Positions 1 to 64,000 of a DNA stretch of 64,000 nt are shown here, piece by piece. The position numbers were made by a program, and so were the translations under genes. The notes below the pieces were generated by a model. It was given only the letters and a program-made list of their open reading frames with translations. It ran no database searches and was not told the origin of the DNA. The DNA is from a virus, in IMG/VR virus record IMGVR_UViG_3300010375_000019, positions 4,333 to 68,332 of that record. One strand, 5' to 3'. How positions within the stretch are numbered: position 1 is the stretch's first letter; every line of letters begins with the position of its first letter.

Positions 1-289
1 CGCCTGTCGAAAGCGTGATGAGAACGTTGGAACCTGAGTTGGACTTGGAAGCGATCGTTACCGATGCGTTGAACCAATCCCCTTCCTCATAGAAGTAGAA
101 CGTGTGCCTGCGTACCTGTTTGATGGGTTCCATTTTACCATCCAGTTCGCGCAATATTGACAACGCCTTGTACTTGGGCACTTTCATGCCAAGCGCCTTT
201 CGGAAATCACGGTCCAAAATGCCGTATCCTGTTGCAATGGACAGGTTCTCAACCGAGGCCTGTCTTGCTCCTTGACCTGTTAAAGCCAT
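1..289 (-). CDS. Probable major capsid protein, N-terminal part (runs off the window)
   Basis: ATG at 289 opens MALTGQGARQASVENLSIATGYGILDRDFRKALGMKVPKYKALSILRELDG...FYFYEEGDW with no stop to position 1; directly follows an acidic scaffold-like gene. Assignment rests on position. Confidence 0.55.
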   Translation of the reverse strand, partial: MALTGQGARQASVENLSIATGYGILDRDFRKALGMKVPKYKALSILRELDGKMEPIKQVRRHTFYFYEEGDWFNASVTIASKSNSGSNVLITLSTG

Positions 290-318
290 ATTTTTTTCAA
301 TTTTTTAAGTCAAACAAT

Positions 319-1497
319 TTATTTTCTTTGCGAGCCCTTGACGGCATCAGCCATCGTCTGGGCAAAGTTCTTCTTTGGAGCGGCAGGTGCACCGTTCCCG
401 TTTTTGGGAACCACGGTGTTCTTGCGTTCCTGGATTAGCTTGAGTTGGCCTAAGTTGAGTCCGGCACGGTATGCTTCGTCTATTGCACGGTCCACGTTCA
501 CGATCTTGTACATGGTGCGCTGATAGGCATCCATGTCAAGTTTACCGTTGATTGTGCAACTCTGTACCACCTGGTCGAGAAGTTTGATCGGGTTCACCAA
601 TACGTCCTTGAAAACCGAAACCTCTTCGGTGTTCATCGGAAGCTGAACTGTCTCGTCAGGGCCTTCGCCAAACTGCATGGCAATACCGTCAAAGTCCGAC
701 AGGGCAGCGTTTACGTTCTGCTCAAGTTCCTGGATGTTGACCTCTTCCTGCGGAGTTGGCTGTGCGCTCTTTCCGGCTTTCTCGAAGTCTTTCTGGTAAT
801 CCAGGATTTTCTGTTCGGCATTGCGTGTTTCCACGTTGAATTCATCTTGCAGCACCAGATTCTCCTCCATTTCGGAGTATTTGCCTGTGTGGCGTGCCTC
901 GAATATCTTGGACGCGGTTTCGCGGCTCAAGTCGGGACGTGCCAGCACGAACGCCTCAAATTGTTTTTCTTTGGGCGATAGCTTTGTGAGATCCAGTGAT
1001 TGAAGATGCAGGTATTGGCGTGCAGCGCCAAGTTCGTTGCCGTTGAACTCGGGCTTTGTCGCAAATTCGTAGATTTTTCTGGCCTGCTCGGATGGGAACT
1101 CCAATTGCTTGTTCTTGAGCTGGACCTTGAGCGATTCGTTTTCCTGTAACAGGCTTGTCACCTGTTCAGGTGTAGATATTCGCCCGTTGGTGGATTCAGA
1201 CAGGTATGTATTCACGTCCTGCTTGAATTCCTCTTCACCATAGGATAATTCCTCTTCCTTTGGTGCTTGTTGGTTGTTTTCTTCGTTTACCTCAGTGGAA
1301 TTTTCACCTTCTTCGTTATCCGCAGATTGGGAATTGATGTTTTCGTCCTGATTGTCGGTTTCCTCAGCGGTAGGTGTTTCTTGGTTCGCTTCGGTTTCCA
1401 CTGGTTCATTACCATCATCAGGCGCATCCGCCACCACTGCATCATCTCCCCCTATTTTCAGTTTTGATGAATCGAAGTTCTGGAATGGATGGCTCAT
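319..1497 (-). CDS. Acidic capsid scaffold-like protein
   Basis: 392 aa; E/D/N-rich disordered N-terminus, helical core; immediately upstream of the probable MCP. Confidence 0.55.
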   Translation of the reverse strand: MSHPFQNFDSSKLKIGGDDAVVADAPDDGNEPVETEANQETPTAEETDNQDENINSQSADNEEGENSTEVNEENNQQAPKEEELSYGEEEFKQDVNTYLSESTNGRISTPEQVTSLLQENESLKVQLKNKQLEFPSEQARKIYEFATKPEFNGNELGAARQYLHLQSLDLTKLSPKEKQFEAFVLARPDLSRETASKIFEARHTGKYSEMEENLVLQDEFNVETRNAEQKILDYQKDFEKAGKSAQPTPQEEVNIQELEQNVNAALSDFDGIAMQFGEGPDETVQLPMNTEEVSVFKDVLVNPIKLLDQVVQSCTINGKLDMDAYQRTMYKIVNVDRAIDEAYRAGLNLGQLKLIQERKNTVVPKNGNGAPAAPKKNFAQTMADAVKGSQRK

Positions 1498-1648
1498 GTT
1501 GTTTCTATTTGGTAAACTTTTTCATTATTGGAATAAGTCCAAAAATTGGAATCGTGAACCAAAAGTGGAAAAAAAAATTTAGATTAGCAAAACAGGTAAA
1601 ACAACTTTGCCACGAATTAAATAACGGAAAACTCAAAGGAATTGAAAT

Positions 1649-1677
1649 AAAAAATGGAGACTTGACAGTCTCCATTT
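1649..1677 (-). terminator. Intrinsic terminator
   Basis: aaatggagact-tgac-agtctccattt hairpin followed by a T-run on the minus strand, downstream of 1699-2247. Confidence 0.7.
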
Positions 1678-1698
1678 GAATCCTACGAAAAAATGATT

Positions 1699-2247
1699 TT
1701 ACTCAGATGGCACAGCCTGCACCCATGTTCCTGTGGTTATGCAGGCAAAATGCGCACGGGTACCTTTTGGAACTGTTACACCCACATTGACTGCATTGCC
1801 TAAAATTATTTCTCCAACAGAAGGATATACAGTGATGTCGTTTGCCCCATCGTTCTGCACGACCCTTACTTTGTTTTTGACAGAAGCATCTAACATGGCC
1901 CCTGTGCCAGCGGCAGCAGAATTGAATTGCGTATAATATTTTGTTATCACAAACGCAGTTCCTTGGTTGGTGCCTATTGCAGTTTGTGCCGATTGCTTGT
2001 CTTGTGCATTGATGTCCGTGCTGCTCTGGGCGACCAATATTTCACTGGGTGACTCGAACACCCTTATTTTTTTTCTTTGCGATCTTACGTCCTGCCCACC
2101 GTATTGCAATGTGGAACCCCCTACATATCGCCCACTGCTCGGGTATATCTTGACATCGAATATCCTTGCGTCCTCAAAAAACTTGATCTTTGGTATTCTC
2201 AAGTCCTCCTTTGCGGGGCTCATCCTGGCAATAGTAAGAAAGCTCAT
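1699..2247 (-). CDS. Putative virion decoration protein, paralog of 4061-4627
   Basis: Shares GT(N/T)Q..A, V.N.....I.VYP...E.I and final W motifs with 4061-4627. Confidence 0.5.
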   Translation of the reverse strand: MSFLTIARMSPAKEDLRIPKIKFFEDARIFDVKIYPSSGRYVGGSTLQYGGQDVRSQRKKIRVFESPSEILVAQSSTDINAQDKQSAQTAIGTNQGTAFVITKYYTQFNSAAAGTGAMLDASVKNKVRVVQNDGANDITVYPSVGEIILGNAVNVGVTVPKGTRAHFACITTGTWVQAVPSE

Positions 2248-2292
2248 TGTGGTTTTTGTTTGTCCAAAGTAAACATGAAATAGCGTTATTTC

Positions 2293-4005
2293 CTATTTTG
2301 GGAAACCATTTTCAACGTGCAATTTTTCAAACGATGGGTTTTTGGTGATTTTTTCAGCCTCATTGTAGGTTGATTCGAACAGTAAGTCCCACGCACATAT
2401 CTTTCCTGGTGCCTCTACAAGGTTCCATCCATTGCGTTTAAAAAGACTGACCCATGCCTCCGTTGGTCTGACGTTCACGTGTCCCCATTGTCTGTCGAAT
2501 TCCACCGATGATTGATAAGGCGTGCTGCTGAAATATAAGTATTTCATGCTCTCCGATAGTTTCCTTACAAAACTGTCCCACCATTCGTCTGGCATGTCGA
2601 TGTGCTCAAACACCTCGATAGAAATACCTAAGTCTGTTTTCTCGATCGTGAGTTCATCTAGGTTTTCCATTGCGAAATCACATTTCATGATGCAGTCAGA
2701 GAACACGGGGTTTCTCTCTCGGAAGTAGTCGATAAAGTAGTCGTTTATCTCAAGACCAATCGAAGGCACGTTTGACATCAGGAACCGCTCAAGCATGGGA
2801 CCAGGGCCGCATCCGAACTCTATCATGGACTCAGGCGACAGTTTATTGATGAGCCAGTCCGCCACGGCATGGTGACCGTTTTTATAGTTCTCATTCTCCT
2901 GTATGTAGCCGTTGAGCAGTGCATATTCGAAGAACCTCTTACCATCCCAAGGGGTTGCTTCGATTACATTTGGCGAAAACAATTTATGCCCTCTGGATAG
3001 TTTGTACATGATTTCCTTTCGTACGGTGTTTACATTGTCAAGGCCTGGAAGGTGCTCTATGCTTTCGATGTACAGTTCATGTCTTATTTTCGGATTCTCC
3101 GCAAGTGTCGAAAAAGTGTCTATAAAATCCTGTACACCTTCGAATACGGCACATCCCTTGGAGGCATCGAACACTGGTAAAGCGGAGGCCATCACCGTGG
3201 CCCCTGCCAAGGTACCTTCCTGCCAACTGATTGCACTCTTTGCCCTGTTGAAATGGTTGTCCTCCAACGGAACCACCATGATCTCCGGCCTGATCTGCAT
3301 TAGATGCGAAAAATACGCCATCAGGTTGGTGAACTCGTAATGCAATATGCGTTTTGAGTTATAGTTCCTTTCCAGCATCCAGTCGAACTTGTGGCCGTAG
3401 AACACCCATGTGTACTCGGGATATTTTTCGAAACAATGAAGCATGGCCTCTTTGTAGACCTCTGCATCGCGTGCATGCGTGTCCCCTCCCCTCCACAATA
3501 CTGTCTTGGTGCGTTCGATATTTTTGGGACTGAATATGGAGAAATCCACCGCGTTAGGTACCACAATAATTTCCGCCTGATGCGGAAGTTCCAGCAATGA
3601 TTTTTTGATGTACTCCGTGCTCACGGTTATCATGTCCGCTTTGGCAATGCACTCCCTGATGTACGCCTGACGTTGCGTGTCCGCATACAGGTCGTGCCTG
3701 GGGTTTGTGCTAGGTATCTTGATGTAGTCATCATCGTAATCTATCCATACTGGCTTGTTGGAACGCTTGGCCATCTCGATGATGCCAAGGCAGATGTTCG
3801 TGCTGGGACGTTGCAGAAAGACAACATCGATGTTCTGCAACGTATGCCAGTTATATTCGAATCCGGCACTTCCGTTAATGACCTTGATGTCGTTGTTGGT
3901 TTTGGCCAGTCTATTGAAAGGACCGAATCCGCGATAGAAGCTGGTCGCATCTGCCGCAATTGGACAGTGAATCAATATTTCCATGTTATGTGGTTTGGTT
4001 TCCAC
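2293..4005 (-). CDS. Glycosyltransferase (GT-B) fused to class I SAM-dependent methyltransferase
   Basis: N-terminal DVVFLQRP / IDYDDD / ADMITVST / VVPNAVD / PLEDNHFNRAKS; C-terminal EFGCGPG, SIEVFEHI, WGHVN. Start may be ATG 3984. Confidence 0.85.
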   Translation of the reverse strand: METKPHNMEILIHCPIAADATSFYRGFGPFNRLAKTNNDIKVINGSAGFEYNWHTLQNIDVVFLQRPSTNICLGIIEMAKRSNKPVWIDYDDDYIKIPSTNPRHDLYADTQRQAYIRECIAKADMITVSTEYIKKSLLELPHQAEIIVVPNAVDFSIFSPKNIERTKTVLWRGGDTHARDAEVYKEAMLHCFEKYPEYTWVFYGHKFDWMLERNYNSKRILHYEFTNLMAYFSHLMQIRPEIMVVPLEDNHFNRAKSAISWQEGTLAGATVMASALPVFDASKGCAVFEGVQDFIDTFSTLAENPKIRHELYIESIEHLPGLDNVNTVRKEIMYKLSRGHKLFSPNVIEATPWDGKRFFEYALLNGYIQENENYKNGHHAVADWLINKLSPESMIEFGCGPGPMLERFLMSNVPSIGLEINDYFIDYFRERNPVFSDCIMKCDFAMENLDELTIEKTDLGISIEVFEHIDMPDEWWDSFVRKLSESMKYLYFSSTPYQSSVEFDRQWGHVNVRPTEAWVSLFKRNGWNLVEAPGKICAWDLLFESTYNEAEKITKNPSFEKLHVENGFPK

Positions 4006-4011
4006 AAATAT

Positions 4012-4038
4012 AAAAAAAGGGGCTTTATCAAAGCCCCT
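4012..4038 (-). terminator. Intrinsic terminator
   Basis: aggggcttt-atc-aaagcccct hairpin with a T-run on the minus strand after 4061-4627. Confidence 0.75.
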
Positions 4039-4060
4039 GATTTCAAACTAAAACCAATGG

Positions 4061-4627
4061 TTACATGTACGCTGAAGCGGACTTCCATGCGTTGGAGGCA
4101 CTCGCGATGAAGTGCAGCCGTTGAAGAGAACCGCAAGTTACAGGTGCATTGGATGCTCCTGCATCGATGAACTCGCTTGCCGCAGGGTATACGCTGATCG
4201 CAGCGGATGCCGCGTTCTTCACCACGAACGCACCACCGTTGTTGAACTTGGTGGACGCAGGCGGAAGGATGATCCCTGCCTGTGAACCTGCCGTCATGGA
4301 GGTCACGGAGTTGAAGTAGGCGGTAAGTCCACCCACTGGCAACGCTGCCGCCTGAGTGGTGCCTGAAGCCGCAAGGTTGGCCGATGCGTCCGCGCCCACG
4401 GTAAGTCCCAATGCCAATTTCTGGGCGTTGTCGTAGTCCTGTGGCGTTTCCGCGATACGGTATTTCTTGTAGGGCCGCTGCGAGGTGCCGTACAGTACTG
4501 TGCAACCGAGCTTGAACGGTTTCACTTTGACTATGTTGATGGTCTCAAGCTGGACCATCTTCGGCTGCGTAAGGTCGATGTTCTTCGAGGGGCTTTCGCG
4601 TTTTGCCGTTAAAATTACCTGTGCCAT
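4061..4627 (-). CDS. Putative virion decoration protein, paralog of 1699-2247
   Basis: Ala/Ser-rich beta C-terminal domain; motifs shared with 1699-2247. Confidence 0.5.
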   Translation of the reverse strand: MAQVILTAKRESPSKNIDLTQPKMVQLETINIVKVKPFKLGCTVLYGTSQRPYKKYRIAETPQDYDNAQKLALGLTVGADASANLAASGTTQAAALPVGGLTAYFNSVTSMTAGSQAGIILPPASTKFNNGGAFVVKNAASAAISVYPAASEFIDAGASNAPVTCGSLQRLHFIASASNAWKSASAYM

Positions 4628-4738
4628 CGTTTTTTTGGGTTAAACGTAACTCTGTTCTCCATTTTGGAGACTCTGGCACTAAGTAAAACCAATTTTGGAA
4701 ATATTCCTAAATTTGGAAAGTGTTTTGTTTTGGGAAAA

Positions 4739-5035
4739 TTAATTTCCTATCCGTTGCAGCTTTTTGATGGCATTCCTGCGGTTGAGCGCCTGGAAATAGA
4801 TGCAGCCTTTTTTGCGCTCGAGTATCTTGTGGGTCTGCCTTTTGTGCTTTTTTAGGTGCATCCCTTCAGTTATAACCGATGAAAAATTGGCTTCTTCCAG
4901 TATTTTTGTTTCAGGGTCATACTCAAACAAGGTCAAGCCTCTCTGCACTACCATCTGTCCCAGCAAAGTCTGTTTTTTGACTTCGCGTACTTCGGTTGTT
5001 TTATCAGGCGTTGGTAATTCGTCAAACTCTTTCAT
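4739..5035 (-). CDS. Hypothetical protein
   Basis: 98 aa, ATGA overlap with the MTase stop. Confidence 0.6.
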   Translation of the reverse strand: MKEFDELPTPDKTTEVREVKKQTLLGQMVVQRGLTLFEYDPETKILEEANFSSVITEGMHLKKHKRQTHKILERKKGCIYFQALNRRNAIKKLQRIGN

Positions 5036-6504
5036 GGATTTTGTTTTAAATATCTAAGTATCCAGCATATCACATCGATCGTCCAGCCGTTTCCGCACAT
5101 TTTGTACTGCTGTGTCTCACTTACTCCTGAACCTTCGAAGTAATTGTCGGGGCAGGTCTGTAACCTCAAACATTCCTTGGGTGTGAACCGCCTGATGCGC
5201 ATGTCGTATTCGACATTGTTAGTGTTCGGTGCAGAGTCAAGGCAATATGTTTTGCCATCGGTTCTTTTCAGTGGACCTGTTCCGCCTTGTTTTTTTCCGC
5301 CTGTACGTGGAAGTCCGTGATGGACGACAATATGGTTATTATGCTCGAATGAATTTGAAGAAAGTGTTGGTGATTTTTCGTGGTGTTCACCTCCCTTGTT
5401 TTTTCCTCTACCTCGTTGAACAACAATTTTATGAATACCATTTATATCCGCTGTGATAGCAGGAGATTTATGGTTTGGGTCATATACCCTATTTTGCTGG
5501 AACGGTTGTTTGCCACCGCTCTCTTTACTGTTGTTCAACTGGATTATCATGTTGTCCTTTTGAACTGTTGAAAGAGTCCCGATTTTTTGATCGAACCTTG
5601 GTTCGATCATCTGCTCTGTCTCCAAACCTGAAACGCGACTTTTTGGATTGTCAGGATTGCGTCCACGGATTGCGACAACCATGGTGCGAGCACCATGGTT
5701 GTCGTGTCCCTTGAAATAATTCGCATCGATGTTAAGTGACTTATCACCTATTTCACGTAAACCATTCACATCATTGACCGCTATAAAATTGCCTTTGTAG
5801 TTAGCGTACTGTCTTGAAAGAAGCGGGATGCTTTTCTCAGGGTTTATCTTTGAAAATCCTTTCTTTAGGTCGGAAGACAACAGTAATCTGTTCAATGCCT
5901 TTTCGCTCAGGTAATATTTTTCATCAACTTCGTCTTCCAAGATGTCATTCACTATTATCTTTCTGTCCTTGGGTTGCTGTATTATAGATTCAAGGTGACC
6001 GAACAACCCGGTTCGGCTCAAGCCAATGTTCGTCCAATAAAGCCTTTCCCTGTTCTGTGCCGATACCAATGTGGAATTTATAAGTATCGGATTTACGCCC
6101 AGTGCTTTTGAGATGACAAGTTCATGCTCTTTCTCCATCTTCACGTTCTCAAGGATGAAAAGCAATTCGGGATTCTTTTCCCCGCATTCTTTCAAAATCC
6201 TTACGAACTCAAAGAACAATTTGCTTCTTGGGTCGTTGAAATTGAGCATCTTTCCGGCAAAACTGAAACCCTGACAAGGTGACCCTGCGCCTATGAAGTT
6301 TATTATAGGCAAATCATGTCCGCTTACTTTTGTGACATCACCAATCTGGATTGTATCAGGAAAATTGTGCTGAGTTGCTTTGATCGCGTGTTTGTCGATC
6401 TCGCTGGCATAGTATTTTTTATAAGAGATACCCGAACGCTGCAAGGCAATCTGTAGGCAACTCATACCATCGAAAAGGCTCAGTATGTTCTCGAAGGAAA
6501 TCAT
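5032..6504 (-). CDS. C5 cytosine DNA methyltransferase with a long variable region
   Basis: Motif I LSLFDG, IV GSPCQGFS, VI ENV, VIII QNRERLYW, IX RRFTPKECLRLQ, X QYKMCGNGW; start ATG 6504 chosen from the ATGA overlap. Confidence 0.92.
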   Translation of the reverse strand: MISFENILSLFDGMSCLQIALQRSGISYKKYYASEIDKHAIKATQHNFPDTIQIGDVTKVSGHDLPIINFIGAGSPCQGFSFAGKMLNFNDPRSKLFFEFVRILKECGEKNPELLFILENVKMEKEHELVISKALGVNPILINSTLVSAQNRERLYWTNIGLSRTGLFGHLESIIQQPKDRKIIVNDILEDEVDEKYYLSEKALNRLLLSSDLKKGFSKINPEKSIPLLSRQYANYKGNFIAVNDVNGLREIGDKSLNIDANYFKGHDNHGARTMVVAIRGRNPDNPKSRVSGLETEQMIEPRFDQKIGTLSTVQKDNMIIQLNNSKESGGKQPFQQNRVYDPNHKSPAITADINGIHKIVVQRGRGKNKGGEHHEKSPTLSSNSFEHNNHIVVHHGLPRTGGKKQGGTGPLKRTDGKTYCLDSAPNTNNVEYDMRIRRFTPKECLRLQTCPDNYFEGSGVSETQQYKMCGNGWTIDVICWILRYLKQNP

Positions 6505-6728
6505 CTGAACCGTTTGACAACCTTCCACCAAATCCCCTTGACCAACATCCTTGCCATCCTGCACACCTTGTAAAAATATTCCCACAGCAAAGCAATAACA
6601 AGGCTGACCTGACCAATGACAGGAATGGAAAAAAACAACACTAAGGCGAACGTCTCGTTGTGCATTCGCACCGTGTGCTCATCATCCCTATAGTCGAACC
6701 TAAAATCTATTTCCGTTTTGCTTTTCAT
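6501..6728 (-). CDS. Small membrane protein
   Basis: 75 aa with one long hydrophobic segment. Confidence 0.5.
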   Translation of the reverse strand: MKSKTEIDFRFDYRDDEHTVRMHNETFALVLFFSIPVIGQVSLVIALLWEYFYKVCRMARMLVKGIWWKVVKRFR

Positions 6729-6881
6729 AATCTTGTTTTTAAAATAAGGGCAGGACCATCAACCTGCCCAAGGGTTCCAGACCCCACCTAAACATTCACT
6801 AAATAGTTAACCTGTAAATACTGCCGCAAACGTCCGATGGTTTTGCGCAGCAGACAGCGGACACAATCCGCCAGTTTTTTT

Positions 6882-7235
6882 TCAAATGCGTTCCAAATCG
6901 CAAAGAACGCTTTCAAGTTCGGACAACTGGCTTCTGAACTTGTCGTGCAGTTTGTTTAGGTCTTCGATTTTACTGCATATTTTCAGTTCTTTTTTGTCTG
7001 AGTCATTTACAGTTTTGGGCACATCACCCCGAAACCTTATAGCTATTTTTTCCGCTCGCGAGATACAATTATTGAGTCTATCAACTTGATTGTACATATT
7101 CGATTCAAAGGCATCTATTGCCAATGATTCAACTGCTTGTGATCCTTGTGGTAGTGCCATATTTATTTTGTTCGGTTTGCGCCGTTCCGCGCTTTTAGTT
7201 TCATTTTGAATTAATAACCTGTCCATATTCATCAA
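6882..7235 (-). CDS. Hypothetical coiled-coil protein
   Basis: ORF in the packed minus-strand operon. Confidence 0.5.
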   Translation of the reverse strand: MMNMDRLLIQNETKSAERRKPNKINMALPQGSQAVESLAIDAFESNMYNQVDRLNNCISRAEKIAIRFRGDVPKTVNDSDKKELKICSKIEDLNKLHDKFRSQLSELESVLCDLERI

Positions 7236-7467
7236 ATGGCCTTTTATTTAAAAGACTTTCAAAACTTGGAATGAACAATGAACAACCTCTAGGTTTTATT
7301 TTACTAATCGCATAAACATTGGGTGTCATCCACATGTTGTACAGTTCTTTTTCGTTTTTATCTTCAAACATTGGCATTGGAATAATCCTTCCGATTTGTT
7401 GCTGATAATACTTTGCAACCTGATATTGTAATTCAAGTTGTGCATCTATCACTGATCCGCGTTCCAT
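7201..7467 (-). CDS. Hypothetical protein
   Basis: ORF in the packed operon. Confidence 0.45.
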   Translation of the reverse strand: MERGSVIDAQLELQYQVAKYYQQQIGRIIPMPMFEDKNEKELYNMWMTPNVYAISKIKPRGCSLFIPSFESLLNKRPFDEYGQVINSK

Positions 7468-7479
7468 TTTTTATATGTT

Positions 7480-7884
7480 TTAATTTCCTACGATCAAATC
7501 CCAGTGATGATAAACCCCGATGCCAACTCCGATCATCCACAGCCTGAAAAAAATCTCTCCCCATGGTGGAATCCTGTCCCACATTTTGTCCGTCCATGCC
7601 CTGTTCGGGTTGCTGGGCTCACCGTGGTAGAAAAAAGGTTTCCTGTTGAACAAGTTCCACAGATAATCGAACAACGCGAAGTGTATGCACAGCGAATATA
7701 TCGCGAAACGGTAGAACGGGATTTCCCAAATCAACTGGTTCATAAAACCGATCATCACAGATACGCCTATGGTGGCCAATGCCGAAAACCAATGGTGTAT
7801 AGCATGTTTCGTTTTCTGTTTGTGCATGTCCATCATCAGGTGCATGACGGTTGCTACAAGTAAAAGAACATAGGTGGTGAACAT
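7480..7884 (-). CDS. Multi-pass membrane protein
   Basis: 134 aa, 3-4 hydrophobic helices, FDY..N.....PFFYHG motif. Confidence 0.6.
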   Translation of the reverse strand: MFTTYVLLLVATVMHLMMDMHKQKTKHAIHHWFSALATIGVSVMIGFMNQLIWEIPFYRFAIYSLCIHFALFDYLWNLFNRKPFFYHGEPSNPNRAWTDKMWDRIPPWGEIFFRLWMIGVGIGVYHHWDLIVGN

Positions 7885-7896
7885 ATATTTTTTGGT

Positions 7897-9402
7897 TTAA
7901 AATGGTGCAGGTTCGTCTTTGTCTGGATATGGTAATCTGATTCCGCTGTTCAATGGTTTTAAATTTTGTGGTATCTCCTGTTTCACCGGCATCGAATCCC
8001 AGTCGGTGACTTTGGTGTATTTGCCGATGAACTTCAATGGGATAGTGTCAAGTGAACCGTTACGGTGTTTTGCAATGATTACCTCCATAACTCCTTGCGT
8101 GGAATTGCCTTCGTCATCTTGCATTATTTTATAATATTCGGCCCGGTACAGGAAAAGGACTATATCTGCGTCCTGTTCAAGGTTTCCCGATTCCCTCAAG
8201 TCTGCCAATGTGGGACGCTTGTCACCTCCCCTTGTTTCCACCGCCCTGCTCAATTGCGATAAGGCGATCACAGGTACGTTGAGTTCTTTGGCGACACGCT
8301 TTAGCATAGATGAAATACTGCCTATTTCCTGATCCCTTGTACCGCCTTTTTCGCCCTGCATCAACTGCACGTAATCGACATAAAGTATTTTAGCGCCTTC
8401 TTCTTTCACCATCTTTCTTGCGCGTGCCCTGAACTCGATGATCGACAATGACGGGGTGTCGTCTATAAGCATCAATGAATCCTGTATTTTTTGGCTTGCA
8501 TCACCCATCTGGTACAGTTCCTCATCGGAAAAATAATTCTTGAGAATACGTTCATTGCTTACATTTGATTCTGAACTGTGGGCACGCGCCATCAATTGCC
8601 GTTCGGACATCTCCAAGGAGAATATTCCGACAGGTATTTGGAACCTGATGCACTGGTTCAGGGCACTGGACAAAAGCCACCCTGTCTTGCCAACGCCGGG
8701 CCGGGCGGCGACCAAAATCAGGTCACTGTTCTGGAAACCGGCAAGCACATGGTCCAACCTTTGGAAGCCAGAAGGCACGCCAGTGATCCCTTTCCTGTCA
8801 CGTTGATCCACCAGATTTTTAAGGAATTTCTTTGCCGCGTCACGGCTCCTGACCATGTTGCCCTTGAGGTACTGACCTCCAACCTTGTCGAACTTCGCCT
8901 GAGTGTTGCCGAGCAATTCTATAGCATCGCTTGTATCATCATAGGCATCATGGTGAAGGTACGATGCAATACCTATCATCTGCCGTTTGATGGAATATTC
9001 GATTATCAGGCGTGCATGGTATTCGATGTTGGCCGCAGAGGCAATCTTTGATGTGAGCTCGGCGATGTAGAATGCACCTCCTGCAACCTCTATTTTTCCG
9101 TTGGTCCTGAGCTTAGCCACCACCGTACGCATGTCGATGGGCTCCGATGATTTGAACAGTTGCAGACAGGCGTTGTAAATCTCCTTGTGCTGGTCACTGT
9201 AGAAATCATCGGGTTGTAGCAGTTCGACAATCTGCGGGAACGCATTTGATTCCATCATTACCGCGCCTAAGATTGCCTCCTCCAGTTCCAAAGATTGCGG
9301 CGGCATCTTGCCGAGTCCTTGGGAAATATCACGTACCAGTTCACGGCTTTTTTCGCCTTCAAAAGCCGTACTGAGTCTGTATGGAGTGCTCCTTTGATTC
9401 AT
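7897..9402 (-). CDS. dnaB: Replicative DNA helicase DnaB
   Basis: PPQSLELEEAILG N-terminus, Walker A AARPGVGKT, FSLEMS, VDYVQLM, LSQLSRAVE, DLRESGNLEQDAD, IIAKHRNG. Confidence 0.97.
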   Translation of the reverse strand: MNQRSTPYRLSTAFEGEKSRELVRDISQGLGKMPPQSLELEEAILGAVMMESNAFPQIVELLQPDDFYSDQHKEIYNACLQLFKSSEPIDMRTVVAKLRTNGKIEVAGGAFYIAELTSKIASAANIEYHARLIIEYSIKRQMIGIASYLHHDAYDDTSDAIELLGNTQAKFDKVGGQYLKGNMVRSRDAAKKFLKNLVDQRDRKGITGVPSGFQRLDHVLAGFQNSDLILVAARPGVGKTGWLLSSALNQCIRFQIPVGIFSLEMSERQLMARAHSSESNVSNERILKNYFSDEELYQMGDASQKIQDSLMLIDDTPSLSIIEFRARARKMVKEEGAKILYVDYVQLMQGEKGGTRDQEIGSISSMLKRVAKELNVPVIALSQLSRAVETRGGDKRPTLADLRESGNLEQDADIVLFLYRAEYYKIMQDDEGNSTQGVMEVIIAKHRNGSLDTIPLKFIGKYTKVTDWDSMPVKQEIPQNLKPLNSGIRLPYPDKDEPAPF

Positions 9403-9424
9403 TTATATTAAAGCCGTGTTTTTT

Positions 9425-10276
9425 TTATTTCTCTGGTTCCCTTTCGAATCGTTCCATGTTTTTGAACACCGATGGAGGGGCGACAACACCCTGAACGCCG
9501 TTCTTTGGCGGCCTGTAAGGTTTCCCTTTGTTCATTTCCGCCTTTTCAAGATAACCAATAAATTTTCCACTGAGCAATGTTTCAGGATCGAAATATTCGA
9601 ACGTGCTTGTCCCGAACCATTCCTTGGCCTTGTACTCGAAGGCGAAACTGCACGCCGCCAAAAAATCACGCCCAGGCCAATGTGAATTGAATTTCTTGAG
9701 GCATCTGGCAACTGCTTTTTTCCTATCCTCGGTGATTTTGTATTCACGAAGTTTTTGGTTAAGGTATTTCTCGCGTATGCCTTTTATGATTCCCAAAACA
9801 AACTCGGTTTTGTCTTTCGTCATTTCTTTTGAAATGACAGTAGTATTATTTGTAGTATCCTTATCAGGTATTGTAGTAGTATTATTTGTCGGATTTTTTT
9901 CCGAACCAAACTCGGAAATTTCTCCGACTTGGCTCGGATTTTTTTCCACGTTGTCGGATTTTTTTCCGAGTTTGCCCCATTCCTTGGCTTTGTCTGTAAG
10001 TTGAATAAAATCCTTCTTTCCGACCTTCATCAGCACTATTAATCCTGCTTGTTCAAGTTGCTTATAATACCTGTACATCGTGTCTATTTTATCGGTCAAT
10101 AACGGGAGTTCCTCAATTGCTTTATTTCTTGAGGCGAAGAAGAATGTTTCATTGTTGATTATTACTTTCTCAGCCCAACTTGGCAAAGAATAAATCCATT
10201 CAAAAAGATATGCTTGTTGGATTGACAATTGCCATCTTTTTGCTGTTACGTTATCGATCGATGAAGTGAACCTCAT
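9425..10276 (-). CDS. Phage replication initiator (winged-helix N-terminus)
   Basis: wHTH-like N-terminus, low-complexity linker, C-terminal W.GT..EY.DPETL...KF..YLE motif; directly upstream of dnaB. Confidence 0.7.
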   Translation of the reverse strand: MRFTSSIDNVTAKRWQLSIQQAYLFEWIYSLPSWAEKVIINNETFFFASRNKAIEELPLLTDKIDTMYRYYKQLEQAGLIVLMKVGKKDFIQLTDKAKEWGKLGKKSDNVEKNPSQVGEISEFGSEKNPTNNTTTIPDKDTTNNTTVISKEMTKDKTEFVLGIIKGIREKYLNQKLREYKITEDRKKAVARCLKKFNSHWPGRDFLAACSFAFEYKAKEWFGTSTFEYFDPETLLSGKFIGYLEKAEMNKGKPYRPPKNGVQGVVAPPSVFKNMERFEREPEK

Positions 10277-10300
10277 TCAAATACCAATTCTTTTTAAAAA

Positions 10301-10768
10301 TTAAAATCCTTGATAAACTGAATGGTCTTCTTCATTCAGATCAAACCATTCGCCACGAACTCTTTTGTGTTTAAAAATTTTGTGCAATTCTTTTTCTATA
10401 GAACTTTCGCAATGTGGACTGACAAAAAATAACTCAATGGAAGATTTGTCTGAGATAAGTGTTTTTTCACGTTGTTGTGGTTTAAAACTACGACCTATTT
10501 TTGTATGTCCTGTGGACTTGTCGTACATCAAATAAACGTGAGTAAAATGAGTGGATTGAAACTTTTTTATTGGTTCACCATGGAAAGCAGCCATTTCATC
10601 ACGATAGCCTTGTAATTTTGCCACCAACCAATCAAGATCAGATACAACATCTTCAAAATCAGAATGATGTATCCCTACAATTTTACTGTACTCAAATACC
10701 AGATCAAGTCTTAAAACAGATGTTTTCTCAATGTTTCTCCAAATATTTAACGGTCTTTTTGGTTCCAT
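10301..10768 (-). CDS. GIY-YIG nuclease (T5orf172/MUG113-like)
   Basis: VYLM...TKIGRS..P.QRE...EKELH..F...RVRGEWF. Confidence 0.85.
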   Translation of the reverse strand: MEPKRPLNIWRNIEKTSVLRLDLVFEYSKIVGIHHSDFEDVVSDLDWLVAKLQGYRDEMAAFHGEPIKKFQSTHFTHVYLMYDKSTGHTKIGRSFKPQQREKTLISDKSSIELFFVSPHCESSIEKELHKIFKHKRVRGEWFDLNEEDHSVYQGF

Positions 10769-10771
10769 ATA

Positions 10772-11566
10772 TCAATGACTAGTTGAAACAATTTTCCTCT
10801 CCGATCCCACCAAAACAAGGTAACATTCGGCATCGGCACGGACATCGCCTTCGCAATAATCGGTTATTTTTTTAAATGCTTCCTGTTCGACATCGAAGGC
10901 AAGTTCATCGCTTTTTACATCACGGTAAAAAATTTCCGCAACCTTGCTTCCATCCATTTCACCTTTAGGCGAATCGACCCCTAGCGTGTTGCACAAAAGA
11001 TCAAGTGAGCACTTGTACTTGAACTGACCCGCTGCCCATATTTCCATTGTGTCCTTCCATGTGAGTTCCCACGGTTTTTTCGAGCCGATGTTGAGTATCG
11101 CAGGTAATTTGATCCGATTGGCCAGATAGCGCCTTGTCAAAAACGGAGCATCGAAGTCTTTGATGTTGTGCCCGACAAGTGAATAGTTTGGTATTTTATC
11201 CAAGACAACCGCCAATTCACTCAGGACGGTGCTTTCGTTCCTGTTGATGATGGAATGCAGTTTGAGGTTGAGCCCGTCAGCAGTCTCGGAAAGCAGTCCC
11301 ATGGACACGCAGGCAACACGGGAGAATTCTGCATAGAGTGCTGCGTTTTCTTTCCAAATGATGTTTAATTTTTCATCATAGGACATGTTCCTTGTGCAAC
11401 GAATACCAGCTATTTCAACAATCTGTTCTTGGTTCGGTATTTCAACTATTTTGTGACCTAATTTTTTAATGAAAAGATGCTTCGTGCGTTCATCCAACAG
11501 TTCGAAGTCCTTGACCATTGGTACTGTTTCTATATCTAGAAACAAAAGGTTAATGTAGTACTCCAT
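10772..11566 (-). CDS. PolB-like 3'-5' exonuclease (DEDD)
   Basis: FLDIETVP, GHNIKDFDAPFL, SLDLLC..LGV.SPK, YCEGDV. Confidence 0.88.
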   Translation of the reverse strand: MEYYINLLFLDIETVPMVKDFELLDERTKHLFIKKLGHKIVEIPNQEQIVEIAGIRCTRNMSYDEKLNIIWKENAALYAEFSRVACVSMGLLSETADGLNLKLHSIINRNESTVLSELAVVLDKIPNYSLVGHNIKDFDAPFLTRRYLANRIKLPAILNIGSKKPWELTWKDTMEIWAAGQFKYKCSLDLLCNTLGVDSPKGEMDGSKVAEIFYRDVKSDELAFDVEQEAFKKITDYCEGDVRADAECYLVLVGSERKIVSTSH

Positions 11567-12308
11567 TGGAAAGTGTTTTTATTCCGTCAGATATATTTTC
11601 ATGGATACGCTTGGCTTCAACCTCTAGATTTGACAATCTCTTTTTGAAGTTTTCAAGTCCGTCATTGTTCATTATGAACTTTACTGCATCACCCATTTTT
11701 GATGGTTTGTAACCATTCCATTGTGTTGAATGGAGGTCGATCCCTGAAGACTCCTTGAAGTCGTTCATGATTTTTGTGAGTCTATCGTTCTCTTCGTGTA
11801 GACGTTTCAATTCCCACTCCTTGCTTATTTTGGTGGATTCCTTTTGCTTTTCAATTTCGTCTTTTATAGAATCACGATGGACAAATTCAGTTTTATCTAC
11901 TGCTCGCTTCAACATCGAGCACATGAAATGCCTGCTGACCTGTTTTGGTTCTAATTTTGGCGCTTCCTTTTTAACAAATACTTTTTCGTTTTTGATTGTC
12001 ATCCATCCCCATGAAATTGGGATTTCTTCAATCTTGGCCACGTTGTCGTCAGAAGTTAGTAACCAGAAATAATCGCAGTACTGGAAAATATTTTCGGCCT
12101 TCTGTGGTTTTTTGAGTTCCGACAGCCAGTCGCTCCTGAAACTTTTCAGTTCTATTCCATTGATCGCCAGGCCACGCGATGGCCAAAGATTGACAGCGAT
12201 AAAATCAGCCGATCTGGAACGATGAAAGCCGGCTGCATCACTGACTTCTTGCATCAAAGCATATTCGTTTGGCGGAAAGCGTTTTTGTAAAATTTCCCAG
12301 GTATTCAT
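11550..12308 (-). CDS. MmcB-like PD-(D/E)XK nuclease
   Basis: EV...RSADFIAVNLWPS...GIELKSFRSDWLSELK.PQK...CDYFW. Confidence 0.75.
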   Translation of the reverse strand: MNTWEILQKRFPPNEYALMQEVSDAAGFHRSRSADFIAVNLWPSRGLAINGIELKSFRSDWLSELKKPQKAENIFQYCDYFWLLTSDDNVAKIEEIPISWGWMTIKNEKVFVKKEAPKLEPKQVSRHFMCSMLKRAVDKTEFVHRDSIKDEIEKQKESTKISKEWELKRLHEENDRLTKIMNDFKESSGIDLHSTQWNGYKPSKMGDAVKFIMNNDGLENFKKRLSNLEVEAKRIHENISDGIKTLSNGVLH

Positions 12309-12490
12309 AATGAGATTTCTATTTCCTCACGTGTCTGTTCGTACCAATTTATATCGTACTGAACCTTTTCCTGAAACTCATCTATGCTTTTCAGGTCGGA
12401 TTCATTATCATGCCTCAACTGCCAATAAAGCCTTCTCAATACCCTGTCGCAGGCACGTATCCTTCGCTGCTGATAACTCAGGCGGCTCAT
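12305..12490 (-). CDS. Hypothetical protein
   Basis: Translationally coupled ORF. Confidence 0.5.
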   Translation of the reverse strand: MSRLSYQQRRIRACDRVLRRLYWQLRHDNESDLKSIDEFQEKVQYDINWYEQTREEIEISL

Positions 12491-12693
12491 TCAGGACTGC
12501 CAGTATCTGTTGGATCATCGACATCTTCCAGTTGACGCATTGCCTTGAAAAGCAGATCACCTGCTTTCTTGTGGACTTCGGCAAAATGCTTTTCGTCTTT
12601 TATCTTATGCGCGAGGAACATCTGTTCCACGTAGTTTGCCGCAGCGTCTATTTTTTCATAGACTGTTTTAGGGTCGTTCATTTCTATACTCAT
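12487..12693 (-). CDS. Hypothetical protein
   Basis: Translationally coupled ORF. Confidence 0.5.
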   Translation of the reverse strand: MSIEMNDPKTVYEKIDAAANYVEQMFLAHKIKDEKHFAEVHKKAGDLLFKAMRQLEDVDDPTDTGSPE

Positions 12694-12956
12694 ACGAATT
12701 CAAGTTCAAAATTCATTCCTTCCTCCTTGTGGATGGCCTCGACAATGTCGAAGATCAAATCGTTGTAGTCAATGGTCAAATCCTTCTGTATGTCGAAGAC
12801 ATGGATTATTTTCTGTTTGTCGAACCAATGCTCGAAGACGGCATAACCCACTCTCACTTCATGCTTTTGTTCGTTGGCATCGAATGCTATCGCGGTGATC
12901 GCTTTTTCCGTGGGCGATGAAAGTATTTCCTTTCCTATTTCCTCTACGATGGTCAT
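12690..12956 (-). CDS. Hypothetical protein
   Basis: Start reassigned to ATG 12956 (ATGA overlap). Confidence 0.5.
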   Translation of the reverse strand: MTIVEEIGKEILSSPTEKAITAIAFDANEQKHEVRVGYAVFEHWFDKQKIIHVFDIQKDLTIDYNDLIFDIVEAIHKEEGMNFELEFV

Positions 12957-13129
12957 TTGCAGATTGCTTTTATCCTGTTCTTTGGTTTGTCCAGTCCTAA
13001 TACTTCGTTCAAGCGGTCGCCTGAATACCATTCGTTCGAAATGAACCTTTTCTTTTGCGGTTCCCCATAGACTAGTATGTGGACTCCCTTGACGGTAGGG
13101 ACAAAAAGTTTGTTGTCGATATGGTTCAT
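12953..13129 (-). CDS. Hypothetical 58-aa protein (not in ORF track)
   Basis: MNHIDNKLFVPTVKGVHILVYGEPQKKRF...; fills the gap, with ATGA overlaps on both sides. Confidence 0.5.
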   Translation of the reverse strand: MNHIDNKLFVPTVKGVHILVYGEPQKKRFISNEWYSGDRLNEVLGLDKPKNRIKAICK

Positions 13130-13545
13130 TTTACTGTCAATGATGACTCAGGAGCAAATCCATAATGATACCCAAGTATTCCTTTTGCAAGTAACAATCC
13201 CTCTACAGCAAGCCAGTCAACAAATGGTCTGTCAGATATTTTTTTGTCTGTCAACAAAGGACATCCCAGTGCGGCATCATCGATGTAAAGATTGGCATAG
13301 CATTTATTGCTCGAAGTCCATAACGATTGTTCTGGATTGTACTGTATGCCGTGGAGTTTTATTTCGTTGCGCAGAAACCATTGAACGGCAGCCTCAAGAT
13401 GTACTCTGTCGCGCATGGTGTAAAGTATCAATAGATGACCTTCTTTCACCAGTCTTTTAAGTACAGGGGCAGCACCTATGTCCTTGCCTTCATTGGGGAA
13501 TTCATGGGTGACGCACGTGCCGTCAAAATCAATTGCTATGAGCAT
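13126..13545 (-). CDS. HAD-superfamily phosphatase-like protein
   Basis: IAIDFDGT motif I, LILYTMR, YIDD. Confidence 0.85.
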   Translation of the reverse strand: MLIAIDFDGTCVTHEFPNEGKDIGAAPVLKRLVKEGHLLILYTMRDRVHLEAAVQWFLRNEIKLHGIQYNPEQSLWTSSNKCYANLYIDDAALGCPLLTDKKISDRPFVDWLAVEGLLLAKGILGYHYGFAPESSLTVK

Positions 13546-14014
13546 AGGGAATGAGTTTTGGTTTATGGTCTTTGATGTACACCATAGCACGTGGATGCCA
13601 AGGTGTACCGTTTGCGTTCTTGCCGAAGCATTTCCCATTGGGAAAGTTTTCAACTACCTGCTTAGCGCGCCATTCGATGTTCTTGAATGTGCCCCAGCAG
13701 AATATTATCTCTTGAACGGAATAGGCTGTTATTTTAAGCCATGCAAGGTCTGATTCAAATGAGTAAAATGACTTCTCGAAAAGTTCTTTTGGCTTAGGCG
13801 TGATGTATGTCCATAGGTTGCACATCTTGAATCCACCGAATCCGAGTTCGCCAAGTTTTTTGATTAGCAAGTGGATGGTGGCATCGTCTTTAGAATCATC
13901 ACCCTTGCTTGGATTCAATCCAATACACATCGCCAAAGGTTTGTTTTCGTCCCACACCCTTGTGAGCACGAACCTTCTTTTTTTGTCGTCTGAAAACTCT
14001 GCGTGTCGGATCAT
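13529..14014 (-). CDS. DUF1643 family protein
   Basis: RFVLTRVW, IGLNPS..D...DD.TI, FCWG, G.PWHP. Confidence 0.85.
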   Translation of the reverse strand: MIRHAEFSDDKKRRFVLTRVWDENKPLAMCIGLNPSKGDDSKDDATIHLLIKKLGELGFGGFKMCNLWTYITPKPKELFEKSFYSFESDLAWLKITAYSVQEIIFCWGTFKNIEWRAKQVVENFPNGKCFGKNANGTPWHPRAMVYIKDHKPKLIPYAHSN

Positions 14015-14475
14015 ACGAACTTGATAAGTTTTTTCTGTTCCTCTTTGAGAAAACCGATGCCTTGTTTGCCTTTGAAGAGGAAAGGTTTGATTCTCCTTAC
14101 ATCAGTGAAATGGAGTCCCCACAAAGTGTAAGGCTGGATGTCATTGTTCTCATCGATGTCGAAGTCTATGTAGGCGAGACTTTTTTCCTCTTGCGTGAGT
14201 TTCTTGACTTGCGTCAGTTCACCGAGTGCCAATGCGTGGCCCGTCAACGTACTTGTCTCCTCGCGCGAAATGATATTCCTTGCCTTTTGGTGCCATTGCC
14301 CAGACAATCGCCTGAACTCCTCTACGGTATATTCCTTTTTGGTGGAGTAAATCAGATAAGTCCCCAATGGGAAAGGTGGCTTCTTTCCGTTCTCCACCCA
14401 TCTACTTTCTATTTTTCCGTGGAGCATCAATGAGGCGTATGGTTGGTAAAGACCAAGTGTGCGTATCAAATTCAT
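14011..14475 (-). CDS. ASCH/PUA-like domain protein
   Basis: LGLYQPYASL...GK.IESRW and KGKQG ends. Confidence 0.7.
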   Translation of the reverse strand: MNLIRTLGLYQPYASLMLHGKIESRWVENGKKPPFPLGTYLIYSTKKEYTVEEFRRLSGQWHQKARNIISREETSTLTGHALALGELTQVKKLTQEEKSLAYIDFDIDENNDIQPYTLWGLHFTDVRRIKPFLFKGKQGIGFLKEEQKKLIKFV

Positions 14476-14792
14476 TTTTTTCTATTTTTATATTTCTGCA
14501 TCTGCGCAGGAAAAAAAGCACCTAAAACTTTCCAACAAGAATTATAAAATTCTTTCTCATCACAAGGGATGGCATATCCATAAGGCATGTAATTGCTATA
14601 AAAAGTAGTTTGTGAAATGAGATAAATACCAATTGAATTTGATCTTCCTCTTCTTGTTTCACTTCCAGATGACTCAAGGCATTGCAAGACATTGAAATCA
14701 GAAACGGAGACACGGAAGAACCTTATGCCATGATATTGCTGATGCCTAGGAGCAATTTTGAAGTACTGATATTGAATTGAAAAATTACTCAT
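14472..14792 (-). CDS. Hypothetical protein
   Basis: Coupled ORF. Confidence 0.5.
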   Translation of the reverse strand: MSNFSIQYQYFKIAPRHQQYHGIRFFRVSVSDFNVLQCLESSGSETRRGRSNSIGIYLISQTTFYSNYMPYGYAIPCDEKEFYNSCWKVLGAFFPAQMQKYKNRKK

Positions 14793-14806
14793 GTCAATAA
14801 TTTTTA

Positions 14807-15136
14807 AAAACTAAAGGAGCGCCTTTCAAAGACCTACGATGGTTCTCTAGCGCACGCTTTGGCTATCTTTCAGCATCGACCACACAGCCCGCAAACTTCT
14901 TTTTCAATTGGAGAGTGTTTTTACCACTATCCTCCATAGACTTTTTACGACCGAGTTTTAACGTTACCATCCCGAAACTGTCAGAGTGAGAAAGTGTCCA
15001 GGTTCTTCGCCTGTAACTTATCATCCTCAATTTTCTAGCCTCTCGTTCGCGCCTACCTAAATGTGTATTCATTAGAATTGCAAGTCTGCCGCGTTATCTC
15101 AATTGCTTACTTTTGATGCGCGACTCCCTTAGTTTT
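14807..15136 (-). ncRNA. Candidate ~330-nt structured RNA closed by a terminal helix
   Basis: Minus-strand 5' AAAACTAAGGGAGtCGC pairs with 3' GCGCTCCTTTAGTTTT; fills the intergenic gap. Confidence 0.45.
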
Positions 15137-15338
15137 ATTTTTTTATAGTGTTCAACTTCAACGGTAACTGCTTCATCCTTTTTTCCTCCTCGCGTATTTT
15201 TTCAAGACCTTCGTTTATCTTCCGCCTGAGCCATGCCGCCTTCCTTCTCCAAATTTTCAACTGGGCTGGGCTTTGATGAACCTTGTCGTCCAGTTTTGAT
15301 TTTATGCGCTGCAGTTCTTCAACCAAGTTCATAGGCAT
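15135..15338 (-). CDS. Small basic protein, first gene after the leader
   Basis: 67 aa, ATG right after the hairpin U-tract. Confidence 0.5.
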   Translation of the reverse strand: MPMNLVEELQRIKSKLDDKVHQSPAQLKIWRRKAAWLRRKINEGLEKIREEEKRMKQLPLKLNTIKK

Positions 15339-15472
15339 AAAAAAACATCGAACCCGATAAATCCAAGGAGGTTGACGGAGTCACTCGCCAAGCCATCCCC
15401 AAAAGTATCGGGTTCGATGGTATAAATGTCTTGGATTTTGGTGACTCTATCAAAACCATGTACCAAACGTAG
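15339..15472 (-). promoter_or_regulatory. Promoter plus structured leader/attenuator
   Basis: TACGTTTG (-7-type) at about 15464-15471; perfect 14-bp inverted repeat 15346-15359/15406-15419 followed by T7; loop elements complementary to the leader 5' end. Confidence 0.6.
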
Positions 15473-15607
15473 AACAAATTCTACACTTTCAAAATTATTT
15501 TGTCAACATTTTATCCACACGACTCTGATTTAGTGTGTATCTTATTGTATTTCAAATGATAAATTCCCAATTTTGAGTCCTAATATTTTTTACTTAAAAC
15601 AAAAAAC

Positions 15608-15796
15608 ATGACACAGGAACACATCGATGAACTGGAAGCACGCAAACTGGCCGAGGCTTTCAGGGATGCCAAAGTACTTGAAAGACTTGAGGCATTGGAA
15701 GCCAAAATTGGGTTGGCCAAGGAAACGCCTACAGAAAAGTTAGATCCACAAGACGAAACCAAGGCACCTTCTGCCAACGAACCCGAAGGCAATTAA
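15608..15796 (+). CDS. Small acidic protein
   Basis: 62 aa, A-rich leader, followed by a terminator. Confidence 0.55.
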   Translation: MTQEHIDELEARKLAEAFRDAKVLERLEALEAKIGLAKETPTEKLDPQDETKAPSANEPEGN

Positions 15797-15799
15797 ACA

Positions 15800-15833
15800 A
15801 AAAGGATGCAACCACTACGGAGCATCCTTTTTT
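15800..15833. terminator. Bidirectional terminator
   Basis: aaaaggatgc...gcatcctttttt between convergent genes. Confidence 0.7.
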
Positions 15834-15848
15834 ATTTATATCGTATTA

Positions 15849-16268
15849 TTAATTGGCGTGACCTGCTGGCACACCTGCACTTCCTATCCATCCATGCCAT
15901 TGGCAATGTCCTGCATTAATTAAAATTGAAGGAGATAATTGTAAATCGTTCAATCCAGTTCCGCCAATTATATCCCATTTTGCGGGTTGTCCTTCACTGT
16001 TTCTTGATACACATTCATCAGATACATTCCTGTTTTCAAATGAAATGCAAATACTGTGTGTACCGATTGGGCCATTATTGTTTTTGAAACACAAAGGACA
16101 TAAGAACATTATCCCTTGCGCCTCAGACAATAACTCAGTTGGAATCAATACCCAAGTTTCAAATCCGCCATACTGATAACTGCCATCAGGCATCAGTCGG
16201 CCATGACCTGATCCTGCTATTCTTTTTTCATAGCGAATGAAATAGGCTTCTAATTCTTTAAGAGTCAT
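15849..16268 (-). CDS. DUF6527-like Cys/His protein
   Basis: FLCPLC...W...LQLSPSI....CQWHGWI. Confidence 0.6.
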   Translation of the reverse strand: MTLKELEAYFIRYEKRIAGSGHGRLMPDGSYQYGGFETWVLIPTELLSEAQGIMFLCPLCFKNNNGPIGTHSICISFENRNVSDECVSRNSEGQPAKWDIIGGTGLNDLQLSPSILINAGHCQWHGWIGSAGVPAGHAN

Positions 16269-16272
16269 ATTA

Positions 16273-18693
16273 TCACGCCCTCACTTGAACCTTGCTTCCC
16301 TCTTTTTTCGACTGCGCCAAGATATTCGCCTTGGTCAAGTCCCCTTTCACTTTCATCTCCGTCTGCAACAGTGCAAGGTATGTCTGGTTTTCCTCTGCGG
16401 TCAGTTCCATCCCTTTGGTAAGTTTTGCCAGCATCATGTCGATCACACCTTTTTCCCTAATTACTGCTATCTCGGATTCAGTGTCGATGTTCTTTTTCTC
16501 TTTGTACGATTGCAAATCCAAAAACATGCTTTTCTGTTTCTCCTGCTCGAGTGCAACCGCGGTCTGGGTGTTGCCTTGTGCCTGCGCGTTCATCTTCTCT
16601 ATTTCCATCTGCTGCAACTCAGCCTCGCGTTGTCTTCTCTTTTGGGCGAGCAGTTGGTATGCCCTCCAAATGTTCTTTTCGTTCTCGATCAGGAACGCGT
16701 CCTCAGGCAATAATACCCCTCCGTTGGTCTTCAACGAAGCCACCACATAATCGTGCAGGTTGGCCCTCATCTCCTCGGTGATACCTGCGTCTATACTGAT
16801 GGCAAGATCCATCAACGCAAGACGTTTGGTATCGATAAAGAACGCATGTGAATCGCTCCCCAATGCCAATTCCTTGCCCTTGCTGCGTCCCATCATTTCG
16901 GCATCTGGCACCAATAAAGCCACACGTCTAGCGGTGTTCTCATAAATATTTATGAACCCGTGGTACATGTCGCCAAGGGCATTATCACTGTTGGCAACCG
17001 CTGTCTCGGCAACGAACTTACCTGTCTTTGTAGGCGGCAGGCTGCTGTCTGTGACTTCGTTCAATCCGATGATCCCGCGCATGATGTCTATGTCACGGAT
17101 GATGAAGTCAAGATGCTGAACTGCCGCCTCAGAGATACCGCCCTTGATGTTCTCCAATGGCTTATAAGGATAAGGCCTTCCGTTCGGGTCTGTTCCCACG
17201 TACACGAACGAACCTGTCTCCGCGTACATCTGGAGCAAATCCTGCATCTTGAACTTCTTATTGCCTATCTCCACCATACCTAAGGCGCGTCTTTCGATCG
17301 CTAGTCCATCGGGTTTTGATTTGGCGATGTGGTGCTGGTATTGCAGCCAGTTCACCTGTATGTTGTCCAGCAAAGGCTCGCACTGCCTCATGATGCTGTC
17401 GAAGTCCATGGTGTACATGGTGGAACTCAGCATGCAGTCGTTGATGCTGCCAACGGCACGGATCATGTTGGACTTGCGTCCGTAGTTGAAAATGTAGTCC
17501 GTGTCGCAGATCCACTCAGCCCCGTACACGTTATTGACGGTATCACGGATGATGGTCCTTTCCTCTCCTTTGGTGGCATAGAAAGTCTGGTATTCGGCAT
17601 CGGTCAGACCTTTTTTGTTGAGCCATTGCGGGTTGTCACGTTTCTGGAAGGTGGTGTTCCCTTTGCTGTTCTTGGTCTTCACGTAGGCGATGTCGTCCGC
17701 TGAATACCATTCAGCATCCAGTATCGTAACTTTTTCGTGGTCCCAAGGGTAGCGGTTCCAAGTAAGGAAATAACTCTGTGCCCCGATTGCGGTGTAATCG
17801 CGTCCGCTGGTCTTCGAGGCGATCTTTGCCAGGTCCTCATCGGTGAAAGTACCTGCCGGCACGCTGGCCCTCAATTCCGACAAAGTAACCTGACGGTAAT
17901 CCCCTATCCTGTTTAGGTCGGAAAAATCGTTGTTGATGCAGCTGTTGCAGATCGTCTGTTCCGGAATCCTGCGCCTGATGCGTATGCGTCCGATCTGGTC
18001 TATGAAAATCTTTGTTGAGGCGATACCAACTTCTATCAGGTCATCAAGAATCTGGTCCTCCAACTGCTTCCAGTCGCTCTGCAAAAAGGCCATGTCCACC
18101 TGGTCCTGCATGTACATAACGTATTTGTTCTTGGGGTACATGTCCTGGTACATCTTGATCTGGTCGGTATTCTCAGGCGTTGGTTGCCCTTTTTCGAAAG
18201 GCACCTGCGGTTTGTAGCCATGCACGTTCTTGGCCACGCTTTCGTGGAAGTCCCTGTTCACGAGCCATTCGGTGATCGTTGCGCGTTGGTCCTCGATCTC
18301 CTTCGCAGAGGTCTGGTCGATCGCCGAAATAACAATCTCACGGGGGATCTTCTTCAGGCGGTTCTTGATGACCTTCTTGAAACGAGGGAAAACGGCAAGT
18401 ATATTCCAGTCAAGGTTGCGCCAGCTCATGTCCTTCTTGCCGTGGCGCTTGCGTGTCCCTAGCAAATCCTTGTACTGATCGATCGGCTGTTTGCCACGTG
18501 CGTACATGCGCCATTCCTGATATTGTTGATACGCCCAGCGGAGTATCTGGGAATTGCCCGTGGTGTACTCGCGGTTGAACGCCTTCATGTATTGCAAGCA
18601 CCACTTTTTGTCCTTTTTCTCGGGCGGTACCTGATGTGACGGGTAGCCGAAATTCATAGGTTCCTGCTTGAACGCTTGGTTTTCTGTTGCCAT
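16273..18693 (-). CDS. Portal protein (crAss-like)
   Basis: 806 aa immediately downstream of TerL; YARGKQ..DQYKD, IIGLNEVTD, coiled-coil C-terminus. Confidence 0.85.
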   Translation of the reverse strand: MATENQAFKQEPMNFGYPSHQVPPEKKDKKWCLQYMKAFNREYTTGNSQILRWAYQQYQEWRMYARGKQPIDQYKDLLGTRKRHGKKDMSWRNLDWNILAVFPRFKKVIKNRLKKIPREIVISAIDQTSAKEIEDQRATITEWLVNRDFHESVAKNVHGYKPQVPFEKGQPTPENTDQIKMYQDMYPKNKYVMYMQDQVDMAFLQSDWKQLEDQILDDLIEVGIASTKIFIDQIGRIRIRRRIPEQTICNSCINNDFSDLNRIGDYRQVTLSELRASVPAGTFTDEDLAKIASKTSGRDYTAIGAQSYFLTWNRYPWDHEKVTILDAEWYSADDIAYVKTKNSKGNTTFQKRDNPQWLNKKGLTDAEYQTFYATKGEERTIIRDTVNNVYGAEWICDTDYIFNYGRKSNMIRAVGSINDCMLSSTMYTMDFDSIMRQCEPLLDNIQVNWLQYQHHIAKSKPDGLAIERRALGMVEIGNKKFKMQDLLQMYAETGSFVYVGTDPNGRPYPYKPLENIKGGISEAAVQHLDFIIRDIDIMRGIIGLNEVTDSSLPPTKTGKFVAETAVANSDNALGDMYHGFINIYENTARRVALLVPDAEMMGRSKGKELALGSDSHAFFIDTKRLALMDLAISIDAGITEEMRANLHDYVVASLKTNGGVLLPEDAFLIENEKNIWRAYQLLAQKRRQREAELQQMEIEKMNAQAQGNTQTAVALEQEKQKSMFLDLQSYKEKKNIDTESEIAVIREKGVIDMMLAKLTKGMELTAEENQTYLALLQTEMKVKGDLTKANILAQSKKEGSKVQVRA

Positions 18694-18694
18694 T

Positions 18695-20992
18695 TTATGC
18701 GGTTTTTGACCAAATCTTAGACCTGTTTCCGCTCTGGTCGAATTGCGGAAACACTTCGTTTATATCGAACGAATCCTCTTTCTGTTCCACCCTGACATTT
18801 GCCTGGGACGCTAGTATCGTGAAGCCTGCCGCGGTCACTGCATCGAACTTGGTGCGGTCCTTCGCCTGATAGCCGATCATCTGCTTTATCAAGGCTGGGA
18901 ACGGTATCCTGTGTCCGTTGTGCTCCACGAAACTAACCAATTGCTGTAAGTAGGCGTTGACCGTCTCGTCCGCGTTGTAGAGCCCTTTGTAGGAGTCGTC
19001 ACGCGATGTCTGTTTGATGATCGTTTCATCGAAATCGCCCTTGTAAAGGAAGAACTGACCGTAATTCCTGCTGTTGAGGTACTGGTTCAAAGTCTGCACG
19101 TTGTCCTCTGCGCAAATGCTGCATCCGAAGTATCGCATCGCCTTAATCATGTCCTCTCCGAAGACACTGAAATCGTTAGGGCGATAGAGGTATTCCCCAC
19201 AGAAATTGTTCGTCTTCCAGTTTTTCTTCTGCACGTTGAGATCTATAGCCGGGTTGTACATCTCCCACACGTATGCCCCCGCCTTGGAGAACCTGGGGTC
19301 ATCGGTGCGTGTCAGGCGTATCGGGTCAGCGCCCATTCGGAAATATTTGTTGTTGAGCGGGTACCACAGTTTCTTGCTGTCGTAAAATTCATGCGACACG
19401 CGATTGCTCTCGCGCTTGTCGCCCTCCACTTTCATCACTCCTTCCTTGTCAAGTAGTTTGGTGAGTGCCCAGCGCCCCGCAAGGTCATCCCTTACAAACT
19501 CCACAAGACCGTCCTCATGGTCCACCCATTCGAAATTGCCTTTGATAAATGGATAACTCTGCGATCCTTCCAGAAAATCCAACCGTTTTTGAAGGATCAT
19601 CACATTGAAAGGGCTCGCCTGGGAGGTCATCATCTTGGCCTCGTCCCATGAAAGGGGGTATTTTCTTATCTGTTGGGCGAGAAGCTGGTAGTTATGTCTA
19701 AAAGGCTCCCTGTCCTGCAAAATACGTGTCTTTGCTCCTATGAAAACACGCTGTCCGTCCTCACCTATCACCACTTCATCGGGCTTTGGATCATCCACCA
19801 CTGAGCGTCCATATTCATCGAACACGTAACCTTCAGCTGCGGAAATGAACAACGAAAGCAGATTGGAGGTGGTCTTGCCATTGGCGTTCTTTTTCATCAA
19901 CGATGGTCTTCCGTGCTCGAACATCTCGATGAAGTTCTCACCACCACGCTCGAGTTCCTCTATTGTCGTAGGCGCGAAAATGAAGCCTATTTTCTGGTAG
20001 TTGTCACGTGTGGATGGGATCAGAATGCGCAATGTCTCATAAACATCAGCCTCCACCCATTTACCTGGTTCCTCCATGGAATAGTCATGGAGCTTGTACC
20101 CATCATAACTGGTGGGTTTGGTCTCCCTGAAATCTATCTTGCAGTTGAGCGTGTCGTCATCTTCCTGATCCTCCTCGATCTGGGACTTTCCTTTGGCGAC
20201 AGGTTTTTTGAAGAGCATCTCGTTCTTGTGGGTCGAATTATAGTCATGCACAGGCTTGAAGAAATCAGGTTGGTTCCTCCACCCCAAAATGAAACTTTCC
20301 TCGAACTTGTCGCTGGCATCGTTTCTGGTCTGCGCCTGCATTCCTGCCCTTCGGTTTTTCTTGAAACTCTGTTCATACCACAGATTGTGCATTGAAATGC
20401 TGGTTTTCCCCCTTCTGCGGTTTGTGCTTAATGAAACACCATGTACAAGGTCATGGTCTTTGGCGTATTGTATGGAATAAAATTCCTTCCGTAAAGTCAG
20501 TCTCAATTTGGGATAACCAAAATCCTGATACCACCAGTTGACGAAATCGTAAAACTGGCCCGTGATGTACACATATTCGGTCGGCTGGTTGTTGCGGTTG
20601 CCTATGGCCACCCACAAACCGTTGATCTTTCGCTTCCATTCCTGTGTTCGGAATTCATTGCATTTGGGGTGCACATAAGAAGGATCAATTTTTTGCTGGG
20701 TGGTTTCTTCCTTCCTCCATTTTTTCCACTCAGGCGGGATCGGTGTGCGGTGCCATTTCTGGTCCTCGATGGCCAAATGCTCGTTGAGTATCTCGCAGCG
20801 GACAAGTTCGTATGACGGCCTTCCTGTCTCAAGGTCTGGCACTCGATCTATGGTGAAACCCAACGGTGGAAGATGCACTTCAATGGTCTCATCGTCCCAT
20901 TGGATGGGGAACATGCTGCCTCCTGGTATGGGGTTGCAAATGGTGTGCATTATGATCCGTAATCGATTATGACCAGCCTTCCGTTGAGCCAT
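18695..20992 (-). CDS. terL: Terminase large subunit
   Basis: Walker A RRRGKT, YDGYKL, EEPGKW, nuclease GADP, FDAV; start may be ATG 20914. Confidence 0.92.
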   Translation of the reverse strand: MAQRKAGHNRLRIIMHTICNPIPGGSMFPIQWDDETIEVHLPPLGFTIDRVPDLETGRPSYELVRCEILNEHLAIEDQKWHRTPIPPEWKKWRKEETTQQKIDPSYVHPKCNEFRTQEWKRKINGLWVAIGNRNNQPTEYVYITGQFYDFVNWWYQDFGYPKLRLTLRKEFYSIQYAKDHDLVHGVSLSTNRRRGKTSISMHNLWYEQSFKKNRRAGMQAQTRNDASDKFEESFILGWRNQPDFFKPVHDYNSTHKNEMLFKKPVAKGKSQIEEDQEDDDTLNCKIDFRETKPTSYDGYKLHDYSMEEPGKWVEADVYETLRILIPSTRDNYQKIGFIFAPTTIEELERGGENFIEMFEHGRPSLMKKNANGKTTSNLLSLFISAAEGYVFDEYGRSVVDDPKPDEVVIGEDGQRVFIGAKTRILQDREPFRHNYQLLAQQIRKYPLSWDEAKMMTSQASPFNVMILQKRLDFLEGSQSYPFIKGNFEWVDHEDGLVEFVRDDLAGRWALTKLLDKEGVMKVEGDKRESNRVSHEFYDSKKLWYPLNNKYFRMGADPIRLTRTDDPRFSKAGAYVWEMYNPAIDLNVQKKNWKTNNFCGEYLYRPNDFSVFGEDMIKAMRYFGCSICAEDNVQTLNQYLNSRNYGQFFLYKGDFDETIIKQTSRDDSYKGLYNADETVNAYLQQLVSFVEHNGHRIPFPALIKQMIGYQAKDRTKFDAVTAAGFTILASQANVRVEQKEDSFDINEVFPQFDQSGNRSKIWSKTA

Positions 20993-21351
20993 CCAAAACT
21001 ATCAGCCTTCCATTCACATGGCATAGGAGGCATTCTGTCCTCTTCCACACCATCCAACCATACATAATACGCAATGGATTCCTTTAATTCTAAAAACTCC
21101 TTTTGTGTCAGCACTTTCACGCGAGGCATCACAACTATGAACCTTCCAAAGCATGTCCAGTAGATGGGGCATAGTTTTTTTGTCCATTGAAACGATCTTC
21201 CCCACTGTACTTCCTGATCGTTGCCCAAAAGCCCTTTCAGGAACAATAGCCATGAATAAAAACTGGGGAATTTGATGGCATAACTGCCGATCAAAAGCAC
21301 CCATCTGGTAGTTCCTGTTTTTATCAATTGCATTTTCGTTCGTAAAAGCAC
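20950..21351 (-). CDS. Minimal protein-kinase-like fold protein
   Basis: GTTRWV...AIKFP, N..E, K..SFG...GRLVIIDYG. Confidence 0.55.
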   Translation of the reverse strand: MLLRTKMQLIKTGTTRWVLLIGSYAIKFPSFYSWLLFLKGLLGNDQEVQWGRSFQWTKKLCPIYWTCFGRFIVVMPRVKVLTQKEFLELKESIAYYVWLDGVEEDRMPPMPCEWKADSFGWLNGRLVIIDYGS

Positions 21352-21530
21352 TTACCGCAAGTGCATGAAAGTTTTGTTGTCCAGAACCAAATCTCAACTC
21401 CTTTTATTTGATAACTTTTGTATTCATGCACTTCTTGATGAAACGAAAGTTTCCCAGTGTAAAAAAAACTGAACAAGTGTTTCAGTAAGTGTGATTGCAA
21501 CAATATCCAAGCGAATATCTTTCTCATCAA
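21324..21530 (-). CDS. Small protein with CxCxxC motif
   Basis: Coupled ORF. Confidence 0.45.
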   Translation of the reverse strand: MMRKIFAWILLQSHLLKHLFSFFYTGKLSFHQEVHEYKSYQIKGVEIWFWTTKLSCTCGKCFYERKCN

Positions 21531-22153
21531 CTGGCTTTTTTCACGCCTGCGAAGTTTTCAGGACTTAAAAATCTTGACTTTATCGCAATCTCTTTTACGT
21601 CATCGTTGTCACCGAAAATCTCTTTCTCTATGGCATCGATGAGTTTGTGTATGCTGCTGGCCTGATCGCGCAAAGTGCCCTTCTTTTTGGCGGCCTCGAA
21701 CATGTCCACTTCATCGACCTCACTGTCCTTGTCCTTTTTGTTGCTCTTGGTGGTGATAGGTTCCAATCTCAGGCGGTTGTTCTCCTCTAGTTCCTGTTGC
21801 AATACCTGCCACTCGGTGTATTTCCTGTTGTGGTAGACCTGCGTCAAAAAGCATTGCAGGAAATCCAGTGCCGTCTTGTCCCTGAGTTCGAAGATGTCCT
21901 TTAGGTATGCGCTTTCGTGCTGGAAACCTGCAAGTTCGGCTGCACGTATTTTCCTTCTGGCAAGTTCCGTTATCTCTTTCAGCAGGTCGCTTTGCGGATC
22001 GTACATGAATATCATGTACCGCAGCAATAAATTCTTGAATGGAGCCTTTGAGTTGACCAGCACTTTATGTCTTTGCAATTCGGGATACTCTTCCAGCACA
22101 TCCTTTTCAGGCGGCATGTCGAATATCCTGAACTTTAGTTTCTGGAAATTCAT
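21527..22153 (-). CDS. Candidate terminase small subunit
   Basis: Helical protein shortly upstream of TerL; start reassigned to ATG 22153; positional inference. Confidence 0.4.
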   Translation of the reverse strand: MNFQKLKFRIFDMPPEKDVLEEYPELQRHKVLVNSKAPFKNLLLRYMIFMYDPQSDLLKEITELARRKIRAAELAGFQHESAYLKDIFELRDKTALDFLQCFLTQVYHNRKYTEWQVLQQELEENNRLRLEPITTKSNKKDKDSEVDEVDMFEAAKKKGTLRDQASSIHKLIDAIEKEIFGDNDDVKEIAIKSRFLSPENFAGVKKAS

Positions 22154-22404
22154 TGGATTGCGATGATGTGGTGCGGTTTTATGATGAGCATTTTTTTGCC
22201 TTCGAACTCGATCATGTTGTCCTGCCACGTGTTGAACAGTATTTCTTCACCTTCTGAAACTATCGCATCTGGACCGCACTTAACGGTAATGCCTTTCATT
22301 GTTTCCTTATGTCTGCGCCTGAACATTGGCGGAACGAACACCTGTCCATCTTTTTCCGTCAGCGGTTCAACAAAAATATTGTCGTAGGTTGGTTTTATTC
22401 CCAT
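22150..22404 (-). CDS. groES: GroES-like co-chaperonin
   Basis: IKPTYDNIFVEP...G.TV.CG.....V..GE.ILF.......IEFEGKKMLIIK...IIA. Confidence 0.75.
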   Translation of the reverse strand: MGIKPTYDNIFVEPLTEKDGQVFVPPMFRRRHKETMKGITVKCGPDAIVSEGEEILFNTWQDNMIEFEGKKMLIIKPHHIIAIQ

Positions 22405-22477
22405 TTTGAAAAAGTCATTCCAAAAATAGACAAATTCCATAAAATAGACATACATTTGGTTAGTAAATCCAAAAACC

Positions 22478-23089
22478 ATGGCTTACGGAAACTATTCCCA
22501 AGGTGTCTTCAAGAGAAAGGACACGTCCATCAACAGATTGGCTTCAGCTGTCAAGAGTGCCACTGGTGGTAATACGATCAAACTGCCAAACGGAAAAAAA
22601 GCCGTTAAATATCCACCTGTGCAAGGAAACATGAACAGGGTCACCGACCAACCACGCATCAAAGTGCAGGATTTTGACACAGGCCGAAAGACCAATAAAC
22701 TACAGACAACTCCTACTTCAACGGACTCAGGCGCTATCGTAACAAAGCAGAAGGACAACACCGTACCTGCAAAGACAGCCGTGAAGTTCACACCAAAAGT
22801 TAACGCACCTGCAAAAGCGGTACAGACCACCAGAGGCACATCTAAATCACCAAACGATATGAATTACGCAACAGAGACAGGAAAGAAAGTTGACGGGACA
22901 GGCAAACCACAGAACCATGTAGGCATCGGTGGTCCAGCCGGAAGCAAAAAAGTGGCATTTGCCACCATGAAGAAAGGAAAGACGATGCCATCAAAAAAAC
23001 CAAAGGTGACAGGTGTCACTGAGGTCGCCCAAAAGAACAACAATGTTGCGGGGGCAAATTCATACGGCTATCGCAAATTGAAAAAATAA
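22478..23089 (+). CDS. Lys/Thr-rich basic protein (possibly virion-internal)
   Basis: 203 aa low-complexity basic ORF, opposite to flanking genes, with TACATTTG upstream. Confidence 0.6.
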   Translation: MAYGNYSQGVFKRKDTSINRLASAVKSATGGNTIKLPNGKKAVKYPPVQGNMNRVTDQPRIKVQDFDTGRKTNKLQTTPTSTDSGAIVTKQKDNTVPAKTAVKFTPKVNAPAKAVQTTRGTSKSPNDMNYATETGKKVDGTGKPQNHVGIGGPAGSKKVAFATMKKGKTMPSKKPKVTGVTEVAQKNNNVAGANSYGYRKLKK

Positions 23090-23622
23090 TGGCAAAGAAG
23101 GTCAAACCGTCAGCGCCTGCCGATTTGGGTGCATCGGACATTAATTCCAATCTCAGGAACGCCAAGGATGTCGTCAATGCAACACATACCGTCCGTACCA
23201 AGACCCATCCGCACGCGGAGCACATTGAAAAGAACAGGGGGTTCATGCACAAGGCCAACTCAGGCGACTACAAGGCATACACGGATACCTTGGATACCCG
23301 TATAAGAAAGAAGATCGAGGGCAAGTACAACGGCAACATCAATGCCCCTGTGGCTGGACGAGGTGGAGTTTTTTCAGGTTACCACGGTAATGAACTCATC
23401 AAGCATTTCAATGGTGCTGACATGGACAAAAAGCACGAAGACCCAAATTACAACAAGACCGTATACTACGGAAAAATGAACCATCCGGACAAAGGTTATT
23501 TTGAGGGCGTGTACAAAACCGAGGAACATTTTCCGCACAAGGAGGAGGCCGAAAAACCAGTGCCAAAGAAAGCGCCAGAGACAAAAAAGCTGTACCAGCC
23601 TACGGGCAATATGGCCTATTAA
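23089..23622 (+). CDS. Hypothetical His/Lys-rich protein
   Basis: TAATG overlap with the previous gene. Confidence 0.6.
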   Translation: MAKKVKPSAPADLGASDINSNLRNAKDVVNATHTVRTKTHPHAEHIEKNRGFMHKANSGDYKAYTDTLDTRIRKKIEGKYNGNINAPVAGRGGVFSGYHGNELIKHFNGADMDKKHEDPNYNKTVYYGKMNHPDKGYFEGVYKTEEHFPHKEEAEKPVPKKAPETKKLYQPTGNMAY

Positions 23623-23894
23623 TCATATTCAACAATATCATCACATTCAATAAATTGCGGTGGATTTCCTCTTTGGCCATCGTAAACAAGTACGCCTGTT
23701 TCTGCATAAAGTTCTAGTGCTTTTTTGGCATTCCATCCGTCAGACGAACTAGATATACTTCTTATATCCACAATAAGTTTTGATTTTGATGGATTCTTCA
23801 CTTTCACTTGGGACAAGTTTGACCCAAACATTTTCATAGGGACACTGGATGCGACCAGTAATCCTACGGACTTGAAAAAATCACCTCTTGTCAT
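23619..23894 (-). CDS. Hypothetical protein with Tat-like N-terminus
   Basis: MTRGDFFKSVGLLVASSV. Confidence 0.45.
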   Translation of the reverse strand: MTRGDFFKSVGLLVASSVPMKMFGSNLSQVKVKNPSKSKLIVDIRSISSSSDGWNAKKALELYAETGVLVYDGQRGNPPQFIECDDIVEYD

Positions 23895-23898
23895 AAAT

Positions 23899-24729
23899 TT
23901 ATTGGATTTGTTCCTCTAAAACCTTGCAAACTATCTGATCCTGCCTTAGCACGAAATAACTTTTGTTTTCGATGCGTATCAAACTTTTCATGTTCGGTTT
24001 GAAAAGTATTTTGTCGCCTTTCGAAAGATAGCATTTTTCTCCTTTCAAAGGACTTCCAATTTCTGCCACTATTCCTTGCTTATCCTTTTTCGAAGGAGCT
24101 GTCTTTATCTGCAACCATTGTTCCTTTGGGCGCGGGATTAAATTCCCCTGCTTGTCCTTGATGTCGTAATAGGTAGGCCTTAAAATGCTGTCCCATGACT
24201 CCATCACCGGGTCGATGAGCACGTGGCTGCCGACCATGATTATTTTACTGTCACGTATTGCACAATAGATGTTATCGTAGGACACACGGAATATCCAAGT
24301 CGGTGGATCTATGCTCTGTGCCACCAGGTTCTTGTGGTTGAAGGTGACACGCCACTTGAAATATATGCGGTCGCCCAATTGAACCTCTTGTTCTATGTCA
24401 GACATCATCTTGTAGTTGTAGATGCCACCGATGGGTGAATAAAGTTCAGGGATGTTTTCGTCCATGTCCTCGTTGAACATTTCCCTTGCCATTCCGTACG
24501 CTGGATAACCAACTGGCAGCTGTGAAATAGGTGCATTGCCCATGAAGAACGGTAATTGGATTACTTCCCCATCGATACGTGCGCGTTTTTCCTTTTGGAA
24601 TGTGGCATCAATGGTTATCTCCTGTCCATTGACTCCTTTTTTGCCTGAGTTGGTGTCGAACAGGTTGCCCTTGATTTTGATGAGCACGTATCCGGAACCG
24701 CCTTTTTTGTAGTTGAGGAAGTTCATCAA
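23899..24729 (-). CDS. Tandem GroES-like domain protein
   Basis: Two repeats of VLI...G.V....V..GD.I.F....Y/F.V....I. Confidence 0.6.
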   Translation of the reverse strand: MMNFLNYKKGGSGYVLIKIKGNLFDTNSGKKGVNGQEITIDATFQKEKRARIDGEVIQLPFFMGNAPISQLPVGYPAYGMAREMFNEDMDENIPELYSPIGGIYNYKMMSDIEQEVQLGDRIYFKWRVTFNHKNLVAQSIDPPTWIFRVSYDNIYCAIRDSKIIMVGSHVLIDPVMESWDSILRPTYYDIKDKQGNLIPRPKEQWLQIKTAPSKKDKQGIVAEIGSPLKGEKCYLSKGDKILFKPNMKSLIRIENKSYFVLRQDQIVCKVLEEQIQ

Positions 24730-25082
24730 AATGGGGTGTCATCGTTTGATGTACTCTCAGGCGCGTTGCTAACAGCCGACTCTTGGTTCCCAGGTTGCCA
24801 TTTCCTTTTCTGCTGCGAGTCCCATTCCAGTTTATGGGTTCTAATTTCTGTGTACCACCTACCGTTGTATTCTCGGCTTTCGATGTTGATGTGCGCGGTC
24901 AATTCCAATCCTATTTCCAGATCGTATTTGTTGATCGCTTCTTCGCCCCACAATGAAATGCAGATTTTGCGTGGGTATTGGTCTTTTGTCTCGATAATAA
25001 ATTCTTGCTTGCTCCATTGGCCTTTTTTGCCTTGGCCTGTTACTATGGGAAGCAATTGGATTACTTTTCCGCTTACGTTCAT
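24726..25082 (-). CDS. DUF3127 family ssDNA-binding-like protein
   Basis: W.KQEFIIET.DQYPRKIC..LWG, INIESREYNGRWYT, acidic DDTPF tail. Confidence 0.88.
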   Translation of the reverse strand: MNVSGKVIQLLPIVTGQGKKGQWSKQEFIIETKDQYPRKICISLWGEEAINKYDLEIGLELTAHINIESREYNGRWYTEIRTHKLEWDSQQKRKWQPGNQESAVSNAPESTSNDDTPF

Positions 25083-25336
25083 CAGTTTTGTGGTTTGGCC
25101 ATTTCGTTGAGTGCAGCCGCCATAGTGGATTCGGAACGGCCGTTGAAGATGATGACCTCGTAGTCATCGTAATATTCCGGACTGAGTTTCAGTTTCAGGT
25201 CTTTCATCTTGAACTTGATCGGCTCATTGTTGGCAAGCCTTCTCATGTTCTCGTCTGAGAGTCCCAAAAGTATTAGGTTGCCCCTGCGTGCTTTTATCAT
25301 AAGAGCGTTCGGTTTTTCAATTAATGGGGATGCCAA
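25082..25336 (-). CDS. Hypothetical protein
   Basis: LGLSDENMRRL...EPI motif; coupled ORF. Confidence 0.5.
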   Translation of the reverse strand: MASPLIEKPNALMIKARRGNLILLGLSDENMRRLANNEPIKFKMKDLKLKLSPEYYDDYEVIIFNGRSESTMAAALNEMAKPQN

Positions 25337-25512
25337 TCTTTCAGGTCATCCCCATCTGGTCAATTTTACCTCTCGCTCTTTAGGCGTATGGAGGTTATCA
25401 TCTTGGGGCTGCTTGGTGCAATTTATCCATCTAATGTTCTGGTGCAAAATGTGCAAAAACACCTGAACTGGAATTACCAACCTTTATAGCGCAGCCCCTT
25501 TCTTCGGGTTTG

Positions 25513-25855
25513 TGGAGCCGATGGGAATCGAACCCATGTCCAGCTAGCAAAGCGATAAACAATTTGTACAGGTTTTTGAGGCTGACTTTTTAGGCCAGTT
25601 CCACCATCAGGATTTTAAAGTTCCTGAAAACTTATAGTTGGCCTTCCAAAGCGAACATTTTAAAGTCTATACGCTTATTGACTTTGTCGATTAGGCCGCC
25701 TTGCGGAGACCCACGAAAATACCCTCTCCTTGAGAGAACATCTTCACAACTTTTGAGTTGTCGATTGTTGTTGCATGTGTATTTTAAGGTTCTCACCATG
25801 CTTTGAACCACCTGATCGTTTACTATTACGCTCCTTGTCAATACCGAGCGGCCCC
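25513..25855 (-). ncRNA. ssrA: Transfer-messenger RNA (tmRNA)
   Basis: 5' GGGGCCG / 3' CGGCTCC-A acceptor with G3-U70; T-arm ATGGG-TTCGATT-CCCAT; internal reading frame ending RKAA-TAA at 25691-25762. Confidence 0.92.
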
Positions 25856-26111
25856 ATGTCAAACAACGTTTTTGCCTCTTAGGCGATCCGCTAGCACCAT
25901 TGATTTTGTCCGTTCTAGCTCCGGTTTTTTTGCCCAATTCGGTGGGCTCCTATCCTTCGGCTTAAAGGCCAATCATCGCCAGTGGTAAGAACAAGTTCTA
26001 TTTCATCGGTGGCTATCTTCGGCAAATGGATAGCCACTTCCATCCGCCTAAGTCCGACTGTGCTTTGGCAACACGTGCCCTGCACCACTGACATTTCTAT
26101 TCGGTTATCTT

Positions 26112-26366
26112 TCAAGCCACCTCCAACACATAGGAGGACGGCAGTTCGTGTTCGTGTTCTACGTTCTCCTTGGTGTGGACCAACAAGTGCATCCTTCCCC
26201 TCACCAAGTGCTTGTAGTCTTCGTTTTCGTGCAAAATGACATCACTATCGCGTACCAAAAGTTCGCTGATCTCCACAAGGTTGTGGCCTAAACAAATTGG
26301 GCAGTGGTAGTTCACTTCGCTTGTCATATTCCAAACCAAAATTGGGGAAAATATTTTTTCTTTCAA
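26112..26366 (-). CDS. Hypothetical protein with CxxC
   Basis: ORF in the operon. Confidence 0.45.
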   Translation of the reverse strand: MKEKIFSPILVWNMTSEVNYHCPICLGHNLVEISELLVRDSDVILHENEDYKHLVRGRMHLLVHTKENVEHEHELPSSYVLEVA

Positions 26367-26382
26367 ACTGTTTTGATGGAAA

Positions 26383-26616
26383 TTAATTTTCCTTCCGTTT
26401 TGTATTGTTTTTAGGCGGTGCGTTCCTGATCCTTTTCTCCAAGGCCTCGAGTTTGTGCCTCATGTCGCGAAGGGCTTCAACTGCTCCTTTGCCGTTGTTC
26501 TTATTGAGCATCGCCTGAACCTCCAATATGCGCTCCTTGGTTATTATCTTCCGCAGGCTCACCTGTGGTTTCATGTCGTTGAAGCCGAAGAGTTCGCGCT
26601 GGCTCATGCCTTCCAT
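26383..26616 (-). CDS. Hypothetical protein
   Basis: ORF in the operon. Confidence 0.5.
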   Translation of the reverse strand: MEGMSQRELFGFNDMKPQVSLRKIITKERILEVQAMLNKNNGKGAVEALRDMRHKLEALEKRIRNAPPKNNTKRKEN

Positions 26617-27206
26617 TTATTGAACACCTTATGGCACATGGTACAGATGGCATTTACGAAGGCGGCACTGTCGAACCGTTTGTCCTCCTCTTTGAAGGGA
26701 CGTGAGCAATGGAGGCAACTGTCGAATTTGAATTTCGCTGTTTGCTGCACTTCTTTCTTTGGGCGCGATGGGTACCAGGTCATTGTTTGAATATTTCTGT
26801 TTGGTTCTTGTTTAAGACTATTGGCTGCAAGTCCCTCCGAAAGATCAATGTCAAATCCTGTGATAGTTTCGCCTTTGCCGAACTTTTCAAATACTGTCTC
26901 CCACGCTTCGGTGCATGTCCATTCCTTTGACAGTTGCAAAAGACGGATCAATCCCAGTGCGTAATAATCAGGTACCGAGTACATGTTCCAGTGCATGTTG
27001 CCCGTCCACATGGACCTGCCTGAATACTTCACTGTTCCGTTGTCTAATTGTATCAGGCGGTCGTTGGTCTTGACTGTCCGAGGCATCAAGTCTATGGTTT
27101 CAAAAGTGGCCACTAGTTCACCGTGCGCCTCAATTTTAATCATCATCACTTGGTCGGTGATGTCACCATTGGAATCGTTCTGGCAAAGACTTACGTGGAG
27201 GTTCAT
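26604..27206 (-). CDS. Hypothetical protein with C-terminal Zn ribbon
   Basis: CLHC...CTMC. Confidence 0.55.
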   Translation of the reverse strand: MNLHVSLCQNDSNGDITDQVMMIKIEAHGELVATFETIDLMPRTVKTNDRLIQLDNGTVKYSGRSMWTGNMHWNMYSVPDYYALGLIRLLQLSKEWTCTEAWETVFEKFGKGETITGFDIDLSEGLAANSLKQEPNRNIQTMTWYPSRPKKEVQQTAKFKFDSCLHCSRPFKEEDKRFDSAAFVNAICTMCHKVFNKWKA

Positions 27207-27354
27207 GTTTAATCGATTTGTTCTTCAGGTAACACTACTATTTCACAACACGATTTCACTTCTTCATAGGTAAGACCAGTGACATCCATTACTATGTCAA
27301 TAGGTGTCAATCCTTCTGGTTCATCTCCAATGAATCCTACAACAAATTCGTCCA

Positions 27355-27936
27355 TCAGATGCACACATTCAGTTTAGCCATCTCATCGTGCAGCGATCCG
27401 TAATCGGTCTCAAGGTAGCAGTCGCTGGATATGTCCTTCATGAAATCAGGTCTTGGTGTATTGTCGAGTATGAGCACTGAGCATATTTTTATACCGTTGT
27501 TCTTGATGCTTTTGGCGATCATCAAACAAAGCATGTCATGGTCAACGGCCCCGTCAGACACAACGATCATCATTCTTTTGGCGTTGCGCCTGATGTTGCT
27601 TGAGAACTGGTCAAGTGCCGTGTTGAAAGCCTCCTCCATGTATGTGTTGCCTGCCGTCCTTTGCGTTGCGATGCTATCGGAGCACCTGATTAGTTTTTTC
27701 TTGTCGGATGTGAGTGCACAGTTAGTCCTTGCACCGCTGTTGAACGTAACGATGCCCATCCTAATGCCGTCATCGGATAGTTCGTATTTGTTTATGAACT
27801 CGGAGAACGCTTGGGCCATCTGTTTCTGGTTTCCGTCCACCGATGGGGACATGTCGCCTATGAGTAATAAGTCTACTTTTAGACATTGGGGCGTTGAGTT
27901 CATCAAGAAGATCAAAGCCAGTGCTATGGTTTTCAT
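27355..27936 (-). CDS. von Willebrand factor A domain protein with signal-like N-terminus
   Basis: MIDAS DMSPSV, GIVTFNS, GNTYM, VVSDG. Confidence 0.85.
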   Translation of the reverse strand: MKTIALALIFLMNSTPQCLKVDLLLIGDMSPSVDGNQKQMAQAFSEFINKYELSDDGIRMGIVTFNSGARTNCALTSDKKKLIRCSDSIATQRTAGNTYMEEAFNTALDQFSSNIRRNAKRMMIVVSDGAVDHDMLCLMIAKSIKNNGIKICSVLILDNTPRPDFMKDISSDCYLETDYGSLHDEMAKLNVCI

Positions 27937-28116
27937 TTTTGTTTGGTTTTATAGTCTGTCCAATAGGAAATTATCAAATCATGTATCTGTCTGTCTTTTT
28001 TAAGTTCACGTTGGGCTTCGCCTGAATTTATCATTTTGAGAAAGCCCTGAAAATCATTTGACTCAAACTGTTCCTTTGTCGTTGTGAATTTGATGGTAAC
28101 TATTGTCTTTATCATA

Positions 28117-28566
28117 TTATAAAGGTTTCACAAACCATTTTATGAAGAATGGAATCCTGCGCCAAATCTCTTCTATATTTTGTTTCAATTCACTGGATAA
28201 CTTTTCCAATTCAATTGTTTTTTTGTTTGCTTCATCAGTGGCATCTTTCATTATTTTCAAGAATTTTCTACTGTCATCTCTAGCCATCGCCAAAATATCC
28301 TTTATGTCACCGGACAATAAATCGTTTTGTTCAGGCGTATAGAATTTTGCATTCAATTCCGATGAATAACGTTCTCTGTAAAAATGGCCGTCCCCCAAAG
28401 TACTTTGGTGGTTTACCATAAAAAGTATCTTGTGCTTCAATGTGATAGTTCTTGAATCAACCAATCGTTCTAGTTCAGCATTCCTACCGACAAGTTTATC
28501 ATAGGCATCCTTGGTCATGGTGATTAACCTTTCGCTGTCGGACAACATTACTTTTTCCATATTCAA
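28117..28566 (-). CDS. Hypothetical coiled-coil protein
   Basis: ORF in the operon. Confidence 0.5.
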   Translation of the reverse strand: MNMEKVMLSDSERLITMTKDAYDKLVGRNAELERLVDSRTITLKHKILFMVNHQSTLGDGHFYRERYSSELNAKFYTPEQNDLLSGDIKDILAMARDDSRKFLKIMKDATDEANKKTIELEKLSSELKQNIEEIWRRIPFFIKWFVKPL

Positions 28567-29234
28567 TTCAAAATTATTTCGTTGTCTTTATCGGTGTCGA
28601 TCAAAACATATTTATCGTCAGTGTCAACAATCATTTTTTTGATTGCATCAAAAGGTACAAGCATTAATTCCCTCCCATTGAATTGTGTGTGTATTTCAAC
28701 ACCGACAGGTATATTTGTTTTCAATGAGAAGTGTTCTTCAAGGTCCATTTCAACCATATTCTCATTGGGTATACCTTTCATGAATTCATCTTTTTTAATC
28801 AACCTGAATATTTGTTTCATAGATAATTGCTTTTCCTGCACCCGAAACCGTTCCTGCAAGTCCATCCTTTCTGATCCTTGTAGTAGCACTGCGTGGACTT
28901 CCTTTTTTTGTCGCAGCACTGTGTCCTGACCACCAAATGCCTTTTGGGTTTTACCATGTCCTCGCCTTCCTTGGTTATATTCATTTCAGTAAATTCTAAT
29001 GTCCGATAAAGGTATTTCTTCTTTGAGCCATTTGAATGCCAGCATTCTTAATTCAGGTTCAAGTTCAACAAAGTATTTAGGATCATCTATCCTCACATTC
29101 AGGATTACATTTTTACCGTTACGTTTATAAACTACCAGCCAAGTCATGGAATATTCGTTCTTATTATGAGTTCATCTATGTCGTTGAGCATCTCTTCCAG
29201 TTTGTCATCGGGTATCACGGGCGCGAACATCTTC

Positions 29235-29411
29235 TCAGCGTACTGCCTTGACTAGCCATTCTTCATCTAGCGGAATAGGTTCAACAATTTTAATGGCTGA
29301 ATAAATATTGCCTTTGCCCAATACTATTGAATCATATCCGATAAGCACCACAGGCAAAACAACGCTGTTGTTAGAAACAAGATTACCTATACGTAGTTCG
29401 TTGGCTTTCAT
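29235..29411 (-). pseudogene. Truncated paralog of 42884-43279
   Basis: MKANELRIGNLV...EPIPLDEEWLVK then an abrupt stop; lacks the FGF...VHQLQN C-terminal half. Confidence 0.55.
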
Positions 29412-29421
29412 GTGATATTTT

Positions 29422-29793
29422 TTATTCCACCATCGCCAAAGTATCGCTCTTCGATAGGATGTTCTTGACCTCATCTATGCCTATTTTCTCTACCAGTTCA
29501 TCGGGAAAGTCCACTTCAAATGATATTTCTGGTAATTTGAGACGTTTTTCAGGTGTTGATTCTAGACTATCAAATAATTGGATAAAATTCCACGCCACAT
29601 CTGGAAGTGGAGAATCAGTGGATGGAAAGGATGTTCCAAATCCCCAATCAATATTGCAATACACTTGGGCGTTGGGAGCAATTTCCATTACAGCCAATGC
29701 AATAGCACAATTCATTGATGCAAACATTATTTTTGAATTGCACATCATGCTCTTCCTGAGTATCTCCTTGGTTACCTTAATAGTTATTTTCAT
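29422..29793 (-). CDS. Hypothetical protein
   Basis: 123 aa, NCAIALA motif. Confidence 0.55.
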   Translation of the reverse strand: MKITIKVTKEILRKSMMCNSKIMFASMNCAIALAVMEIAPNAQVYCNIDWGFGTSFPSTDSPLPDVAWNFIQLFDSLESTPEKRLKLPEISFEVDFPDELVEKIGIDEVKNILSKSDTLAMVE

Positions 29794-29804
29794 AAAGTTT
29801 TGGT

Positions 29805-30137
29805 TTACATCCCGAAAATACTTCCCAGTTTTTGGGCGTTCTGTTCGGCCTTGACCAGTGCCACGGTCTTTTCGAATATCTCGTGCTGGTTCTCCGCCAG
29901 TTTGAGCATCAATTCCAGCCCTTTTATCTTTGTAAGGTCCAGATCAAGTTGCTGCTGCACGGTGAACCGGTTGGGGTTCAATATGCTCGCGCATTCCCTG
30001 AAGGAATGCTGTTCCTTCAATCCGACCAATACCTCCTTGAGGTATTCCATGTCCAGCGTCCTTGCGAGTTCGGCCATCGCCTTCACAGGCTTTGCCGCTT
30101 CAAGGCTTTTTTCGTAGGTGAGTTGTTCTGAGGTCAT
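29805..30137 (-). CDS. Hypothetical protein
   Basis: Coupled ORF. Confidence 0.55.
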   Translation of the reverse strand: MTSEQLTYEKSLEAAKPVKAMAELARTLDMEYLKEVLVGLKEQHSFRECASILNPNRFTVQQQLDLDLTKIKGLELMLKLAENQHEIFEKTVALVKAEQNAQKLGSIFGM

Positions 30138-30436
30138 TTGCTTTTGAGTTTGATTATCAATTTGTTCCTGTCCACTTCCATGTCATCCTTTGTTCTTAGG
30201 CCATGTTCACACGTCAGCCTATCCAATATCATATTGAAAAGGTGCTCATTCGCCTCTTTGTGCCTGCCGTGCTCCCAGTGGTCAAGCACCTGAACCGTCT
30301 CACCCTTGAAAAGCATCTGCACTGCAAGATTCACCTGCCTAGTGGAGTTTCCGTCTTGTCTGAAGTACGTCAGGTTCAACTTGTCCAAATCAGACTGGTC
30401 AAGGGTTGTCTTTGTTGGCTTGAGCATTATCATCAC
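30134..30436 (-). CDS. Hypothetical protein
   Basis: Coupled ORF. Confidence 0.55.
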   Translation of the reverse strand: MMIMLKPTKTTLDQSDLDKLNLTYFRQDGNSTRQVNLAVQMLFKGETVQVLDHWEHGRHKEANEHLFNMILDRLTCEHGLRTKDDMEVDRNKLIIKLKSK

Positions 30437-30687
30437 TAGAATTTTCCGTCCTTCCCGCGCCCCTTCACCTTCAGCACCTCCACATCCTCCTTCGTGAACC
30501 AGAAGTCCTGCTTCCCTTTCTCGTTGACACTGACATAGTCGTCCTTCGACTTGCCCTTCGCTATGCCGTACCTTCTTGGGCTCACACCTATCCTCTTCAA
30601 AACAACGCTCTTCGTGCTCCCGACCACCACCTCCGGCAGTTTTATGGCCACAAACACCTTCTTGTTACCTGTTTTTTTGCCTTTCAC
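30436..30687 (-). CDS. Small basic protein, first gene of the leftward operon
   Basis: GTG start; Lys/Val-rich. Confidence 0.5.
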   Translation of the reverse strand: MKGKKTGNKKVFVAIKLPEVVVGSTKSVVLKRIGVSPRRYGIAKGKSKDDYVSVNEKGKQDFWFTKEDVEVLKVKGRGKDGKF

Positions 30688-30752
30688 GACATAAACGTAT
30701 TACTTACCGTGGAATAGTGCAACATTTCCGTGATATTTATTTATCCACAAAC

Positions 30753-30783
30753 AAAAAAGGGCAGCCTTCCTCAAAGCTGCCCC
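30753..30783 (-). terminator. Intrinsic terminator
   Basis: gggcagc...gctgccc hairpin with a T-run on the minus strand. Confidence 0.6.
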
Positions 30784-31221
30784 AAACCAAACCTCACAAA
30801 CCAACCACCAAAATACCTCCTGTTTCAGCCATAAGCAAGCGTAAGCCATCTTTTTATCAAACCAAAGCCCAGTTTCAACCGATCCTTAACACATGCACAA
30901 GCCTTCTATAGCTGTTTTTGAAACATCAACTAGTACTGAGGGAATACAAACGTAGGGTTACTGGTAAATAACGATACCCGCGCGATCTAGGGGAAAACGC
31001 GATCCAAAGAAGCCCTCCCCACCTCATCAACCAGGCAAACAGGCCTTTTTTGTCATCCTACAAAGCTGAAGGAAGGAAAGCAAAAGGTGGAAATGCGATA
31101 CAATTGACGCTAAAAAACAGTCTTAATAATACTTATTATGTTAAATCAGCAATGTTGGCAGATAAAAATAGATAGCCCCTCCCCTACCCTACCGTGTTTT
31201 TAAAAGGTATTTTCGCGTTCA

Positions 31222-31845
31222 ATGGCTGTCAATACACGTGGAAGAAAGCGGCAAAAGCATTGTAAAAGGCTTGATTTGGGCAACGTGGCTACATTAGTAA
31301 ATCAATTGAGAGGGATTGTAGATGAGTTTAGGTATGTGAAACATGAGCACAAACCGCGTTTTGATGAGATGTTTTCCCGTAAGTTGTTTTGTTTGCTTTA
31401 TCTGTACGGTGTAGAGTCTGAACAGGGCTATTTTAGCGGAAGGGATGTTCACTATTTTTTTTTGAACAACCTGAATTGGGCCAAATCCTACTTTGAAAGG
31501 CTTGTTAGTGAGGGATGGATAACAAAGATTGAAATGGCCAAGGCCCGCACCCCTTATACTGGCATGCTCTCCCCGCTCTCCCTTGAGTTCATTTCACTGC
31601 TTAGGCGGAGGCTTGAAATGGTGGCCGATGAGATTGACCCGAATTTGCCAGTTGTTCCTGGGAAACAGAGCAAACACTACAAACAATGGCTTATAGACCA
31701 TCCCAATGGCAACCGACCTGATCCTAAACCTGATGCCGATGAGCCTATCCCCGCTACGGAGCCCAACAATGCTAAGGCGAGCGCTCCGATTGAGCCAAAT
31801 ATTGATAGTGACGACATTTTCACCGATCTATCCGATACACGGTAG
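31222..31845 (+). CDS. Winged-helix-like DNA-binding protein
   Basis: LFCLLYLY...YFERLVSEGWITK helix-wing pattern; Pro/acidic tail. Confidence 0.5.
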   Translation: MAVNTRGRKRQKHCKRLDLGNVATLVNQLRGIVDEFRYVKHEHKPRFDEMFSRKLFCLLYLYGVESEQGYFSGRDVHYFFLNNLNWAKSYFERLVSEGWITKIEMAKARTPYTGMLSPLSLEFISLLRRRLEMVADEIDPNLPVVPGKQSKHYKQWLIDHPNGNRPDPKPDADEPIPATEPNNAKASAPIEPNIDSDDIFTDLSDTR

Positions 31846-32199
31846 GGTTATTGGTTGTTTTTGTTGTTATTTGTAGTGATTTACGGAAAAATAAATTGGT
31901 AATTATGTGGCAGTTTGACCATAATTTTGCATATTTGCCTTGATGGCTTCCGAATTCAAGACCAAATTCAAGGAAATAAAAGACAGGCTCGCTGTGGATC
32001 GAAGCGACCACGCAGAAAATGATCGGTGAACTGGAGAAGGAATATCAGGATTACAATCTCTCCGTGTTTGTGCCCAAAAAGTATTTCGAGCACAAAGGAT
32101 ATTGCAAGGTGTCTTTCGGGTTCAGTCTAGACCGTACTCACGGGGGGGGATCGTAATAAAAGTTAATCTTCTGGTATCTCGGTATCTTGAAGGAACTCT

Positions 32200-32442
32200 T
32201 TAGCCCACGTAGCCGTAGTGATCCAATCCTTTGGCCAACCCGTACGGATCGGTTGAGATTATTTTCTTCACCCCATTAAGTTCGAACTCGAAAGTCAAGT
32301 TGTTGGCCGGGATTTTTATTCCCTCTCCAGCGATGACATAATCCATGTCCTTTCCACCACACACAAGTTCCTGTCCCTCCGAAGTGATGCGCACTTTCAA
32401 TTGTGTCCTGATTCTGAAATGTTCCTTTAAAACTGGGTTCAT
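32200..32442 (-). CDS. Hypothetical protein
   Basis: 80-aa ORF. Confidence 0.5.
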   Translation of the reverse strand: MNPVLKEHFRIRTQLKVRITSEGQELVCGGKDMDYVIAGEGIKIPANNLTFEFELNGVKKIISTDPYGLAKGLDHYGYVG

Positions 32443-32447
32443 TGTGA

Positions 32448-32855
32448 TTATTTTTTAGGCGATGGATTATAGAAAACATTGCAACCACGAAAAATCAATG
32501 ATTGGAGGGTAATTTGGTCGCCCAAGCTCCTTGAGTTATGCCTTATCCAATTGGTTTTACGGGTATCGTGTTCATCACAAACCCCTATTGATTTTATTTC
32601 TTTGTACAATATCCAGTTACGGAACTTATAACGCGTGGTTTTTACCATTATAGGTACTTTGAACGGTGCGACTAGCACTGAAACAAATACATTGAGCCAT
32701 CCGAAAGGGAACAACTTTTTCCTTTTCTCGAAATGCACTATTTGTGAATCACCGTCAGGGCATTCTTTCCAGTCATCACGAAAATTTATTCCGCGGTGGA
32801 GACGGTAAATGTACCCGTGGTTGATGATGTATTTCCCTAAGCGCATTTTGTTCAC
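32448..32855 (-). CDS. Hypothetical protein
   Basis: 135-aa ORF. Confidence 0.45.
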   Translation of the reverse strand: MNKMRLGKYIINHGYIYRLHRGINFRDDWKECPDGDSQIVHFEKRKKLFPFGWLNVFVSVLVAPFKVPIMVKTTRYKFRNWILYKEIKSIGVCDEHDTRKTNWIRHNSRSLGDQITLQSLIFRGCNVFYNPSPKK

Positions 32856-33070
32856 TTTTTCCGTGTTTCGAATGCTTTCCGCATCATTTTAGGCGCATAT
32901 GGTATCAGAGGCCATTTCCATGGTTTCGCCTTTGAATAAAGGCACAAGTTTTTCGGCTTTCTTTTTGGCAATGGATACCCTTTCCTCGAAAGAAAGATTT
33001 TTAGGCGTGGTTTTCATTGTATTGTTTGGTTTAATGGTATAAATATAGGCTTTTTTCACTCAACTATACA

Positions 33071-33125
33071 GAAAAATAATTTTCCTATATTGCTTGACTC
33101 ATATAACTACTTAGTTATATATTTG
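33071..33125 (+). promoter_or_regulatory. Promoter with palindromic operator
   Basis: AAAAATAATTTTCC, CTTGACT, ATATAACT-actt-AGTTATAT (33101-33120) overlapping TATATTTG. Confidence 0.65.
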
Positions 33126-33276
33126 AATCATCAAAGAAACAAAAACATTATCCTATGAAACAACTCATCCACAAAACCCAAAAAGCGGCCAAGCGGCTTA
33201 CCTTTATCGATGCCCTGTTATGGGGGCAAATGGCACTTACGGTTACTATTTTCTCAATCCTTAAATTATAAGGCGA

Positions 33277-33602
33277 TGGAAACAAAGAGAAAATACCTCG
33301 TTTGCGATTTGGGCAATTTTTACTTTATCAATGATAAGAAAGTTATGCAAATCGATCCAGAAAAAGCAGAAGTGACTAATTACGGTAAAGCTACTTTTGA
33401 TATTGTCCAAAAAGACACTTCTTTCACTATGATTAACAAAAGAAGGTTTTTGGAGGAACTATTAAATGCTCAAACAAAGCAAATCAATGACGTTGCAATT
33501 GAGCCTCAAGACCTTTACGGCTCATCCCTCTATTTATTCAGGCGCAAACCAAAAAATCGGATTTTATTTACCATGGGTTGGAAGCCTCCTATTTGGCATT
33601 GA
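33277..33602 (+). CDS. Hypothetical early protein (possibly chimeric)
   Basis: METKRKYLV...; its 3' end runs into a different broken gene. Confidence 0.4.
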
Positions 33603-33864
33603 ACGCAGCTGATATAACCCTTACCTTCAGGATCCATAGACCCACGGGGGCACGGAATTAAACCCAATACTTAAACCGTTTGAACACAGTAAACCAGCGA
33701 TGATTACCGCTAAGGCGATAGGAACATTGGTTCCTCTGGTGTTGCTACGCCAATTGAGAAAGGACAACCCGAAACTTGCGTTTGCCAGTTTGATAGTGCT
33801 TAACGCTGGCTATTCGTACGTGGGTTGGCACAATTACCAAGTTACAGTCCAGTTCCGATTTTAA
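33575..33864 (+). pseudogene. Frameshifted DUF5658-like membrane protein fragment
   Basis: ALNAADITLT in one frame; GTELNPILKP...LNAGYSYVGWHNY in another. Confidence 0.5.
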
Positions 33865-33869
33865 GGGCC

Positions 33870-33896
33870 GCCAGTAAAACGGCCCGTGGCATTTTG
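33870..33896 (+). repeat. 27-bp direct repeat, copy 1
   Basis: gccagtaaaacggcccgtggcattttg, identical at 38091-38117. Confidence 0.85.
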
Positions 33897-33913
33897 GTTT
33901 AGGCGCAGCCCGA

Positions 33914-34384
33914 TCACCTCACCACATTGAAGTCATTGAAAATATTGTCATCACTTTCACTTCCAACATCCACCTGTTCCTCGGGAGGCTTTTCAAAAGC
34001 CTCCTTTTCTTTTTCAGGTGCATGGCCATTCGATTGCACGCTAGGCAAAACAGAATCCAGCCTTTCAACTCCAGGTAAATCCAGCAAGTCGAGTAAATCC
34101 GGCTTTTCTTGAAACATGCGTTTAACTTCGTCAGTAACCAGTTGCACCCCTGGCTGCCCGTGCGTCATCATCACATCGAAGAAACCGTTCCCGAACAGAT
34201 CCTTGGCACGCAGGTTCAGGTGCCAGCACATGAAGATCATCTCGTTGGGGTAAAGCCTTCCGAGCCTGGCCCGAACTGAGAACGCTTTATGGTTGCAATG
34301 CAGGTATTTGGTGCAGTAGTCATTTAGCGAAAGCCCCGTTGCTTTAAAGACCATCTCGTAAATCCTGCTTTTTTTTAATTTCAT
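33914..34384 (-). CDS. Putative HTH repressor-like protein
   Basis: N-terminal XRE-like helical pattern (GLSLNDYC...LNLRAKDLFG), divergent from an operator-bearing promoter. Confidence 0.5.
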   Translation of the reverse strand: MKLKKSRIYEMVFKATGLSLNDYCTKYLHCNHKAFSVRARLGRLYPNEMIFMCWHLNLRAKDLFGNGFFDVMMTHGQPGVQLVTDEVKRMFQEKPDLLDLLDLPGVERLDSVLPSVQSNGHAPEKEKEAFEKPPEEQVDVGSESDDNIFNDFNVVR

Positions 34385-34417
34385 ACGGACAAATATAATC
34401 CCATTTTGTTGAATAGC

Positions 34418-34471
34418 GGAAAAATAATTTTCCACAAACACTTGACTTGAATAACTTATGAGTTATATTTG
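34418..34471 (+). promoter_or_regulatory. Promoter with palindromic operator
   Basis: AAAAATAATTTTCC, CTTGACT, ATAACT-tatg-AGTTAT (34451-34466) overlapping TATATTTG. Confidence 0.65.
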
Positions 34472-34474
34472 GAC

Positions 34475-34621
34475 ATGAAAAAGACGCAACTGGAACAAAT
34501 CGACAAACAGATTGAAACACTTGATGGCACTATAGCTGGATTAAAAAAAAGGCTTGCTGATTTGAGGAAAAGAAGGAAACTGATCGCCCAGTTGGAGGAA
34601 CTTGACAGGAACAAAAAATGA
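34475..34621 (+). CDS. Small coiled-coil protein (48 aa, not in ORF track)
   Basis: MKKTQLEQIDKQIETLDGTIAGLKKRLADLRKRRKL...; first ORF after the promoter. Confidence 0.55.
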   Translation: MKKTQLEQIDKQIETLDGTIAGLKKRLADLRKRRKLIAQLEELDRNKK

Positions 34622-35019
34622 TATTGAAGACTATCAAAGATCGCTGTTTCAAAGCAGCAAGCATTGCTAAGCCTAAGCAGATAACGTTAACGGCAATGTA
34701 TTTTGAGAGCAATTCGGTAGTATATAATCTGTTTGAGCTTGGGGAGCCCGCTATGGGGGAAGACAGATGGGATATGGGTAGAAGTCCCCGATTTAAAGTA
34801 GCCAGAGCTACCGACTTTGTAAAAACTGATCTTATGGCAAAATGTAAAAACATAAAATGTCGCAAGGAATTGAAAAAAGGACAGACTAACTATTGCAGCC
34901 GCGCTTGCAGGAATGAATACATAAACAGGCCAAAGCCAAAGTTCAAACGGAGCGATGATTCTTTGCTGGGGGCTGGTATTACAGGCAGAGGGATGTTTGA
35001 CCATGAAGGCAACGATTAA
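34618..35019 (+). CDS. Zn-finger-containing protein
   Basis: C-terminal CKNIKC...YCSRAC. Confidence 0.45.
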   Translation: MILKTIKDRCFKAASIAKPKQITLTAMYFESNSVVYNLFELGEPAMGEDRWDMGRSPRFKVARATDFVKTDLMAKCKNIKCRKELKKGQTNYCSRACRNEYINRPKPKFKRSDDSLLGAGITGRGMFDHEGND

Positions 35020-35033
35020 CATTCACTGATTTT

Positions 35034-35243
35034 ATGGACAACATAGAAAAACAGTTCTTCAAGATAATCACGGGCTATGATTATGATCCAGAAAGCCCAC
35101 ACATGACTTTAGTGAATGATAAAATAATTCCGATCCGTGAAGAGGATATTAGAATTGCCCAAGCCTGCGCCCGTAAATACGAGGAAGGATTGAGAGAGGC
35201 TTGGAGAGATGGATATGACGCTGGTTATGGAAGAGAAGGATAA
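35034..35243 (+). CDS. Hypothetical protein
   Basis: Has a short paralog at 36947-37069. Confidence 0.5.
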   Translation: MDNIEKQFFKIITGYDYDPESPHMTLVNDKIIPIREEDIRIAQACARKYEEGLREAWRDGYDAGYGREG

Positions 35244-35378
35244 AAGTCTATAGAGAACTACAGTCAAAAGAAATTGAAGGAACAATAGCGTATGCGAATG
35301 GTGAGTTGTTGATAAGCGAACTGACTATACTGAAAGATCAAGAGATCGATGAAGTAACACCCCTTAAATGACAAAGCA

Positions 35379-35642
35379 ATGGAATGGATAAGCGTAAATA
35401 AGAAATTACCAGCAATTGGAGTAGAAGTAATAGGATATTCTAGAAAATGGATTCACTCTGACTTCAATTCAAATGGAATAAGAATATGCTTTCTTGGCAT
35501 AGATGACGAGTGGTCATCAGCAAAATGGGATAACGATCAAGACTCATGGCATACCCACGCAAAATGGAGATGTGAAAATCCAGAAAAAGATGATTTTACA
35601 CCAACTCATTGGCAAAACTTGCCTAAGCCACCTAAACCCTGA
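35379..35642 (+). CDS. DUF551 family protein
   Basis: MEWISV..KLP ... PTHWQNLPKPP. Confidence 0.85.
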   Translation: MEWISVNKKLPAIGVEVIGYSRKWIHSDFNSNGIRICFLGIDDEWSSAKWDNDQDSWHTHAKWRCENPEKDDFTPTHWQNLPKPPKP

Positions 35643-35645
35643 CCT

Positions 35646-35918
35646 ATGGAAGAAACAAAGAAAAACCCATGCCCTGAATTCCCGCATTTTGGGGCTCATT
35701 ATCCAGATGCTTGCTGTATCGATGGATTTCTTTGGGATTTGGACAGTTGTGATTCTTCAAATGATAATGGAACGGTTGTTCTTACGTATGGAGGTGAAGA
35801 CCCCTGTCCATTTTGCAATACCGAAGCTTATCTGGAATGGGTTGTAGATGAAGAAAATTCACGCGAGGATGTTTTGAAATACATTGAACAATTAAAAGAA
35901 AGATATGGGGCAAGCTAA
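35646..35918 (+). CDS. Cys-rich hypothetical protein
   Basis: CPEFP.FGA.YPDA.CIDG.LWDLD...PCPFCN. Confidence 0.6.
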   Translation: MEETKKNPCPEFPHFGAHYPDACCIDGFLWDLDSCDSSNDNGTVVLTYGGEDPCPFCNTEAYLEWVVDEENSREDVLKYIEQLKERYGAS

Positions 35919-36133
35919 AAAACTTAAAGCCATCTCCTTGGTAAAGCAAACAATGAAAACAGAATAGATATGAAAATACTACACCCAAGAGATTTTATCA
36001 AACTGTTAACTAAGCAAGAAATAACCGATGAAAATGAGTCCGATGATTGTGATCTAACTTGGACACAAGTGGAAGATTTATTAGCAGCATACGCACAAGT
36101 AATAATTGATTCCATTCCCAAAGAAGCAAAGAA

Positions 36134-36337
36134 ATGAAGACAAAAAAGACAGTGATATACGAATGGATTTGCCCAGTATGTGGATGTATCAATTCAACTT
36201 CATCCAAGGGCATTGGATTGTGTAAAAGATGCCAATGCAATGCTGCTAATTATGATTTTTGCGAAGAGCTTTACATACAGGATCCAAATATTTTGAACTC
36301 GGTATGCAATTGCCCTCTGACGATTCAGGGTTTATGA
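36134..36337 (+). CDS. Small Zn-ribbon protein
   Basis: WICPVCG..N, CKRC. Confidence 0.5.
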   Translation: MKTKKTVIYEWICPVCGCINSTSSKGIGLCKRCQCNAANYDFCEELYIQDPNILNSVCNCPLTIQGL

Positions 36338-37154
36338 AAAAAGTGCATCAACAAGAAAAAGAAATTGCCTTAAAAAGAAAAAATAGGTATGAAAAACCCC
36401 AAACTCCAATTCGACAGCAAATGGTTCGTGATAGACGCGCCTGAGATAATTGATAGAACTAGTCCTAAAATTAAAGGACCAGTTTTAACAGAGATGGGGG
36501 ATACGAGAGCAATACCAAGAAGCCCTCTCCAAAGCCCCACGATGGGAGGTGAAGAACCAAGAAACAGTAAAGATATTAATCTGGAAACAATATTATGAAC
36601 TTATAGATGAAGAAGGCGGATGGAGATACTGGAATCCAGACCCAACAAAGCTGTATGATATACCTAAAGATTGGAAAGTCGAGATAATAGATAATAGTTT
36701 TCATCAAGAAGAAAAAGTAGCCATCCTCATCCCTGAAGAATAGGTGAAGGAATAGAATAATTCATTTCTTACTTTTTAAATTAATTTTATGCATAAAGAA
36801 TTGAACAAAGAAAAGATCGATAAAATAAAAGCTAAGTCTGATAAAGTAAGCAACTATCATAGACAATTAGATAAATTATTAGGATTGCGTCCTTTGATTT
36901 ACGATAAAACCGATTTGAATTTTAAAAAATCTAAAAGAAAATAAAAATGGAATTATCTAAATTAGAAAAACAAATATTTAAAGTAATGACAGGATTAGAT
37001 TACTCTGATGATAATCCCATCATTTTAATTCCTCATATTGAATATGCAAAAACATTAGGCGGGTTTTAGGGATAAAGTTCCCGACCTGTAGCGTAAGGGG
37101 AGGCCGCGTGAGAGCCGCCCAATTTTAAACCCAAAAAACTTTAAACCAAATTTT

Positions 37155-37880
37155 ATGAAAATCACTTTCAGGATAACCAAAGAACACCTTGACAAAGACA
37201 ATTTTTACCAAGGGGAACAATCGTTAGAGAATTTTGACGGCAATTTGGAGGCCGATGAATCACTGGGATATGTGCGGTTTAAAAAATCATTAATCGTATC
37301 TGGGTATATTTCATTCAAGGCAGGTTCGGGCATCAAGGCAGGTGAGGGCATCAAGGCAGGTTCGGGCATCGAGGCAGGTGAGGGCATCGAGGCAGGTTCG
37401 GGCATCGAGGCAGGTGAGGGCATCGAGGCAGGTTCGGGCATCAAGGCAGGTTCGGGCATCAAGGCAGGTTCGGGCATCGAGGCAGGTGATGCATCGAGGC
37501 AGGTTGGGGCATCAAGGCAGGTTCGGGCATCGAGGCAGGTGAGGGCATCAAGGCAGCTTGGGGCCATCAAGGCAGCTTAGGGCATCGAGGCAGGTGAGGG
37601 CATCGAGGCATCATTTGTTTTTTCGTTCTCATTCTCTATTGAATGCAAAAAAATGATAACCTATAAACTTCCGTTTTTGAGGAAATACTATTCCAGAATC
37701 CAAGGAATGGAGGAATTTAAGCCCATCATAGAAAACGAAAACAAGTGCTGGGAAAATATCCGATATAAGCTTAAACCAAAATCAGATTACATACTTTCAT
37801 TGTCGTGGCATCCGCACATTAAGGCACAAATCAAAATGTTCCTTCAAGTGGAGAAAGAAATAGACGGATCAGAACTTTAA
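37155..37880 (+). pseudogene. GI(K/E)AG(S/E) hexapeptide-repeat protein, disrupted
   Basis: ORFs 37155-37580 and 37653-37880 are in the same frame; compensating -1/+1 indels and a TAG lie inside the repeat. Confidence 0.65.
37316..37610 (+). repeat. 18-bp coding tandem repeat, about 16 units
   Basis: ggcatc(a/g)aggcaggt(tcg/gag/tgg). Confidence 0.95.
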
Positions 37881-38090
37881 CACTTCAAACCGATAACAAA
37901 CATGGATAACAAAATAACAAAATATCAAGTAACATTAGGCGAATCGGAGTCTTTGCGAGCCTTCGCCATAATAAGCAAATCAAAACCGCAGCAATTATTT
38001 TTGGTGCCTGTCTACATTGCTGGGAGTTTGGTGATTTTAAAAGTTCAAAACAAACTTTTGAAAAACCTATAAAACCGTGATAAAAGTCGA

Positions 38091-38117
38091 GCCAGTAAAA
38101 CGGCCCGTGGCATTTTG
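38091..38117 (+). repeat. 27-bp direct repeat, copy 2
   Basis: Identical to 33870-33896. Confidence 0.85.
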
Positions 38118-38274
38118 ATGACAGAATCACATTTGAAGCAGCTCAACTCCCCGGAACTATTGGAGGCAATTTCACCGATTGTTGAATTGGATCCGACCAA
38201 AGAATGGATGGATTATGGACATTGATAAAATCAGCAGAATAATTTTGAAAGCCAAAGGACAAAACAACTGAATT

Positions 38275-38478
38275 ATGACCTACGAACGACTGATAGAGGA
38301 ATTCAAAAAAGCACGGCAGTCCAAAGGCCTGAGCAGCCAGGATGTGGCAGGCCCCAACAACTGCCAAGTGTATTCCTTCGAAAAGAAAAAGCGCTTCATT
38401 AAGGCGACCACCCTCATGGAATGGCTGGACAAGATGGGGCTGACGTTGAAGATTGTGAAACAGAAAACCAAAAAATAA
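38275..38478 (+). CDS. XRE-family HTH protein
   Basis: KKARQSKGLSSQDVA...YSFEK...TTL..WLD.MGL. Confidence 0.75.
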   Translation: MTYERLIEEFKKARQSKGLSSQDVAGPNNCQVYSFEKKKRFIKATTLMEWLDKMGLTLKIVKQKTKK

Positions 38479-38482
38479 AATC

Positions 38483-39379
38483 ATGAGCGAAGAAAAAAAG
38501 GAAGTGGCACAACTCACACCAGTGCAGACATTCCAAAACCAATTGAAAGGATATGAAGGCAATATCCGTGACCTGCTGGCCATCCACGGAATGACCGAAC
38601 GCGAGTTCATGGTGGTAACGTTGAACTCCATCAAAAAAGTACCAAAACTCTTGGAGTGCGATCGCAAGACATTGATAGCTGCCATCCTTACGAGTGCGGA
38701 ACTGGGATTGCCTCCAAACACACCACTAGGACTGTCGTACATACTCCCCTACAACCGCAAGGTCAAAGTCGGAAACCAATGGACACACGTTCTTGAGGCG
38801 CAGTGGCAACCGGGATACCAAGGTCTATTGGAAGTTGTCCTCCGCAATCCCAGAGTGGAAAGCATTGACTCAGGCATCGTGTATTCCAATGAGACGTGGG
38901 TATTCAACAAAGGACTACGCGATCCTTTCAGCCATACCCCTCTTCCCCCATCGAAACGAGGGGAGCCTGTAGGTGCTTATGCGATAGCGTGGTTGAAGGA
39001 TTCCGTCAAGCCAAAGGTTGTGTTCCTTTACAAAGAGGAAATCGACATGTTCAAGAAAATTTCCCAAGGCGCTAACTCGGAATATTCCCCTTGGAACAGC
39101 GATGAGAAAGACCCGGCCAAATGGATGTGGAGGAAGACCTGCATCAAACAGTTGATAAAGGAACTCCCCAAGACCAAGGAGATGGCACGCGCCTACGTAC
39201 ACGACAACGTTGTGGAAATGGGCGGCAGCCAAACCGTCACCGAGGAAGGCACCGTTGAGGTCATAGAAAGCGATTTCCAGAAGAACCAGCCAAAGATCGA
39301 GCAGAAGGAAGCCAAGGACGCCAACATAGCCTCCACCATACAGGACGGGCTCTTTGACAAAAACAAAAAAGAGTCATGA
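38483..39379 (+). CDS. recT: RecT-family recombinase
   Basis: PKLLECD, AELGL.P...LG.SYILPY, GYQGL, MWRKTCIKQL.K.LP. Confidence 0.93.
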   Translation: MSEEKKEVAQLTPVQTFQNQLKGYEGNIRDLLAIHGMTEREFMVVTLNSIKKVPKLLECDRKTLIAAILTSAELGLPPNTPLGLSYILPYNRKVKVGNQWTHVLEAQWQPGYQGLLEVVLRNPRVESIDSGIVYSNETWVFNKGLRDPFSHTPLPPSKRGEPVGAYAIAWLKDSVKPKVVFLYKEEIDMFKKISQGANSEYSPWNSDEKDPAKWMWRKTCIKQLIKELPKTKEMARAYVHDNVVEMGGSQTVTEEGTVEVIESDFQKNQPKIEQKEAKDANIASTIQDGLFDKNKKES

Positions 39380-39609
39380 GGGCTTCGTTATCATATAGGC
39401 CAGTTGTTCCACATGCAGGTAAAACCTTAGGCGATGCACTCAAATCTGTGCTTCGTGAAAAGTATGAATTGGACAGTGTAAGTCATCTTTTGAGGGAAAG
39501 CGACATTCCATATTTGGAAGGATTGAGAGATGCTGGAATTAAAGATGCAAAGGAATTGATCGATTGTATTGAACAGCACAAAAAAGTTGAAATATTTTTG
39601 AGTTATTAA
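39376..39609 (+). CDS. Hypothetical protein
   Basis: Coupled ORF. Confidence 0.55.
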   Translation: MRASLSYRPVVPHAGKTLGDALKSVLREKYELDSVSHLLRESDIPYLEGLRDAGIKDAKELIDCIEQHKKVEIFLSY

Positions 39610-39763
39610 ATGACCAAACGCGAAAAACTGATAGTATCCATCATCAAGTTCAACCAAAATGAACTCTACGACTGGAAATTGAGCAGCAATAAAGCGGACA
39701 ACAAAATGAAGGTACTGGCAAAACTCAATGAACGGATCACCAAAACCATAAAAACATAAACCT

Positions 39764-39952
39764 ATGGACATCCTGCAATACCTGGAGGACTTCGATAATG
39801 CAGAACTCAACGATTACGATTGGGAGGAACAGATGAGGGAAGCAGTGGACAACTTCAACGCTGAGTTCAACGCGGCCTTTGATAAGGCGAAGACGATCGC
39901 CAGATACAAACGCTGGAAGTACAATTTGAAACACGCAGAGCCAACGAAATGA
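39764..39952 (+). CDS. Hypothetical protein
   Basis: 62-aa ORF. Confidence 0.5.
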   Translation: MDILQYLEDFDNAELNDYDWEEQMREAVDNFNAEFNAAFDKAKTIARYKRWKYNLKHAEPTK

Positions 39953-39970
39953 CAGCATTGCAAAAGGTGT

Positions 39971-40363
39971 ATGAAGAGATCGCGATCCGAGAGACCACAC
40001 GTGTGCTCAGGCTGTGGAACGACCCAGCATTTGAGCCACAGCCATCTCATACCTAGAAGTTATCGCAAGGATTTGGAGGCAGTGAAAGAGAATATAACAT
40101 TCCATTGTTTAAGTGTTGGTAAGAAAGGTTGCCACGAGCATTTTGAGGGAATGGGAGCACCGCTACTCATGGATTTTCAATCTAACATGGAGATAATCCG
40201 AAGGCTGGACGAAACATATTTCCTTAAAAAACTTTTCAAACTGCATCAGTATTGGAATGTAAATGACCGCTCAAATTCATTCTCTTCTTTTGTGGCGAAA
40301 AAAGCATTGAGTCCATTTCTTTCTGAACTTCCAAAAATAAATACCGTGAAACTAAATTCGTGA
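39971..40363 (+). CDS. HNH-like nuclease
   Basis: CSGCG...SHLIPRS...NI..HC......CH. Confidence 0.65.
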   Translation: MKRSRSERPHVCSGCGTTQHLSHSHLIPRSYRKDLEAVKENITFHCLSVGKKGCHEHFEGMGAPLLMDFQSNMEIIRRLDETYFLKKLFKLHQYWNVNDRSNSFSSFVAKKALSPFLSELPKINTVKLNS

Positions 40364-40542
40364 ACTATGACAAACAGACGCACTTGGAAGATCAGGGGGT
40401 TTCGTGGCATTAAGAATCCTCGTAATTTCAGTTTTGCTTATAAGCTGGATTTTGAGGTACTTGAAAAAATTCTTAAAATACAATTCAAAAGGTATATAAA
40501 AGGAAAGCAAAATATTGAAGCGTACAAAAAGCAATTAGGTTT

Positions 40543-40758
40543 ATGAAACCACAAAGAGAAGAAGGTTTTTATAAAATCAAAGTTACTGAATTTGGTCCGC
40601 CTTTTTGGACAATTGGTCTTTACCAGCATTACGGAAAAGATATGGCATGTTGGAGATTTGCCGAAGGTGACGGTGATGAAATGTCTTCCTCATTCAACGT
40701 CCTTGAAATAGATGAAAAAATGATAATGAAAGATCGTATTTACGAAGAGAAATTATGA
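40543..40758 (+). CDS. Hypothetical protein
   Basis: Coupled to the YqaJ-like gene. Confidence 0.5.
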   Translation: MKPQREEGFYKIKVTEFGPPFWTIGLYQHYGKDMACWRFAEGDGDEMSSSFNVLEIDEKMIMKDRIYEEKL

Positions 40759-41825
40759 TAAAACAAATCAGAATACCTCAACATACACCTCAATGGCACC
40801 AATGGCGTTTTGAACATGGCTTTGGCGGAAGCGACATCGCAGCTGTGGTAGCCACCAAATCAAAGACCATTGCTGATCTATCGTACACTTCGCCTGTGAA
40901 GCAATTCCTTACGTTCATCGGAGAACCGGTCGATCAATTTTCCGGAAACATTGCGTCAGAATCCGGTCATTACTTCGAGAATATAATTTTGGAATGGCTC
41001 AAATACTATGATCTTGAAGATCACGATCAGCTTGCAATGTTCAGGCGCATCAAGGCAAAAGAAAGACGGATCAACAAAGTAATCCAGCCTAAAGTGTTCA
41101 TGGTTAACTCCAAATATCCACATCTTTTTTATTCACCCGATGCGTGGGTTTTCCCTAACCACGGAAAAGACAAATGGCTCGGGGAATGTAAAAATACGAC
41201 CTCAATGGAGGCAAATCGCTACCTAGCAAAGGTGAGTCCTGCGTTCTATTTGCAGGTACAACAAGGATTAATGATAACCGAACTTCCTTATGCGCTGCTA
41301 AACATTTTGATCGATGGCCGCTGGCTGAACGTTATCCGTATAGAACCACATCAACCTACTTGGGACTTAATTATTGAAGCAAGCACTGAAATGTGGGATA
41401 AAATTCAAAGGGCACGCACTATCAAAAAGCAATACTCGTTGCCCAGTTATTTCGGAGTGAACCATGAAACACTTACAGAAGAACAACGCAAGGCAGTGGA
41501 GATGCTCACTGAACTGGAACCTGACATCACAGGAACAGAAAGCGAACTAGCATTTATACGGGAGATGATAAAACCTTCAGAGGTTGACAACCCCATGCAA
41601 GGGACAGAAACCCAGAGAACGCTTTGTGAAGAGTACCTTGGATTGGGAGACGAACAAGACCTTCTCGAGATAGAACGCAAGAAACGTCAGGTATGGCTCA
41701 TACAGTCGTTGCAAGGATCGAACAAAGCAGAATTCGAGGATGGGACATTTTTTTCTTATAAATCAGATACTCGTGGTTCTCGAAGATTGTATGTTTCACC
41801 TAAAATTTTAACATCAATAAAATGA
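40755..41825 (+). CDS. YqaJ-like viral recombinase exonuclease
   Basis: W..WR..GFGGSD, GH.FE, YSPDA, GECKNT, YLQVQ. Confidence 0.88.
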   Translation: MIKQIRIPQHTPQWHQWRFEHGFGGSDIAAVVATKSKTIADLSYTSPVKQFLTFIGEPVDQFSGNIASESGHYFENIILEWLKYYDLEDHDQLAMFRRIKAKERRINKVIQPKVFMVNSKYPHLFYSPDAWVFPNHGKDKWLGECKNTTSMEANRYLAKVSPAFYLQVQQGLMITELPYALLNILIDGRWLNVIRIEPHQPTWDLIIEASTEMWDKIQRARTIKKQYSLPSYFGVNHETLTEEQRKAVEMLTELEPDITGTESELAFIREMIKPSEVDNPMQGTETQRTLCEEYLGLGDEQDLLEIERKKRQVWLIQSLQGSNKAEFEDGTFFSYKSDTRGSRRLYVSPKILTSIK

Positions 41826-42404
41826 AAAAAGGAACTGAAATACTCAATGGGGTGGAAAACCCGATCACAATGGAAACGCCTTACATTGTGGACATTGAAA
41901 TTATAGGCGCGTGCCCCATTATCTTCCACCGCTGGTCATGCGAGGACGTAGCAAACAAAGCATCGGCCAAAAAAGGTAGTAAGGAAAAGAAATCAGACAA
42001 CATTGAGGCTTTCATTTATCGCGATCAGGAAGGCCATATCTGCCTTCCAGGTGAGTATCTGCGCATGGCAATGGTATATGCCGCCAAATTCAAGCAAGAC
42101 CCACGCAGTCCACGCAAATCGGCATTTGACCTGTTCAAGGCTGGAATAGTGCCTTTGACAGACTTGGCCAAAATAAATGGAGGTACAAAAAACTGGGATT
42201 TTATAGATCAGCGCAATTACAAGAATGCGTCCGGCTTTTTTGAAAGGATGGAGTGCGGAACTGCAATTGATGGTCAATACGCCTGAGTACATCGACTATC
42301 AGTTTTTCAGCGAGGTTCTTTCGATGGCCGGCAGGTTGATCGGGTTGGGCGATTTCAGGCCAACTTACGGAAGGTTCGATATTGCAAAATGTAAAATTTT
42401 ATAA
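41822..42404 (+). pseudogene. RAMP/Cas7-like protein split by one frameshift near 42212
   Basis: PIIFH, ICLPGEYLRMAM (cf. IPGSSLKG); the second frame 42213-42404 reads AITRMRPAFLKGW...AGRLIGLGDFRPTYGRF (glycine-rich loop). Confidence 0.75.
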
Positions 42405-42410
42405 ATTTTT

Positions 42411-42496
42411 GCTGAGGAGGGGTGTTGCAAGGTATGGTAGGTGTATGGTTCGGCGGGGCAGTGTCCGGTGCGGTCTGGAACCTTTCGGTGGAGGTT
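42411..42496 (+). ncRNA. Candidate guide RNA: (G/T)GY-NN pentamer array with 3' hairpin
   Basis: GGAgg GGTgt TGCaa GGTat GGTag g TGTat GGTtc GGCgg GGCag TGTcc GGTgc GGTct GG, then hairpin aacctt...gaggtt. Confidence 0.7.
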
Positions 42497-42510
42497 AACC
42501 GAATTTTTTT

Positions 42511-42897
42511 ATGAATCCATTTGAAAAATATTTATCAAAAGAAGATTTGCTTCACAAATCTGTTTTGGATTTTGTGAGGTATAAATACCCTCACGCAATA
42601 ATTGCTCATCCACCCAATGAAGGAAAAAGAACTCCGTTTGAGAGATTCAAAACAAAATGGCTTGGGATTTCAAGTGGATTACCTGATTTAATGATATTTT
42701 CACCATCGCATAGTTACTTTGGTCTAGCGATAGAAATAAAAGTAAAGCCCAACAAAATGACCGATAGCCAACTCAAATGGCACGAGAACCTCTTCAACTG
42801 TAGATGGCAGTGCGCCTGTGTGTACAACATAGACGAGGCCATGGATGTGATAAACGAATACTTCAACCCTGCAACTAAAAAATATGGAAATAACTGA
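42511..42897 (+). CDS. VRR-NUC domain nuclease
   Basis: E..LH, HPPNEGKR, GLPDLMI, LAIEIK, SQ..W. Confidence 0.9.
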   Translation: MNPFEKYLSKEDLLHKSVLDFVRYKYPHAIIAHPPNEGKRTPFERFKTKWLGISSGLPDLMIFSPSHSYFGLAIEIKVKPNKMTDSQLKWHENLFNCRWQCACVYNIDEAMDVINEYFNPATKKYGNN

Positions 42898-43279
42898 ATT
42901 TAGAATTGGTAACTTAATCAAAGTAAAAGACAAGATTGTTACAATTAATTCATTGAGTGCTGATGGATACAATCATTATGTAGATGATTATGGGCACTTT
43001 CCAATTTGTTGCTGGGAAAAAATATCTGAATCATCTCCTATTCTCCTCACTGAGGAATGGTTTTTTAAATTTGGGTTTAAGAGACTAAATTATGCTTTAG
43101 TTGGTCCAGCTACTGATAGTTATCTTCATCCTGAAGTAAGTATATGGAATCCACCAGGTGATGAAGAATTTAGACTTAATGACACTGTTCATTGCCCAAT
43201 TATTGTATTTGTCCATCAACTTCAAAACCTTTATTTCGCTTTGACAGGACAAGAACTAAAAATAATCGATAAACAATAA
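42884..43279 (+). CDS. Hypothetical phage protein
   Basis: EFRIGNL, PILLTEEW..KFGF, VHQLQNLYFALTG. Confidence 0.7.
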   Translation: MEITEFRIGNLIKVKDKIVTINSLSADGYNHYVDDYGHFPICCWEKISESSPILLTEEWFFKFGFKRLNYALVGPATDSYLHPEVSIWNPPGDEEFRLNDTVHCPIIVFVHQLQNLYFALTGQELKIIDKQ

Positions 43280-43282
43280 AAA

Positions 43283-43645
43283 ATGGAAACCTCAACAGAC
43301 ATCCGTAAAATCAAATTCATACCCTTGGGCGACCGCGTGCTCATAGAGCCTGATCCAGCTGCGTCCATTACCGATACTGGCATCATCATCCCTGAGACAG
43401 CAAAGGAACGCCCACAACTTGGAACAATCGTTGCCTGCGGTGAAGGCAAGGACAACGACAACGAAATCATCCAAAAACTCAACATGATCCTTGTCAAACT
43501 GGACGTGTCGTTCAAGTATTCACCGTTGCACAAGTTTGTTCCTGGTATGCGTGTCCTTTACGGAAGGAACGCTGGCAGCGAAATAGACTATGACGGAAGG
43601 AAATTGCTGATTATGCGGTTTTCAGACATCGCAGGAATTTTGTAG
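43283..43645 (+). CDS. groES: GroES co-chaperonin with internal insertion
   Basis: PLGDRVLIE, GIIIPETAKERPQ.GTIVA.GEG, RVLYG..AGSEI, LIMR.SDI. Confidence 0.9.
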   Translation: METSTDIRKIKFIPLGDRVLIEPDPAASITDTGIIIPETAKERPQLGTIVACGEGKDNDNEIIQKLNMILVKLDVSFKYSPLHKFVPGMRVLYGRNAGSEIDYDGRKLLIMRFSDIAGIL

Positions 43646-43814
43646 TGAGCAAACGTAAACAAAATATCGATCTCAAGACCAGAAGCGGACAAATAGATTT
43701 TCTTGAGAAATATTCAAAGTTCCTTGAAGAACATGGATACCTTGATACTGATTGGAGAACAGAACTGCCTTTTGCTATTGATCGTTTTATGGCTACACTC
43801 AATAAGAAAACAAA

Positions 43815-44114
43815 ATGAAACTGATCCTCAGCCCCAAACACCTTGCAAGGCATCTCTCCAAAATAGATTTCCCATTGGAAGGTGTGGCCACTGTCCGATT
43901 GGAACCAAAGGACAGGTTGGTAATCACTTCAACCTCAAAACAGGAAATAAAACTGTTGTATCACGCAGTTATTGAGAAGCCTGAATCAGAAGAAGAAATA
44001 AAGCAAATAGTCTGCGCTTGGGACAAACTTCTTGAAGTGGTCAAAACCATGCCCGACAGACCGATCATGTTCACCATAGATCACAATAAATTAGAGATGC
44101 TTATTCGGTTTTGA
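43815..44114 (+). CDS. Hypothetical protein
   Basis: 99-aa ORF. Confidence 0.5.
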   Translation: MKLILSPKHLARHLSKIDFPLEGVATVRLEPKDRLVITSTSKQEIKLLYHAVIEKPESEEEIKQIVCAWDKLLEVVKTMPDRPIMFTIDHNKLEMLIRF

Positions 44115-44115
44115 G

Positions 44116-44397
44116 ATGGATTCCATACAGATAAAATATTGGATTGTTGAAAGGTTGAATCAAATTTCGATCGTTGAACTGACCGATGCTTCTTTTTACA
44201 AAGCCTTCCCGAATCCGAAAGGTTCTTTTGTCGATGTGGCCATAAAGAATATGCTTTTGGTGAATAACGGTAACAGGCCAATCGAAACCAGTGAGGAAAT
44301 ACTAGAATATTTTTGTAAAGCAAATGATTTGAAGTATTGGCGTGGCAATGATTTTCCGTTCAATCATTATTTCTGCAAAAAAATCACTCGGTTTTGA
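44116..44397 (+). CDS. Hypothetical protein
   Basis: Last plus-strand ORF, convergent with the ejection gene. Confidence 0.5.
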   Translation: MDSIQIKYWIVERLNQISIVELTDASFYKAFPNPKGSFVDVAIKNMLLVNNGNRPIETSEEILEYFCKANDLKYWRGNDFPFNHYFCKKITRF

Positions 44398-47300
44398 GTT
44401 CCTCGAGCAAATTGTCCATCTCATTTTCGATCTCTCCTTTGGTCTGTTTGATGTCCACACCCAATTGCAATGCAGCCAATTTAAGTGCTCGGTAATCCTT
44501 GAAGATGTTAGTGAACGTTTCCTTTTTGCGTTTCAATGCGTGTTCCTTGTCCTCGGGCTTTGAAGATGGGTTGCGCATCACAAGGTTGAATTCCTTTTTT
44601 GTCTGCTTGATCGCATCGCTCAGGCGGTAGACACGGTAACGGAATGCTTGAGAAATATCCTTCACCTCTGTCTTCTGGCCGGTGAACAAAGCAGTGAGTT
44701 CTTTCCCAAAGTCATATTGCTTGCCGTAGGTGTCCGTGGTGCCTTTTAGTGCTTTGGCAAGATTCTCAACCGATTTTACAGTTCCAACCTGTGTAATACT
44801 CTCAACATGCATGAAAATATCCATCGCTATTTCCCCTGGGGTTGAATAGGGGTTGTAAATCTGTCCACCTGTCTTTTTCTGGTTTCTTGTAACATCCTGA
44901 TAAGCAGTCAGCACCATTTCCTCTGAAAGGAACGGTTGGAGTATCTGCCACGACATATCGAAAGCCGATTCTGGTATACTGTTACCGTTCATGAAGGCAT
45001 AGAAAGGACGCTTGAGGTAACTGAAAGGATCGGAATAACCCATGTCCAGCAAGGTGATTTTGTCCGCCTGATGGCCAAGGTACAGGAACTCGCTGGTTTC
45101 CTGCCATGGGGCCACGAATTTGCGCAAGGCCTTGTCATCGTCATCGTCCATGCCCAAGAATGCCCTTGAGGCTATGGACGCTCCCAAAGGCAAGGAAACG
45201 GCTGTCATAAGTCCAGCCATACGCTGTGCACCAATAGATGCGGTTTCCTTTGAACTTAGTTCACTCTTGGCCAAGGCAGCTGTATTGTATGCCGTCCTGA
45301 TTACCTCCGCAGGGAAGGCCACAAAGGAGCCTATGAACGGGTTGAATCGGAGCTCCTTCACGATCTTTGGCACCAAGGAATAAGTCGGATATGTGGAACG
45401 GACTATTTCTGCTGCTTTATCCTTTACCTGTTGTTTATTCCAATTTGGGAATGCTTTTTTGTAGCGCGAGTATTCGTTCTCGAAAGCGTATATCTTGTAA
45501 AGGTCGTCCTCGAACTGGTAAAGGTTCTGTGCCGTGCTTAAAACACCGTTTTTCACTTTCTGCAAACGCCCTTCATTAAGGCGCTCGAAGAAATCGTTGC
45601 CTTCCTTGATGTCACCGATGATCTTCCTCAATTCCCCGGCCGATGCTGAATCCTGGACGATGCCCAGTTTGATGTACTCCTGTAATTTCTCGCGCATGGC
45701 CTTGTCATTGGAATACAGGTTGGCAAATGCCGTCTGTGCCGCCTTTCCGAACTTGTCCAGCCGCCAATGGCCGTTGGCTATCACAAACCCAAGGTTGCCG
45801 AAGAAGTTGCGTGCGTGGGTCTGTATGGAGAAAATGGTCTTGCCTGCCTTGATGTAGCCGAAGAACTTCAAGAGGTACTGTATGAACTTGCTGTTGGCTT
45901 CGTTTGCGTTGAACTCAGCGAACGCCTGCGCTATCTCAGGCGTGGTGTAGAGTCCGTTCAATGGCGCCATGGTGCGCGAGCCTTCAGCTGCTATCGGTGC
46001 ATAGAACTGTCCCTGTGGTTTATCGAACAGGAACTTCTCCATACCGTCCTTTCTAACATCCTGAAGGAAATGGTTCTTCGCGATCAGGTTTGCCATCTTG
46101 GTCACCGATCTGGCATAGTTGAGCAACGGGTCTCCGTATTCACCCATCAATGCCCTTATCTCAGGCGCGATCTCACCGCGTTTCTTAAGGATGGACAGAT
46201 CCTTGGACCCGAGTTTTGAGCCTTTCATGATGGCCATAGGTGCATCGGGAGAATACAAAAGGTAATTGACAAGCCCCTGCATCTCCTCTTGGCTGTAGTT
46301 GGCGTATTTTTGACGAAGGAACGCCATAGCCTTGTTCTTCACTTCCTCTGGCACCGACCAGAACGGGTCATCGTATTTACGATAGCTTCTGGTCAAGTAA
46401 GTCCCTAAGTTGTCTGTGAACTTGGCCGATAGGTCGCCTGAGACAATACCTTCGTCTATGAACCGTTTGCTCAGGTTGTCCACTTGTGCGCGCATGTCCT
46501 GAATGATCTCGAGTGTCCTTTGCGGTATGGGGTTCAGCGGTTTCTTGCCGCTGAGAACTGCGTTCAAATCGGTCACCTGCGCATCGGTGATCTTTCCGTA
46601 GTCTTTCTCAATGGCTTTTTTGAGGTCACTAATGGTAAACTTTATCTGCGATTCGTATGCACTTATCTCAGCACGTGTCTTGTTCCAACGGTCGAAGACA
46701 TGTTGTGGAAGGTACCCTTTTGAGGTGAACTGTTCCTTGAAGAACTTCTTGATCTTGTCGCCAAGGTCGGTGTCGAACAGGAAATTGTGCGACAGTCCGT
46801 TTGATACCACACCGATCGGGTTTTTCTTGCGTCTGTTGTATGCAACCACATCACTGGCTGTTTCAGGTGCCTGGTGCTGCAACTTGGAACGGTCAACGGT
46901 ATAGGTCTTTTTGCCCGACTTTATCTTCACCTTAGATCCTTCTCGGGAGACAACAACACCTTGTTTGGTGGAGTTCTTCCATTCGAAGTTCACTTTGTCC
47001 TCTTCGCGCACATTGGTGGTTTCGTTCAATGTGGTCTTGGGCGAAGGCTCAGCGGTTTCGGTTTTAGTCTCGGTCTGTATGATCGAGGACTTATGCACCG
47101 GATACACCGTGTTACCGCTCTTGATCTTGTAACGGTCGTGCGATTCGGAGACTATTTCTCCTTCTCTTTCACCACCAAGCCATTCGAAGGTTACTTTTTT
47201 GCCTATTTTTTCTCCGACTCCATTCTCCTCCGTCCCGCTTTGGCTAGGCTCTGGAACTTCACTTTGCCGTACGTTTTCCTCCCTATTGACGCTGTCACTG

Positions 47301-49519
47301 CCGCTGGGTTCTTCACCCCCGGCTCCTTGCTGATTTTGCTCTCCAGTTCCTTGAACCGTTGACCCGATCCCAGCTTCGGTTTCTTTTGGTAGTTGTACAT
47401 TGTCCTCTGGTGTTAAAATTGATTTATCAGTTTTTGGAGACTTGCTTCGCTTTGGTTTTTTAACGCCTGCTTCAACAGTTGGCAGTTTTTCAGCTTGTTG
47501 CGCTTGTGGTGTTTTTTCTTTGGTATTTTCTGGAACAGTTGGCTGTCCTGGTTGAGGTTGCTCAGTTTCAGGCGTTTCATTTTGCTTGGTTTCTGTGGAT
47601 GTCTCCGACATAGATGTCGGAGACATGGCTGTTACATATTCGGAACGTTGGACTTTTCTGTTGCCTTCATTGTCTGTATAAGAATGCTCAAAAAGATCGG
47701 ATGCGCCTTTTGTGTCCAATCCCTCAAGTTTTGTCCCTTTGTTTTTGTCGGAAAGTATTTTTATCCCCGATGGGTTGTTTTCAAATTCACCTGTTTCGTC
47801 ATTCTTTACAAAATGATGCAATTCTATTTCAACGAATCCTTTTTTGGTTTTCTTTCTTTCAACTTCATAGTATTCGTCATCGCTGACTTTTACTTTGTCG
47901 CCTGTTTGGGCGTTTTCAACAAGCCAATTACCCAATGCTTTAGGCGATTGATCCGTTTTTGATTGTTCGCCTGCCGATTGAAATCCTTCATTTGCGTTTT
48001 GTGGTTTCTCAGGCGGATTTGGTTCCTCTTTGGGAACTACTTTTTCTTCTTGCGGGACTGGAACTTCACTTTGGACGCTGCTGACCGTTTGTCCCCCTTG
48101 TGCATTGGAAGGTTCTTTGGTCCCTGTCCGGGGAATTCGTGACTCCACTTTTCCGCTATCTGTGGATGCTTCATCCACATGTACCGGCGTTGCGCTTCTG
48201 ACTGAAAGGGCATCGTTTTGTTGTTTAACGTTTCCTAAATCTGTTTTTGGATATTTCAAATTCTGTTCTGGCGAATTATTGGTCACTGAATGGGCACCAA
48301 GGCCTCCTACAGCACCTTGCGCCATTGCTTCCAAGCGTTCGCGGGACTTCTCGTTGGTGTTCGCATCGTTCCAAGATTTGCCAAGGTCGTTGCCTGCCGT
48401 CTGGCCAGCACCGATCTGTTCCATCCATGTCTGGGAATATTCCGTACCTCCTTCGATAGCACCTGCTTTGGCCATCATTGAGGCTCGGTTTCGTAGACTT
48501 TTCAACAACTGGTTCTTGGGAAATACCTTGGTGACGTTCTTTGCGCCAACGTAATCCAAAAGCCCTGCTGCTGTACCATAAGCAACCGATGCAGCTGGAT
48601 GGTCCAGTTTCTGGTCGATGACCTGTTTTATCGTAAGATTATTGTCTGCTGCTATTTTCTTGATGCCGTCAAGGTAGATGCTGCCAACCTCTTGGCCTAT
48701 TGAAGTTGTGCCAGCTGTTGCTATGCTTACTGGTATCTGTGCCGATGCTTGACCCAATGCAAAACTCAGCCAGTTAAGTGCATCTATAGGGTCTTTCACT
48801 TTTTGCAGGTTGGAGACCAAATCCTTTGACAGTTCCTCGCCTTTCTCACCGTGCTTTATGGACCAATCGATCAAGCCCTGTTTCGTACGCTTGATGCTTT
48901 CCTCTTGCTCTTTGGTATAAAGATTGGGCTGGGAGAAACTTTCGTGCTTGTCGGCCATGGTGGCCATGGCTCCTACTAAAGAAGATGGTAAATCATACGC
49001 CAACGTTTTCCATGCGCTTTTTGCAGCTGTGACTATAGGGTTTGATTCCTTTGGGCCTTCGCCCATCTGTTCAGCGATATATTCTTTTGCCTTCTGTTCA
49101 TCGTTCTGCTGCATTGACTGCTCAAAACGTTTTTGCTCAGGCGTTTTTTGGTTCTCCGCCATGACTTTGGCGAACTGTGCATCCTGTTCAGGCGTGGGAT
49201 TGATTGGTGTTCCTACCTTACCATTTGCCGCGGGCTGTGAAATATTTCCCTCTGGTGGAGGTTGAGGCAAAGAGGTTTCCGAACCAGGAAGCGATTCGGG
49301 TACTGAAATATCTTTTTTTTTTACAAATCCGAACTGGTCTTGAAACTCCTGTAGACTTTTGCTGTAAAGACCACGGCCCTTGAGTCCTTCATAAAGTTTG
49401 CCTATCGATACATCGTTGCTGAACTGGTCCTGGAAATCATTGAAGGTCTTTGTGTAAAGGCCTTTCTCGACCATTCCGTCATAGAGTTTCTGCTTTGGGT
49501 CCAATACCTGCTTTCCCAT
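44384..49519 (-). CDS. Large virion-internal/ejection protein
   Basis: 1711 aa; Ala/Gly amphipathic region, disordered linker with small SH3-like repeats, helical C-terminus (THARNFFGN, FVAFPAE). Confidence 0.7.
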   Translation of the reverse strand: MGKQVLDPKQKLYDGMVEKGLYTKTFNDFQDQFSNDVSIGKLYEGLKGRGLYSKSLQEFQDQFGFVKKKDISVPESLPGSETSLPQPPPEGNISQPAANGKVGTPINPTPEQDAQFAKVMAENQKTPEQKRFEQSMQQNDEQKAKEYIAEQMGEGPKESNPIVTAAKSAWKTLAYDLPSSLVGAMATMADKHESFSQPNLYTKEQEESIKRTKQGLIDWSIKHGEKGEELSKDLVSNLQKVKDPIDALNWLSFALGQASAQIPVSIATAGTTSIGQEVGSIYLDGIKKIAADNNLTIKQVIDQKLDHPAASVAYGTAAGLLDYVGAKNVTKVFPKNQLLKSLRNRASMMAKAGAIEGGTEYSQTWMEQIGAGQTAGNDLGKSWNDANTNEKSRERLEAMAQGAVGGLGAHSVTNNSPEQNLKYPKTDLGNVKQQNDALSVRSATPVHVDEASTDSGKVESRIPRTGTKEPSNAQGGQTVSSVQSEVPVPQEEKVVPKEEPNPPEKPQNANEGFQSAGEQSKTDQSPKALGNWLVENAQTGDKVKVSDDEYYEVERKKTKKGFVEIELHHFVKNDETGEFENNPSGIKILSDKNKGTKLEGLDTKGASDLFEHSYTDNEGNRKVQRSEYVTAMSPTSMSETSTETKQNETPETEQPQPGQPTVPENTKEKTPQAQQAEKLPTVEAGVKKPKRSKSPKTDKSILTPEDNVQLPKETEAGIGSTVQGTGEQNQQGAGGEEPSGSDSVNREENVRQSEVPEPSQSGTEENGVGEKIGKKVTFEWLGGEREGEIVSESHDRYKIKSGNTVYPVHKSSIIQTETKTETAEPSPKTTLNETTNVREEDKVNFEWKNSTKQGVVVSREGSKVKIKSGKKTYTVDRSKLQHQAPETASDVVAYNRRKKNPIGVVSNGLSHNFLFDTDLGDKIKKFFKEQFTSKGYLPQHVFDRWNKTRAEISAYESQIKFTISDLKKAIEKDYGKITDAQVTDLNAVLSGKKPLNPIPQRTLEIIQDMRAQVDNLSKRFIDEGIVSGDLSAKFTDNLGTYLTRSYRKYDDPFWSVPEEVKNKAMAFLRQKYANYSQEEMQGLVNYLLYSPDAPMAIMKGSKLGSKDLSILKKRGEIAPEIRALMGEYGDPLLNYARSVTKMANLIAKNHFLQDVRKDGMEKFLFDKPQGQFYAPIAAEGSRTMAPLNGLYTTPEIAQAFAEFNANEANSKFIQYLLKFFGYIKAGKTIFSIQTHARNFFGNLGFVIANGHWRLDKFGKAAQTAFANLYSNDKAMREKLQEYIKLGIVQDSASAGELRKIIGDIKEGNDFFERLNEGRLQKVKNGVLSTAQNLYQFEDDLYKIYAFENEYSRYKKAFPNWNKQQVKDKAAEIVRSTYPTYSLVPKIVKELRFNPFIGSFVAFPAEVIRTAYNTAALAKSELSSKETASIGAQRMAGLMTAVSLPLGASIASRAFLGMDDDDDKALRKFVAPWQETSEFLYLGHQADKITLLDMGYSDPFSYLKRPFYAFMNGNSIPESAFDMSWQILQPFLSEEMVLTAYQDVTRNQKKTGGQIYNPYSTPGEIAMDIFMHVESITQVGTVKSVENLAKALKGTTDTYGKQYDFGKELTALFTGQKTEVKDISQAFRYRVYRLSDAIKQTKKEFNLVMRNPSSKPEDKEHALKRKKETFTNIFKDYRALKLAALQLGVDIKQTKGEIENEMDNLLEELKTE
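47203..47400 (-). CDS. Nested small basic protein in the +1 frame of the ejection gene
   Basis: KPKLGSGQRFKEL...KNPAAVTASIGRKTYGKVKFQ, resembling a small phage protein family I recall. Confidence 0.6.
   Translation of the reverse strand: MYNYQKKPKLGSGQRFKELESKISKEPGVKNPAAVTASIGRKTYGKVKFQSLAKAGRRRMESEKK
48037..48213 (-). CDS. Nested small basic protein in the +1 frame (58 aa, not in ORF track)
   Basis: MPFQSEAQRRYMWMKHPQIAEKWSHEFPGQGPKNLPMHK... Confidence 0.6.
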   Translation of the reverse strand: MPFQSEAQRRYMWMKHPQIAEKWSHEFPGQGPKNLPMHKGDKRSAASKVKFQSRKKKK

Positions 49520-49522
49520 CTG

Positions 49523-50965
49523 TCAAAGGTCGTCAAATGCGCCTTTTTCAAAGTTAGCGTTATTTTCCTTCCACTTCAAATACGCGTTCTCGTTCATCTT
49601 TTCAGCCAGTTTCTTGCCGTGGTTGTGCTTCATGTAGTTGAAATACTCTGGGTTCTTCATGTCCACTGGAATATCGTGCACGGTAGTGAATGGCTTTTTG
49701 TTTCCCATCAAATCATTGGAAGTTCCTTCCTTCAGCACCAGTCTTATCACTGGCTTGTTGTCCTTATAGGCGGTGGTTGCACTCTGTATCTCCTTGCCGT
49801 CCCATTTGTTGTCGGAAGGTATTGGCACTTGTGCATTAAGGAATTCAGGGTTTTCAATTTTACCCTTAAAGAATTTGGGTACGATATTTCCTACCTTACC
49901 AATAATTGGGAATCCCATACTTGGAATTTCTTTTGTAGTTGCAAGGTTGTTCAATGCCTGCATCTGGTCGTTGGTTACCTTATAATGGTCTTCCTGTACA
50001 CTTGTACCCTCTTTTTGTGCTTGGGTATATGTTCCGATCGATCTAGTGTATTTTTTGTTGACTTCTGTCTGCAATTGTCTGACAACTGGTTCTACTTTAT
50101 CGTACACCAACGAATTGAACTTGGGGTCCGTCCTGATCTGGTTGTACACTTCTTGGACACGGTTTAGGTTGCTTGGGTCTTCCCCGTTTGCACGTAATTG
50201 ATCCTCTGCAACCTGCCAATAGGCTTTGTTCTCTATGCGGGGATCACTGTGGATCAAAAAATTTGTGGTCTCACCGATGTTCTTGAAACGCACGCCATGC
50301 TGTTGTGTTTTTTCCAGTTGGCCGAATGGTGTATTTATAATTGTTCCTTCAGGCGCGTAGGTCATCTGTGACTTGATTGGTCCCAATGAATCAGTCACCA
50401 AGGCATTGACATTGTAAGCACTAGGATGTGAGTTCATAGCCCTTAGTTCATCTGTATTGATGTTGTTAATGTGTTTATCTATGAGTCTTCCATTGGGATC
50501 TACATCATACAATAAACTTGACCTGAGTTTGGTCATGGCATTAGTATCGAACTTGTTCCTGTCCTTCAAATATTCCTGTTGGTGCTGTTTAACAATATCT
50601 TGGGCTTCATTTCTTTTGGCTATATTACTGTTCACTGTTGATTCATCCTCAGCCAATGCCTGCTTTATCTCAAGCCCAGACAAATGCGGGTTTTTCAACG
50701 CCATGTCATAAGTTTTCTTTTTGTGTGCACCTATTTCGCGTAGGCTTTCCTCTTGTTGGAATGTACCTGGTTTGTTGAAATCACTTTTCAAAAGTTCTTG
50801 ATCTCGTTGATGTTGCTGCCGCTGCAACATCTGGTCATAATAGCGCTTGTTCAAAAGGTTCTGGTTCATGAACTGCTGCCTGCGCAACAGTACATCCAAT
50901 CCCTTGTTGCCCTGGAATATCTGTGCCTCTCCTGCACCTGTGCCTATTACTCCTAGGGTGGTCAT
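49523..50965 (-). CDS. Putative ejection protein
   Basis: 480 aa, Q-rich helical N-terminus, adjacent to the large ejection gene. Confidence 0.5.
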   Translation of the reverse strand: MTTLGVIGTGAGEAQIFQGNKGLDVLLRRQQFMNQNLLNKRYYDQMLQRQQHQRDQELLKSDFNKPGTFQQEESLREIGAHKKKTYDMALKNPHLSGLEIKQALAEDESTVNSNIAKRNEAQDIVKQHQQEYLKDRNKFDTNAMTKLRSSLLYDVDPNGRLIDKHINNINTDELRAMNSHPSAYNVNALVTDSLGPIKSQMTYAPEGTIINTPFGQLEKTQQHGVRFKNIGETTNFLIHSDPRIENKAYWQVAEDQLRANGEDPSNLNRVQEVYNQIRTDPKFNSLVYDKVEPVVRQLQTEVNKKYTRSIGTYTQAQKEGTSVQEDHYKVTNDQMQALNNLATTKEIPSMGFPIIGKVGNIVPKFFKGKIENPEFLNAQVPIPSDNKWDGKEIQSATTAYKDNKPVIRLVLKEGTSNDLMGNKKPFTTVHDIPVDMKNPEYFNYMKHNHGKKLAEKMNENAYLKWKENNANFEKGAFDDL

Positions 50966-51601
50966 TTACGATGGTGTTTCATTAGGCGATGGATAATCCC
51001 TCATGCTCCAGAATGATGAAGATGGTCTGTTCCAATAATTTGGTATTCCATAAGAGCCACCGTAACCACCGCCACCATAGCCACCCTTCAATGAAGCTGT
51101 CTGTGCAGCGATACCTGTCAGATCGTTGACCGCGCCATATCTGTTCTGCATGGCTGCCCCTTCAAGTTGACGCTGGTAATTAAGAAACTGTTGTTGATCT
51201 TGGTTTTGAAATCCTGCCACATTGGAATTTGCGGCCATCAATTTGCCCAAAGCGTTCTGTTTGAAGTTTTGGTACCTTGAGGCAATGTCATTGTTCATTT
51301 TGTTTTTCAATCCCCCTTCGATATTGGCTGCACTGTTGAGAATATCGGTTGCCGATCTTGCGTTGCGTTGGACATTGCCTATTGCATTTGAAACAGTCTT
51401 GTCATTGCGTGCTTCGTCAGCGCTCTGACCTGCGTATGTTGTCGCATTGGCTTGTTGTTGCGCAAGTTTTTGATTGTCCAATGCAGCAGGAGGAACATAG
51501 TTTGTTGGCTTCTGGCGCTTGGCAGCAGTATCCTGCTGGTTCGCCTGATAGAGTTTGTATGTTGTGCCTGCTACGGCAACTGCACTTGCGACCCAGGTCA
51601 T
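50966..51601 (-). CDS. Putative internal virion (pilot) protein
   Basis: MTWVASAVAVAG N-terminus, A/Q/N-rich. Confidence 0.55.
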   Translation of the reverse strand: MTWVASAVAVAGTTYKLYQANQQDTAAKRQKPTNYVPPAALDNQKLAQQQANATTYAGQSADEARNDKTVSNAIGNVQRNARSATDILNSAANIEGGLKNKMNNDIASRYQNFKQNALGKLMAANSNVAGFQNQDQQQFLNYQRQLEGAAMQNRYGAVNDLTGIAAQTASLKGGYGGGGYGGSYGIPNYWNRPSSSFWSMRDYPSPNETPS

Positions 51602-52131
51602 CGTAACGATAATTTAAGTTTGAATTTTCTCAAAAACCTAATAATAGGATTCTCTTGCAATTTCCTAAATTTTTCATACTCTTCATAATCCTTGGCAATC
51701 ACGATATTTTCCAGTTTTTCAAGGTCTTCCGTATTGCTCGGGTTTGAGTGAACAGTAATCCACCAAGTGTCGGTCAAGCAATGGAGCATCCTTTTAGTGC
51801 CATCTTCTGAAATCATGGACAATGGGCCTTCCAATAATTCAGGTCCGCGTCCTTCTGTTATCACTTCCACTATTCCTGACATCAAAAAGTTAGGATGTTT
51901 GTGCTTGTGGATTTTGCCTGTCAAATATGTGCCTGCGGGTATCCTTATCTCGCGCACGTAAATACCATCAGTGAATGAATGTTTCAGTGGACATACTTGA
52001 TTATCGCCTATCAACACGTTTTCGTTTTGCATCAACAATTCCTCGAAATCGAATATCTTCTCCCTGAGTTCCTTTCTGAGGGGATGCGATCTGTCCAATG
52101 ATTTTTTATTCAGTGTACTCACTTTTAACAT
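51598..52131 (-). CDS. Cupin-like protein
   Basis: HSFTDGIYVREIRIPAG...GKIHKHKH..FLMSG...WITVH. Confidence 0.7.
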   Translation of the reverse strand: MLKVSTLNKKSLDRSHPLRKELREKIFDFEELLMQNENVLIGDNQVCPLKHSFTDGIYVREIRIPAGTYLTGKIHKHKHPNFLMSGIVEVITEGRGPELLEGPLSMISEDGTKRMLHCLTDTWWITVHSNPSNTEDLEKLENIVIAKDYEEYEKFRKLQENPIIRFLRKFKLKLSLR

Positions 52132-55100
52132 AGGCGAGGTTTATGAACTGCATGGAGTTCTTGTTTGTGGAGTCATCGTTCACTTGTAGCAATAAATATT
52201 TTGAACGCATGTCATCTCCTTGACGTAGCGATATAGTTGCATATACAACCAATGAATCTATCACTATATGTGCACTACCCAATCCTGAACCATCATCTTC
52301 ATTTTTAACACGTACACAGATAGAATCAAAATTACTTGGTGATGGTACATTTATAATATCAGAAAAAGTACCGTTCCCTTCTACCGATACCAAAGCAGTG
52401 TAAACCACCACACCAGATAAAATAAGTTCAATTGTAAAATCAAATGCTTTTGTAAATCCATTTGTGATGGTGAATGAATAATTTATTTTATATGCAATAC
52501 CTGCCAATCCAGATACAGGAAGTTTATACCTATTGCTTGCATAAAATAAAGCAGTGTTCAGCAAATTCACACTTGGATTTGATGATATGGTCCATGCTGC
52601 CGTACCTACACTTGCATCATTTGAACCGCTTGACAATACAGGAGCTATGTTTATCGTATTGAAAGTAAGTAATTCTATCAGTGTGTTGACATCCTTTAAT
52701 ATGTTCGCATAAAACGTGTTCTCCTTTTTCTCGAACTCGTCAGATTTGAGATATGAATACTGTCCTTCCTCAGTGAAAAGTTCCACCTGTTTGAAGTCCA
52801 CATCTGATGAAATGGATTCCATAGCAAGATCGATACCCATGAAGTCCTTTGACCATCCAGGGTGAGGGTTCACTGCAAGTTTAAGGAACGAGGTGTACTG
52901 CACTCCATAGAAATTATTGTAAATGCTGTTTTCGTTATGCACCCAAAATTGTCCGTTCTTGAAAGAGACAAGCTTGTTGTTGATTTTTCCATAAAATTCA
53001 GGGATGAATGCATACCTGATCGTCCATTTGTCTTTCTCATAATTGAAAGCGATAGTCTCGCTTGCGCCTGTCCCGTCATTGAAAGTCAATAGGTATTCTT
53101 TGTTGAAAGGATCATGTCCCCCGATGATTTTTACACCGTCCTTGTTGGGAAGGTACAATTCGGATTTTGTCCTGAAATATTCCTTCCTTCCGTAATTGCT
53201 GATCGGGAACTGTCCTTCGTTGGTATACCTCCAAACTGCGCCTGCGTAAATATCGAAACCGAAAACATTTCCTTCTATGTAAACAACCGATTCAGGATGG
53301 TAACTTCCATAACCACCATCTTGTAGCGCTCTGTTATAGGCGACCACATCAGAACTGGCAATCAAATCCTGTGATCCGTCTGATTTTGTGATGACATTTT
53401 CATTGGTATACACCACCGTTGAATTGAATTCATGTACTATCAACAACCTGTTTCCTACCGTCAAAATCTTGGTGATCGCTCCGCGTTCATAGGGCAATGA
53501 ATACTGATTGCCAGAATCGAACGAACTGAGTCCGTTGATATTGGTGTCCTGTACATAAGTATTGCTGAAACGGATGACCGATGTCCGTGGAAAGGCTTTT
53601 TTATCCAAAACATCCGCTATTGTTTTGCCTTGGCTTCTTGCAACTTTAGTGTAGTCAGAAACTATTATTTTAACATTGCTGAACACACTTGGTTGCGATG
53701 GATATACATTGGCGTTTTCCACATTTTGTGTGTTCACCAAAGTAGTTGTAGGTGTTGGGCTTTCGGCAAACAACAGACTATCTGCGTTCTGTTGCAACTT
53801 GGTGACACCTGGAAATCCACCCCGCCCATCGATGGCACTTACGTAAGTCGTCTCGGGACTATGGGTATTATACGTTTGTTGAAAATAAAATTGAGATTCA
53901 CCATTTGTTTTATACAGTGCATCGGAAAAGAAAGCGCCACTATATAAAATGTTTGCTCCTTTTGAGTACAGATAGGTTGGACCTTGCAGATCCTTGATGG
54001 ATGGAAAAGTAAATGTGCCATCTGCATTAACCTCTATCCTTTTGCCTATTTCATAAAAAACATTGTTGGAAGGAGCATCTTTTGGCACAAAAAACTCAAC
54101 AGCAAATGAAGAAGGAAGGCTTGACCAATCGGTTATCCCGAAGTTGTTTATAACTACGTAATCACCTATGATATTCTGTATTTTCTCAATGTTCGTTGTT
54201 ATAGGAAGCGAATTTGCTTTTATGTAATTATCGATACCGACTGGCCGTACATAAAAAGTAGTATCCAAAGTGACCGCAAAATCCTTTGGTATCTGCAACC
54301 ATATTTGCGAAAAGTCGGCTTGCAATGCAGGTTTTGCCTTTGTGAAAATCCTTCCATTTATCAATACTTCTGTACCTGCAACTGAATACCCTGTCACGTT
54401 ATCGTACTTATAGAAATAAGGCCTTACATTGGACTGATGGTATGTTTGATAAAATTGGTCCTCAGTGACGCAAAGGCTTATGAACCTTACCTTTGGGCTA
54501 GTTGAAAAATTACCGGAGACATCAAAATCCAAAGTCCTGTTATTGTACGAGCCGTAATGTTCTATTTCGCCTCCCAATGGCCTGCTGTCCCTTTTGGTAA
54601 AATCATTTGCAATTGTCAGTTTGGTGGGCGAAACAACGCCCATGCAACGTAATTGATAATCAAAGACTGCTATACCGAACAGATGGACTGCATTGTTTTT
54701 CCAATAGGTTTTGAAAGGATTGGGCATCACCCTAATCAATTCCCAATTTCTTGTATATGTCCCGACAAGTGCAGTATAGGCAGCATCTATTCTTATGGTG
54801 GCAACCCCAGCAGTTATTGATATTACATTTCCGCCAAGAAAAAAACCTCCTGAAGCAAATCCTGGCAACGCGTCTGATGTGTAGAACATAACCCTATCGC
54901 CAACCACGAAACTTGTGACAAATGGAGTTATAAAACTCTGGTTGCTGGCAATGGTCAAAGATCCATTCCATACATCGTGTGATGAATCCTTTGTGTAACG
55001 TGGTGTTATTGTTATAGTAGGCGAATCAAGAACATCGAAATTCTCTTCATCGGCCGTAACGAAAACCCTGTTCTTGTGTAGACAAAGTGCTTTTGAGAAA

Positions 55101-56089
55101 TTGGGTACCGCTTCAAAAAGTTTGCTGGTGCTAGTAATGTCTACATCGATCAGATTTGCATTTTTCAAATCAAAAACAGCGCTTAATACGCCTGCCGAAT
55201 TGAATATTTTCCATATTCTCCAATTCCCTGTATTGTTTTCCCTATAAAGGAATTCCACCTGCTTAACTATGGCAACATTGACATTGTCAAATCCGCCATT
55301 GACAAATACTGAAATCGTGTTTTTGTAATTATACACAAATTCACCATCGACAACGTTTGTCTTTGTCTTGTTGAAAAAATCAGGATCGAAATCGGCATAA
55401 CTCAAATCGGAATAAGGGGCAATGACCGAATATTCATTGTCAAGATATTTGTACCTATAACTGAACTGTATGTTTTTGTCGGTTATTTTATTGATGATGT
55501 CCCCGTCATCTACCCTTGCATACTCAGGATGTTGCAATCCGTAAAACGTGTCCTGCGCCAAAATAGGAGGTATTATCGGGACAGGTCTTATCAATGTGAT
55601 GTCCTCCACAAAGGAACTTGAATAATCACGCTGCATATTGATTACGCGCTGTGGATTAAACCCATCGCTCCAATAAAGCAATTGACCTATGGAACCTACG
55701 CCTGTTATTAAATACCTTCTGTCGTTCTGGAAATTCAATCCTAATATTTGGATCAAGGTAACTATCGAATCAGTCTCAGGCGAATACGCATATACTCCAT
55801 GGTCACCGTTGCTGTTGTAGTTCCAGAAAACAAGCCTGTTGTTCAATTGATCTTCGTAAGTACCTATACACACATTGCTGCCAGACGGAAGCGAATTGCT
55901 TTTTAGCACGTTCCCTTTCACGTTCTCTGCCCTGAGCGATGAACCGCTCTCCGAGGTATAGTAATGTTTATTGAGCCCGTCGATGACAGGGTTGATGATG
56001 GATCTGTTGCCATCATTGCCCAGTTCTACCGCCAAGGGGGAAATATCAGTATTGATACCGACAGGTTTTATTTTCTCGATCAGGATCAT
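52106..56089 (-). CDS. Tail stabilisation/muzzle protein (crAss-like, P22 gp10-like)
   Basis: 1327 aa beta-propeller-rich; LYWSDG.N, FSYRYKY.DNEYS, GSYHPES, NNFYGVQY. Confidence 0.8.
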   Translation of the reverse strand: MILIEKIKPVGINTDISPLAVELGNDGNRSIINPVIDGLNKHYYTSESGSSLRAENVKGNVLKSNSLPSGSNVCIGTYEDQLNNRLVFWNYNSNGDHGVYAYSPETDSIVTLIQILGLNFQNDRRYLITGVGSIGQLLYWSDGFNPQRVINMQRDYSSSFVEDITLIRPVPIIPPILAQDTFYGLQHPEYARVDDGDIINKITDKNIQFSYRYKYLDNEYSVIAPYSDLSYADFDPDFFNKTKTNVVDGEFVYNYKNTISVFVNGGFDNVNVAIVKQVEFLYRENNTGNWRIWKIFNSAGVLSAVFDLKNANLIDVDITSTSKLFEAVPNFSKALCLHKNRVFVTADEENFDVLDSPTITITPRYTKDSSHDVWNGSLTIASNQSFITPFVTSFVVGDRVMFYTSDALPGFASGGFFLGGNVISITAGVATIRIDAAYTALVGTYTRNWELIRVMPNPFKTYWKNNAVHLFGIAVFDYQLRCMGVVSPTKLTIANDFTKRDSRPLGGEIEHYGSYNNRTLDFDVSGNFSTSPKVRFISLCVTEDQFYQTYHQSNVRPYFYKYDNVTGYSVAGTEVLINGRIFTKAKPALQADFSQIWLQIPKDFAVTLDTTFYVRPVGIDNYIKANSLPITTNIEKIQNIIGDYVVINNFGITDWSSLPSSFAVEFFVPKDAPSNNVFYEIGKRIEVNADGTFTFPSIKDLQGPTYLYSKGANILYSGAFFSDALYKTNGESQFYFQQTYNTHSPETTYVSAIDGRGGFPGVTKLQQNADSLLFAESPTPTTTLVNTQNVENANVYPSQPSVFSNVKIIVSDYTKVARSQGKTIADVLDKKAFPRTSVIRFSNTYVQDTNINGLSSFDSGNQYSLPYERGAITKILTVGNRLLIVHEFNSTVVYTNENVITKSDGSQDLIASSDVVAYNRALQDGGYGSYHPESVVYIEGNVFGFDIYAGAVWRYTNEGQFPISNYGRKEYFRTKSELYLPNKDGVKIIGGHDPFNKEYLLTFNDGTGASETIAFNYEKDKWTIRYAFIPEFYGKINNKLVSFKNGQFWVHNENSIYNNFYGVQYTSFLKLAVNPHPGWSKDFMGIDLAMESISSDVDFKQVELFTEEGQYSYLKSDEFEKKENTFYANILKDVNTLIELLTFNTINIAPVLSSGSNDASVGTAAWTISSNPSVNLLNTALFYASNRYKLPVSGLAGIAYKINYSFTITNGFTKAFDFTIELILSGVVVYTALVSVEGNGTFSDIINVPSPSNFDSICVRVKNEDDGSGLGSAHIVIDSLVVYATISLRQGDDMRSKYLLLQVNDDSTNKNSMQFINLAYVKSEYTE

Positions 56090-56913
56090 GGTATTTTAGG
56101 CGTCATTTGATAGCCTTGGTAGAACAGCCATTGATATATGTCCTCGAGCCTCAAGTCCCAGTTGCGATCCATGATCTTCAAAGTCTGGCGCCTGAACTCT
56201 TCTTTGGAATCTTCTTTCTGTGACACACTTGCCGTTTTGCTGTGGTGGTAATATTCCTTGAGTATACCTGCCACAATATACTCTGCTTGAAATGGATGTA
56301 TCAACGTTTCTTTCTTAGGATCCCAGATATTAGATAAGTACATGAGGTACACTGGCTTCTGCAAATTGATGTTGAGGAACGTGCCTGCGAATTGCAGTTC
56401 ACTCACATCTTTGTTCCTGTTCTCTGTGAAATATCCGAGTCCGTTGTCCTTTACAACAAGCCCGTACAGTTTTCCTGGGTCTTCACCAAGCGGTGTAAGG
56501 TTCAAATAAGGGAACATGTAATCAGCCTGCGTTGGCAACTGTGTGATATCCTGCATGTATGTCGGCTGAGGATTCGGAAGTTTCTGATTATTGTTGTTAG
56601 GATCTTTGTCAAAATACAAAGCGATATTGTCGTCTTTGACGAAGGTCATTACATCGCTGCCGTTCTCGATCCCTACTGAAATCCAGTCAATTGCATCGTC
56701 AGGTAACTGAATAGCTAACCATGGCTTCCAATTTACTCGGATAGTTCTGATGTCTTTGTTGAAGTCAAAATGAATTTCTTCTGCGTACTTTTCAGCCCAT
56801 CTCAAAAATTGGAATTGTCTGTGCATGGTTTCGCCAACATCATTTAATGCGTCATTGACAATTTCCATCAAAGGCCTATATGTCAATTTTGAACCCCTCA
56901 TAATTTTGTCCAA
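56086..56913 (-). CDS. Tail tubular/ring protein
   Basis: LPDDAIDW motif; position in the tail module. Confidence 0.6.
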   Translation of the reverse strand: MDKIMRGSKLTYRPLMEIVNDALNDVGETMHRQFQFLRWAEKYAEEIHFDFNKDIRTIRVNWKPWLAIQLPDDAIDWISVGIENGSDVMTFVKDDNIALYFDKDPNNNNQKLPNPQPTYMQDITQLPTQADYMFPYLNLTPLGEDPGKLYGLVVKDNGLGYFTENRNKDVSELQFAGTFLNINLQKPVYLMYLSNIWDPKKETLIHPFQAEYIVAGILKEYYHHSKTASVSQKEDSKEEFRRQTLKIMDRNWDLRLEDIYQWLFYQGYQMTPKIP

Positions 56914-57458
56914 CTTTTAAAATTCTTAATTGCTGAAATCTGAGATTGTGAAACCTTAAATTTTTTAGCTAAGTCTTTTTGAACCCCTCCCATGGAAAGA
57001 TAATTTCTTATCTCAATGACATCATTTAAGGTCAATCGTGCATTTCCTGAATTTTCACCATGTGGATTACGATAAGTTATAAGACCTATTTTATAAGCAT
57101 GTTTACTATTTTCAGATATAGTTACCCACTCTAAGTTTTCCACACGGTTGTCGGTCTTGATGCCATTGATGTGGTTGACACATGGTTTGTTTTCTGGGTT
57201 TGGAATGAAGGCTTGAGCAACCAAACGATGAACCCATACTCTTGTTTTTACATTATTTTTAACCAAAGTAACTTTTGGATAAAAATTACGCATCGTTTTA
57301 CTAATGTCTAATACTAATATTCTTCCTTTTATTTTTCTACTAGAATTATTTCTTCCTCTTAAAATCTGATCGAAAGATTTAACCCTCCCAATATTTGATA
57401 TTTGATATAGATTTTCATAATCAATAATATCTTTCCATATTTCTGTTTCACATTTCAT
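56898..57458 (-). mobile_element. NUMOD4-HNH homing endonuclease gene
   Basis: EIWKDI..YE..YQISN.GRVKS, VHRLVA.AFIPNP, VNHING.KTDNRVENLEW; AT-rich insertion between tail genes. Confidence 0.92.
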
Positions 57459-58099
57459 TTTGCAGGTGTTTCAATTCTCAAAGGTGGTGACATTTCCATA
57501 GCCATGAACCTATCATAAACTTTGTCGATCATCTCGGGCATGATCGGCAATGGATCGTTTTCCCCAATTGAATCAGGCGCGGCAACGATCAATTGCACGA
57601 TCACTTTGTTTGTTCCGGGAACATTCGGATTCGCGCCTTGTGGTTCAGCGTATAGGTTATAGAACTTTATTTTGAACCCTTCCACCCATGCAATGTTGAT
57701 GCCTGCATAACGTGCGGTTCTTGTCTTGAGATTGACCGCAGGATTGTGCGACAAAACAAACTCAGTTCCAGTGGGATTGCCACTGGCCTTCATTGCCCTT
57801 TGGTAAATCCTGTGGATACCTCGATTGAACGGAAGTGCCATATAAAAATCAGGAAGCAATATGTAGGCGCAATCGGGATCGTTCGTCAGTGTGAGTTCAT
57901 ACGAAGCGATACACTGTGTTATGGCGCTGCGGTCGTTTTCGTTCCATTTTTCGAAATAGATAGGCTTTAAAATCTCGTTGAGTATTGTTCTGAGTTTGAA
58001 GATCACATCCTGATATGTGAATTCGGATTTGTTCTCTTTGTCCCCACCGACACCTCTGTCAATGATTGTCGCAGCCAATTGTTTCAAAGTGACACTCAT
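57455..58099 (-). CDS. Tail ring protein
   Basis: 214 aa; position in the tail module. Confidence 0.5.
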   Translation of the reverse strand: MSVTLKQLAATIIDRGVGGDKENKSEFTYQDVIFKLRTILNEILKPIYFEKWNENDRSAITQCIASYELTLTNDPDCAYILLPDFYMALPFNRGIHRIYQRAMKASGNPTGTEFVLSHNPAVNLKTRTARYAGINIAWVEGFKIKFYNLYAEPQGANPNVPGTNKVIVQLIVAAPDSIGENDPLPIMPEMIDKVYDRFMAMEMSPPLRIETPAK

Positions 58100-59025
58100 T
58101 TTGCTATCGGTTCAAGTTGACGCTGTTGATTACTGTATTGGACGAGCTCCGCAGAACGCATATTTATTCCAAGGTTTGCCAATGTGCGCTCCATGAGCAC
58201 ATCATAAAGTTCCTCGCTCCATTCGGTATCAATGCTGTTGGCATCATCGTATATGTAACGGTCGCCGCTCTGGGTGAAAGCATAGACAGGTTTTGTCGGA
58301 CGCTTCAACGATGAAATTCCTACATAAGTGAAGGCATTCGCTGGAAGAACCGTCAATTGCTGACTGAAATTACTTGCAATAGGATAAGTTGCGGTAGGTG
58401 TTTTAACGGGATGGTTTGCCCTGTACAGATATTTCTGGTTGTCAATCCACAAAATCTCAGTGTTGTTGGATGTGGGTGTGATCTTCCAAAGTGACAATGT
58501 GATACCTGCACCAGCAACAACCACTGTCAACGTCTTTTGTGAGGTGAATGTGTAGGGGATTATCATTTGGGCGTTGGTGACTGTACCCGTGAAAATCTGG
58601 ACTCCATCAAGTTTCAATGTCACCGTTGCAGGTGCAGCATAAGTAACTGTGTTTATTACTATCCAATGTGAAAACCCATTGTCATAACCATTCAATGCTA
58701 TATCGACAGATCCGACCGCGTAAGAACCTGCATCTATGAGTTTTGTTATTGTCGGGTTGTTGAACCCTTCCATCAAATAGATGTAATCCTGTGAAGAATA
58801 ATTTGCCAGACCATTGTACATCTGTACTATCTCCTGTTGTTGGAACACACGCAGATAAGTGTCCATTACACGGATCTTCTCAAACAATTTGATGTACTCG
58901 CGCCAAAGGTTCAATGATTCCGCATGGAGTTCGGTGACTATTTTATCAGGCGAATGGTATCCCGACAACCCTTTTTTGGTTGCGAAATTGACACGATTCA
59001 CCAAATCACTTATGAATTTCGCCAT
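58096..59025 (-). CDS. Tail ring protein with a beta-rich insertion
   Basis: GY.SP N-terminus, L.RP.KP, LG(I)N.R...LVQY C-terminus. Confidence 0.55.
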   Translation of the reverse strand: MAKFISDLVNRVNFATKKGLSGYHSPDKIVTELHAESLNLWREYIKLFEKIRVMDTYLRVFQQQEIVQMYNGLANYSSQDYIYLMEGFNNPTITKLIDAGSYAVGSVDIALNGYDNGFSHWIVINTVTYAAPATVTLKLDGVQIFTGTVTNAQMIIPYTFTSQKTLTVVVAGAGITLSLWKITPTSNNTEILWIDNQKYLYRANHPVKTPTATYPIASNFSQQLTVLPANAFTYVGISSLKRPTKPVYAFTQSGDRYIYDDANSIDTEWSEELYDVLMERTLANLGINMRSAELVQYSNQQRQLEPIAK

Positions 59026-59029
59026 TTCT

Positions 59030-59608
59030 TTACAGAATCAATACCACTAAGATACTACCAATAACACCAAACAACCCTCCTTTGAACAGGTTTTTTCTGG
59101 CTTTTTTGACTAGTGCCTTTTCTGTCTGCACATGAAGACTATCCGCTTTTGCGTAAGCATCGTTCTCGGATGTAAGTTTTTTGTTAACTTCCTTGAGTGT
59201 GACCACAATGCCTTCCGACTTTTCGAGTTCCATAGAGTATGAGGAAACCAATCCTTTCAATGCCACATTAACCGTGTCACAGTCCGCAGCGGTGACCGAA
59301 AAATAAATGATACTGTCCTTATGCGTAATAGGTTTGACAGACTTTGCAAAATTGTACTTTGCCTCTGCATCCTTGGCCTTTTTCTCAGCTGCCACCCTTT
59401 TGATATGGGAGTCATCAAGTTTTTTTTCCTTTTGCTTCAAGGTATCGTTCAATGAAGCGATGTCTTTTTTGTCCTGTTTTATTACTTCGTGTAGACTATC
59501 CAGTTTTTTGAAATCAACAGAAACCACTTTTTCTTTTTGGGCGAACAACATCCAGCCTATCAGAAATCCGATTGCAATTGCCACCAATAAATGGATCGGT
59601 TTTATCAT
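59030..59608 (-). CDS. Spanin-like protein
   Basis: N-terminal TM, coiled coil, C-terminal hydrophobic end; follows the endolysin. Confidence 0.55.
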   Translation of the reverse strand: MIKPIHLLVAIAIGFLIGWMLFAQKEKVVSVDFKKLDSLHEVIKQDKKDIASLNDTLKQKEKKLDDSHIKRVAAEKKAKDAEAKYNFAKSVKPITHKDSIIYFSVTAADCDTVNVALKGLVSSYSMELEKSEGIVVTLKEVNKKLTSENDAYAKADSLHVQTEKALVKKARKNLFKGGLFGVIGSILVVLIL

Positions 59609-60216
59609 GCCTTCAATATTTTCTTTGCCCTTTCGTAAAACTCTAGCCTTTGCGCATAACCGTTGGCATCGCCTATTTTCTGCGTCTTATGACCTTTGTT
59701 GACTTTATCCGACACACCATCAATGTCACCGATGTCTGCGAACACATTGAGTCCGTTTGATTTCCAATAATCACCAGCTGATTCACACGCCCATACTGGA
59801 CCCTCCAATAACTCGGGATGGGCAATGAAGTCAATACCGAATTTATCTTTTAGCACTTGGTAATTCTTGCGGCCTGTGATCTGGAAAATACCACGGCCCT
59901 TAAATCTGTAACCATCGCCTATTTCTGAATTACCCAGTGAAAAAGCCAGATAGTTTCTGTCAGTCAAAAGCAACGCTGGCCATTTTTGGCTGAAATCCCT
60001 TTCATATAATTTTTGGTGCTCACTGCCCCATAGTTCACGTGTCAATGCAAAAGATTCGGATTCAACGGCTGCCTGTGAAATGAAAGCAGATGCCCGGAGA
60101 GCGCTGTTTATTTCATATTTCGAGAATACATTGTTTAGCGGTCCGCAGAAACGGTCCAATGAATCTATTGTTGCGTTTGGCATTATAGCCTTCAGATCGT
60201 CCTTGGTGATGGTCAT
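59605..60216 (-). CDS. Glycoside hydrolase family 19 endolysin
   Basis: AFISQ...ES, LGN....DG.RFKGRG.FQITGR.NY, HPELL, SA..YW. Confidence 0.92.
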   Translation of the reverse strand: MTITKDDLKAIMPNATIDSLDRFCGPLNNVFSKYEINSALRASAFISQAAVESESFALTRELWGSEHQKLYERDFSQKWPALLLTDRNYLAFSLGNSEIGDGYRFKGRGIFQITGRKNYQVLKDKFGIDFIAHPELLEGPVWACESAGDYWKSNGLNVFADIGDIDGVSDKVNKGHKTQKIGDANGYAQRLEFYERAKKILKA

Positions 60217-60578
60217 TTATTGATGAAATTGAAAAATTCCTTCTGTATCTCCTCTGGTTCGGTACCGGTTATGCAAAAATCGACACCTATGCGTTTTGCG
60301 TAGGCGATGTTGTCCTCTAGTATCTGACGTCCTGAGTACAGTAGGTATTTTATTCCTTTCAGTTTAGAATCCTTTTTCACATCGTATGCCAGTCTAAACC
60401 CATCATGGAAAGGAAGGTTTGAATCCGAAAGAATGACCTCAATATTATTTTCATGGTGGAGTATTTTCAATGCCTCCCTACCGTCCTCTGCGGTCATTAC
60501 AGTAATATTGCTTTTTTCCAGCCATTCCTTGATTGCAGCCATTCTCTTTGAATCATCCTCGACCAATAACGCTGTCAT
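60213..60578 (-). CDS. Single-domain response-regulator receiver
   Basis: LLVEDD, AEDGREAL, ILSDSNLPFHDG, LLYSG; start 60578 from the ATGA overlap. Confidence 0.85.
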   Translation of the reverse strand: MTALLVEDDSKRMAAIKEWLEKSNITVMTAEDGREALKILHHENNIEVILSDSNLPFHDGFRLAYDVKKDSKLKGIKYLLYSGRQILEDNIAYAKRIGVDFCITGTEPEEIQKEFFNFINK

Positions 60579-60871
60579 CCTTTTTGGGTTAAAAACCACT
60601 TTATGAATTCTATTATCGCACCTCCCACCACCACTGCGCATGTCCACAACAATCCCCTCACAACATTGTTCTTCCAAGCCAGCCTGTCATGGTTCTCCAG
60701 TTTCTCCTCATGCTTCCCGAGTATCTCCATGATCTTTTTGTTGATCTGTACAAGACCTGGTTGGTGCTCGTTCAATGGATCACCGTAGATAGCGGTATGA
60801 TGTACTTTCAGGCGCTCCGAATGGTCATCTTGCACCTCCATTATCTTGTCCAGGATTTTTGCCATCGCCAA
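60575..60871 (-). CDS. Holin/hemolysin-like protein
   Basis: Coiled coil with YGD...PGLV and a C-terminal TM helix. Confidence 0.5.
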   Translation of the reverse strand: MAMAKILDKIMEVQDDHSERLKVHHTAIYGDPLNEHQPGLVQINKKIMEILGKHEEKLENHDRLAWKNNVVRGLLWTCAVVVGGAIIEFIKWFLTQKG

Positions 60872-61034
60872 CTATCTTTTGGTATTTTTCTATTATTCGG
60901 TCTTGGTACCTTATTATTTTTTCATTCGTTTCGTTGTTCCACTGCAATGTCCTGTTCTCATTCATCAATTTTTTAATGTACGTCAAACTTATGGCAAGCA
61001 AAAGTATCAACGAACATAGAACCACGTTAATCAT
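60825..61034 (-). CDS. Small membrane-anchored protein
   Basis: MINVVLCSLILLLAISLTY then coiled coil. Confidence 0.45.
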   Translation of the reverse strand: MINVVLCSLILLLAISLTYIKKLMNENRTLQWNNETNEKIIRYQDRIIEKYQKIVGDGKNPGQDNGGAR

Positions 61035-61437
61035 CCCCAAGCCATGCGAATATGCAACACGTAACGACATGGCTTGAAATACCGCTACGTCCGTTTCCTG
61101 AAAGCCCCAATTGTTCCCATGTGACCCACACAGAGGTATAATGTACGCAATACTCAAAAATATACCATAGCTGGATAACAAACATGATTTTTGCCATCCT
61201 GGCGATACTGAACCTGTCTTTTTCATTGGTAGTCAATGCTGCTGATACGATGATGGTTATCAGGAACAATTCGACCAATAAAATATTAAATCGCCAGAAT
61301 GCCCATTGGAAGGTAGAAGTTTGTCCTATATAAAGTACCCACCAATGGATAAGATCACTATCGTACGGCAAAGCAGAAAAAGCGACCCTCAAAATGAAGA
61401 TCGCCAAAAATGTGTAATATATCGCCCTAGCGTTCAT
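61027..61437 (-). CDS. Multi-pass membrane protein
   Basis: 136 aa, 3-4 TM helices. Confidence 0.6.
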   Translation of the reverse strand: MNARAIYYTFLAIFILRVAFSALPYDSDLIHWWVLYIGQTSTFQWAFWRFNILLVELFLITIIVSAALTTNEKDRFSIARMAKIMFVIQLWYIFEYCVHYTSVWVTWEQLGLSGNGRSGISSHVVTCCIFAWLGDD

Positions 61438-61601
61438 TATGACGTAGGCGGACCTCCAGGAGGTGGTGGCGGGGTTCCTGACTGAAGGTAAACTATCTTA
61501 CCTTCCTCGTTCATTTTTTCCACCCAGTCCAAGAGTTCCTTGGTCGGGTTTGAGGACTGCACGTAAATGGGTGCATATTCCTCTGCTGTTTTTTCTGGCA
61601 T
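61437..61601 (-). CDS. 54-aa peptide with poly-Pro tail (not in ORF track)
   Basis: MPEKTAEEYAPIYVQSSNPTKELLDWVEKMNEEGKIVYLQSGTPPPPPGGPPTS; TAATG overlap with the next gene. Confidence 0.6.
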   Translation of the reverse strand: MPEKTAEEYAPIYVQSSNPTKELLDWVEKMNEEGKIVYLQSGTPPPPPGGPPTS

Positions 61602-61610
61602 GTTATTTTA

Positions 61611-61931
61611 TTATTTTGTTGCGAAATAATTTTTGGTCTTCCCTACTCCCCACATGATTCCTTCCCACGCGAAACCGCTTGCTCCTATAAGGGCATCCGA
61701 CCATTTAAGGTTGATATTGGCGAAACTGAGCACGTCAACTCCGTAGCCCAATTTCATAATCAAGAACAATACAAAGCAACAGATCAAAGAACCGACCCAG
61801 TTGTCCCATTTTTCTGAAATGTATTGCTTGATAGGAAACTGACGGTGCACTTCGTCATCTTTATTTTTATCAAGTGAAAAGATGGCAAAGTTCCACAGAA
61901 GCCAGCCACCTAGAGCAAACAGTATTTTCAT
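61611..61931 (-). CDS. Holin-like protein
   Basis: 106 aa, three hydrophobic segments, basic C-terminus. Confidence 0.5.
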   Translation of the reverse strand: MKILFALGGWLLWNFAIFSLDKNKDDEVHRQFPIKQYISEKWDNWVGSLICCFVLFLIMKLGYGVDVLSFANINLKWSDALIGASGFAWEGIMWGVGKTKNYFATK

Positions 61932-62248
61932 TTCTTTTTGGGTTTAAGTGTCAATGTTATTTTGTCTTCGCTTGGCTGAGCAATGTTTTCTATCCTTGTC
62001 AAATCAGGAACCTTAGCAGCGATGAATGAATTCAATAGCAACTGGTTTTTTTCCGACAATCTTTGTTGCTCAGCCTCGATGGTTGTACCTCCAAGGCGTT
62101 TTATTTCAGCATTGTTTGATTTGATCTGTTGGACAACCCAATTGTTCAATACGATTGTGGAATCATACGATGTTTTTTGTTCTTCTTTTTTCTGCCCCAA
62201 GCAGATGATTGATGATAGAATAAAAATGAATGTTGAAATTTGTTTCAT
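61928..62248 (-). CDS. Signal-peptide protein downstream of the tail fibre
   Basis: MKQISTFIFILSSIICLG. Confidence 0.5.
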   Translation of the reverse strand: MKQISTFIFILSSIICLGQKKEEQKTSYDSTIVLNNWVVQQIKSNNAEIKRLGGTTIEAEQQRLSEKNQLLLNSFIAAKVPDLTRIENIAQPSEDKITLTLKPKKK

Positions 62249-62259
62249 AAAAATTTTGG

Positions 62260-64000
62260 TTATCGTATTCGTCTTGCTCTTATTTCGCCTACAAATTGAG
62301 GGTTGCCAACTGTAAATGTTGCCTGTGCATTCAAATAATAAGTAGTACTACCACTTATACTGACACGGTACGGACCTATCACATCGGTGAATTTTGAAGT
62401 CCCCAATAAAGCGGCTTGTGGTACATAGGATATATTCAATCCTTCTGTTGCCCCAGATGCACTAGCGGTTGTTGTACTGATTACAAAAATGGCATTTGAA
62501 GCAGCTGTGATAGTGGCAGAATTTGAACTGTATGTAAACAATGCAGATAAATCCCAATCGCCTGCGGTCAATGTTATCGATGTGATATTTTGATATGTTG
62601 CTGTTGTAGTGAAATTAGTATAAGTACTGATGTTGGAATTTATTTCTTCTCCAACGTTACCTGCGATGGCTGCATCATTTGTAGTGGACCCTATAATGCC
62701 AAAAACAGTTCCACCTGTCTTGAAAAACAGATGTCCATCAAGTGTCAATGCAGAAGGACGAACAAAAGTGTTCGCGTTTGTCCCTGCTATCGGAGCATGT
62801 ACCAATAACCCTGTTGGTTCGGTGGCAGTAGATGCCCCTACAAAAGATAATGTCTCAGCACCTATTTCAAAATTTGCCTGACCTGCCAATGCGCCCGTAG
62901 CCCATTGTTGGGTAGAAGGAGAAATGAGCACATTTTGTTTGGGCGTGCTGGCCGTTATACTTGTGTGATTACCAGGCGTAACTGTTATTATGGGGGCCCA
63001 TGCTGCTGCCAAATTGCTTTGAGAAAATGTAGTACCTGTATTGGTAATGGATGCCCTTGTTGTTCCACTCGTAATAAGATTTATTGTACCACCTCCAGCA
63101 TTTATATTTGAACTTGTAAACTGCATTGAGTTACCACCACTTGTAAATGTCATAGTACCAGATGTTCCCACTGTTAATATATCAGCGTAGGCTGCCCCAT
63201 TTATTGAAGCTCTCAGTCTCCATGTTGCTGCCGGATTTGAAGATCCTTGTACTGGCAACACATCTGCTATGTATTTCACTGATTGACTTGCTTGTATTGT
63301 GGTTGATCCGTTTCCTTGTCCCTCCCAAGTTATCGAACCAGATAATTGCTGCGCTCCTACATTGGCAAGTGTAGGATTTTGTAGCCATAATCCAGCACCA
63401 TCTGTTTGTGTAGTGCCCAAAGAAGGAAAAGATAATTTCAGGGTATTGGTTGATGATCCAGTCAATGTTCTGGATGCCGATAGGGTTCCGTCATTATTAT
63501 AAATGTTTACTGGGGTTCCAGCCAAGTCTGTATAATTCAATTGGGCCACAGTGATATTCCCGCCCAATGATGTCTGCTTTAGTACTTGTGATGCCCCCCC
63601 TGTGCCTGATAGATCTGTGTTAGTTCCACCATAAGGTAATCCTATCCTTGTACCCTGCCAAGTCCCTGTACCTATAGTACCAAGAGTAGTTAATGCCACA
63701 GAGAAAACAGGAAGCGAACTGAATGTCTGCACACCTGTGAATGTCTGAGCTGCATCTGTTCTGGCCACTGTGATATTAGCATCAGGCCAAGTGACTGTTC
63801 GTGTTGTCGCTGTGGAAATTCCACCTAGGCCAAACCTTAATATCTTCGTTGCATCCGTGCTGTTCTTGAAAAGATCGATGTTGTCGGCAAACGGTGTACT
63901 TGATCCACCACCTCCTCCTATAAAGGATGAAATCTGGTTCATGGTGAACTTGACCGTGGTGCCGTTCTGCGTGGAAGGAACTACCTCACTGCCCGTGATA
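62260..64000 (-). CDS. Tail fibre/spike protein, 5'-partial
   Basis: T/G/S/A-rich, GGT repeats; frame stays open upstream of 63942 to the window edge. Confidence 0.75.
   Translation of the reverse strand, partial: ITGSEVVPSTQNGTTVKFTMNQISSFIGGGGGSSTPFADNIDLFKNSTDATKILRFGLGGISTATTRTVTWPDANITVARTDAAQTFTGVQTFSSLPVFSVALTTLGTIGTGTWQGTRIGLPYGGTNTDLSGTGGASQVLKQTSLGGNITVAQLNYTDLAGTPVNIYNNDGTLSASRTLTGSSTNTLKLSFPSLGTTQTDGAGLWLQNPTLANVGAQQLSGSITWEGQGNGSTTIQASQSVKYIADVLPVQGSSNPAATWRLRASINGAAYADILTVGTSGTMTFTSGGNSMQFTSSNINAGGGTINLITSGTTRASITNTGTTFSQSNLAAAWAPIITVTPGNHTSITASTPKQNVLISPSTQQWATGALAGQANFEIGAETLSFVGASTATEPTGLLVHAPIAGTNANTFVRPSALTLDGHLFFKTGGTVFGIIGSTTNDAAIAGNVGEEINSNISTYTNFTTTATYQNITSITLTAGDWDLSALFTYSSNSATITAASNAIFVISTTTASASGATEGLNISYVPQAALLGTSKFTDVIGPYRVSISGSTTYYLNAQATFTVGNPQFVGEIRARRIR

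What the first reader, a model, noticed from the sequence alone, without database searches (positions are those of the whole stretch)
42411..42708. The array's dinucleotides decode to the catalytic motif of the neighbouring VRR-NUC gene, and the phage's own copy mismatches it
Seen: the NN series is (GA) GG GT AA AT AG AT TC GG AG CC GC CT (AC); the bracketed edge units are weaker. Spacing by one base and reverse-complementing gives GTn AGn GCn GGn CTn CCn GAn ATn CTn ATn TTn ACn CCn TCn, which codes V-(S/R)-A-G-L-P-(D/E)-(I/M)-L-(I/M)-(F/L)-T-P-S. The next gene reads ATT TCA AGT GGA TTA CCT GAT TTA ATG ATA TTT TCA CCA TCG (I-S-S-G-L-P-D-L-M-I-F-S-P-S) at 42667-42708: same motif and register, 7 of 14 dinucleotides identical. 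The differences are conservative substitutions or synonymous changes at codon positions 1-2 (Ser TCA vs AGn, Leu TTA vs CTn). Inference: the guide reads codon positions 1-2 and skips the wobble base, so most synonymous mutations cannot escape it. It would target the VRR-NUC allele of related phages while self is protected, as in homing or phage-phage interference. The 5' half of VRR-NUC also looks more AT-rich than its 3' half, consistent with co-transfer with the cassette.
Basis: partly seen in the sequence, partly recalled or inferred. Interest (0 to 1): 0.95.

Follow-up and report, generated by a model that had tools for sequence, protein, structure and literature searches.

The report
VIPR guide RNA spelling a nuclease motif
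The five-base repeat tract is the guide RNA of a VIPR system, a CRISPR-like phage weapon first described in 2026; its variable letters spell the catalytic motif of a nuclease gene as carried by other phages, while this phage's own protein gene for the system is broken.

Summary
42411-42481 is 14 pentamers of the form KGY-NN, with one extra G at 42441. Reverse-complemented with one skipped base, it matches 7 of 14 dinucleotides (19 of 28 bases) at 42667-42707 in the VRR-NUC gene, in codon register.

- **Chance:** as a peptide the match is far beyond chance, with 0 of 5000 shuffles reaching it. Both halves of the array pick abutting sites.
- **Membership:** the upstream gene is a Vipr homologue (PDB 36pp, profile E 6.9e-12). 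Homologues in 11 of 13 related viral loci are followed by such arrays.
- **Targets:** the own copy scores 0.68, under the published 0.8 threshold. VRR-NUC genes of unrelated phage contigs reach 0.82-0.89. The exact 12-unit pattern has no hit anywhere.
- **Lesion:** vipr here carries a 23-nt frameshifting deletion.
- **Not supported:** co-transfer with VRR-NUC.

This scan has noted VIPR on other DNA many times.

The parts
41822..42213 (+). vipr gene, 5' part (frame of ATG 41822) up to the deletion junction. In this frame the ORF runs on out of register to a stop at 42286.
   Evidence: 86% identical to the L001 homologue and matches phrog_4652. The alignment places the junction after the residues DQR.
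42214..42404 (+). vipr gene, 3' part in another frame. It holds the thumb Arg-Pro and the G-loop GDFRPTYGRF. The stop is at 42402-42404.
   Evidence: phrog_4652 E 6.9e-12. The translated piece hits PDB 36pp_D, the SUSP1 Vipr protein, at E 6.3e-6. Compared with L001, 23 nt are missing at 42213/42214 (position ambiguous by 1 nt), which removes the conserved RRVxIQR segment and shifts the frame. Contigs of two runs of one sample agree with the window, with no indel.
42411..42481 (+). vrRNA repeat tract: 14 KGY-NN units with one extra G at 42441 between units 6 and 7.
   Evidence: Parse. The period-5 autocorrelation is 0.43 against about 0.28 for other periods. The tract is unstructured (fold z 0.8). 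It is the only such array in the 68,332-nt genome. Like arrays follow vipr homologues in 11 of 13 loci.
42484..42510 (+). vrRNA 3' tail: a 6-bp hairpin with an 8-nt loop, then a T7 run (terminator-like). It ends at the ATG of VRR-NUC.
   Evidence: Relatives' arrays also end in GGAA followed by a hairpin.
42511..42897 (+). VRR-NUC nuclease gene (128 aa), the phage's own allele.
   Evidence: PF08774 E 1.1e-7; phrog_824 and phrog_5702. D59, E75 and K77 are invariant in 45 homologues.
42667..42707 (+). Footprint of the guide on the phage's own VRR-NUC (residues 53-66, ISSGLPDLMIFSPS). It matches 19 of 28 read bases, with the skipped bases on codon position 3.

Best explanation
This is a VIPR locus (Viral Interference Programmable Repeat) on a 68-kb phage contig. 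It holds a vipr gene for a stand-alone RAMP/Cas7-like protein, followed by one vrRNA gene of 14 KGY-NN units and a hairpin/U-run tail.

In the published mechanism, one Vipr protomer binds each repeat and hides the GGY bases. The NN pairs are then presented to double-stranded DNA, which is read as NNx, with one base skipped per unit. Binding silences transcription.

The 14 NN pairs of this guide spell V-[S/R]-A-G-L-P-[D/E]-[I/M]-L-[I/M]-[F/L]-T-P-S. This is the strand that carries the catalytic Asp of the PD-(D/E)xK motif of VRR-NUC nucleases, read at codon positions 1-2 on the coding strand.

The cognate target is therefore a VRR-NUC gene of another phage or mobile element. The phage's own allele, placed directly after the vrRNA, matches only 0.68 of the read bases, which is below the published 0.8 threshold. 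Two of its seven mismatched codons are synonymous switches within six-fold codon families (Ser TCA for AGN, Leu TTA for CTN).

In this genome vipr carries a 23-nt frameshifting deletion in the thumb region. The guide could therefore act only with Vipr supplied in trans by a co-infecting relative; otherwise the locus is a recent relic.

Shown here: the anatomy, the homology, the decoding statistics, the database matches and the lesion. Inferred: expression, loading onto Vipr, and silencing.
For: Protein.
- A profile of 10 homologues hits the PDB SUSP1 Vipr protein at E 6.9e-12 over positions 30-201 of 208.
- A single homologue hits it at E 7.5e-7, and the window's own 3' piece at E 6.3e-6.
- The residues that contact GGY in SUSP1 are H17, R138, D177, W178 and R179 (paper section 5). 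They align with invariant H, R, D, an aromatic residue (mostly F), and R of this clade (the residue count is my own).

RNA.
- The tract has 14 pentamers with a tail.
- GGY-NN arrays follow vipr homologues in 11 of 13 viral loci whose neighbouring genes otherwise differ.

Code.
- The 1-nt skip, wobble alignment and 0.8 threshold are published.

Target.
- At peptide level, 0 of 5000 shuffles reach the observed score.
- The two halves of the guide hit abutting sites.
- In 80 VRR-NUC loci picked by protein similarity alone, the best match is 23 of 28, and 0 of 600 shuffles reach it (maximum 21).
- An 8-unit sub-pattern gave 13 viral hits, 11 of them in VRR-NUC-type motifs. The best are L117 and L119 at 25 of 28, or 0.89. 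The L119 ORF is PF08774, E 3.6e-13.
- The phage's own genome reaches at most 19 of 28.

Lesion.
- The deletion is documented, and independent contigs from two runs of one sample agree with the window.
Against: - No exact or near-exact target was found. The 12-unit core pattern has 0 hits in viral, metagenome and genome contigs. The 9-unit middle pattern gave 0 viral hits and 5 metagenome hits, all in stop-filled frames that are not VRR-NUC.
- The 0.82-0.89 matches sit in phages unrelated to this one, at a motif conserved across the family. They may reflect family conservation rather than the true prey.
- The phage's own allele (19 of 28) is no further from the guide than the average homologue (19.7 of 28).
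- One unit is irregular (the extra G at 42441), and 4 of 14 scaffolds begin with T rather than G.
- The vipr gene is broken, so activity in this genome is doubtful.
- No conserved vap accessory gene was seen.
- Tolerance to mismatches in this clade is unknown.
- I could not see the papers' supplementary tables, which list targets and types.
Confidence: 0.8

Rival explanations
1. Decayed remnant. After the vipr deletion the locus has no function. The guide still spells the VRR-NUC motif only because too little time has passed for it to drift.
For: A 23-nt frameshifting deletion removes invariant residues of the family. It is present in contigs of two runs. No perfect target was found.
Against: Both vipr halves are still 86% identical to L001, with the motifs intact. 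The array, hairpin and T-run are intact. Vipr-less phages that keep solo vrRNAs are described in print as numerous (346 de-replicated phages; paper section read).
Confidence: 0.4
2. Self-regulation. The guide binds the phage's own VRR-NUC at partial complementarity (0.68) and tunes its transcription.
For: The best site in the whole genome is in the gene immediately downstream.
Against: A score of 0.68 is under the published 0.8 threshold. Published systems showed no self hits at 0.8 or above. Shuffles reach 19 of 28 somewhere in the genome in 52 of 300 trials. The vipr gene is broken.
Confidence: 0.05
3. Two guides. The extra G at 42441 splits the tract into a 6-unit and an 8-unit vrRNA. The 8-unit guide (units 7-14) targets serine recombinase genes of other elements at the motif ISGRPALT.
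For: The 8-unit pattern is matched exactly (16 of 16 bases) in 17 viral contigs. Ten of these fall in 219-237-aa ORFs and are wobble-aligned on the coding strand. Two of those ORFs were tested and are PF00239 Resolvase. A recombinase active-site stretch is a proven VIPR target in print, and staggered arrays with 1-nt offsets are described in print (fig. S18 legend).
Against: The match stops at the 8 units that I searched with; the whole guide scores 18-21 of 28 there. The 17 hits amount to about five independent events: the recombinase family, a portal family with 4 hits, and 3 singles. That is about what a 16-base pattern yields by chance. Units 1-6 continue the VRR-NUC motif in register, which a split guide does not explain.
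Confidence: 0.08
4. Homing-like cassette. The vipr-vrRNA unit inserted next to VRR-NUC. It attacks the cassette-free allele of sister phages and spreads by repair, carrying the mismatched 5' part of VRR-NUC with it.
For: The guide is aimed at the gene next to the cassette. The 5' half of VRR-NUC is AT-richer than the 3' half (0.326 against 0.412). Other notes of this scan report similar layouts (unchecked by me).
Against: The published activity is silencing, not cutting. The cassette has GC 0.45, unlike the AT-rich stretch, which also extends over the next ORF. No sister phage was found to compare. None of 13 related vipr loci lies next to a VRR-NUC relative of the window's gene.
Confidence: 0.07
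5. The array is a binding site on a leader RNA for a ring-shaped attenuation protein (TRAP-like). It would control the terminator in front of VRR-NUC, with the NN bases acting as mere spacers. This was my first idea.
For: The tract has 5-nt periodicity with a constant triplet, followed by a hairpin and T-run before the gene.
Against: The NN series carries information (0 of 5000 shuffles). The partner protein is a Vipr homologue. The array travels with vipr, not with VRR-NUC.
Confidence: 0.01

Closest known systems
VIPR systems; the experimental exemplar is type II of Escherichia phage SUSP1 (bioRxiv 10.64898/2026.04.26.720920 and 10.64898/2026.04.26.720927; PDB 36pp)
   Same: A stand-alone RAMP-like Vipr gene next to tandem GGY-NN repeats with a structured 3' tail. 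The repeat count (14) lies within the published 9-16. The target decodes under the 1-nt skip rule with the skipped base on the wobble position. The locus is phage-borne. The GGY-contacting residues are conserved.
   Different: Only about 20-25% identical to SUSP1 Vipr by eye in the alignment; this figure was not computed. There is a single vrRNA rather than four. The scaffold is KGY, with T at position 1 in 4 units, and there is one 6-nt unit. The tail is a plain hairpin terminator; no pseudoknot was tested. No conserved vap gene was seen. The type (I-VII) could not be assigned because the supplements were closed. The vipr gene is frameshifted.
Wobble-aligned targeting of a catalytic-site stretch: SUSP1 vrRNA4 on the F5 satellite recombinase (bioRxiv 10.64898/2026.10.15.759431)
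   Same: The guide footprint reads codon positions 1-2 of a conserved active-site strand, so silent third-base changes cannot escape it.
   Different: The target class here is a VRR-NUC nuclease. The terms 'VRR-NUC', 'Holliday', 'resolvase' and 'endonuclease' have 0 occurrences in the main text of two of the papers. I did not search the structure paper for them, and I could not see the supplements. The carrier phage has its own allele of the target right beside the guide.
VIPR-null phages with solo vrRNAs (same October 2026 preprint, section read)
   Same: A phage without a working vipr keeps a vrRNA whose self-match is lower than its match to other phages' genes.
   Different: Here vipr is still present as a recently broken gene rather than cleanly deleted. 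The guide aims at a nuclease gene, not at vipr, vrRNAs or satellites.
Class 1 CRISPR Cas7 backbone filaments
   Same: An RRM/RAMP protein polymerises on a guide RNA, and a thumb interrupts pairing periodically (as stated in the papers).
   Different: There is no CRISPR array, no spacer acquisition genes and no other cas genes. Two of every five guide bases pair, rather than five of six.

Membership tests
VIPR (Vipr + vrRNA) | A Vipr protein: a stand-alone RAMP homologue related to SUSP1 Vipr | tested here: met
   The profile of 10 clade members hits PDB 36pp_D at E 6.9e-12, nearly full length. The window's own 3' piece hits at E 6.3e-6. There are no Pfam or NCBIfam hits. The window's copy is frameshifted, so this is membership by descent, not an intact gene.
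VIPR (Vipr + vrRNA) | Residues that hold GGY (SUSP1 H17, R138, D177, W178, R179) | tested here: met
   In the alignment together with the invariant columns, H, R (of the R-P pair), D and R are invariant. W is replaced by F in most members. The residue mapping is my own count. In the window these residues lie partly in the out-of-frame 3' piece.
VIPR (Vipr + vrRNA) | vrRNA of 9-16 tandem GGY/NN pentamers beside vipr | tested here: met
   There are 14 units at 42411-42481, starting 7 nt after the vipr stop. Ten scaffolds are GGY or GGA, three are TGY and one is GCT. One extra base lies at 42441. The paper notes 'frequently observed internal degeneracy'.
VIPR (Vipr + vrRNA) | A structured, invariable 3' tail after the repeats | tested here: inconclusive
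   A 6-bp hairpin and T7 run are present. Relatives end in GGAA plus hairpins of differing sequence. The pseudoknot of the SUSP1 clade was not tested, and there is no alignment of tails in this clade.
VIPR (Vipr + vrRNA) | The NN series decodes under the 1-nt skip rule to a natural target at NN match >=0.8, with no self hit >=0.8 | tested here: met
   L117 and L119 match 25 of 28 (0.89). L023, L113, L116 and L118 match 23 of 28 (0.82). The own genome reaches at most 19 of 28 (0.68). No perfect target was found.
VIPR (Vipr + vrRNA) | An accessory vap gene next to vipr | tested here: not met
   The neighbours of the 13 homologous loci differ: an AAA ATPase, an SNF2 helicase, an HNH nuclease, a Clp protease and unknowns. 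Here the neighbours are a YqaJ exonuclease and VRR-NUC. The paper says loci 'typically' have a vap, so this feature is not strictly defining.
VIPR (Vipr + vrRNA) | The RNA is expressed, bound by Vipr and represses its target | not testable with these tools
   No RNA run was listed. This needs a bench test.
VRR-NUC / PD-(D/E)xK nucleases (the gene at 42511-42897) | A Pfam VRR_NUC domain with the catalytic D ... E-x-K | tested here: met
   PF08774 at 32.3 bits, over the cut-off of 23.8. D59, E75 and K77 are invariant in 45 homologues. That these residues are catalytic is recalled knowledge of the PD-(D/E)xK superfamily.

The most novel reading that the evidence does not exclude
A phage that has just lost its own vipr keeps a single guide placed directly in front of its own VRR-NUC gene. 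During co-infection the guide loads onto a rival's Vipr and shuts down the rival's VRR-NUC. The phage's own allele escapes partly through the only silent route open against a wobble-skipping guide: switches between the two codon blocks of six-fold amino acids (Ser AGN to TCN, Leu CTN to TTR). This would be a natural example of recoding-based self/non-self discrimination, with DNA-repair nucleases as a new class of VIPR prey.
Probability: 0.12. Interest if true: 0.6.

Novelty: new member of a known kind. Interest (0 to 1): 0.35.

Why it matters
That is reassuring for the scan, but the mechanism is not new.

What this locus adds is modest:
- **A new candidate prey class.** The guide spells the catalytic strand of VRR-NUC nucleases. 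This class does not appear in the main text of the two papers I searched for it.
- **A self copy beside the guide.** The guide's own-genome homologue sits right next to it and differs partly by Ser and Leu codon-block switches. This shows a silent escape route that the published "no escape without changing the protein" argument leaves open.
- **A freshly broken vipr with an intact guide.** This may be an intermediate on the way to the published solo-vrRNA phages.
- **A divergent Vipr clade.** It uses KGY scaffolds and irregular units, which could help define what the protein really requires of its RNA.

Tried and rejected
- **Rfam.** Nothing real over 42200-42750. The best match was RAGATH-15 at 17 bits against a gathering score of 199.5.
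- **blastn of 41800-43300 against GenBank phages.** No match.
- **TRAP-like attenuator idea.** Rejected; see the rival explanations.
- **Other skip lengths.** Gaps of 2, 4, 6 and 7 gave nothing in the window, with no site reaching 7 of 14. Gap 5 gave a best site of 9 of 14; I read it as the array matching itself but did not check its position.
- **Exact patterns.** The 12-unit core gave 0 hits in viral, metagenome and genome contigs. The 9-unit middle pattern gave 0 viral hits and 5 metagenome hits. The four hits whose frames were printed are stop-filled and not VRR-NUC; the fifth (L098) scored under 20 of 28 and was not printed.
- **The 5' 8-unit pattern.** It gave 17 hits, none in VRR-NUC: 10 in serine recombinases, 4 in a portal family and 3 singles.
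- **VRR-NUC relatives in prokaryote genome contigs.** Eight loci were found, with guide identity 15-21 of 28.
- **Closest VRR-NUC proteins.** P0002 is 65% identical and 11 of 14 codons are compatible with the guide.
- **RNA runs.** No RNA holder was listed. Only contigs of one sample were laid.
- **Not used.** I did not run structure prediction, fold search, complex prediction, the search of protein representatives or the protein-atlas search. The sequence-level match to the solved Vipr structure made them unnecessary.
- **Supplements.** The papers' supplements (target tables, type assignments, figures S17-S18) were closed. They may already list VRR-NUC targets or this clade.
Full report
**What is there.** Window 42405-42510 is the spacer between two + strand genes. 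It holds 14 pentamers of the form (G/T)G(C/T/A)-NN at 42411-42481, with a single extra G at 42441 between units 6 and 7. A 6-bp hairpin with an 8-nt loop and a T7 run follow and end at the ATG of the next gene. The repeat tract itself is unstructured, with a fold z-score of 0.8. Rfam has nothing for it. It is the only such array in the 68,332-nt contig.

**The flanking genes.** Upstream lie a YqaJ/RecE-like exonuclease (40755-41825) and a gene of phrog_4652 split over two frames (41822-42286 and 42225-42404). Downstream lie a 128-aa VRR-NUC nuclease (PF08774), a phrog_10066 ORF and a GroES-like gene.

**Check of the observation.**
Reverse-complemented with one free base between dinucleotides, it matches 7 of 14 dinucleotides (19 of 28 bases) at 42667-42707, in the codon register of ISSGLPDLMIFSPS.
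- At the DNA level this is only suggestive. It is the single best site in the window. However, shuffled unit orders reach 7 of 14 somewhere in the window in 265 of 500 trials, and inside VRR-NUC in 12 of 2000. At base level, 52 of 300 shuffles reach 19 of 28 somewhere in the genome.
- At the peptide level it is decisive. The decoded V-[RS]-A-G-L-P-[DE]-[IM]-L-[IM]-[FL]-T-P-S scores 57 on the motif. The shuffle maximum is 40 in VRR-NUC (0 of 5000) and 45 in the six-frame window (0 of 300).
- The two halves of the array, on either side of the extra G, independently pick residues 53-60 (0 of 5000) and 61-66 (21 of 5000). These sites abut in register.
- The footprint covers G56, D59 and F63, which are invariant in 45 homologues. 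E75 and K77 are invariant downstream of it. This fits the PD-(D/E)xK layout as I recall it.

**What it is.**
- The phrog_4652 gene has homologues in 13 viral contigs. In 11 of them the DNA just after the stop codon holds GGY-NN pentamer arrays. Often there are several arrays, each closed by a hairpin; L010 has 22 perfect units.
- Apart from this gene, the loci share nothing with the window at blastp E<1e-5, other than a few short opposite-strand ORFs that overlap this gene, and their neighbours differ. The array is therefore the partner of this gene, not of VRR-NUC.
- Pfam and NCBIfam do not know the protein. A sequence search of the PDB finds one entry, 36pp 'SUSP1 Vipr protein'. It hits at E 7.5e-7 with one homologue, E 6.9e-12 with a profile of ten, and E 6.3e-6 with the window's own 3' piece.

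**The literature.** That name led to three 2026 bioRxiv preprints.
- *10.64898/2026.04.26.720920* (abstract, Results and Methods sections 20, 26 and 27 read). It describes VIPR systems: a phage-borne stand-alone RAMP protein and vrRNAs of 9-16 GGY/NN repeats with a 3' tail. Only the NN bases read double-stranded DNA under a '1 nt skip' rule, and the skipped bases fall 'overwhelmingly' on wobble positions. Natural targets are taken at 80% NN match or more. There is no PAM and there were no self hits.
- *10.64898/2026.04.26.720927* (abstract and sections 5 and 6 read). It gives the filament structures and the residues that hold GGY.
- *10.64898/2026.10.15.759431* (abstract, sections 8 and 17, and passages read). 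It shows a guide whose footprint lies on the active-site strand of a satellite recombinase, so that wobble mutations cannot escape. It also describes 346 vipr-less phages with solo vrRNAs whose self-match is lower than their match to rivals.

The GGY-contacting residues (H17, R138, D177, W178, R179) align with invariant H, R, D, F (mostly) and R of this clade (the mapping is my own count).

**The target.**
- By the published scoring the own genome has no target; the maximum is 0.68.
- In 80 viral loci chosen only for encoding a VRR-NUC relative (about 50% identity), identity at the motif ranges from 16 to 23 of 28. The mean is 19.7: 45 loci score above the own copy's 19, 11 equal it and 24 fall below.
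- The best of these, L023 at 23 of 28, is reached by 0 of 600 shuffled guides, whose maximum is 21.
- An 8-unit sub-pattern found 13 viral contigs, 11 of them at VRR-NUC-type motifs. L117 and L119 match 25 of 28 (0.89, decoding to VKAGVPDILIFTPT). L113, L116 and L118 match 23 of 28.
- The L119 ORF is PF08774 but only 35% identical to the window's protein. No vipr lies in the fetched parts of those loci.
- So natural VRR-NUC alleles above the published threshold exist and the phage's own allele is below it. The true prey, expected to match nearly perfectly, was not found, and no sister phage could be retrieved.
- Of the seven mismatched codons in the own copy, two are synonymous block switches (Ser TCA against AGN, Leu TTA against CTN).

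**Results against or beside the reading.**
- The complementary 8-unit pattern (units 7-14) has 17 exact viral hits, none in VRR-NUC. Ten lie in 219-237-aa ORFs with a shared serine-recombinase motif (ISGRPALT), two of which tested as PF00239 Resolvase, and are wobble-aligned on the coding strand. Four lie in a portal protein family, and three are singles. Beyond those 8 units the match falls to chance level, at 18-21 of 28 overall. I count about five independent events, which a 16-base pattern can give by chance. I keep it as a minor rival because recombinases are proven VIPR prey and because the block starts at the extra G.
- The own allele is not unusually far from the guide compared with other homologues, so active self-avoidance is not demonstrated.
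- The co-transfer inference fails. The 5' half of VRR-NUC is AT-richer (0.326 against 0.412), but so is the next ORF (0.318), while vipr is at 0.45 and the window at 0.433. No related vipr locus has a VRR-NUC relative of the window's gene.

**The broken effector.** Aligned with L001 (86% identical protein), the window lacks 23 nt at 42213/42214. This removes the conserved RRVxIQR segment, including columns R139, R140, V141 and R145 that are invariant. The segment aligns with the stretch just before SUSP1's thumb residue R138. The deletion also shifts the frame, so the thumb Arg-Pro and the G-loop are out of frame. Logan contigs of two runs of one sample cover the junction with no difference. 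Depth is about 5 and this is probably the source sample, so the support is not independent. The lesion therefore looks real and recent. The guide could work only with Vipr supplied in trans, as published for solo vrRNAs, or else the locus is a relic.

**Verdict.**
- The mechanism is right but already in print.
- The specific target call (a non-self VRR-NUC allele) is well supported statistically and passes the published threshold in the databases, but no exact prey was found.
- Co-transfer is not supported.
- The locus is a new member of a known kind.
- This scan has already noted VIPR loci many times: 481 notes in at least 371 genomes. They include cassettes whose guide spells the neighbouring gene's allele (these notes were not checked by me).

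Noticed in passing
window 42213/42214: A 23-nt deletion relative to L001 inside vipr. It removes the conserved RRVxIQR segment and shifts the frame. It is supported by contigs of two runs of one sample.
   Followed up: yes
window 42441: One extra G between units 6 and 7 makes a 6-nt unit, yet the decoded target stays in register across it. L002 shows a 4-nt unit in one of its arrays. How a one-protomer-per-pentamer filament copes with this is unexplained.
   Followed up: partly
window 42500-43280: An AT-rich island (GC about 0.28-0.41 in 100-nt steps, against 0.43 for the window) covers VRR-NUC and the following phrog_10066 ORF. It may have been acquired separately.
   Followed up: partly
L120-L136 (for example L126 9952-9974): Units 7-14 of the guide match 16 of 16 read bases in serine recombinase genes of 10 viral contigs at the motif ISGRPALT, wobble-aligned. 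They also match in a portal protein family at VSAGLPDM (4 contigs).
   Followed up: partly
L007 about 3637-3680; L011 about 1203-1240; L012 about 2504-2540: A shared element (GGGAACTTT..AGG..AAAATC.CGTCTAA) follows the vrRNA in L007. In L011 and L012 it follows vipr directly; these two loci lack a downstream array but have short GGT-NN runs upstream of vipr (L011 18-42, L012 1509-1533).
   Followed up: no
L009 3601-3933; L013 3599-3749; L001, L002, L004, L005 downstream of vipr: Multi-guide arrays in which each run of 8-23 pentamers is closed by its own hairpin. Tail sequences differ between loci, though L010 and L013 share a tail that begins TTA.GG..TTACGATAAA.
   Followed up: no
L099-L102, L106: VRR-NUC relatives in prokaryote assemblies sit mostly in Bacteroidota MAGs (Saprospiraceae, Flavobacteriaceae, Chitinophagaceae). 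This is a weak hint at the host phylum of this phage group.
   Followed up: no
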